From the IMG/VR virus record IMGVR_UViG_3300001149_000098: a stretch of DNA of 4,918 bases. One strand, 5' to 3'. The position numbers and the translations under genes were made by a program. This DNA comes from a virus. Its lineage: Duplodnaviria; Heunggongvirae; Uroviricota; Caudoviricetes. How positions within the stretch are numbered: position 1 is the stretch's first letter; each line of letters begins with the position of its first letter. Shown one piece after another: positions 1 through 4,918 of this stretch. Below the pieces are notes generated by a model. The model was not told where the DNA came from, did not search any database, and saw only the letters and a list, made by a program, of their open reading frames with translations.

Positions 1-1215
1 ATGAAGATCGTAAAGGCTGAAGTTTTTGTTACCTGTCCGGGGCGTAATTTCGTCACATTAAAAATCACCACTGAGGACGGTATTACGGGCCTTGGGGATG
101 CCACCCTCAATGGACGTGAGCTTTCCGTGGCCTCTTATTTGCAGGATCACCTTTGTCCGCAGCTTATTGGTCGCGATGCGCACCGTATCGAAGATATCTG
201 GCAGTTTTTCTATAAAGGTGCTTACTGGCGTCGCGGTCCGGTTACGATGTCGGCCATTTCAGCGGTTGATATGGCGCTGTGGGATATTAAAGCCAAAGCT
301 GCCAACATGCCGCTTTACCAGTTACTCGGCGGCGCGTCTCGTGAAGGGGTGATGGTTTATTGCCATACCACCGGTCACAGTATTGATGAAGCTCTGGATG
401 ATTATGCCCGTCATCAGGAGCTGGGATTCAAAGCCATCCGCGTGCAGTGCGGAATCCCTGGTATGAAAACCACCTACGGCATGTCGAAAGGTAAAGGTCT
501 GGCTTATGAACCCGCAACCAAAGGACAGTGGCCGGAAGAGCAGCTGTGGTCGACGGAGAAATACCTCGATTTCATGCCGAAATTGTTTGACGCGGTACGT
601 AACAAGTTTGGTTTTAATGAACATTTGCTGCATGACATGCACCATCGCTTAACGCCTATTGAAGCGGCGCGCTTTGGTAAAAGCATTGAAGATTATCGCA
701 TGTTCTGGATGGAAGACCCGACGCCTGCGGAAAACCAGGAATGCTTCCGTCTCATTCGCCAACATACCGTCACACCCATCGCAGTGGGTGAAGTCTTCAA
801 CAGCATCTGGGACTGCAAACAACTGATTGAAGAGCAACTCATCGATTATATCCGCACCACGCTGACCCATGCAGGCGGAATTACCGGTATGCGCCGGATT
901 GCCGATTTTGCTTCGCTGTATCAGGTACGTACTGGCTCACACGGTCCTTCCGATTTGTCACCAGTCTGCATGGCTGCGGCGCTGCACTTTGATCTGTGGG
1001 TCCCCAATTTCGGTGTCCAGGAATACATGGGTTATTCCGAACAAATGCTCGAAGTCTTCCCGCACAACTGGACTTTCGATAACGGCTATATGCATCCGGG
1101 AGACAAACCGGGTCTTGGTATCGAATTCGATGAAAAGCTGGCGGCGAAATATCCCTATGAACCTGCTTATCTACCAGTCGCACGTCTGGAAGATGGCACG
1201 CTGTGGAACTGGTAA
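1..1215 (+). CDS. rspA: Starvation-sensing protein RspA; enolase-superfamily D-mannonate dehydratase (ManD) family, 404 aa
   Basis: Complete 404-aa ORF starting at window position 1 (ATG) with TAA stop at 1213-1215. The protein is recognised from memory as essentially identical to E. coli RspA; not confirmed by search. Followed 11 nt downstream by rspB, as expected for the rspAB operon. Confidence 0.93.
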
Positions 1216-1219
1216 GGAG
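1214..1219 (+). promoter_or_regulatory. Shine-Dalgarno sequence (AAGGAG) for rspB, overlapping the rspA stop codon
   Basis: AAGGAG at 1214-1219, 7 nt upstream of the rspB ATG at 1227. The rspA stop TAA (1213-1215) overlaps it, indicating an operon with tight translational arrangement. Confidence 0.8.
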
Positions 1220-1226
1220 TAAGATA

Positions 1227-2246
1227 ATGAAAAGCATATTAATTGAAAAACCGAATCAACTGGCGATTGTCGAACGTGAAATACCCACCCCGTCAGCGGG
1301 TGAAGTACGAGTAAAAGTGAAACTTGCCGGAATTTGTGGTTCAGATAGCCATATTTATCGTGGGCATAATCCTTTTGCGAAATATCCGCGCGTCATTGGT
1401 CATGAATTCTTTGGCGTCATTGATGCAGTGGGTGAAGGCGTGGAAAGCGCCAGAGTCGGTGAACGTGTTGCTGTCGATCCGGTGGTCAGCTGTGGGCATT
1501 GCTATCCGTGCTCTATAGGTAAACCGAACGTTTGTACGACACTGGCTGTATTAGGTGTGCACGCTGACGGTGGTTTCAGTGAATATGCCGTGGTTCCGGC
1601 AAAAAATGCGTGGAAAATTCCTGAAGCAGTGGCCGATCAATATGCGGTAATGATCGAACCTTTTACCATTGCGGCTAACGTAACCGGACATGGTCAACCG
1701 ACTGAAAATGATACCGTTCTGGTTTATGGTGCCGGTCCAATCGGCCTGACGATCGTTCAGGTATTAAAAGGCGTCTATAACGTTAAAAATGTGATTGTTG
1801 CCGATCGCATTGATGAACGACTGGAAAAAGCGAAAGAGAGCGGGGCTGACTGGGCGATTAATAACAGCCAGACACCGCTTGGCGAGATTTTCACTGAAAA
1901 AGGCATCAAGCCGACATTAATTATTGATGCGGCTTGTCATCCTTCTATCCTGAAAGAGGCCGTAACGCTGGCTTCTCCAGCGGCACGTATTGTATTGATG
2001 GGTTTCTCCAGTGAACCGTCTGAAGTGATTCAGCAAGGAATTACCGGAAAAGAACTCTCTATTTTCTCTTCACGCTTAAATGCAAATAAATTCCCGGTCG
2101 TTATCGACTGGTTAAGTAAAGGGTTAATTAAACCAGAAAAATTAATTACCCATACGTTTGATTTCCAGCATGTTGCTGATGCCATTAGTTTATTTGAACA
2201 GGATCAAAAACATTGCTGCAAAGTCTTACTCACTTTTTCTGAATAA
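1227..2246 (+). CDS. rspB: Starvation-sensing protein RspB; zinc-dependent medium-chain dehydrogenase/reductase (reported L-gulonate 5-dehydrogenase activity), 339 aa
   Basis: The ORF track opens this frame at a GTG at 1203, but the ATG at 1227 has a strong SD and gives 339 aa (MKSILIEK...). Zn-ADH hallmarks are visible: catalytic Cys/His (GICGSDSH, GHEFFG), a structural-zinc Cys cluster (CGHCYPCSIGKPNVC) and a Rossmann GxGxxG motif (VLVYGAGPIGL). Synteny with rspA. Confidence 0.92.
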   Translation: MKSILIEKPNQLAIVEREIPTPSAGEVRVKVKLAGICGSDSHIYRGHNPFAKYPRVIGHEFFGVIDAVGEGVESARVGERVAVDPVVSCGHCYPCSIGKPNVCTTLAVLGVHADGGFSEYAVVPAKNAWKIPEAVADQYAVMIEPFTIAANVTGHGQPTENDTVLVYGAGPIGLTIVQVLKGVYNVKNVIVADRIDERLEKAKESGADWAINNSQTPLGEIFTEKGIKPTLIIDAACHPSILKEAVTLASPAARIVLMGFSSEPSEVIQQGITGKELSIFSSRLNANKFPVVIDWLSKGLIKPEKLITHTFDFQHVADAISLFEQDQKHCCKVLLTFSE

Positions 2247-2303
2247 TACCAATAACGGCGAGTAAGTAGTACGCATCTTACCTCTTTTTTAGAGATAACC
2301 ATT

Positions 2304-2408
2304 ATGACAATAGAAAAACACGAAAGAAGCACTAAGGATTTGGTGAAAGCAGCAGTATCGGGATGGCTGGGCACTGCGCTTGAATTTATGGATTTCAAGA
2401 GTCATTAG
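2304..2408 (+). pseudogene. ydfJ: 5' fragment (34 codons) of an MFS-family transporter gene (ydfJ-like), truncated by prophage insertion
   Basis: ATG at 2304 with a weak purine-rich stretch upstream. Translation MTIEKHERSTKDLVKAAVSGWLGTALEFMDFKSH* contains the N-terminal motif typical of ProP/ShiA/KgtP-type metabolite:H+ symporters (..G..G...E..DF) and then stops at TAG 2406-2408, at the boundary with AT-rich prophage DNA. Synteny downstream of rspB matches the known Qin-interrupted ydfJ of E. coli K-12 (recalled, not searched). Confidence 0.6.
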
Positions 2409-2440
2409 TGTTAACTATTTGATAAATATTAAATTAATTT
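2395..2440. other. Predicted prophage-chromosome junction (att core region) between the ydfJ stub and the integrase 3' end
   Basis: The host-like transporter reading frame ends at 2408 and the integrase stop is at 2434-2436. The intervening DNA is strongly AT-rich (tgttaactatttgataaatattaaattaattttt) and contains an IHF-consensus-like 13-mer on the - strand (2412-2424). The exact core cannot be defined without the other prophage end. Confidence 0.45.
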
Positions 2441-3728
2441 TTCATTGCTTCGTTATGGGGCATGGTTGGGGCAAACTCGCTTAACTGTGTATTTAACAAA
2501 GCTACCTGTGCATTATTGTTTTCAGACATCCATTTTCCGTATACCTGAAATACCATTTGCGCATCTGCATGGCCCATCTGGTTTGCTATAAATGCCGGGT
2601 TAGCACCAGCTGTCAGCGACCAGCAGGCATAAGTATGTCTCGACTGATATGATTTTCGATGGCGGAGTCCGGCACGTTTTATCGCTGCGTCCCACATCTG
2701 CCTTATTGAGTCAACGGTAAAATGGTCACCATAATTTTTTACTCTCGCTGACACTTCAGGTTGAAAAACAAAGGTGCATTTTGTTTTTCTGTTCTGCCAT
2801 ACTCTCTGAGGTGAACATCAATGATATGCTCTTTGCTCAGTCTCGTTAATGTCATCTGACTCCGGAGAGCGTCGATTGCTGGCTTAATAAGATGAATGAC
2901 CCGATTGGTTCCCGCCTGTGTTTTTGGTACCGTGAAACGGTCTTTTGCTAAATTTCTCCTGATCATCATTGTTCCATTTTTCAGATCTATGTCCTCCCAT
3001 CCAAGTGCACACAGCTCACCAGGGCGAATGCCAGTATAAACAGAAACACACCATAAATTTTTTGCTTGCTGATTTCTGCACGCATCGATAAGACGGATAA
3101 ATTCCTCCCGCGAAAGAGGATCCGGAATGGTTCTTGATTCCTTTAATGGCGAGATCCCCTTAAACGGATTATCTGCCAGGTAACCGTTATCAACACCAAA
3201 CTGGAACACGGCGTTAAGATTTGTCATGTAATTATTTACAGTTACAGCCGATCTCCCTGGTTGTGTAACAATATAGTTACTTTTGGGGATCTGGTATCCA
3301 GTCAGTAGCTCTTTACGAACCTCCAGTAATTTTTCTTTATTAATCGATGAGGCAAGATTTTTTTCACCGATTATGCTCAGGATATTTTTGATGACGGCAC
3401 GGTATGTGTTGAGTGATGTTTTGGCGACTTCAGTTTCTTTTAGTGCCAGAAATTTTTCAGCCAGTTCTTTTATGGTTAAATCTTGTCGGGCCTCACCAAA
3501 TTTTTCCAGATTGCGTGAGGAGGGAAACTGTTTTGCATAGTCGAAAACACCAGTTTTTATTGCGTAACAAACAGAGGCGCGTAGTTCACCTGCAACGCGC
3601 CTGTTTTTTGCTGTGTCAGGAACCCCCAGATTTTCCCTGACTCTTACGCCTTTATAAACAAACCAGATACGTAATTTCCCTCCATGGTTTTCCACGCCTG
3701 TCGGATATTTCATTTCAACTTCTCTCAT
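2434..3728 (-). pseudogene. intQ: Phage tyrosine integrase (IntQ/IntR-like, N-terminal arm-binding domain), disrupted by a frameshift into 329-aa and 106-aa frames
   Basis: The 329-aa frame (2739..3728) has an N-terminal MKYPTGVE..GKLRIWF arm-binding-type motif, box I Arg (TGIRPGE) and the conserved Lys (PKTQAG). The 106-aa frame (2434..2754) has box II (SRHTYACW) and the His/Tyr nucleophile region (GHADAQMVFQVYGKW). The frames overlap at 2739-2754 and differ by one base. The shift must lie within 2742..2817 and probably sits in an A5 or T5 run (2764-2768 or 2784-2788 on the + strand). The start may be the second ATG at 3713 (MKYPTGVE), which has a better purine-rich stretch upstream. Confidence 0.85.
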
Positions 3729-3747
3729 TAGTTAGTGTGGCTTTTAG

Positions 3748-3885
3748 TCAAGTAAGATGACGTCTTGGTCTCGCTGATGCCTGGCGCTCAATCCAGCGAT
3801 CAATTTCTTCCAGGTTGTAAAAGCATGGACTGTTATCCCATGGCATACCGTCATGAGCGACATGCTTATATTCCCTTCCTTCCAT
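3748..3885 (-). CDS. Excisionase-like small protein (DUF1233-type pattern); 45 aa from the first ATG, with the open frame extending upstream to 3966 without a canonical start
   Basis: Hand translation of the - strand gives MEGREYKHVAHDGMPWDNSPCFYNLEEIDRWIERQASARPRRHLT*, with stop TGA at 3748-3750, 19 nt upstream of the int start in the same orientation (classic xis-int arrangement). The W.EG.EY...DG...FYN.EEIDRWI pattern resembles putative excisionases. The same frame continues upstream as RHVSEEQLIALKGIKKGTLKKAREKSF with no ATG, GTG or TTG. Confidence 0.5.
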   Translation of the reverse strand: MEGREYKHVAHDGMPWDNSPCFYNLEEIDRWIERQASARPRRHLT

Positions 3886-3941
3886 AAACGATTTTTCCCG
3901 GGCCTTTTTTAACGTACCTTTTTTTATTCCTTTCAGCGCAA

Positions 3942-4448
3942 TTAACTGCTCTTCGGATACATGGCGTTAACTTCTGGCATTTTCATCAACGCTTCAACGA
4001 TATGTCCGTCGAATGTTGCCATGTCTTCCTGCAACAATTCCTGTGCGCTAATAACCATATCAACGGTGATGTTTTCACATGTGTCGAACTTAACCATGAC
4101 AGCGTTCTGTACTTCAGGGGCCAGCTTGTCAAAAGTGACGTTCATCGGATCGGATTCAGTCTCAACCGGGACAAAAGAAGCAGACTCCTCATCCCAGCGG
4201 TTTTCCTGCATATATTCAGCATCCCATGAATCGAGGGCAGGGCGGGGTATGCCAGGTTTATCCTCGCAGACAATAAATTTATAAGCGCAGTCCTGAGCAG
4301 CCGGATAATGTTCCAGGAACTGCCAGTGAAATTTTGCTCGAGCACGGCGTTCGTCGCCAGCTTCAATGGCTGTGGCTACAGCCACAGCGCCTTCTTCCCT
4401 TGTTGCCAGTTCGTCAGGAATAGCGGCGCAAATAAAGACTTTACTCAT
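3942..4448 (-). CDS. Highly acidic 168-aa prophage protein of unknown function (positional counterpart of Qin ydfE)
   Basis: ORF 3942..4448 with ATG at 4448-4446 preceded by GAGG about 9 nt upstream. Hand count gives about 32 Asp+Glu against 14 Lys+Arg, with no obvious transmembrane segment or catalytic motif. It lies between ydfD and the xis-like ORF, co-oriented with the dicB operon. Confidence 0.65.
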   Translation of the reverse strand: MSKVFICAAIPDELATREEGAVAVATAIEAGDERRARAKFHWQFLEHYPAAQDCAYKFIVCEDKPGIPRPALDSWDAEYMQENRWDEESASFVPVETESDPMNVTFDKLAPEVQNAVMVKFDTCENITVDMVISAQELLQEDMATFDGHIVEALMKMPEVNAMYPKSS

Positions 4449-4541
4449 TTTGTTTTAACCTCATGACAGATTTAAGGATGAACAAATCCCTGCCATTGCT
4501 GGCATATAAGAATGAAACCGGATATTTATTACGGAACTGTT

Positions 4542-4733
4542 TTAAAGACCTGCCGGGATTTCGATATTATCCTGGTGAATAACTTTATCGACCGGGTAAC
4601 AGTTACCGGGAATTTTCTGTTCGGTTGCTGCAGTCATACACTCCTGCATTGTCCTGTGAACACTGTCTGCAATATCAACTGGCTCTCCGGAAACAAGAAA
4701 AACTGTCAGAACAAGCGCAAATGCTGAATTCAT
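4542..4733 (-). CDS. ydfD: Qin-prophage small lysis protein YdfD, 63 aa, with N-terminal hydrophobic segment
   Basis: The ORF track gives an 81-aa frame (4542..4787). The ATG at 4733-4731 (MNSAFALVLTVFLVSGEPV...) is preceded by AAGGA about 8 nt upstream and yields 63 aa, the known size of YdfD. Its start overlaps the dicB stop as ATGA. The N-terminal hydrophobic stretch fits a membrane-acting lysis protein. Confidence 0.7.
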   Translation of the reverse strand: MNSAFALVLTVFLVSGEPVDIADSVHRTMQECMTAATEQKIPGNCYPVDKVIHQDNIEIPAGL

Positions 4734-4918
4734 TGTGTACATCCTTTTGGCATCAGACGTAAACGAGCCAGCATTGAAACAATGCATATTTTATTTAATA
4801 GCTCCCGTTCTTGTTTTCTCTTGTTAATGGCATCTTCAGTAAATACAGGGTTACTGATAGTGACACCAATTTCAAAACAACCTTCAGACGTATTAACGTT
4901 TGGTAATAACGTTTTCAT
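4730..4918 (-). CDS. dicB: Cell-division inhibitor DicB (MinC-dependent), 62 aa
   Basis: 62-aa ORF starting with ATG at 4918-4916 (the window edge) and ending at TGA 4732-4730. The sequence MKTLLPNVNTSEGCFEIGVTISNPVF... is recognised from memory as DicB; size and position immediately upstream of ydfD match the Qin dicB operon. The upstream dicF sRNA would lie beyond the window. Confidence 0.75.
   Translation of the reverse strand: MKTLLPNVNTSEGCFEIGVTISNPVFTEDAINKRKQERELLNKICIVSMLARLRLMPKGCTQ

Follow-up and report, generated by a model that had tools for sequence, protein, structure and literature searches.

How a stretch of DNA classed as viral comes to begin with two bacterial genes of sugar-acid catabolism, and what became of the transporter gene whose start lies where host and phage sequence meet, are the questions raised by the locus described here. 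The window, that is, the whole stretch of 4,918 nt that was analysed, is 100% identical to the genome of E. coli B (BL21(DE3) and REL606), where its genes are annotated as described below. It very probably represents attL of an E. coli B prophage of the lambdoid Qin/mEp460 type, which splits the transporter gene ydfJ from rspAB. The junction is already known from the annotation of K-12 and from a number of papers, and the preliminary description of it is correct. Qin has been reported to occupy the 5' end of ydfJ, depriving the gene of its promoter and of 28 codons (PMC6379469), and to separate rspR from rspAB (PMC8249747).

Host genes in the window

The first gene, rspA (1-1215, plus strand), encodes a ManD-subgroup dehydratase of the enolase superfamily of 404 aa, which contains both domains of the superfamily, MR_MLE_N and MR_MLE_C (Pfam, E 1e-35 and 9e-46), and matches the NCBIfam ManD equivalog over its full length with 744 bits against a cut-off of 550. 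The RefSeq annotation agrees with this call and PDB entry 4IL2 is essentially identical to the product (E 7e-290), for which family membership suggests a putative D-mannonate (or D-gluconate) dehydratase activity. Since the ATG of rspA is at the first base of the window, the RspR-controlled rspA promoter lies outside it. The second gene, rspB (1227-2246, plus strand), encodes a Zn-dependent medium-chain dehydrogenase of 339 aa with ADH_N and ADH_zinc_N domains (Pfam), aligning to the NCBIfam RspB equivalog PRK10083 at 1-339 of 339 positions (694 bits, cut-off 376) and matching PDB entry 4ILK (E 2e-226). The program-made list of open reading frames begins rspB at a GTG at 1203, the annotated start being instead the ATG at 1227. 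The tight linkage of the two genes, with a ribosome-binding site lying over the rspA stop, is borne out by the sequence, in which the stop TAA (1213-1215) is overlapped by the Shine-Dalgarno motif AAGGAG (1214-1219, plus strand), 7 nt before the rspB ATG.

Downstream of rspB and on the same strand lies the start of the transporter gene, as had been proposed, in the form of a 5' stub of ydfJ (2304-2408, plus strand; ATG at 2304, TAG at 2406-2408, 34 aa) that is annotated in K-12 as ynfP (b4534). It agrees with the beginning of the intact ydfJ of strain 2-331 at each of the first 93 nt (93/93), the first mismatch falling at 2397. A chance open reading frame or an unrelated peptide is thereby ruled out, and the stub is the genuine start of the gene whose remainder lies on the other side of the prophage. 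Codons 1-31 are of host origin and the last four codons, K-S-H-stop, are phage DNA. The preliminary description had given positions 1-2408 for the truncated operon; host sequence, however, stops at 2396 and not at 2408.

The ydfJ product is an MHS-family transporter of the major facilitator superfamily (MFS), the intact YdfJ of strain 2-331 scoring 463 bits against TIGR00883 (cut-off 443), with positions 1-400 of the profile aligned to residues 23-418. The window encodes YdfJ residues 1-31 only, without a Pfam hit and without the 12 helices of a full-length MHS protein, and therefore holds a fragment of a transporter rather than a transporter.

Attachment site and prophage

A four-way comparison of attB, attL, attP, and attR places the 16-nt att core at attL, TGAATTTATGGATTTC, at 2381-2396, within ydfJ codons 27-31 and with an in-frame ATG that corresponds to Met29. 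For prophages in ydfJ, a recurrent prophage site, att sequences of 18-19 bp have been published (PMC8112680). On the left side of the core, attB agrees with attL at 120 of 120 positions, and the two diverge from 2397; attB agrees with the attR arm at 71/71. In the free phage mEp460, attP agrees with the left arm of attR at 118/120 and with the right arm of attL at 68/71 positions; it is thus made up of the attR left arm, the core, and the attL right arm, which identifies a classical integrase-mediated insertion. The attL site itself has a host left arm, the shared core, and a phage right arm, and its break lies exactly at the core, as in insertions of the Qin/PPydfJ type. In a repeat scan around the junction, the inverted repeats returned were all short and of the kind expected by chance, and apart from the core there was no direct duplication; an Rfam scan of the window gave no structured-RNA family at gathering score.

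From 2397 to 4918, and past the end of the window, runs a defective lambdoid prophage of the Qin/mEp460 type, of which the window holds the int-proximal end. The element measures about 16.37 kb in the BL21 annotation, and its segment in the window is 99.0-99.4% identical to the free phages mEp460, HannyBb, Tritos, and PhiR42_1. The presence of a prophage at the transporter stub is confirmed by an integrase, an excisionase, and further phage genes directly after it, all on the minus strand. The tyrosine integrase (2434-3713), whose domains begin 26 nt from the stub stop, is a pseudogene, labelled 'frameshifted' in RefSeq, with the Pfam families Arm-DNA-bind_2 and Phage_integrase spread over two open reading frames; compared with the intact integrase of 426 aa in strain 14EC029, the gene has lost one nucleotide near 2778, so that the reading frame is changed ahead of the catalytic C-terminal region. 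The excisionase remnant xisR (3748-3942), called from the annotation and from Pfam DUF1233, retains only the C-terminal half of that family (profile positions 35-69 of 70), its annotated start being an ATT codon that abuts the exonuclease VIII remnant. The latter (RecE-like/ydfE, 3951-4448) is an N-terminal piece, given in RefSeq as 'incomplete; missing C-terminus' and without a Pfam hit. It is followed by the prophage lysis gene ydfD (4542-4733; DUF1482, E 1.5e-24) and by dicB (4730-4918), encoding a prophage cell-division inhibitor of 62 aa (Pfam DicB, 1-62 of 62, E 3e-40), both also annotated as such. Because the integrase is frameshifted and the excisionase truncated, the prophage has lost the ability to excise itself, and the split of ydfJ is therefore fixed in the E. 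coli B lineage.

The expectation that the insertion removes the rest of the transporter from the rspAB unit is upheld. The missing part of ydfJ, 427 codons that begin at Met29 inside the core, is found in BL21 at the distal prophage boundary (1580299-1581582 of the BL21 record), 16.4 kb further downstream and unchanged in orientation, with attR at this boundary; ydfI and the repressor gene rspR, displaced together with this remainder, follow. The ydfI product belongs to the fructuronate reductase family (645 bits, cut-off 603). Comparison with prophage-free relatives, which the preliminary description had proposed as a check, shows rspA-rspB-ydfJ uninterrupted and followed by ydfI in strain 2-331 and four other genomes (n=5 examined). 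Among 5,426 complete E. coli genomes, the junction is present in about 49% and the intact site in 37%, contiguous attB occurring in 2,009. A query with the full-length ydfJ fragment has a median of one location per genome across the 5,426 genomes, which makes a second complete copy of the transporter elsewhere unlikely.

The phage tyrosine integrase thus recombined attP with chromosomal attB in ydfJ codons 27-31. The exchange left 31 ydfJ codons on rspAB, followed by three phage codons and a stop, and carried the other 427 codons, the operon terminator, ydfI, and rspR to the opposite side of the prophage, at a distance of 16.4 kb.

Transcription across the junction

The best explanation makes ydfJ the last gene of an rspA-rspB-ydfJ transcription unit. 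The three genes lie on one strand with spacers of 11 and 57 nt, and a strong terminator consisting of a 12-bp hairpin and a U-run (-17.2 kcal/mol, z -3.3) is found 7 nt after the stop of intact ydfJ, features by which a single transcription unit is predicted. A weak terminator had been suggested in the second spacer, at 2262-2290 on the plus strand, and if it were a working terminator, rspAB would be a two-gene operon, ydfJ would have its own promoter, and the insertion would leave the rspAB unit unaltered. This is very unlikely, even though the 57-nt spacer does contain a run of six T and RegulonDB-style literature names an 'rspAB operon' in K-12. The candidate consists of a 5-bp A/U-rich stem with two G-C pairs (GTAAG at 2262-2266, CTTAC at 2277-2281), a 10-nt loop, and a T6 run at 2285-2290 that begins 3 nt past the stem, properties with which it fails the terminator scan, where 2262-2290 is not reported. 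The 71-nt region around it folds at -6.4 kcal/mol with a z of +0.30, and 117 of 200 shuffled sequences fold at least as well, so that the hairpin, rightly called weak, is indistinguishable from chance and not credible as a terminator. The same spacer sequence stands in the intact operon, no sigma-70-like promoter was found in the rspB-ydfJ spacer of either the split or the intact locus, the strong terminator is placed directly after ydfJ instead, and the name 'rspAB' was given in K-12, where ydfJ is already split. Readthrough from rspB into the stub, which had been thought plausible, is supported by the expression and translation of the stub in K-12, where its 36-aa equivalent YnfP has been detected as a small protein (PMC6001520).

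The detection of tagged YnfP in the same study, together with the occurrence of the stub in about half of E. coli genomes, could also be taken to mean that YnfP is an independent, functional small protein whose gene is held under selection rather than being a mere remnant. This is highly improbable. Codons 1-31 of YnfP are those of ydfJ and nothing more, and the phage-encoded tail differs between genomes, with the TAG stop of the window being GCG in K-12 and 14EC029 and ACG in mEp460, which yields products of unequal length and argues against constraint on YnfP; operon readthrough alone would account for its expression.

The other half of ydfJ invites a comparable reading. The distal fragment is a complete open reading frame from Met29 and may have residual function, and the insertion could have rewired it, such that a promoter at the end of the prophage would drive the 427 codons, translation would begin at Met29, and the product would be a working transporter under phage rather than RspR control. 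The fragment is intact in 7/7 sampled split genomes without an IS at the locus, its polymorphic codons in seven genomes are 51 synonymous against 3 non-synonymous, and it is retained at a coverage of at least 80% in 5,180 of the 5,426 genomes; in K-12 it is annotated as a CDS in RefSeq, its expression is changed upon DicC induction, and a transporter table gives K+ activity for YdfJ. Rewiring is nonetheless unlikely, as there is no Shine-Dalgarno motif within 5-12 nt of Met29, an in-frame TGA stands two codons upstream, and promoter-like sites near attR occur at chance level (5 found, 4.9 expected). The truncation also takes away the N-terminal portion of TM1, which is conserved (the MHS profile begins at residue 23), and in some lineages the fragment is interrupted by IS insertions. 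Alleles of the split and intact classes are intermingled, some being identical or 3 nt apart, and recent or repeated integration therefore explains the absence of decay more simply. A comparison for relaxed selection on the split fragment gave no sign of it, the ratio of non-synonymous to synonymous changes being equal in 7 split and 5 intact ydfJ alleles, a result that, with the two classes interleaved, fits both a fragment that is still functional and one that was recently or repeatedly split. A broader version, rated as quite improbable, would see in the insertion a regulatory swap, which places the Met29-started fragment under phage or DicA/DicC control and adds RspR-controlled antisense transcription through int, coupling sugar-acid or starvation signals to excision where the integrase is intact. 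The codon pattern just given would fit such a swap, and fits frequent integration and excision equally.

Consequences for sugar-acid catabolism

On the preferred reading, a prophage that splits ydfJ from rspAB, transcripts from the RspR-controlled rspA promoter would still cover rspA, rspB, and the stub and, with no terminator in their path, probably continue antisense into the integrase pseudogene. Full-length YdfJ would not be made, and the sugar acid of the cluster would no longer be imported by the YdfJ route. This substrate is most likely L-gulonate, converted by way of D-fructuronate and D-mannonate to 2-keto-3-deoxygluconate. We take RspB to be the proposed L-gulonate 5-dehydrogenase, the role of L-gulonate being assumed from earlier work, from the family models, and from the pathway of Haemophilus influenzae. 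The substrate assignment of the E. coli enzymes reportedly goes back to two papers of Wichelecki et al. in Biochemistry in 2014, on ManD and on L-gulonate; a full-text literature search on rspA/rspB and gulonate, including CFT073, returned nothing relevant to E. coli. Uptake in split strains would accordingly be altered or abolished, as the preliminary description had anticipated, and other carriers could substitute for YdfJ.

The value of these observations is mainly practical and none of the consequences is new, as they are contained in the K-12 annotation and several papers. K-12, B/BL21, W, and Crooks all carry ydfJ in its split form, and they are therefore ill suited to work on the rsp/ydfJ/ydfI sugar-acid pathway. 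Because of the split, 'YdfJ' phenotypes from K-12 collections concern an N-terminally truncated, promoter-less fragment, and the distance between rspR and its only target in split strains has the same cause.

Comparison with known systems

The closest counterpart is the Qin prophage of K-12 (intQ, b1579), which shares the attB in ydfJ, the core, and the attL arm, with 99.5% identity over the junction. The gene order is also the same, running from rspA, rspB, the stub, and int to dicB at one end and comprising ydfK, ydfJ', ydfI, and rspR at the other, as is the published consequence for ydfJ and rspR (PMC6379469, PMC8249747). The two prophages differ in size (about 16.4 kb in B, 20.5 kb in K-12) and in the manner in which the integrase was lost, through a 1-nt deletion in B and an IS2 truncation in K-12; in B, unlike K-12, xis and the exonuclease VIII gene are joined by a deletion without an IS2 remnant. 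Two nucleotides that differ at 2406-2407 make the stub 34 aa long in B but 36 aa in K-12. The free phages mEp460, HannyBb, Tritos, and PhiR42_1 have the same integrase, excisionase, and att arm (99.0-99.4% identical), and their attP reconstructs both junctions in B. In contrast to the decayed remnant in the window, mEp460 and its relatives are complete phages of 45-49 kb with integrase and excisionase intact.

Rac, at the 5' end of ttcA, and e14, at the 3' end of icd, likewise entered a coding sequence by means of an integrase and a short core that occurs in both phage and gene (PMC6379469). The outcome for the gene varies, however, as e14 carries a duplicate 3' end and icd is kept intact, whereas insertion into ydfJ parts the promoter and the first 28 codons from the remainder, and the gene is not reconstituted because the phage arm provides only three codons and a stop. 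As regards the pathway, the same three-step L-gulonate chemistry has been demonstrated in H. influenzae (PMC5788505). The GulD-UxuB-UxuA system of that organism and the rsp cluster of E. coli CFT073 combine the same types of enzyme, a Zn-dependent dehydrogenase, a fructuronate reductase, and a mannonate dehydratase, beside a dedicated transporter. They differ in the dehydratase, which in E. coli is, by family, an enolase-superfamily ManD protein (RspA) and in H. influenzae UxuA, and in the carrier, which is of the MFS type in E. coli and of the TRAP type in H. influenzae.

Gene content at the interrupted operon

All 4,918 bases of the window are 100% identical to E. coli B chromosomes (REL606, BL21(DE3) and derivatives), and the RefSeq annotation of BL21(DE3) gives, in order, rspA and rspB, the integrase listed as a frameshifted 'Arm DNA-binding domain-containing protein', xisR, an exonuclease VIII gene marked incomplete, ydfD and dicB. 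The assignment of the first two genes to a ManD-family dehydratase and a dehydrogenase in the preliminary description is borne out by NCBIfam and PDB matches. RspA (1-1215, + strand) contains both enolase-superfamily domains, clears the 550-bit cut-off of the NCBIfam ManD equivalog with 744 bits and matches PDB 4IL2 with an E value of 7e-290, while RspB, encoded on the same strand, matches an NCBIfam model end to end as well as PDB 4ILK. The start of rspB is placed at ATG 1227, the GTG at 1203 from an automatic ORF list being set aside. Read from the sequence, AAGGAG at 1214-1219 overlaps the rspA stop codon (TAA, 1213-1215), just as had been described for the rspB ribosome-binding site.

The third gene of the operon is split. 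The 34-codon stub ORF at 2304-2408 (+ strand), described earlier as the start of a transporter gene, is the 5' end of ydfJ, its first 93 nt being identical to intact ydfJ with the earliest mismatch at window base 2397. In strain 2-331 and four other genomes, prophage-free relatives of the kind proposed for comparison, rspB is followed without interruption by the same 57-nt spacer as in the window, then by ydfJ itself, 455 codons long and annotated 'MHS family MFS transporter YdfJ', and then by ydfI. Intact YdfJ reaches 463 bits against a metabolite/H+ symporter model (curated cut-off 443), the profile beginning at residue 23, and YdfI reaches 645 bits against a fructuronate reductase model (cut-off 603). 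The other 427 codons sit apart from the stub in BL21(DE3), on the same strand (record 1580299-1581582): in the orientation of the window they lie about 16.37 kb downstream, where a run of phage genes ends, and ahead of ydfI, ydfZ and rspR, a regulator gene; the rest of the transporter has indeed been cut from the rspA-rspB unit by the prophage. This distal fragment opens with ATG GAT TTC CAG, corresponding to Met29-Asp-Phe-Gln of intact YdfJ, with an in-frame TGA two codons upstream of the ATG and no obvious ribosome-binding site in the sequence ahead of it.

At 2406-2407 the window has TA, with GC in K-12 and 14EC029 and AC in phage mEp460. The TA creates a TAG stop, giving a stub of 34 aa in B versus 36 aa in K-12 (where it is named ynfP), so the stub lacks a conserved phage-encoded tail.

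L-gulonate as the pathway substrate would follow from the family models, from a pathway in H. influenzae and, as a third basis, from work reportedly published by Wichelecki et al. in 2014. The H. influenzae pathway has been demonstrated to run from L-gulonate through D-fructuronate and D-mannonate to 2-keto-3-deoxygluconate (PMC5788505).

Site-specific integration within ydfJ

The mechanism of the split can be read from an alignment of four att sites: the empty chromosomal site attB, the junction attL in the window, the far prophage end attR, and attP of the free temperate phage mEp460, whose integrase region is 99% identical to that of the window. Left of the core, attB equals attL at 120/120 positions, and right of it attB equals attR at 71/71; attP resembles attR in its left arm (118/120) and attL in its right arm (68/71). 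All share the core TGAATT(T)ATGGATTTC (window 2381-2396), in agreement with the 18-19-bp att published for ydfJ prophages (PMC8112680). The T-run of the core has three T in attB and attL and two in attP and attR, which places strand exchange within the 9 identical bases ATGGATTTC. Judged by these junctions, ydfJ was split in the classical way, a lambda-type tyrosine integrase having recombined attP with attB.

Transcription of the intact and split units

The only terminator candidate between rspB and the stub, a hairpin of GTAAG (2262-2266) and CTTAC (2277-2281) with a 10-nt loop and T6 three bases past the stem, had been called weak, and this holds: its region folds at -6.4 kcal/mol (z +0.30), 117/200 shuffles fold as well, and a terminator scan of the window does not report the 2262-2290 hairpin, which is not credible as a terminator. 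The intact locus of strain 2-331 (L002, 6579-6606), in contrast, has a 12-bp hairpin followed by UUUUUAUU 7 nt past the ydfJ stop, folding at -17.2 kcal/mol (z -3.3). With no credible terminator between rspB and ydfJ and a strong one after it, the natural unit is most likely rspA-rspB-ydfJ, closed by an intrinsic terminator, which supports the earlier placement of the transporter in one unit with rspA and rspB. In strain 2-331, ydfI begins 55 nt beyond this terminator and is probably transcribed separately from its own promoter or through partial readthrough.

After insertion, the ydfJ terminator sits 16 kb off, and terminator-like sites on the + strand of the window beyond the stub are at chance level (6 versus 5.0 expected). 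Transcripts from the rspA promoter would be expected to read through the stub and then run antisense to the integrase pseudogene. Epitope tagging has detected the 36-aa K-12 version of the stub, YnfP, as an expressed protein (PMC6001520), which is independent support for readthrough into the stub and its translation.

Decay of the resident prophage

Set against 14EC029, whose 426-aa integrase is intact, the integrase gene of the window (- strand) has a single-base deletion near 2778 (2770-2785) that breaks it into two ORFs before the C-terminal catalytic region. In K-12 it is IS2 that truncates the gene, and the two laboratory lineages have thus lost it independently. The Pfam match of the excisionase XisR (DUF1233) covers the C-terminal half only, and the annotated RefSeq start of xisR is an ATT codon directly adjoining the exonuclease VIII remnant (3937-3955); the abutting remnants look like the product of an internal prophage deletion fusing both. 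With a frameshifted integrase and a partial excisionase, the element is immobilised in the B lineage. At the window's right edge (4542-4918, - strand), dicB, a cell-division inhibitor gene, and ydfD, a lysis gene, are both intact, and the dicF sRNA presumably lies upstream of dicB, just past the window end.

Distribution and allele history

A window-like junction is present in 2,658 of 5,426 complete E. coli genomes (49%) and an uninterrupted attB in 2,009 (37%), the remainder having other arrangements; in some of these the prophage has a more divergent integrase end, Stx2a-converting phages being among them. In a published survey, Qin, the cryptic lambdoid prophage of K-12, was present in 48% of 638 strains (PMC6379469). 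The window match stops early in two genomes, 4 nt ahead of the usual break in B20123 and inside an rspB annotated beside ydfC in Br_178_kylling, as if the junction had been deleted there or hit by a different insertion.

The distal fragment remains an intact ORF in K-12, B and five other split genomes. Among the sampled loci (L003 30300-31583, L004 and L007-L016), split fragments show no surplus of non-synonymous change, with 51 synonymous versus 3 non-synonymous polymorphic codons, and intact alleles have 37 versus 3. Split and intact alleles are interleaved: K-12 has a fragment identical to the intact 2-331 allele, and the fragment of B differs by 3 nt from the intact allele of strain C8. 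Recent or repeated integration would account for this pattern, as would retained constraint; the simplest reading of the interleaving is that integration has been recent, or has recurred, on the time scale of allele divergence. Some split lineages show secondary decay: IS3-family and IS1 insertions lie inside the ydfJ fragment (O145 RM9467-C1, L009 1607-3368; AH62), and ydfI of strain 12689 has an internal stop (L010 2979-3368).

Relation to known prophages at ydfJ

The observation of an operon truncated by a prophage is confirmed and the structural part of its interpretation supported; that uptake would be altered or abolished is plausible. The split itself is already known, and its recognition here is correct rather than new: K-12 annotation shows ydfJ and ynfP/rspB on either side of 'cryptic prophage Qin', and the E. 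coli W genome paper reports Qin at ydfJ in W, K-12, B and Crooks. Shimada et al. (PMC8249747) noted that Qin parts rspR from its single target rspAB in K-12 but not in some relatives, and Nakamura et al. (PMC8112680) described ydfJ as a recurrent prophage site. Fifteen records of Stx2a-converting phages match the att-proximal 340-1,160 nt of the integrase region at 91-93% identity, and a related integrase and att module is thus in use by Shiga-toxin phages.

Follow-up and report, generated by a model that had tools for sequence, protein, structure and literature searches.

Qin and its relatives at ydfJ

The closest described counterpart of the locus is found in the chromosome of E. coli K-12 MG1655 (NC_000913.3 1632277..1652745). 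The K-12 record calls this element 'cryptic prophage Qin' and places ydfJ (b1543, the 3' part of the gene) at one end, and intQ (b1579, a pseudogene) together with ynfP (b4534, a CDS of 36 aa) at the other end, by rspB. ydfJ has been listed as the insertion site of Qin in strains W, K-12, B and Crooks (PMC3032704 Table 2), and several genome papers on STEC treat it as a standard prophage locus. The attP of a prophage residing in ydfJ has been found by PCR and was described as an '18- or 19-bp att sequence' (PMC8112680, S7 Fig). YnfP is among the small proteins that were detected by tagging (immunoblot) in K-12 (PMC6001520 Table 1). The presence of Qin in ydfJ of B strains, the att sequence and the translation of YnfP are already known, and the left end of Qin in ydfJ with its short 5' stub has been both annotated and published. 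A comparable case is the Rac prophage in ttcA, where integration is likewise site-specific and takes place in a protein-coding gene, close to its 5' end (PMC6379469). Known relatives of Qin also include the free temperate phages mEp460_ev081, Tritos, HannyBb and PhiR42_1 (45-49 kb).

The window, i.e. the whole stretch of 4,918 bases that was analysed, was 100% identical to and collinear with bases 1595421-1600338 (reverse strand) of E. coli BL21(DE3) (NC_012971.2), and the same was true for other BL21 derivatives. Its gene order was that of BL21(DE3): rspA-rspB-ydfJ'-int-xis'-exo'-ydfD-dicB. The host flank comprised rspA (1-1215, + strand), identified from the ORF listing and the BL21(DE3) annotation, and rspB (1227-2246, + strand), a Zn-dependent oxidoreductase gene with Pfam matches to ADH_N and ADH_zinc_N that is annotated as such and lies directly 5' of ydfJ. 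Past the ydfJ stub the reverse strand carried a tyrosine integrase gene in two frames, a truncated excisionase gene, an exonuclease remnant, ydfD and dicB. Pfam matches to DicB and DUF1482 (YdfD) were obtained, and the gene content was syntenic with K-12 Qin (int, xis, exo/ydfE, ydfD, dicB). Judged from these comparisons of sequence, positions 2304-2440 very probably represent attL (B-O-P') of Qin, a defective lambdoid prophage, in a chromosome of the E. coli B/BL21(DE3) type, a reading to which we give a probability of about 97%.

Qin of BL21 and Qin of K-12 are alike in the ydfJ site beside rspB, in the core, in the stub through residue 34, in the order int-xis-exo-ydfD-dicB and in having a defective integrase. 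They differ in the way the integrase was lost, since in K-12 an IS2 fragment cuts intQ short whereas int of BL21 carries a frameshift of one base. Moreover, the BL21 prophage has its own 2,095-bp deletion between xis and exo, an IS3 and other internal content, and measures 16.4 kb as opposed to 20.5 kb in K-12. The four free phages were 99.0-99.4% identical to the window over core, P' arm, int and xis. They possess an intact int (426 aa), an intact xis (83 aa), an exonuclease gene and full structural genes, whereas the copy in the window is a decayed remnant.

The two parts of ydfJ

In the prophage-free strain MLI106K4 an intact ydfJ of 1,368 nt (455 aa) comes after rspB. The full-length product passes TIGR00883 (metabolite/H+ symporter, MHS-family MFS) with 462.9 bits, the cutoff being 443.45 bits, and the match extends over residues 23-418. 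Window 2251-2396 was 100% identical to MLI106K4 and was unrelated to it past nt 93 of ydfJ (window 2396). Identity to the prophage-free strain further indicated that the native rspB-ydfJ intergenic region (2247-2303) is retained together with the translation start signals of ydfJ.

A sequence-only reading of this DNA had recognised, immediately downstream of rspB, a + strand ORF of 34 codons starting at 2304 that looked like the N-terminus of a transporter and faced the 3' end of an integrase gene. Each of these elements proved to be real. The ORF (2304-2408, + strand) encodes MTIEKHERSTKDLVKAAVSGWLGTALEFMDFKSH, 34 codons followed by TAG, and is the orthologue of K-12 ynfP. Codons 1-31 (2304-2396) were base-for-base identical to intact ydfJ of prophage-free strains, so that the transporter in question is YdfJ, while codons 32-34 (KSH) and the stop codon (2406-2408) belong to the P' arm of the phage. 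The stop codon of the reverse-strand int gene lies at 2434-2436, as had been stated. When compared with Pfam the 34-aa peptide gave no match, being too short, and the stub was therefore assigned to ydfJ by DNA identity. It represents a fragment, not a functional member of the transporter family; by comparison with the intact protein it would contain no more than roughly one half of the first transmembrane helix.

The attachment junction had been placed at about 2395-2440. The general location was right, but the position needs to be refined: identity to intact ydfJ stops at 2396, so the first phage-specific base is 2397, and the core shared with the other end of the prophage occupies 2386-2396, i.e. 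it lies at the low edge of the proposed range or just before it.

Comparison with the opposite boundary of the prophage in BL21(DE3), which had been proposed as a check, recovered the remainder of ydfJ. This part is separated from the stub by 16.4 kb, on the far side of pinQ-ydfK-ynfT, and matches intact ydfJ without a difference from nt 83 (L003 38755 onward), so that 11 bp are duplicated. The 3' part of ydfJ starts at Met29, within the core. On this attR side an in-frame TGA precedes Met29 by two codons, no promoter-like site was detected on the + strand within approximately 600 bp, and a terminator-like hairpin is located upstream. These three observations rule out the phage P arm as a source of a replacement N-terminus or of start signals, and because of them the 3' part, which lacks the first 28 codons, must be regarded as devoid of a promoter and a ribosome-binding site. 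As the TIGR00883 alignment of the intact protein starts at residue 23, the 3' part appears to have lost half of the first transmembrane segment as well. Expression of the downstream gene ydfI is probably also affected. Here the locus departs from that of Rac: whereas Rac alters the N-terminus of TtcA (PMC6379469), Qin, with its in-frame TGA, supplies no replacement N-terminus to ydfJ, which is consequently truncated and has lost its promoter. The junction explains why K-12 and B/BL21 are without a functional YdfJ transporter and probably without normal expression of ydfI. It also explains the annotated 'gene' of 34-36 aa (ynfP) beside rspB.

It might be thought that this 'gene' is more than a remnant, namely an independent small-protein gene kept for a function of its own. 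The K-12 record annotates it as a CDS, the tagged protein was seen by immunoblot in that strain, and the stub retains the native upstream region of ydfJ. Yet codons 1-31 of ydfJ account, base for base, for all but three of its 34 codons, and translation is expected of any fragment that has kept its start signals, so it does not reveal a function. Half a transmembrane helix is all that the peptide would contribute. Nor is the phage-derived tail conserved. Residues 1-34 of the stub are identical to K-12 YnfP, but two SNPs create an earlier stop in BL21, where the peptide ends two codons sooner (34 aa, KSH*) than in K-12 (36 aa, KSHAC*). Strain C shares the KSH* ending with BL21, and translation of the P' arm of mEp460 or Tritos would give a tail of approximately 11 residues (KSHTCQLFDKY*). 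We consider an independent gene very improbable. Slightly less probable still is the related proposal that a half helix with a strain-variable phage tail has gained a new function, or that the rspAB-ydfJ-ydfI sugar-acid locus is switched reversibly, as the phage enters and leaves ydfJ, in strains with intact phage relatives; beyond the published translation of YnfP there is nothing in support of either version. We thus retain the reading of the stub as the 5' remnant of ydfJ.

A scan for sigma-70 promoters and terminators around the stub, including the intergenic region 2247-2303, yielded neither a promoter-like nor a terminator-like site. This result is consistent with a co-transcription of ydfJ with rspAB.

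The core and site-specific integration

attL follows intact ydfJ through nt 93 and attR follows it from nt 83. The overlap, nt 83-93, is TTATGGATTTC (window 2386-2396), an exact core of 11 bp that is common to attL, attR, attB and attP and that encodes F-M-D-F, codons 28-31 of YdfJ. If one single-base indel and one mismatch are allowed, the similarity extends to TGAATT(T)ATGGATTTC(C/A)AG (2381-2399), a sequence of 19 bp in the case of attB and of 18 bp in that of attP. These lengths agree with the att lengths reported for a ydfJ prophage (PMC8112680).

The attP sequences of the three phages that were read, Tritos, mEp460_ev081 and HannyBb, consist of the left arm of attR, the core and the right arm of attL. 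The bases on either side of the core are specific to the arms. To the left attL keeps the B-type TTT and attR has the P-type TT; to the right an A of the P' type is found in attL and a C of the B' type in attR. The strands were therefore exchanged within about 2388-2396. The exact points of cleavage are unreadable from sequence because the core is short and its 11 bp are exact. Since the set of sites expected from a recombination of attB with attP to attL and attR is complete, the sequences demonstrate that integration was site-specific.

One alternative is that ydfJ was cut by an event that was not site-specific (a deletion, the insertion of an IS element or illegitimate recombination, for example) and that the adjacent prophage is there by coincidence. 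Other rearrangements have indeed occurred in the prophage, among them an IS3 insertion and deletions. However, the missing 3' part of ydfJ is situated exactly at the other end of the prophage with an overlap of 11 bp, a matching attP is present in free phages, and the same junction of rspB, stub and int was found in 2,701 of 5,426 complete E. coli genomes (50%). The comparison of attL, attR, attB and attP refutes this explanation, whose probability we regard as close to nil. The idea that the real target is a tRNA or small-RNA gene overlapping the region, as for many lambdoid phages, with the ORF being incidental, can be dismissed with the same confidence: ARAGORN found no tRNA or tmRNA in the window, and in unoccupied strains the intact site lies inside an annotated gene for a 455-aa transporter that scores above the TIGR00883 cutoff, as expected from the earlier claim of a protein-coding target.

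Taken as site-specific integration into ydfJ, the history of the junction can be reconstructed as follows. A phage of the mEp460/Tritos type very probably integrated by means of its tyrosine integrase, attP recombining with attB in codons 28-31 of ydfJ and the exchange taking place inside TTATGGATTTC. ydfJ was thereby split. The 5' part kept 31 native codons and the native upstream signals and runs through three phage codons into a stop, whereas the 3' part, beginning at Met29, was left stranded, in BL21 now 16.4 kb away, with neither promoter nor ribosome-binding site and lacking the first 28 codons.

The uninterrupted attB was present in 2,010 of the 5,426 genomes (37%), and the remainder showed other states. 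With about half of the complete genomes occupied, ydfJ is a major prophage hotspot of E. coli, and in STEC prophage clusters and inversion endpoints are located at this gene. Because of this hotspot status exact core coordinates are useful for the calling of prophage boundaries. Such coordinates have already been published, and the importance of the present ones beyond correct annotation is small.

A further junction was found in strain N96 (NZ_CM169999.1; L009 2501-2623), where the same integrase gene and P' arm are joined via TTTATGGATTTC to a truncated gene for a family-9 glycosyltransferase. This looks like an independent insertion at a secondary attachment site sharing the core. The reuse of TTTATGGATTTC in N96 backs the short sequence as a recognised core.

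The core of Tritos attP reads TTATGCATTTC and differs by one mismatch from the ydfJ core, whereas the relatives of Tritos have TTATGGATTTC; the difference could stem from sequencing or be a heterology that is tolerated. Inspection by eye for inverted core-type Int half-sites around the overlap revealed a weak 3-bp symmetry (GAA...TTC) and no convincing pair.

In the P arm of the Qin/mEp460 group a degenerate att-like sequence, TTGAATGATTTCCAG, is located approximately 200 bp to the left of the active core (L003 38492-38554 in BL21 attR; L006 1241-1303; L008 752-813). In records of Stx2a-converting phages, e.g. LC727848, the homologous flank directly abuts the core ATTTATGGATTTC. The comparison suggests that the P arm of the Qin lineage has acquired a module of approximately 200 bp, either by insertion or by duplication. 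The Stx2a-phage matches were also considered as a source of new information on the site itself and turned out to be just variant attP sequences with the same core.

The P' arm and the decay of the prophage

The P' arm begins with a non-coding stretch of 37 bp (2397-2433) that separates the core from the int stop codon and has a G+C content of 19%. The claim that DNA composition switches to AT-rich at the end of the stub holds for this local stretch. It does not hold for host and phage DNA in general, since int (43% G+C) hardly differs from rspB (45%) and ydfJ (47%), so that a general switch of composition at the junction is ruled out.

An IHF-like site had been noticed in the same interval, and it could be specified as an exact match to the consensus: TATCAAATAGTTA on the minus strand (2412-2424) agrees fully with WATCAANNNNTTR. 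It is the single match in the window, compared with 0.35 expected by chance, lies 16 bp from the core and is conserved in the attP sequences of the free phages. Its location corresponds to that of the H' site of lambda, and it is predicted to bind IHF.

Two tandem TGGGGCA repeats spaced 11 bp apart (2456-2462 and 2467-2473, + strand) lie inside the 3' coding end of int and are candidate arm-type sites for Int. In the 4.4-kb phage locus all four matches to TGGGRCA fall into two tandem pairs on the same strand, each with the 11-bp spacing, that flank the core, one approximately 130 bp to its left and the other approximately 60 bp to its right; in BL21 the P-arm pair is found at L003 38618 and 38629. 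Four matches were reached in 7 of 200 shuffles, a figure that ignores their clustering, and the motif rests on these four copies. The P' arm next to the core would thus combine an H'-like IHF site with, probably, two tandem arm-type Int sites that overlap the 3' end of int.

This layout resembles that of lambda in several respects. int adjoins attL, with its reading direction towards the site and with xis on its upstream side, and its product carries an arm-binding domain at the N-terminus. An IHF consensus is present in the P' arm near the core, and tandem direct repeats with helical spacing are found in the P' arm, with a further pair in the P arm. Since the integrase combines the arm-binding N-domain with a catalytic domain, a lambda-like intasome is expected. 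Core and target are different, however, the target in the window being located inside a coding sequence whereas that of lambda is the intergenic site between gal and bio. The candidate motif TGGGRCA is unrelated to that of lambda, and the candidate P' arm sites differ from those of lambda in overlapping the coding end of int.

The 3' coding end of int contains yet another sequence related to the attachment site. Window 2504-2524 (L006 1623-1643) reads ACCTGTGCATTATTGTTTTCA and matches the core region of free-phage attP, ACCTGTGAATTATGGATTTCA, at 18 of 21 positions. It is in direct orientation at a distance of 127 bp, and none of 2000 shuffles reached such a match. This second core-like sequence may serve as a core-type site in an auxiliary role, or it may just be a relic.

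The integrase gene (2434-3713, minus strand) is a pseudogene of the intQ type. A run of four T residues at 2779-2782 takes the place of five in the intact genes of Tritos, mEp460 and HannyBb, and the loss of one base in this homopolymer results in a -1 frameshift that splits int into the ORFs 2739-3728 and 2434-2754. RefSeq labels the BL21 gene 'frameshifted'. The domains of a tyrosine integrase can still be recognised: PF12167 (Arm-DNA-bind_2) was found with an E value of 4e-24, and PF00589 (Phage_integrase) matched both halves of the frameshifted gene.

The excisionase gene (3748-3942, minus strand; Pfam DUF1233, putative excisionase) has lost its 5' end and measures 195 nt in BL21, whereas strain C and the free phages have 252 nt. 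The loss is due to the 2,095-bp deletion of the BL21 lineage mentioned above, which took place between two 7-bp CGGATAC repeats (junction at 3954-3960) and has cost xis its first codons and the 2.5-kb exonuclease gene most of its length. The segment missing from genomes of the BL21 type is kept by REL606, ATCC 8739 and strain C. Further inside the prophage an IS3 is present. The remnant of 16.4 kb contrasts with the 45-49 kb of its intact relatives, and about two thirds of the ancestral genome of approximately 46 kb are gone. With int frameshifted and xis truncated, excision by means of its own genes is impossible for the BL21 prophage.

What the first reader, a model, noticed from the sequence alone, without database searches (positions are those of the whole stretch)
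2434..3728. Integrase catalytic domain split by a single-base frameshift
Box I Arg and the conserved Lys are in one frame (2739..3728), while box II RHT and the Tyr nucleophile are in the other (2434..2754). The 329-aa product would lack the catalytic Tyr and be inactive, so as encoded the prophage is locked in the chromosome. The shift is confined to 2742..2817, which contains A5 and T5 homopolymer runs (2764-2768, 2784-2788). It could instead be a sequencing or assembly error at a homopolymer.
Basis: seen in the sequence. Interest (0 to 1): 0.55.

Follow-up and report, generated by a model that had tools for sequence, protein, structure and literature searches.

The report
Frameshifted integrase pseudogene, Qin-like prophage
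The integrase gene of a decayed prophage in E. coli B/BL21 is broken by a genuine, inherited one-base deletion; databases already mark it as a pseudogene, so it is an ordinary case of prophage decay.

Summary
The window is the rspA–rspB / Qin-like cryptic prophage junction of the E. coli BL21 lineage, matched at 100% over 4918 bases. The prophage integrase is split into two frames by loss of one A from an A5 run (coding strand), leaving A4 at window 2779-2782, codon 312 of a 426-aa tyrosine recombinase. Arg230 and Lys264 lie upstream of the shift. Arg359, His382 and the nucleophile Tyr392 lie downstream in the other frame.

It is not a sequencing error. The same allele occurs in about 60 independently assembled genomes: B, REL606, many BL21 derivatives, ATCC 8739, and wild isolates from humans, poultry, pigs and seawater. 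About 2,900 other E. coli genomes and four sequenced lambdoid phages carry the intact A5 form. RefSeq already labels the gene "frameshifted".

The "locked in" inference is reasonable but incomplete. The prophage is a roughly 16-kb remnant without head or tail genes. In BL21 a further 2,095-bp deletion truncates the excisionase and the exonuclease. Both att sites look intact.

K-12 intQ is the same gene, inactivated by a different lesion. The finding is ordinary, already known and of low interest.

The parts
2434..3713 (-). Integrase pseudogene of the Qin-like prophage (tyrosine recombinase, IntQ/IntR type). The intact form is 1281 nt / 426 aa.
   Evidence: RefSeq lists a 'frameshifted' CDS at these coordinates in BL21(DE3), REL606 and strain C. 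Pfam hits are PF12167 and PF00589. It is 99.4-99.6% identical to intact 1281-nt alleles.
2779..2782 (-). Frameshift site: an A4 run (coding strand) that is A5 in intact alleles. The shift falls at codon Lys312.
   Evidence: MAFFT alignment with two intact alleles shows a single gap here. Inserting one base restores a 426-aa ORF.
2739..3713 (-). Upstream reading frame, giving a 324-aa product of 311 native residues plus 13 out-of-frame residues (NAPLFFNLKCQRE) and a stop. It holds the arm-binding domain, the core-binding region, Arg230 and Lys264.
2434..2778 (-). Downstream frame encoding native residues 313-426, with Arg359 (2640-2638), His382 (2571-2569) and Tyr392 (2541-2539). The only in-frame start is the GTG at 2754.
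2381..2396 (+). attL core TGAATTTATGGATTTC, at the junction of the ydfJ 5' end (2304-2396) with the prophage P' arm (2397-2433).
   Evidence: Comparison of attB (empty-site genome, L006), attL, attR (L004 38751-38765) and phage attP (mEp460_ev081, Tritos).
3748..3942 (-). Truncated excisionase (DUF1233). The first 19 of 83 codons are lost. PGAP calls a 64-aa protein from an ATT start, and the first ATG gives 45 aa.
3951..3960 (.). Junction of a BL21-lineage 2,095-bp deletion (microhomology CGGATAC). It removes the 5' end of xis and the 3' three-quarters of the exonuclease gene.
   Evidence: The window aligns to REL606 and strain C in two pieces. Junction sequences are and annotations.
3951..4448 (-). 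Exonuclease VIII-like gene remnant (N-terminal 166 codons).
   Evidence: RefSeq annotation 'incomplete; missing C-terminus'. The full 2472-nt gene is present in REL606.

Best explanation
This is the integrase gene of a Qin-like lambdoid cryptic prophage inserted in the 5' end of ydfJ, next to rspB, in the E. coli B/BL21 lineage. A spontaneous one-base deletion in a short A5 run, most simply replication slippage, shifted the frame at codon 312.

Translation then ends 13 codons later. The 324-aa product keeps the arm-binding domain, the core-binding domain and the first half of the catalytic domain (Arg230, Lys264). It lacks box II Arg359, His382 and the nucleophile Tyr392.

A tyrosine recombinase without its tyrosine cannot cleave DNA, so the prophage cannot excise through its own Int. 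The mutation is real, was inherited by a clade of strains, and is one of several decay lesions in an element that has already lost its morphogenesis genes. In BL21 the element has also lost the 5' end of xis.

- **Shown:** the indel, its position, its distribution, the intact att sites and the other lesions.
- **Inferred:** loss of catalytic activity, from the established chemistry of the family, and loss of excision.
For: - **Single indel.** One gap relative to intact alleles, and repair restores a 426-aa ORF.
- **Split catalytic domain.** The PF00589 match is divided between the two frames, against one continuous match in the intact protein.
- **Catalytic residues.** They are placed by alignment to the Tn1549 Int structure and to Rac IntR.
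- **Allele distribution.** The allele is identical in 59 genomes with a 98-base probe. At least 57 genomes are identical over 1601 bases, including REL606, BL21(DE3), B, ATCC 8739, ATCC 11303 and wild isolates.
- **Shared remnant.** The wild isolate MIN14 carries the same frameshift in the same IS3-disrupted remnant.
- **Intact form elsewhere.** It is found in about 2,900 genomes and in phages PhiR42_1, HannyBb, Tritos and mEp460_ev081 at 99.2-99.8% identity.
- **Annotation.** RefSeq marks the gene 'frameshifted'.
- **Precedent.** K-12 Qin carries an inactive intQ and shows no detectable excision (PMC3105296). The literature describes integrase mutation as a route to prophage 'grounding', with multiple mutations in intQ' across Qin hits (PMC6379469).
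Against: - No raw reads were available, so the case against a sequencing error rests on agreement among assemblies.
- No functional data exist for this allele. Loss of activity and of excision are inferred.
- Low-level ribosomal slippage on the A-rich stretch cannot be formally excluded.
- The integrase is not what decides whether the phage is defective. A strain with an intact int (EC21Z-078) also carries a remnant without head or tail genes.
Confidence: 0.95

Rival explanations
1. Sequencing or assembly error at a homopolymer: the real genome has A5 and an intact 426-aa integrase.
For: The indel lies in a homopolymer run, a classic error site. No raw reads could be examined.
Against: The run is only 4-5 bases long. 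The same allele appears in 59-61 assemblies from many laboratories, spanning at least 15 years by my own knowledge of the deposit dates, and including wild isolates from four kinds of host or source. About 2,900 other assemblies read A5 at the same site. The allele tracks one haplotype that is 100% identical over 1601 bases, as expected for an inherited mutation and not for random error.
Confidence: 0.01
2. Programmed or leaky -1 ribosomal frameshifting (or transcriptional slippage) on the A-rich stretch GAAAAACAAAAU restores some full-length, active integrase.
For: A -1 slip anywhere in a window of about 30 codons would rejoin the native frame. The stretch is A-rich, and Lys AAA codons are slip-prone in E. 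coli (general knowledge, e.g. dnaX). The site sits in a predicted 10-bp hairpin (z = -2.5).
Against: There is no canonical X XXY YYZ heptamer in the zero frame (read from the sequence). A4 and A5 runs are too short for efficient transcriptional slippage (general knowledge). The two-frame arrangement is not conserved: all other homologues, including those in viable phages, are single ORFs. The predicted hairpin contains the site itself instead of lying downstream of it, and is A/U-rich.
Confidence: 0.02
3. The 324-aa truncated Int is retained for a non-catalytic role. It still has its arm-binding and core-binding domains and could bind att DNA, for example acting as a dominant-negative against related incoming phages or as a regulator.
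For: The N-terminal domains are intact (PF12167, E = 4e-24). The truncated ORF has no further disabling mutations, with only two substitutions against an intact allele. The allele persists in wild isolates.
Against: A sequence identical over 1601 bases across carriers points to a recent origin, so the lack of further decay says nothing about selection. No expression data exist. The same gene is destroyed in quite different ways in K-12 and O157:H7, which argues for neutral decay.
Confidence: 0.03

Closest known systems
intQ' (b1579), the defective integrase of the Qin cryptic prophage of E. coli K-12
   Same: It is the same gene at the same chromosomal site, ydfJ next to rspB, at 99.3% nucleotide identity over the shared 1293 bases. 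It is likewise a pseudogene, and Qin excision is undetectable in K-12 (PMC3105296).
   Different: The lesion differs. K-12 lacks the N-terminus, with the gene truncated beside an IS2 remnant, and keeps A5 at the site mutated here (1294 record bases match 1293 query bases). The B/BL21 allele is full length with a 1-bp deletion at codon 312.
Integrases of lambdoid phages mEp460_ev081, Tritos, HannyBb and PhiR42_1
   Same: They are 99.2-99.8% identical in DNA over the whole gene, with the same int-xis-exonuclease order. Their attP is identical to the P and P' arms found at BL21 attR and attL.
   Different: The phage genes are single 1281-nt ORFs, whereas the window copy is frameshifted.
IntR, integrase of the Rac prophage (intact in BL21(DE3))
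   Same: It has the same domain architecture and the same active-site motifs, including Tyr in place of the first His of box II (Y-x-x-R-H-T). Protein identity is 43% over 414 residues.
   Different: It uses a different attachment site (ttcA) and a different Xis (26% identity). It is unlikely to act on the ydfJ att sites; this is an inference from the known specificity of lambda-family integrases.

Membership tests
Tyrosine recombinase / phage integrase (Pfam PF00589, lambda-Int type) | Catalytic domain matching PF00589 above the gathering score | tested here: met
   The intact allele scores 66.3 bits over profile positions 4-165. In the window the two fragments score 36.0 and 30.7 bits, each above the 27.1 cut-off.
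Tyrosine recombinase / phage integrase (Pfam PF00589, lambda-Int type) | Catalytic residues Arg (box I), Lys, H/Y-x-x-Arg (box II), His/Trp and the Tyr nucleophile | tested here: met
   Arg230, Lys264, Tyr356-x-x-Arg359, His382 and Tyr392 align with the corresponding residues of Tn1549 Int (6emy) and of IntR.
Tyrosine recombinase / phage integrase (Pfam PF00589, lambda-Int type) | All catalytic residues encoded in one polypeptide (a functional gene) | tested here: not met
   A 1-bp deletion at codon 312 puts Arg359, His382 and Tyr392 in another frame. By descent the gene belongs to the family, but it is a pseudogene.
Tyrosine recombinase / phage integrase (Pfam PF00589, lambda-Int type) | N-terminal arm-type DNA-binding domain | tested here: met
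   PF12167, E = 4.1e-24, residues 9-72 of the 329-aa ORF.
Tyrosine recombinase / phage integrase (Pfam PF00589, lambda-Int type) | SAM-like core-binding domain | tested here: inconclusive
   PF14659 and PF13102 hit at E of about 3e-4, but just below their gathering scores.
Qin-type prophage at ydfJ | Insertion in the 5' end of ydfJ, with int-xis beside attL and a shared core at attR | tested here: met
   attB, attL, attR and attP were compared. The core is TGAATT(T)ATGGATTTC. The literature describes Qin at the 5' end of ydfJ (PMC6379469).
Programmed -1 ribosomal frameshift genes (dnaX, IS3 transposases) | Slippery heptamer X XXY YYZ in the zero frame | tested here: not met
   The zero-frame codons are ACA GAA AAA CAA AAU GCA, which contain no heptamer of that form.
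Programmed -1 ribosomal frameshift genes (dnaX, IS3 transposases) | Two-frame arrangement conserved among homologues | tested here: not met
   About 2,900 E. coli genomes and four phages carry the single-ORF form. The two-frame form is confined to one haplotype.

The most novel reading that the evidence does not exclude
The truncated 324-aa Int keeps its arm-binding and core-binding domains but has no nucleophile. It might be expressed and act as a dominant-negative att-site binder that interferes with integration or excision of incoming mEp460/Tritos-type phages. That would make it a domesticated anti-phage or prophage-stabilising factor and not mere debris.
Probability: 0.03. Interest if true: 0.4.

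Novelty: already known. Interest (0 to 1): 0.08.

Why it matters
It matters little beyond bookkeeping. It is one more example of a prophage being 'grounded' by integrase inactivation. The same integrase has been knocked out independently in three ways:
- a frameshift in the B/BL21/ATCC 8739 clade
- an N-terminal truncation in K-12
- a C-terminal loss in O157:H7

For people who use BL21 or REL606, the practical point is that this Qin-like element should be stable against site-specific excision. It can still be lost through other deletions, as reported for REL606-derived lines (PMC5419217). Both att sites are intact, so Int and Xis supplied in trans, for instance by a superinfecting mEp460-type phage, could in principle still excise it.

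Tried and rejected
- **Sequencing error:** rejected on the agreement of about 60 independent assemblies.
- **Programmed frameshift:** there is no slippery heptamer and the arrangement is not conserved. An RNA fold of 2700-2800 gave only an A/U-rich 10-bp hairpin that contains the site itself.
- **Defective attR as a second reason for immobility:** attR has a 15-bp core against 16 bp in attL. Phage attP carries the same 15-bp form, so this difference is native and not a lesion.
- **A second, closely related integrase in BL21 that could act in trans:** the only paralogue is Rac IntR, at 43% protein identity, with a different att site and a different Xis.
- **Literature on this exact allele:** none was found in the searchable library. 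Studier et al. 2009, the B-genome comparison, is not in the library and was not consulted.
- **Failed scripts:** the first att-site scripts failed because of wrong file names and a non-matching probe. They were redone.

Full report
**Origin of the window.** The whole 4918-base window matches the BL21 lineage of E. coli as a single 100% piece: BL21, BL21(DE3), C41, C43, the NEB Express and T7 Express strains, and others. It matches REL606, B, ATCC 8739 and several wild isolates at 100% in two pieces. In BL21(DE3) (NC_012971.2) the region is annotated in this order: rspA, rspB, a 'frameshifted' 'Arm DNA-binding domain-containing protein' pseudogene, xisR, a partial exonuclease VIII, ydfD and dicB. 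The window is therefore the left end of the Qin-like cryptic lambdoid prophage of E. coli B.

**Checking the observation.**
- Pfam places an arm-type DNA-binding domain (PF12167, E = 4e-24) and positions 4-86 of the Phage_integrase model (PF00589) in the first ORF. Positions 104-165 of the same model fall in the second.
- An intact homologue from another E. coli (WP_000877001.1, 426 aa) matches PF00589 positions 4-165 in one stretch.
- Alignment of that protein to the Tn1549 Int structure (6emy) and to Rac IntR identifies box I Arg230, Lys264, box II Tyr356-x-x-Arg359, His382 and the nucleophile Tyr392.
- In window coordinates the codons are 3026-3024, 2924-2922, 2640-2638, 2571-2569 and 2541-2539.

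**Locating the lesion.** Alignment of the window gene with two intact 1281-nt alleles shows seven substitutions and exactly one gap. GAAAAACAAAAATG in the intact genes reads GAAAAACAAAATG in the window.
- On the coding strand an A5 run has become A4. This is window 2779-2782 (TTTT on the + strand), at codon Lys312.
- After the shift the ribosome reads 13 foreign codons (NAPLFFNLKCQRE) and stops at 2741-2739.
- PGAP places the start at ATG 3713, which gives a 324-aa product.
- Putting one base back restores a 426-aa ORF that differs from WP_000877001.1 at two residues only.

**Real mutation or sequencing error?** It is a real mutation.
- A 98-base probe centred on the site is matched exactly in 59 of 5,426 complete E. 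coli genomes. About 2,900 others match with the extra base or with further differences.
- At least 57 genomes are 100% identical to the window over 1601 bases. Three more differ at one position and have the same 1601-base length.
- The carriers are E. coli B, REL606, ATCC 11303, dozens of independently sequenced BL21 derivatives, ATCC 8739 and a strain labelled 'C' from cow's milk. They also include wild isolates from humans (H1827/12, MIN14, E100341), poultry, pig and seawater.
- The human isolate MIN14 carries the frameshift in the same IS3-disrupted remnant.
- Agreement on this scale, together with the link to a single haplotype, indicates an inherited mutation and not a recurrent homopolymer error.
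- RefSeq flags the gene as 'frameshifted' in every PGAP-annotated genome I opened.

**What the intact gene is.** The intact allele is the integrase of viable lambdoid phages. PhiR42_1, HannyBb, Tritos and mEp460_ev081 carry it at 99.2-99.8% identity as a single 1281-nt ORF, followed by the same excisionase and exonuclease genes. E. coli K-12 carries the same gene as the known pseudogene intQ', at 99.3% identity. There it is truncated at the N-terminus next to an IS2 fragment and keeps the A5 run. O157:H7 genomes retain only the 5' half (H22 and H23). The same integrase has thus been inactivated independently at least three times. This agrees with the statement that 'multiple mutations in intQ'' are seen in most Qin prophages (PMC6379469).

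**Attachment sites.** I compared four sequences: an empty-site genome (intact ydfJ), the window's left junction, the right junction in BL21(DE3), and the attP regions of mEp460_ev081 and Tritos.
- The common core is TGAATT(T)ATGGATTTC.
- attL (window 2381-2396) has the 16-bp bacterial version. attR has the 15-bp version, which is identical to phage attP.
- The 365 bases of the P arm at attR are 98.6% identical to the phage.
- Both att sites therefore look intact. The one-base difference between them is native and is not a second lesion.
- The prophage interrupts ydfJ about 93 nt into the gene (window 2304-2396), as described for Qin (PMC6379469).

**Is the prophage 'locked in' by this frameshift?** Loss of the tyrosine nucleophile abolishes DNA cleavage in every tyrosine recombinase; this is established enzymology of the family and was not tested here. 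The inference that this Int is inactive is therefore sound. In K-12, where intQ is also dead, no Qin excision was detected (PMC3105296).
- **Extra deletion in BL21.** The window's lineage has a 2,095-bp deletion with a CGGATAC microhomology, its junction at window 3951-3960. It removes the first 19 codons of the 83-codon excisionase and all but 166 codons of the 823-codon exonuclease. REL606, B and ATCC 8739 lack this deletion.
- **The element is a remnant.** In BL21(DE3) it is about 16 kb. It has partial genes, an IS3 insertion and only fragments of tail-fibre genes, with no head genes. Excision could cure it but could not yield phage.
- **Intact int does not mean intact prophage.** EC21Z-078 has an intact int, yet its prophage also lacks head and tail genes. 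Integrase status is not what makes these elements defective.

The only paralogue in BL21(DE3) is the intact Rac intR. It is 43% identical in protein, has a different Xis (26% identity) and uses a different att site in ttcA. Cross-excision is unlikely, though that is inference.

**Alternatives considered.**
- **Programmed frameshifting.** This is unlikely. There is no X XXY YYZ heptamer in the zero frame, and the two-frame arrangement is absent from all other homologues. The only predicted structure is an A/U-rich 10-bp hairpin that contains the site itself (GAAAAACAAA...UUUGUUUUUC, window 2761-2789, z = -2.5). Very low spontaneous -1 slippage on the A-rich stretch cannot be excluded.
- **A retained non-catalytic role for the truncated protein.** This cannot be excluded either, but nothing supports it. 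The carriers are so nearly identical that the lack of further decay says nothing about selection.

**Verdict.** The sequencing-error alternative is rejected. The feature is a lineage-specific integrase pseudogene in a well-known cryptic prophage of one of the most heavily sequenced laboratory strains, and it is already flagged in RefSeq. It is ordinary prophage decay, already known and of low interest.

Noticed in passing
window 3951-3960 (junction); REL606 locus L005 about 4952-7046: A 2,095-bp deletion found in the BL21-lineage genomes (single-piece matches) but absent from REL606, B, ATCC 8739 and strain C. It is flanked by the microhomology CGGATAC. It truncates the excisionase (83 aa down to 64 aa at most, with no ATG/GTG/TTG start before codon 39) and leaves only the N-terminal 166 codons of the exonuclease VIII-like gene.
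   Followed up: yes
window 2381-2396 (attL); L004 38751-38765 (attR); L008/L009 about 1447-1461 (attP): The attL core is 16 bp (TGAATTTATGGATTTC) and the attR core is 15 bp (TGAATTATGGATTTC). Phage attP has the 15-bp form, so the difference is native. Strand exchange must occur within ATGGATTTC.
   Followed up: yes
window 2761-2789, minus strand: The frameshift site lies at the loop edge of a 10-bp A/U-rich inverted repeat (GAAAAACAAA / TTTGTTTTTC) inside the coding sequence. The RNA fold z-score is -2.5. Whether this quasi-palindrome promoted the deletion was not explored.
   Followed up: partly
L010 27168-28620 (NC_012971.2 1397168-1398620): BL21(DE3) keeps apparently intact Rac intR and xisR genes next to ttcA. 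IntR is 43% identical to the intact form of the integrase studied here and shares the unusual Tyr in place of the first His of box II.
   Followed up: partly
one search hits H22/H23 (O157:H7 SS52 and 06-3462); L007 1635-2798 (K-12 DH1): The same integrase carries independent lesions in other lineages. O157:H7 keeps only the 5' half, adjoining rspA in one genome. K-12 lacks the N-terminus, beside an IS2 fragment.
   Followed up: partly
L008 (mEp460_ev081), int codon 311: This phage has CAT AAA where other alleles have CAA AAA. The substitution breaks the A5 run that suffered the deletion in the B lineage.
   Followed up: no
window 3713-3728: There are two in-frame ATGs 15 nt apart. PGAP and all intact homologues are annotated from the downstream one (3713, MKYPTG...). 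The GAGAGAAG stretch in front of it could serve as a ribosome-binding site.
   Followed up: no
L010 13942-14694 (NC_012971.2 1383942-1384694): fnr is annotated as a pseudogene with an internal stop in BL21(DE3).
   Followed up: no
L003 729-2947 and 4774-7602 (strain TBE6): In this strain, which has an intact int, rspB is interrupted by ISKpn26 and the prophage exonuclease by an IS3-family element.
   Followed up: no
window 1203-1226: The mechanical ORF for rspB starts at GTG 1203 (347 aa) and overlaps the end of rspA. RefSeq annotates rspB from 1227 (339 aa).
   Followed up: no

Follow-up and report, generated by a model that had tools for sequence, protein, structure and literature searches.

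Is an excisionase-like reading frame that lacks an ordinary start codon still a gene, and if it is not, how did it come to lose its beginning? The frame in question lies on the minus strand of a 4,918-nucleotide stretch of viral DNA (hereafter, the window). It runs from a stop codon at 3969–3967 to a stop codon at 3750–3748 and comprises 72 sense codons. Its translation, RHVSEEQLIALKGIKKGTLKKAREKSFMEGREYKHVAHDGMPWDNSPCFYNLEEIDRWIERQASARPRRHLT, bounded by a stop on either side, begins RHVSEEQLIALKGIKKGTLKKAREKSFMEGREYKHV and ends RRHLT. An ORF listing that accepts ATG, GTG, and TTG, together with a reading of the codons one by one, finds none of the three before the ATG at 3885 (bp 3883–3885), and the sole listed ORF in this frame extends from 3885 to 3748, giving 45 residues. 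In the 27 codons that precede this ATG, the near-cognate starts are limited to ATT at 3942–3940, CTG at 3936–3934, and ATA at 3927–3925. The sequence GAAGAG is found upstream of the ATT, at 3953–3948. In addition, the frame shares 25 nt (bp 3942–3966) with a 168-aa ORF extending from 4448 to 3942, relative to which it is in the −1 phase. These features had been described in an earlier note made from the letters alone, and they stand: the 72 open codons from 3969 to 3748, the first ATG 27 codons in and its 45-aa product, the restriction to ATT, ATA, and CTG upstream, the GAAGAG ahead of the ATT, and the overlap with the end of the 168-aa ORF. That note left a choice among non-canonical initiation at the ATT, a decayed start in a degenerate excision module, and a real 45-aa product.

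Our answer is that the frame is very probably the 3′ 85% (codons 14–83) of an ordinary lambdoid xis gene of the DUF1233 family, truncated by one deletion in an ancestor of the E. coli B lineage. The evidence concerns the family to which the frame belongs, the DNA that lies upstream of it, and the distribution of the arrangement among E. coli genomes, as follows.

A profile search of the 72-aa translation, which the earlier note had proposed as a check, gives a match to Pfam PF06806/DUF1233 at 94.6 bits (E 2.7e-27, residues 3–62), well above the cutoff of 22. The 64-aa version that begins at the ATT scores 83.5 bits and the 45-aa version, which is confined to the C-terminal half of the profile, 55.5 bits. 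The difference between 94.6 and 55.5 bits upholds the claim that excisionase similarity extends upstream of the ATG. No NCBIfam model matched either the 72-aa frame or the intact 83-aa Xis. The DUF1233 match of the frame covers profile positions 10–69 of 70, whereas intact 83-aa homologues cover positions 1–69. Thus, it is the N-terminus of the family itself that is missing, and not merely a start codon. That is, the frame lacks the complete N-terminal segment with its P-G-K-W motif and reads R-H ahead of a valine, where homologues have the invariant residues G11 and W13.

The intact gene is found in phage mEp460_ev081 and in E. coli ZH142 (same rspB-proximal locus), where it is 252 nt long and encodes 83 residues. 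It opens MSEVIMIVSPGKW, followed by VSEEQLIAL; the N-terminal reading in mEp460_ev081 and ZH142 is also given as MSEVIMIVSPGKWVSEEQL and MSEVIMIVSPGKWVSEEQLIALKG. The identity of the window to intact Xis begins exactly at V14, which is the third codon of the frame, and bp 3960–3748 of the minus strand correspond to codons 14–83 plus the stop codon. A tblastn search of phage genomes with the 72-aa frame found 100% identity over residues 3–72 in mEp460_ev081, HannyBb, Tritos, and PhiR42_1, along with 149 further, more distant matches. Between the remnant and mEp460 xis there is one base difference, a synonymous one, as would be expected if the truncation were recent and had not been followed by adaptation. 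Set beside the DUF1233 excisionases of mEp460_ev081, the VT1-Sakai/933W-type Stx phages, and Gifsy-2, and beside 2KVV, the window copy is of the same family, being 100% identical over 70 residues to mEp460 xis, and it has the same position, immediately upstream of a co-oriented tyrosine integrase with an Arm-DNA-binding domain. In the window the remnant lies at the prophage end, 34 bp from the start of int at 3713 and on the same strand. It differs from these relatives in having neither the first 13 codons, which include G11 and W13, nor a canonical start codon and ribosome-binding site of its own.

Alignment to the xis genes of intact relatives, also proposed earlier, shows where these genes begin. 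The annotated starts of the Gifsy-2, VT1-Sakai, Yersinia phage, and SaltyDalty genes, whose products are 44–47% identical, lie 12–13 codons upstream of the equivalent of the valine. In 19 database homologues, the least similar of which is 64% identical, the protein begins 10 or more residues ahead of V14 without exception, and G11, W13, and V14 are invariant. M39 is aligned and invariant in a six-sequence alignment. Among the full-length homologues examined, none starts at the equivalent of the ATT at 3942 (Ile21) or of the ATG at 3885 (Met39). Start-site annotation of this small gene is inconsistent between sources. Several database entries are 94–124 aa long rather than 83, and appear to be calls extended to earlier in-frame starts; many other entries are short, at 40–57 aa, and labelled partial.

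What lies upstream of V14 in the window is exonuclease DNA. In mEp460_ev081, an intact exonuclease gene of 2,472 nt, encoding 823 residues, is found upstream of xis, and its first ~495 nt make up the 168-aa ORF of the window. The ORF, at 4448–3942 on the minus strand, therefore consists of codons 1–165 of the 823-aa protein, followed by K-S-S and a stop codon. The Rv2179c-like 3′-5′ exonuclease domain of the intact protein spans residues 642–813, and a Pfam scan of the stump found no domain. In the NCBIfam scan, the full-length exonuclease matched PRK09709, below the cutoff for that model. RefSeq labels the stump ‘exonuclease VIII, incomplete, missing C-terminus’. The earlier reading of the 168-aa ORF as an upstream gene overlapping xis must accordingly be replaced: it is a 165-codon N-terminal stump of an 823-aa gene, and since two stumps have been joined in different frames, its overlap with xis is a by-product of the junction. 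The K-S-S tail and TAA of the stump (bp 3942–3953) are chimeric, deriving from xis DNA read in the +1 phase, and the RefSeq partial exonuclease feature ends at 3951, short of the chimeric stop.

The junction itself can be placed to within a few bp. Compared with mEp460_ev081, the window is missing 2,095 bp between two 7-bp direct repeats, GTATCCG, a length that is an estimate, as the ancestral arrangement is read from a related phage and not from the direct ancestor. In the mEp460_ev081 locus, the repeats are found at 1407–1413, within exonuclease codons 163–165, and at 3502–3508, within xis codons 14–16; when they are extended by the next three bases, 9 of 10 positions match. A three-way alignment shows the window following the exonuclease gene to AACGCCATGTATCCG and then xis from GTATCCGAAGAGCAGTTA, with the switch from exonuclease-internal to xis sequence falling within GTATCCG. 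The junction sequence is CCATGTATCCGAAGAGCAG, and the sole retained copy of the repeat is at 3954–3960 on the minus strand. Megablast breakpoints agree, in that exonuclease-side matches stop at 3951 or 3954 and xis-side matches stop at 3960. Thus, the intact arrangement has a copy of the repeat at each flank and the junction has exactly one; by sequence comparison, this is the textbook trace of DNA lost between short direct repeats. Relative to mEp460, the losses are the C-terminal 658 codons of the exonuclease gene (~1.97 kb), including the catalytic domain, a 72-bp spacer carrying the xis ribosome-binding site, and the xis ATG with the first 13 codons. No evidence contradicting a deletion origin was found. 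A point-mutated start codon was also considered and is ruled out, as the sequence upstream of V14 is exonuclease-derived rather than diverged xis.

The chromosomal setting shows how widely this arrangement occurs. Megablast of an 801-nt query against complete E. coli genomes found the window to be 100% identical to E. coli BLR(DE3), where the RefSeq layout is rspA, rspB, a 5′ ydfJ fragment, int, xisR, the exonuclease VIII stump, ydfD, and dicB. Here a Qin-like lambdoid prophage is inserted in ydfJ, and the locus is at its left end. The boundary between chromosome and prophage (att) is at about bp 2397–2400, as prophage-free genomes match the window only from 2247 to 2396 or 2399. A 34-codon ORF at 2304–2408 is the 5′ end of ydfJ, which encodes an MHS family MFS transporter and is interrupted by the prophage. 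At ydfJ, 2,707 of 5,426 complete E. coli genomes run on into integrase-type sequence; with about half of the genomes occupied, ydfJ is a very commonly used att site. Sequence matching the exonuclease side or the xis side is present in ~4,000 of the 5,426. The junction between them is spanned in 32 of these genomes with a 131-nt probe and in 36 with the 801-nt probe. Most of the 32 listed are recognizable as laboratory strains of the B lineage: BL21 and its derivatives, C41/C43, NEB B strains, BLR, and engineered descendants of BL21. From this distribution, the deletion looks like a single, recent, lineage-specific event.

The integrase gene that the excisionase would have partnered is also broken, as had been claimed. 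It occupies 3713–2434 on the minus strand, PGAP calls it ‘frameshifted’, and when it is set against the int genes of mEp460 and ZH142 the only gap is a lost base in an A-run, between 2781 and 2782 (gene column 933; GAAAAACA-AAATG). The frameshift splits a gene of 426 codons into frames of 329 and 106 residues, and the Pfam domains Arm-DNA-bind_2 and Phage_integrase are divided over the two ORFs. The intact int genes of mEp460_ev081 and ZH142 are 1,281 nt long, and the window int is otherwise ~99% identical to them.

From the direct observations on homology, junction, repeats, and restriction to one lineage, a simple course of events can be proposed. In an ancestor of the E. coli B laboratory lineage, a single deletion of 2,095 bp would have occurred between the GTATCCG repeats; as its likely cause we infer replication slippage or another form of microhomology-mediated illegitimate recombination. 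The one event would have taken out the exonuclease catalytic domain, the 72-bp spacer with its ribosome-binding site, and the xis ATG with 13 codons together, and would have left the exonuclease and xis stumps joined in different frames. The absence of a canonical start and the apparent overlap with the 168-aa ORF are then both explained, because the deletion fused the two stumps. Together with the 1-nt loss from int, the deletion would leave the Qin-like prophage without a working excision module and hence locked in. The remnant presumably makes no functional protein. Of the options first raised, the decayed start in a degenerate excision module comes closest: decay and a broken integrase are indeed found, but the start codon was deleted, not mutated.

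The rival that fares best has the remnant as a gene still, with ribosomes that finish the exonuclease stump at its TAA (3944–3942) reinitiating at the AUU at 3942–3940 to make a 64-aa XisR. RefSeq/PGAP annotates just such a CDS, xisR (WP_048339841.1, 64 aa, ‘excisionase family protein’), which corresponds to window bp 3748–3942 with ATT as first codon; at the BLR(DE3) locus the CDS is at 4049–4243, equivalent to the same window interval, and the first codon is translated as I. The geometry is also suggestive. The stop and start codons share a base (UAAUU), an SD-like AAGAG is six bases upstream, and the 64-aa product keeps 83.5 of the DUF1233 bits. AUU is a proven start in E. coli, in infC and pcnB, but it is a weak one: initiation from AUU is ~0.02–3% of that from AUG, and these two genes are the only confirmed AUU-initiated ones (Hecht et al., bioRxiv 10.1101/063800). 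The resemblance of xisR to infC and pcnB extends to an annotated ATT start with an SD-like element upstream. It ends there, as the AUU codons of infC and pcnB are native and experimentally confirmed, whereas the ATT of xisR is an internal isoleucine codon exposed by a recent deletion.

How much of the fold a protein begun this late would lack was judged from an AlphaFold2 model of the intact 83-aa relative, not of the remnant. The model is of moderate confidence (pLDDT 71.9) and has a strand at residues 13–15, helix 1 at 16–23, helix 2 at 29–36, strands at 44–46 and 59–62, and a C-terminal helix at 63–74. The predicted secondary structure may parallel that of λ Xis, a likeness on which nothing here is made to rest. 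A Foldseek search of the PDB with the model of the intact relative gave one meaningful match, to 2KVV, the NMR structure of a putative excisionase from Klebsiella (E 2.4e-3, probability 1.00, TM 0.59–0.63), and no significant match to λ Xis itself; the sequence match to 2KVV has an E of 0.0039. Residues 1–10 of the model are of low confidence and probably disordered. Most of the 13 lost residues may, therefore, be flexible or unnecessary, and folding is conceivable for a product that begins close to V14. Against this, G11 and W13 are invariant, and on that ground the lost N-terminal segment is argued to matter. In terms of the model, the AUU-initiated product would be without G11, W13, the whole of strand 1, and all but three of the eight helix 1 residues.

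The start position that homologues share also speaks against the AUU. In every full-length one examined, the start lies ahead of V14 by 10 codons or more; the codon at issue is their internal I21, which was never selected as a start. The SD-like element and the stop-start geometry arose by chance at the deletion junction and are not conserved, the arrangement is confined to one lineage, and the partner integrase is frameshifted. A promoter and terminator scan of bp 3600–4918 found no sigma-70-like promoter on the minus strand from which the remnant could be transcribed on its own, and there is no promoter-like site on that strand nearby. It is therefore unlikely that the ATT-initiated protein is made in meaningful amounts, and a functional role for it is less likely still. 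As for the earlier proposal of initiation at the ATT, RefSeq agrees on the start, but no homologue begins near it, and a product begun there would be without the G-x-W motif, strand 1, and the greater part of helix 1. It is a faint prospect that, were the DicA-controlled operon derepressed, a little 64-aa Xis could come from the AUU and might bind DNA, weakly regulate, or interfere with related phages in BL21-type strains.

A real 45-aa protein made from the ATG at 3885 is more doubtful again. This ATG is the sole canonical start in the frame, and the product keeps 55.5 bits against DUF1233. However, in the intact protein this codon is Met39, an internal and conserved residue lying past both HTH helixes, so that the product would lack both of them as modelled (residues 16–23 and 29–36). 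The few entries of 40–57 aa among the database hits are mostly labelled partial, and no full-length homologue examined starts at this Met; the starts of the full-length ones, as noted above, lie 12–13 codons upstream of V14 in the five annotated phage genes, or at least 10 upstream. Nor is there a convincing Shine-Dalgarno sequence, the DNA upstream being GGGAAAAATCGTTT. The proposal of a genuine 45-aa product thus fails on the comparison of homologue starts named in the earlier note.

The notion of a sequencing or assembly error, or of a programmed −1 frameshift by which the exonuclease stump and xis would yield one fusion protein, for which the −1 phase of the two frames and their 25-nt overlap might be cited, can be set aside as next to impossible: the first is ruled out by the identical junction in 32 independently assembled complete genomes, and the second by the overlap, ATG TAT CCG AAG AGC AGT TAA, which has no X XXY YYZ slippery heptamer, and by the juxtaposition being the product of a lineage-specific deletion rather than a conserved arrangement.

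With truncation by deletion as the preferred reading, the feature is a pseudogene cut short by that deletion, and the cryptic prophage around it shows ordinary decay. The Qin prophage of K-12 offers a parallel. It is in the same site, ydfJ next to rspB, it has the same neighbors, namely dicB, ydfD, an exonuclease stump, and an integrase remnant, and its excision module is likewise destroyed. The lesions differ. The K-12 locus compared here (W3110, NC_007779.1, 1648241–1655786, locus positions 1365–3995) retains nothing of xis; its exonuclease stump, of 768 nt, is separated by an IS2 remnant from an int truncated at the N-terminus. No IS is present in the B lineage, where the damage consists instead of the 2.1-kb microhomology deletion and the 1-nt frameshift in int. 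It follows from the differing lesions that the excision module was lost independently in K-12 and in B.

The excision module of the B strains may already be described in the 2009 papers of Studier and of Jeong (J Mol Biol 394). The literature covered beyond these had no account of xis in the Qin excision module of B strains, and on this subject the re-annotation paper for BL21(DE3) says no more than ‘decay of cryptic prophages’.

The biological significance of the truncated xis is small, as this is routine pseudogenization in a cryptic prophage. Its practical consequences are two. The xisR entry WP_048339841.1 (64 aa, ATT start), found in BL21(DE3) and relatives, is most reasonably taken for a truncated pseudogene and is not to be counted as an example of AUU initiation. 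In addition, the inability of the Qin-like prophage in B strains to excise is accounted for by the deletion and the int frameshift.

Farther upstream on the minus strand, the promoter and terminator scan turned up a single feature, a weak terminator-like hairpin at 4504–4491, between ydfD and the exonuclease stump. It reads TGCCAGCAATGGCA and then GGGATTTGTT, and its 5-bp stem is near the expectation for shuffled sequence and probably not significant. Beyond it, ydfD (bp 4542–4733) and dicB (bp 4730–4918), both on the minus strand, overlap by 4 nt at 4730–4733 in an ATGA-type coupling, as in K-12, and the DicB of the window ends KGCTQ.

Follow-up and report, generated by a model that had tools for sequence, protein, structure and literature searches.

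The open reading frame (ORF) of 168 codons that follows dicB and ydfD in the window (the whole stretch of 4,918 nucleotides analysed here) is, with a probability that we put at about 0.88, a pseudogene remnant of a lambdoid-prophage exonuclease gene, located in the Qin-like cryptic prophage of E. coli B and most likely functionless. It corresponds to the 5′ 20% of the full gene, and its last three codons and stop codon come from out-of-frame xis DNA. This status is ordinary and already known: a pseudogene is annotated at this locus in BL21-type genomes, and ydfE is the corresponding pseudogene in K-12. The remnant itself matters little. Of wider interest are the N-terminal and central regions of the intact gene, which is carried by about two thirds of the complete E. 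coli genomes.

Setting and identity of the ORF

The features identified in the window are listed in Table 1. Positions 3700–4918 match E. coli BLR(DE3) at 100% identity. The gene order (dicB, ydfD, the ORF, the xis and int remnants, then rspB and rspA on the opposite strand) fits the Qin-like cryptic prophage found beside rspAB in this strain. dicB is the first gene of the operon segment within the window. ydfD is directly 5′ of the ORF and belongs to the same transcription unit; dicB, ydfD and the ORF, which is just downstream, are all carried on the minus strand, as expected for members of the dicB operon. According to RegulonDB, as cited in PMC11430063, transcription from the K-12 dicB promoter can cover dicB, ydfD and the pseudogene ydfE; DicA repression is described there as the normal state of the operon.

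An Rfam search of the window revealed no RNA family, and the number of sites found in a promoter and terminator scan of positions 3700–4918 was not above chance expectation. A weak terminator-like hairpin, in which a 5-bp stem is followed by GGGATTTGTT, occurs at 4491–4504 on the minus strand, between the ydfD stop codon and the start of the remnant ORF. Two such sites were observed in the whole scan against 0.8 expected, and the hairpin may be a chance occurrence; if real, it would reduce read-through into the remnant ORF.

Table 1 Features of the window. Positions are numbered from the first letter of the stretch.
Feature	Position	Strand	Basis
34-aa ORF, MTIEKHERSTKDLVKAAVSGWLGTALEFMDFKSH	2304–2408	plus	Matches K-12 YnfP (36 aa); differs only at the very C-terminus
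Integrase pseudogene (intQ equivalent)	2434–3728	minus	Arm-DNA-bind_2 and Phage_integrase (Pfam); PGAP "frameshifted"
xis remnant, lacking approximately the first 19 of 83 codons	3748–3953	minus	Alignment to HannyBb xis; PF06806, positions 35–69 of 70 only
ORF, 168 codons plus TAA, ATG start	3942–4448	minus	Called from sequence
Foreign tail AAG AGC AGT TAA (Lys-Ser-Ser-stop)	3942–3953	minus	Out-of-frame xis DNA, junction comparison
Deletion junction, 7-bp microhomology GTATCCG (9/10 over GTATCCGNAG)	3954–3960	minus	Comparison with HannyBb
Exonuclease codons 1–165 (ortholog of the K-12 pseudogene ydfE)	3954–4448	minus	HannyBb identity, phrog_2082, PGAP
GAGG Shine-Dalgarno, 10 nt 5′ of the ATG of the ORF	4459–4462	minus	Read off sequence
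ydfD (lysis protein, DUF1482)	4542–4733	minus	PF07358, E 1.5e-24; PGAP annotation
dicB (cell-division inhibitor)	4730–4918	minus	PF05358, E 3.3e-40, full length; PGAP annotation

The product of the ORF (18.9 kDa) contains 32 Asp/Glu and 14 Lys/Arg residues, corresponding to a net charge of −18 and a pI of 4.35. It has no hydrophobic segment, since the highest Kyte-Doolittle mean over a 19-residue span is only 0.73. A preliminary description of this DNA had reported the strong acidity, the lack of a hydrophobic segment and the location in the dicB operon, and all three points are confirmed. In contrast, its interpretation is partly supported: the ORF is the first fifth of an exonuclease gene, and its product is not a small stand-alone protein.

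The ORF is a genuine coding sequence rather than a chance frame, as phage protein profiles match it at E 4e-123. In the PHROG search, phrog_2082 ("exonuclease") matches the ORF at E 3.9e-123, but only over profile positions 1–166 of 823. Residues 1–165 match the N-terminus of the 823-aa HannyBb phage exonuclease (XNS40216.1) without a single difference. Similarly, tblastn searches against phage genomes identified 17 records in which the 165–166 residues of the ORF are 90–100% identical to the start of an annotated exonuclease. In HannyBb, the 823-aa exonuclease gene is followed by xis (83 aa) and then by int (431 aa), and the window shows this gene order too.

The intact protein consists of four parts, namely an acidic two-domain N-terminal module, a RecE-like centre with a zinc ribbon, an acidic linker and a DEDD domain. 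The last of these, PF16473 (Rv2179c-like DEDD 3′-5′ exonuclease), spans residues 642–813 of the HannyBb protein (E 2.4e-67). Neither this domain nor the RecE-like central region (residues 262–627), which is removed by a 2,095-bp deletion, is found in the window ORF; in all, it lacks approximately 658 residues of the intact protein. Local Pfam-A, NCBIfam and PADLOC searches assigned the ORF product to no family. Because the catalytic parts are absent, the ORF should be regarded as a fragment (pseudogene) of the phrog_2082 family and not as a functional member of it. The PGAP annotation of the E. coli BLR(DE3) RefSeq record agrees, labelling the locus a pseudogene, "exonuclease VIII; incomplete; missing C-terminus". 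A decayed remnant had been mentioned in the preliminary description as an alternative, and it is this alternative that fits best.

Deletion junction and distribution in E. coli

In BLAST alignments with HannyBb, the minus strand of the window falls into two collinear blocks, which are 2,095 bp apart in the phage. Window positions 4918–3951 correspond to positions 4531–5498 of the phage locus (99.4% identity), and window positions 3960–2401 to positions 7584–9144 (99.5% identity). The blocks overlap at window positions 3951–3960. The motif GTATCCG is present in one copy in the window and in two copies in the intact phage, at approximately codon 164 of the exonuclease gene and codon 14 of xis. 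At the point where the ORF switches to Lys-Ser-Ser-stop, the intact protein runs on as ...MYPELKLH.

A deletion of 2,095 bp between the two GTATCCG copies thus took away exonuclease codons 166–823 and the intergenic region, and xis lost approximately 19 codons at its start. Judging from this anatomy, the deletion may have arisen by replication slippage or by illegitimate recombination at the microhomology. As a result, the reading frame enters xis out of phase and ends after three codons.

The neighbouring genes are also damaged. Translation of the xis remnant from its first in-frame ATG, at 3885, would yield just 45 aa. PGAP annotates here an apparently intact 64-aa "xisR" (WP_048339841.1) with an ATT start codon at 3940–3942, which overlaps the stop of the exonuclease remnant; this call looks like an annotation artefact. 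The integrase gene is split into ORFs of 329 and 106 aa by a 1-bp deletion near position 2783, the single gap in the alignment with the 431-aa HannyBb integrase. Given the split integrase and the truncated xis, the prophage should be unable to excise. The 34-aa ORF, which is located between rspB and the prophage end, is unannotated in the BLR(DE3) record. It may be the stub of the host gene interrupted by the prophage.

The distribution of the junction was analysed in 5,426 complete E. coli genomes by using a 181-bp probe spanning it. The whole probe was found in 32 genomes, all of them of laboratory strains of the B lineage (BL21, C41/C43, BLR, NEBExpress, T7Express and others). The complete junction was not found in non-B E. 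coli genomes, as every other genome listed matches one side of the probe only. Of the 5,426 genomes, 3,537 contain the intact 2.47-kb gene over at least 80% of its length.

K-12 carries a different truncation of the same gene. ydfE (b1577, Qin) occupies the same chromosomal place, after dicB-ydfD and before intQ, rspB and rspA, and its first 165 residues are identical to those of the window ORF; both are N-terminal fragments of the phage exonuclease. However, the reading frame of ydfE is interrupted after 255 native codons by an IS2E insertion that took the place of xis and the 5′ end of intQ as well, whereas the B-lineage copy retains 165 codons up to the microhomology deletion, which did not reach int and left xis largely preserved. 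The gene was cut independently in K-12 and in B. Three other E. coli proteins (P0025, P0042 and P0079) result from other internal deletions of the exonuclease gene, in which residue ~63, ~95 or ~133 is joined to the DEDD domain. The gene seems to be unusually prone to internal deletion, and its long low-complexity acidic middle is possibly the reason.

In PMC11430063 and PMC6928379, ydfE is treated as a pseudogene. A membrane-vesicle proteomics paper lists "YdfE" among E. coli proteins, a listing taken into account here by name alone (PMC10954253). The literature search on ydfE returned pseudogene mentions and this one proteomics listing, and no functional study.

The N-terminal module and the fate of the fragment

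A set of 1.84 billion cluster representatives, searched exhaustively with phmmer, yielded 68 relatives of the N-terminal module. In the divergent relatives long enough to be judged, the module is N-terminal in proteins of 680–920 aa; the exception is P0124, in which it starts at residue 227. C-terminal domains were analysed in ten relatives: Pfam recognised PF16473 in one, a DUF3799 PD-(D/E)XK-like domain in another and no domain in the remaining eight. The latter are distant full-length homologs of 683–798 aa with the same N-terminal module. A literature search for Rv2179c in combination with prophage exonucleases found nothing. Although the family is small, the wide distribution of the full-length gene makes the module very common in E. 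coli.

Many database entries of 100–290 aa match the module, as do PHROG families of 81 and 257 positions covering the same region, and the ORF could accordingly be seen as a genuine short gene, encoding a small prophage accessory protein that resembles the exonuclease start. However, most of the short entries are contig-end pieces labelled "partial", and many of their contigs measure only a few hundred to a few thousand bases; the remaining few, found on long contigs or in complete genomes, are copies altered by other rearrangements or truncations (for example the three internal deletions mentioned above). Moreover, the divergent relatives that are long enough carry the module within large proteins, and the end of the ORF is made by a junction absent from all non-B genomes. 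A short stand-alone family is rejected on the basis of the junction and of the partial or rearranged nature of the short entries, and we consider it extremely improbable.

The AF2 model of residues 1–277 (mean pLDDT 88.7) features an alpha/beta domain at residues 1–95 and helices at 111–121, 129–140, 146–156, 158–161, 165–178 and 185–206, all with pLDDT values of 96–98. Both parts of the phrog_2082 module, alpha/beta and helical, are represented in the ORF, which retains the alpha/beta domain (pLDDT >90) and the first four helices of the helical domain (103–162). Since the cut falls after residue 165 and helices are modelled at 165–178 and 185–206, the helical domain is incomplete and lacks both of its final helices. 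For residues 141–168, the values drop from 96–97 to 70–90 when the 168-aa ORF itself is modelled (mean pLDDT 91.4). Among 27 N-terminal homologs (22–68% identity to the reference), conservation extends past residue 165 to approximately residue 206 and includes the block MYPE...WPEIK..W.K. The homologs carry the precomputed Pfam labels PF27430 and PF27432. Database fragments labelled PF27432 alone map to exonuclease residues ~80–300, and one covers just 131–199; the PF27432 domain therefore very probably straddles the truncation point.

With the nuclease domain gone and the second domain deprived of its last two helices, the fragment would most likely be functionless. It may still be translated, because the start codon and the ribosome-binding site are kept and the ORF is placed behind dicB-ydfD, and might still be made once DicA repression is lifted. 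Some points argue against a complete lack of function: translation signals are intact, domain 1 is complete and the sequence has not diverged from that of functional phage copies. Furthermore, K-12 too keeps the N-terminal part, and "YdfE" appears in one proteomics listing (PMC10954253), by name.

The acidity of the product had been mentioned as a possible hint of a DNA mimic or an anti-defence factor of the Ocr or ArdA kind. Ocr, from phage T7, and ArdA are both small and strongly acidic, and their genes are located in early or accessory regions of mobile elements. The window ORF is similar in this respect and, judged from composition, shares their high negative charge (−18 in 168 aa). However, the charge is family-wide. 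In 27 homologs, the mean net charge of the equivalent region is −12.6, ranging from −3 to −22, and the intact 823-aa exonuclease has a net charge of −65. Residues 101–206 of the intact protein carry −3, and residues 101–165 about −7; the removed residues 166–206 are therefore net basic, and as a result the fragment looks more acidic than the module really is. As far as composition can tell, acidity is a trait of the exonuclease family, not a mark of this ORF or a sign of DNA mimicry.

Matches to proteins of this kind are also lacking. In Pfam, NCBIfam and PADLOC, the ORF fell into no family of mimics or anti-defence proteins. The PDB was searched by sequence with the family profile (A1) and with P0105, one of the eight distant full-length homologs in which Pfam recognises no domain, and nothing significant was returned (best E 0.18). 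The structure prediction and Foldseek search for a mimic fold suggested in the preliminary description were performed; no hit at E ≤ 0.001 was obtained against PDB or BFVD (viral predicted structures), and no mimic-like fold emerged. The mimic reading thus receives no sequence, profile or fold match. The result warns against taking a truncated ORF for a small acidic anti-defence protein.

A broader possibility is that the fragment is a domesticated module with a function of its own, which would, for example, bind a host or phage partner and, once expressed from the dicB operon, act on a host target or block defence or restriction as Ocr and ArdA do. Several observations are in line with it. 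Domain 1 and the Shine-Dalgarno and ATG are intact, negative charge is conserved across the family, and the 5′ part of the gene has been kept in both K-12 and B after independent truncations. The module occurs with different C-terminal nucleases and is therefore a portable unit, and the N-terminal part of RecE-type proteins is presented as having no known function in PMC11611040. Nevertheless, beyond the domain being intact, nothing was found to support autonomous binding by domain 1, and we regard domestication as unlikely. The more specific proposal that the acidic module is an autonomous partner-binding unit, directed for example at a host protein of DNA metabolism or defence, and that the B (165 aa) and K-12 (255 aa) fragments are active when dicB is derepressed, is quite unlikely; if true, "ydfE" would be the third host-directed product of the operon besides DicB and YdfD.

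The fragment might also act as a dominant-negative or decoy against the full-length exonucleases of incoming or co-resident lambdoid phages. Full-length copies are indeed very common (the 3,537 genomes mentioned above), and the fragment is identical in sequence to full-length N-termini. However, the idea is pure conjecture and no partner of the module is known; moreover, the operon is normally repressed by DicA, as stated in PMC11430063, and this form of the gene is limited to one lineage. A decoy role is highly unlikely. A pseudogene remnant, most likely functionless, is the reading that we retain.

Comparison with full-length exonucleases and RecE

Full-length phrog_2082 exonucleases, such as the HannyBb protein, the Tritos "exonuclease VIII" and the "exodeoxyribonuclease encoded by cryptic prophage CP-933P", have an N-terminus of 165 residues that is 90–100% identical to that of the window ORF, and the full-length gene is similarly located between ydfD-like genes and xis-int. 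In contrast to the ORF, they feature the rest of the helical domain, the RecE-like centre, the linker and the DEDD domain. No recT-like annealase gene is annotated beside the intact gene in HannyBb.

The relationship to RecE (exonuclease VIII of the Rac prophage) concerns the central region. Residues 278–592 of RecE align with residues 262–627 of the intact exonuclease at 39% identity (BLASTP, E 1e-61), and both proteins share a CxxC...CxxC zinc ribbon in this region. The "exonuclease VIII" label was presumably assigned to the fragment because of this resemblance; the fragment thus bears a name derived from a region that it has lost. No similarity to RecE was detectable in the retained residues 1–165, and in hhalign the family profile aligns only from approximately residue 165 on. 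A resemblance of the fragment to the RecE N-terminus, considered as a candidate, was rejected by both hhalign and BLASTP. Since the alignment to the RecE profile begins at approximately residue 165, residues 1–164 could represent a self-contained evolutionary module.

The nuclease domains also differ. The C-terminus of RecE is a PD-(D/E)XK 5′-3′ nuclease, whereas that of the intact exonuclease is a DEDD 3′-5′ exonuclease; neither Exonuc_VIII (PF06630) nor another PD-(D/E)XK nuclease domain was found in the ORF by Pfam. Relative to RecE, the intact 823-aa protein is a mosaic, in which a shared centre is flanked by a different N-terminal module and a different nuclease (phage HannyBb, L002:5001–7472, compared with RecE of Rac, L004:3787–6387).

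Follow-up and report, generated by a model that had tools for sequence, protein, structure and literature searches.

A conserved ATGA overlap joins dicB and ydfD in a Qin-type prophage and may contribute to ydfD translation

The junction between dicB and ydfD raises the question of what it means for two prophage genes to share their stop and start codons, i.e., whether the second gene is translated by way of the first and whether the two products work as a unit. It lies on the minus strand of the stretch of DNA analyzed here (the window, 4,918 nt), and a preliminary description took it for a device for stoichiometric co-expression of a toxin/antidote-like or exclusion module. Our own account is that the genes are dicB and ydfD, that ydfD starts at the ATG overlapping the dicB stop, and that DicB would mask YdfD lysis indirectly by halting division. 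Taken as one explanation, we give it a probability of about 0.8. The features at its core are the following.

4730..4918, minus strand: dicB coding sequence, 62 aa and a TGA stop (ATG at 4918, TGA at 4732-4730), cell-division inhibitor
4542..4733, minus strand: ydfD coding sequence, 63 aa and a TAA stop (ATG at 4733-4731, TAA at 4544-4542), DUF1482-family lysis protein
4730..4733, minus strand: ATGA stop/start overlap of the ydfD ATG (4733-4731) and the dicB TGA (4732-4730), read from the sequence

Across the junction the minus strand reads ...CCAAAAGGATGTACACAATGAATTCAGC..., also ...ATGCCAAAAGGATGTACACAATGAATTCAGCA..., with A4733, T4732, G4731 and A4730 as the four bases in common. The positions first proposed for the stop and the start are exact, and RefSeq annotates the same 4-nt overlap in the identical BL21(DE3) locus (L001), where dicB occupies 5001-5189 and ydfD 5186-5377. 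The gene names also hold, as 61 of 62 DicB residues and 61 of 63 YdfD residues are identical to those of K-12. DicB matches the Pfam family PF05358 DicB over residues 1-62 of 62 (E=3.3e-40, 136 bits, cut-off 27) and NCBIfam NF049927 with 132.3 bits, above the cut-off of 100. YdfD matches PF07358 DUF1482 over residues 4-61 (E=7.8e-25, 87 bits, cut-off 25) and PHROG phrog_1092 (E=1.9e-35), and its RefSeq name is "lysis protein YdfD". A search of complete E. coli genomes matched positions 4300-4918 of the window in 4,284 out of 5,426, and the identity is 100% in BL21(DE3), REL606, E. coli C and further genomes. The locus is the already characterized dicB-ydfD pair of the Qin cryptic prophage, adjoining the chromosomal rspAB genes; the genes and what they do, as well as the co-transcription and partial overlap of the two, have been published before and are found in RefSeq.

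In the identical BL21 locus the DicF sRNA, recognized by Rfam RF00039 with 72.5 bits, is located 174 nt 5' of the dicB ATG, outside the window, and dicA/dicC-type repressor genes are found farther upstream. Past dicB-ydfD, the BL21(DE3) RefSeq order is truncated exonuclease VIII, excisionase, frameshifted integrase, rspB and rspA. The "ydfE" ORF at 3942-4448 of the window (minus strand, 168 aa) corresponds to the first ~166 residues of a phage exonuclease of ~823 aa (phrog_2082, E=4e-123) and carries the RefSeq label "exonuclease VIII, incomplete"; relatives of full length occur in Salmonella contigs (L253, L256) and contain the domains YdfE_N, YdfE_C and Rv2179c-like exonuclease. The excisionase gene annotated by RefSeq, xisR (L001 5977-6171), corresponds to window positions 3748-3942 on the minus strand, and its first codon (3942-3940) has one base in common with the TAA stop of the exonuclease fragment (3944-3942). 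As this codon is ATT, which is not canonical, the annotated start may be non-canonical or wrong; the first canonical start in the xisR frame is ATG 3885. The intQ-type integrase at 2434-3728 (minus strand) consists of two overlapping ORFs, 2739-3728 and 2434-2754, and is listed as "frameshifted" in RefSeq. This end of the prophage is degenerate in the present DNA, as in K-12. The chromosomal flank covers 1-2246 on the plus strand, with rspA at 1-1215 followed by rspB (RefSeq start ~11 nt past the rspA stop), and the prophage-chromosome junction must lie between ~2246 and 2434. K-12 annotates a small gene, ynfP, in the matching interval.

The overlap stands only if ydfD begins at ATG 4733, and we therefore looked for an alternative start that would break it. 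Upstream of 4733 in the window, no stop interrupts the ydfD frame as far as ATG 4787, and a second in-frame ATG is found at 4742. Initiation at these codons would give a YdfD of 81 or 66 aa overlapping dicB by 58 or 13 nt, and some gene callers do produce the 81-aa or 66-aa forms (P0004, P0008, P0073). Among 110 distinct homologous contexts, however, the upstream in-frame ATG is missing in 19 and an in-frame stop lies at most 8 codons upstream in 17, while an ATG (or GTG) matching 4733 is present in every one. ATG 4742 is made by the Gly-Cys codons of DicB and falls inside the Shine-Dalgarno (SD) motif, leaving a spacing of zero. The conserved N-terminus of the YdfD family, MN[ST]xF, starts at 4733, as does the fit to the Pfam DUF1482 model, in which residue 4 of the 63-aa product is the first to align. 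A length of 63 aa is also the one listed in RefSeq and EcoGene-type annotation, and the protein found to be lytic in experiments is this form. We rejected the longer YdfD on conservation and regard it as extremely unlikely. Start conservation, the MN[ST]xF motif, the Pfam model and the AAGGA motif 8 nt upstream together place the ydfD start at ATG 4733, as the preliminary description had it, and the overlap thus stands.

4742..4746, minus strand: Shine-Dalgarno-like AAGGA, 8 nt 5' of the ydfD ATG, in dicB codons Lys58-Gly59

This motif is written in dicB codons that do not vary. Gly59 is GGA in 105 of 105 and Lys58 is AAA in 101 of 101 sequences from 107 dicB haplotypes, which is suggestive only, as the haplotypes are related and many further dicB codons are invariant too. 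The remaining glycines of DicB are encoded by GGT or GGC. In diverged lineages GGAG, AGGAG or TAAGGAAG stands at the AAGGA position, and an SD-like motif occurs 6-9 nt 5' of the start in every junction lineage examined. The invariance of the Lys58 and Gly59 codons suggests, and is compatible with, a functional ribosome-binding site inside dicB.

To follow the junction across relatives, 244 loci with a YdfD homologue were gathered from viral and genome contigs, and these collapse to 109 distinct dicB-ydfD haplotypes. The genome-contig scan gave 5 loci only, all near-identical, and the first viral-contig scan gave only loci of at least 95% identity; the diversity came from re-querying with diverged homologues, tblastn of a phage collection and exact-protein look-ups. 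A DicB ORF lies immediately upstream of the YdfD homologue in all 244 loci. Identity among the 109 haplotypes goes down to 53% for DicB and 63% for YdfD, and the spacing is -4 (ATGA, or GTGA with a GTG start) in 92, a 2-nt spacer in 15, and disrupted in 2 broken copies. The 2-nt-spacer haplotypes (L117 and 14 more) have a TGG-to-TGA change at DicB codon 61 that leaves a DicB of 60 aa, and judging from these the final two DicB residues are evidently dispensable. Variation along DicB is also greatest in its C-terminal tail (CTQ, CAQ, CWQ, YWQ, YKQ, EWR, ENL). A contig from a Veillonella parvula MAG (L086) carries an E. coli-type ydfD of 86% identity, which is most likely a binning contaminant and not a Firmicute homologue. 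The more diverged junctions are arranged as follows.

PPompW-type phages: DicB upstream, GTGA, -4
Salmonella-type DicB: DicB upstream, 10-nt overlap (or TAATG from a second ATG)
Citrobacter-type DicB: DicB upstream, 1-nt spacer
Citrobacter and Salmonella phages: 66-aa ORF without a Pfam match upstream, TGATG, -1
Klebsiella phages: 37-aa non-DicB ORF upstream, ATGA, -4

The DUF1482 genes that follow non-DicB ORFs in the Citrobacter, Salmonella and Klebsiella phages show ~40% identity to YdfD. These upstream ORFs lie at ~500-701 in Citrobacter phage Omnitron (L248) and Salmonella phage SW-37 (L249), and at 591-704 in a Klebsiella phage (L250), where the C-terminus of the 37-mer (...VCYMLAQKGDPS) bears a faint resemblance to that of DicB. 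In the phage collection DUF1482 adjoins DicB in all 20 DicB-bearing records, and 6 DUF1482 records are without DicB. The K-12 chromosome also carries a stand-alone DUF1482 paralogue, yebW (L252 5122-5313), 104 nt 3' of yebV and beside the phosphatase gene pphA, and this gene has no neighboring dicB; members of the YdfD family are thus not tied to DicB. Since some DUF1482 genes overlap a gene other than dicB, the tight junction looks like a property of the operon rather than of DicB. Furthermore, YdfD opens with ATG AAy (Met-Asn), which makes the TGA of dicB automatic, so that DicB may end earlier but never later. The TGA being forced by YdfD codons, conservation of the overlap is not independent evidence of selection for coupling. 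The ATGA overlap is real and conserved, yet not unusual.

Is ydfD then translated through dicB? Reinitiation requires an overlap or a very short spacer and collapses at a spacer of ~20 nt (PMC10666635). The structural preconditions for termination-reinitiation are present at dicB-ydfD, as the genes are on the same strand, they overlap, the SD lies inside dicB, and a common transcript is reported, the longest dicBF transcript detected being ydfABC-dicFB-ydfD (PMC10448788). An earlier study likewise has dicB and ydfD sharing one operon and partly overlapping (PMC8835842). We propose that ydfD would be translated from the AAGGA SD contained in the final codons of dicB. Since dicB stops within the start codon of ydfD, some of this initiation would be expected from ribosomes that have just terminated on dicB, and termination-reinitiation probably operates beside de novo initiation. 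Whether coupling provides most of the ydfD translation is harder to say from the junction, and we consider the chance to be just short of even. De novo initiation at AAGGA is equally possible; a reasonable SD at 8-nt spacing would permit an independent start. The "stoichiometric co-expression" of the preliminary description was inferred from the ATGA alone, and equal protein amounts from an ATGA pair would demand a coupling efficiency of ~100% (PMC6728339). Our literature search found no published test of dicB-ydfD coupling, no ribosome-profiling data on ydfD and no work on DUF1482.

The overlap might also have no regulatory meaning, with ydfD translated independently from its own SD and the 4-nt overlap reflecting the default packing of phage early operons. 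The AAGGA at 8-nt spacing is what such a gene would use. The stability of the junction RNA is not unusual (single-sequence fold, z=0.03) and RNAalifold returned 0 conserved pairs over 14 diverged junctions, so the ydfD ribosome-binding site looks accessible to free ribosomes; an RNA structure acting as coupling device was rejected on the same data. The overlap length also varies by lineage (-10, -4, -1, +1, +2), and DUF1482 genes overlap unrelated ORFs in the Citrobacter, Salmonella and Klebsiella phages. In E. coli, co-directional gene pairs show the -4 ATGA more often than any other spacing, 707 of 2,987 pairs lying within -8 to +6 (PMC10666635). Yet all lineages examined stay within -10 to +2, where reinitiation works, and none has drifted to +9 to +12, where E. 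coli operon genes with independent initiation typically lie (PMC10666635). Assays of five native E. coli ATGA pairs can be read in both directions, as three were strongly coupled and menDH to ~60%, i.e., four of five, while bioBF was uncoupled (PMC6728339). Mere compaction of this kind is in our view quite possible, although we would not bet on it.

A genetic observation also bears on this choice. When dicB and dicF were replaced by FRT scars in a chromosomal Plac-dicBF construct, growth inhibition was relieved with ydfD still downstream (PMC5069750). This fits a loss of ydfD translation once dicB is removed together with the SD in its 3' end and the ribosomes that terminate on it, and in that sense it speaks against independent translation. 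It also fits a YdfD level too low for lysis from a single copy. A stronger form of coupling would be a fail-safe interlock, where ydfD is translated essentially only by ribosomes finishing dicB, and the lysis protein never appears without the division inhibitor that masks it. If true, the interlock would account for ydfD lying at -10 to +2 nt in every DicB-bearing lineage, and for the harmlessness of the induced operon that lacks dicB and dicF despite an intact ydfD; we offer it tentatively and think it rather unlikely. The extent to which ydfD depends on dicB translation matters for the way in which a lysis gene is kept harmless in a cryptic prophage. It also affects the interpretation of published dicB deletion phenotypes, as loss of dicB also takes away the ydfD SD and the terminating ribosome.

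Downstream of ydfD, the consensus scan gave one feature.

4481..4504, minus strand: weak terminator-like hairpin (TGCCAGCAATGGCA; 4504-4491) with a T-rich tail (GGGATTTGTT), 38 nt past the ydfD stop, in a scan whose count is not above shuffled expectation

The putative hairpin would fit the longest dicBF transcript, which ends after ydfD, with none detected into ydfE (PMC10448788).

The functions cited for the two proteins agree with the literature. K-12 DicB binds MinC and blocks Z-ring formation, and via MinC it inhibits ManYZ, which makes cells ~100-fold resistant to lambda and to other phages that depend on ManYZ (PMC6832061). That the present DicB has the same MinC and ManYZ activity is assumed from its 98% identity to the K-12 protein. 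The 63-aa K-12 YdfD is lytic, and co-expressed DicB or SulA prevents the lysis (PMC8835842); protection by DicB is also reported elsewhere (PMC11430063). Since either division inhibitor suffices, lysis by YdfD depends on ongoing division. Derepression of the operon by the Rem antirepressor leads to filamentation through DicF and DicB, and DicB is the most toxic product of the operon. We propose that DicB masks YdfD lysis indirectly by halting division and would not be a cognate antitoxin, and that the net outcome in the derepressed operon would be filamentation and not lysis.

These observations leave the toxin/antidote-like reading weak. A true toxin-antitoxin or addiction pair would have YdfD as toxin and DicB as its dedicated antidote, with a fixed ratio required. 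The protection by DicB would be expected of such a pair, and so would the adjacency of the two genes in 244 of 244 Escherichia-type loci and in the 20 DicB-bearing phage records. SulA, however, is an unrelated division inhibitor and protects as well, so protection acts via the division block. DicB is moreover the stronger growth inhibitor, and removal of dicB with dicF relieves toxicity without unleashing YdfD (PMC5069750). The gene order does put the "antidote" first, but this antidote is itself toxic and direct binding is unreported. DUF1482 proteins also occur without DicB in phages and as chromosomal yebW, and a PADLOC search gave no match for DicB, YdfD or the YdfE fragment. We therefore consider a dedicated toxin-antitoxin pair very unlikely. 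The proposed exclusion module is likewise weak as a pair, as lambda resistance needs dicB and deletion of ydfD has minimal effect on it (PMC6832061). From the combined literature, DicB alone is the exclusion factor.

The YdfD protein does carry the N-terminal hydrophobic segment attributed to it.

4689..4724, minus strand: codons of the N-terminal hydrophobic segment, YdfD residues 4-15 (AFALVLTVFLVS), from hydropathy

Residues 4-14 (AFALVLTVFLV) form the hydropathy maximum, with a Kyte-Doolittle mean of 2.95. The AlphaFold2 model, built on an alignment of 43 sequences, places a helix at residues 3-15, at low confidence (mean pLDDT 62, pTM 0.35). In the 43 sequences C32 is invariant and C45 is at least 90% conserved, and two YdfD cysteines were also remarked upon previously (PMC8835842). 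YdfD is reported to act by binding IspG and blocking the MEP pathway, a mechanism that comes from a single paper using pull-down, FRET and rescue (PMC8835842), and that does not sit easily with an N-terminus resembling a signal peptide and with two conserved cysteines. Two rare proteins, P0096 (108 aa, from an ENA contig) and P0128 (92 aa), contain both DicB and DUF1482 Pfam domains. In P0096, DicB residues 1-60 are fused in frame to YdfD from residue 16, with loss of the hydrophobic segment. It resembles a deletion fusion and is probably a mutation or an assembly artefact.

Compared with known systems, the closest is the dicB-ydfD pair of Qin in K-12 MG1655 (b1575-b1576), which has the same genes in the same order with the same ATGA overlap, DicF upstream, and the ydfE/exonuclease fragment, int and then rspB-rspA downstream. 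The present proteins differ from those of K-12 by A61T in DicB and by V6A and V23D in YdfD (98% and 97% identity). In K-12, ydfE holds an IS2 fragment (insD7), whereas the present DNA has none, and its exonuclease fragment abuts the excisionase gene.

Lambda Kil and Rac KilR are, like DicB, small proteins that kill the host or block its division. Their genes belong to the early-left operon, where they lie between immunity region and exo/recE-type recombination genes and are repressed by the prophage repressor. Whereas DicB works through MinC, their action on FtsZ is a different one, and neither is known to have a DUF1482 partner.

With respect to the junction, the E. coli pairs hyfHI, astDB and ydbH/ynbE studied by Huber et al. 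2019 (PMC6728339) resemble dicB-ydfD in being co-directional, in their 4-nt ATGA, and in that the upstream gene contains, in its 3' end, the SD of the downstream gene. In these three pairs coupling is a measured property, whereas for dicB-ydfD it is a prediction from sequence. Subunits of heteromeric complexes are overrepresented among ATGA pairs (PMC10666635), whereas DicB and YdfD are not known to form a complex.

YdfD itself can be compared, as has been done before (PMC8835842), with the single-gene lysis proteins phiX174 E, Qbeta A2 and M LysM. The likeness lies in its small size and hydrophobic N-terminus, and in a division-dependent lysis via blocked supply of cell-wall precursors. It differs in that the reported target, IspG, is cytoplasmic and acts upstream of lipid-carrier synthesis, and in that ydfD is an early-operon gene of a tailed temperate phage, which is expected to own a holin-endolysin cassette.
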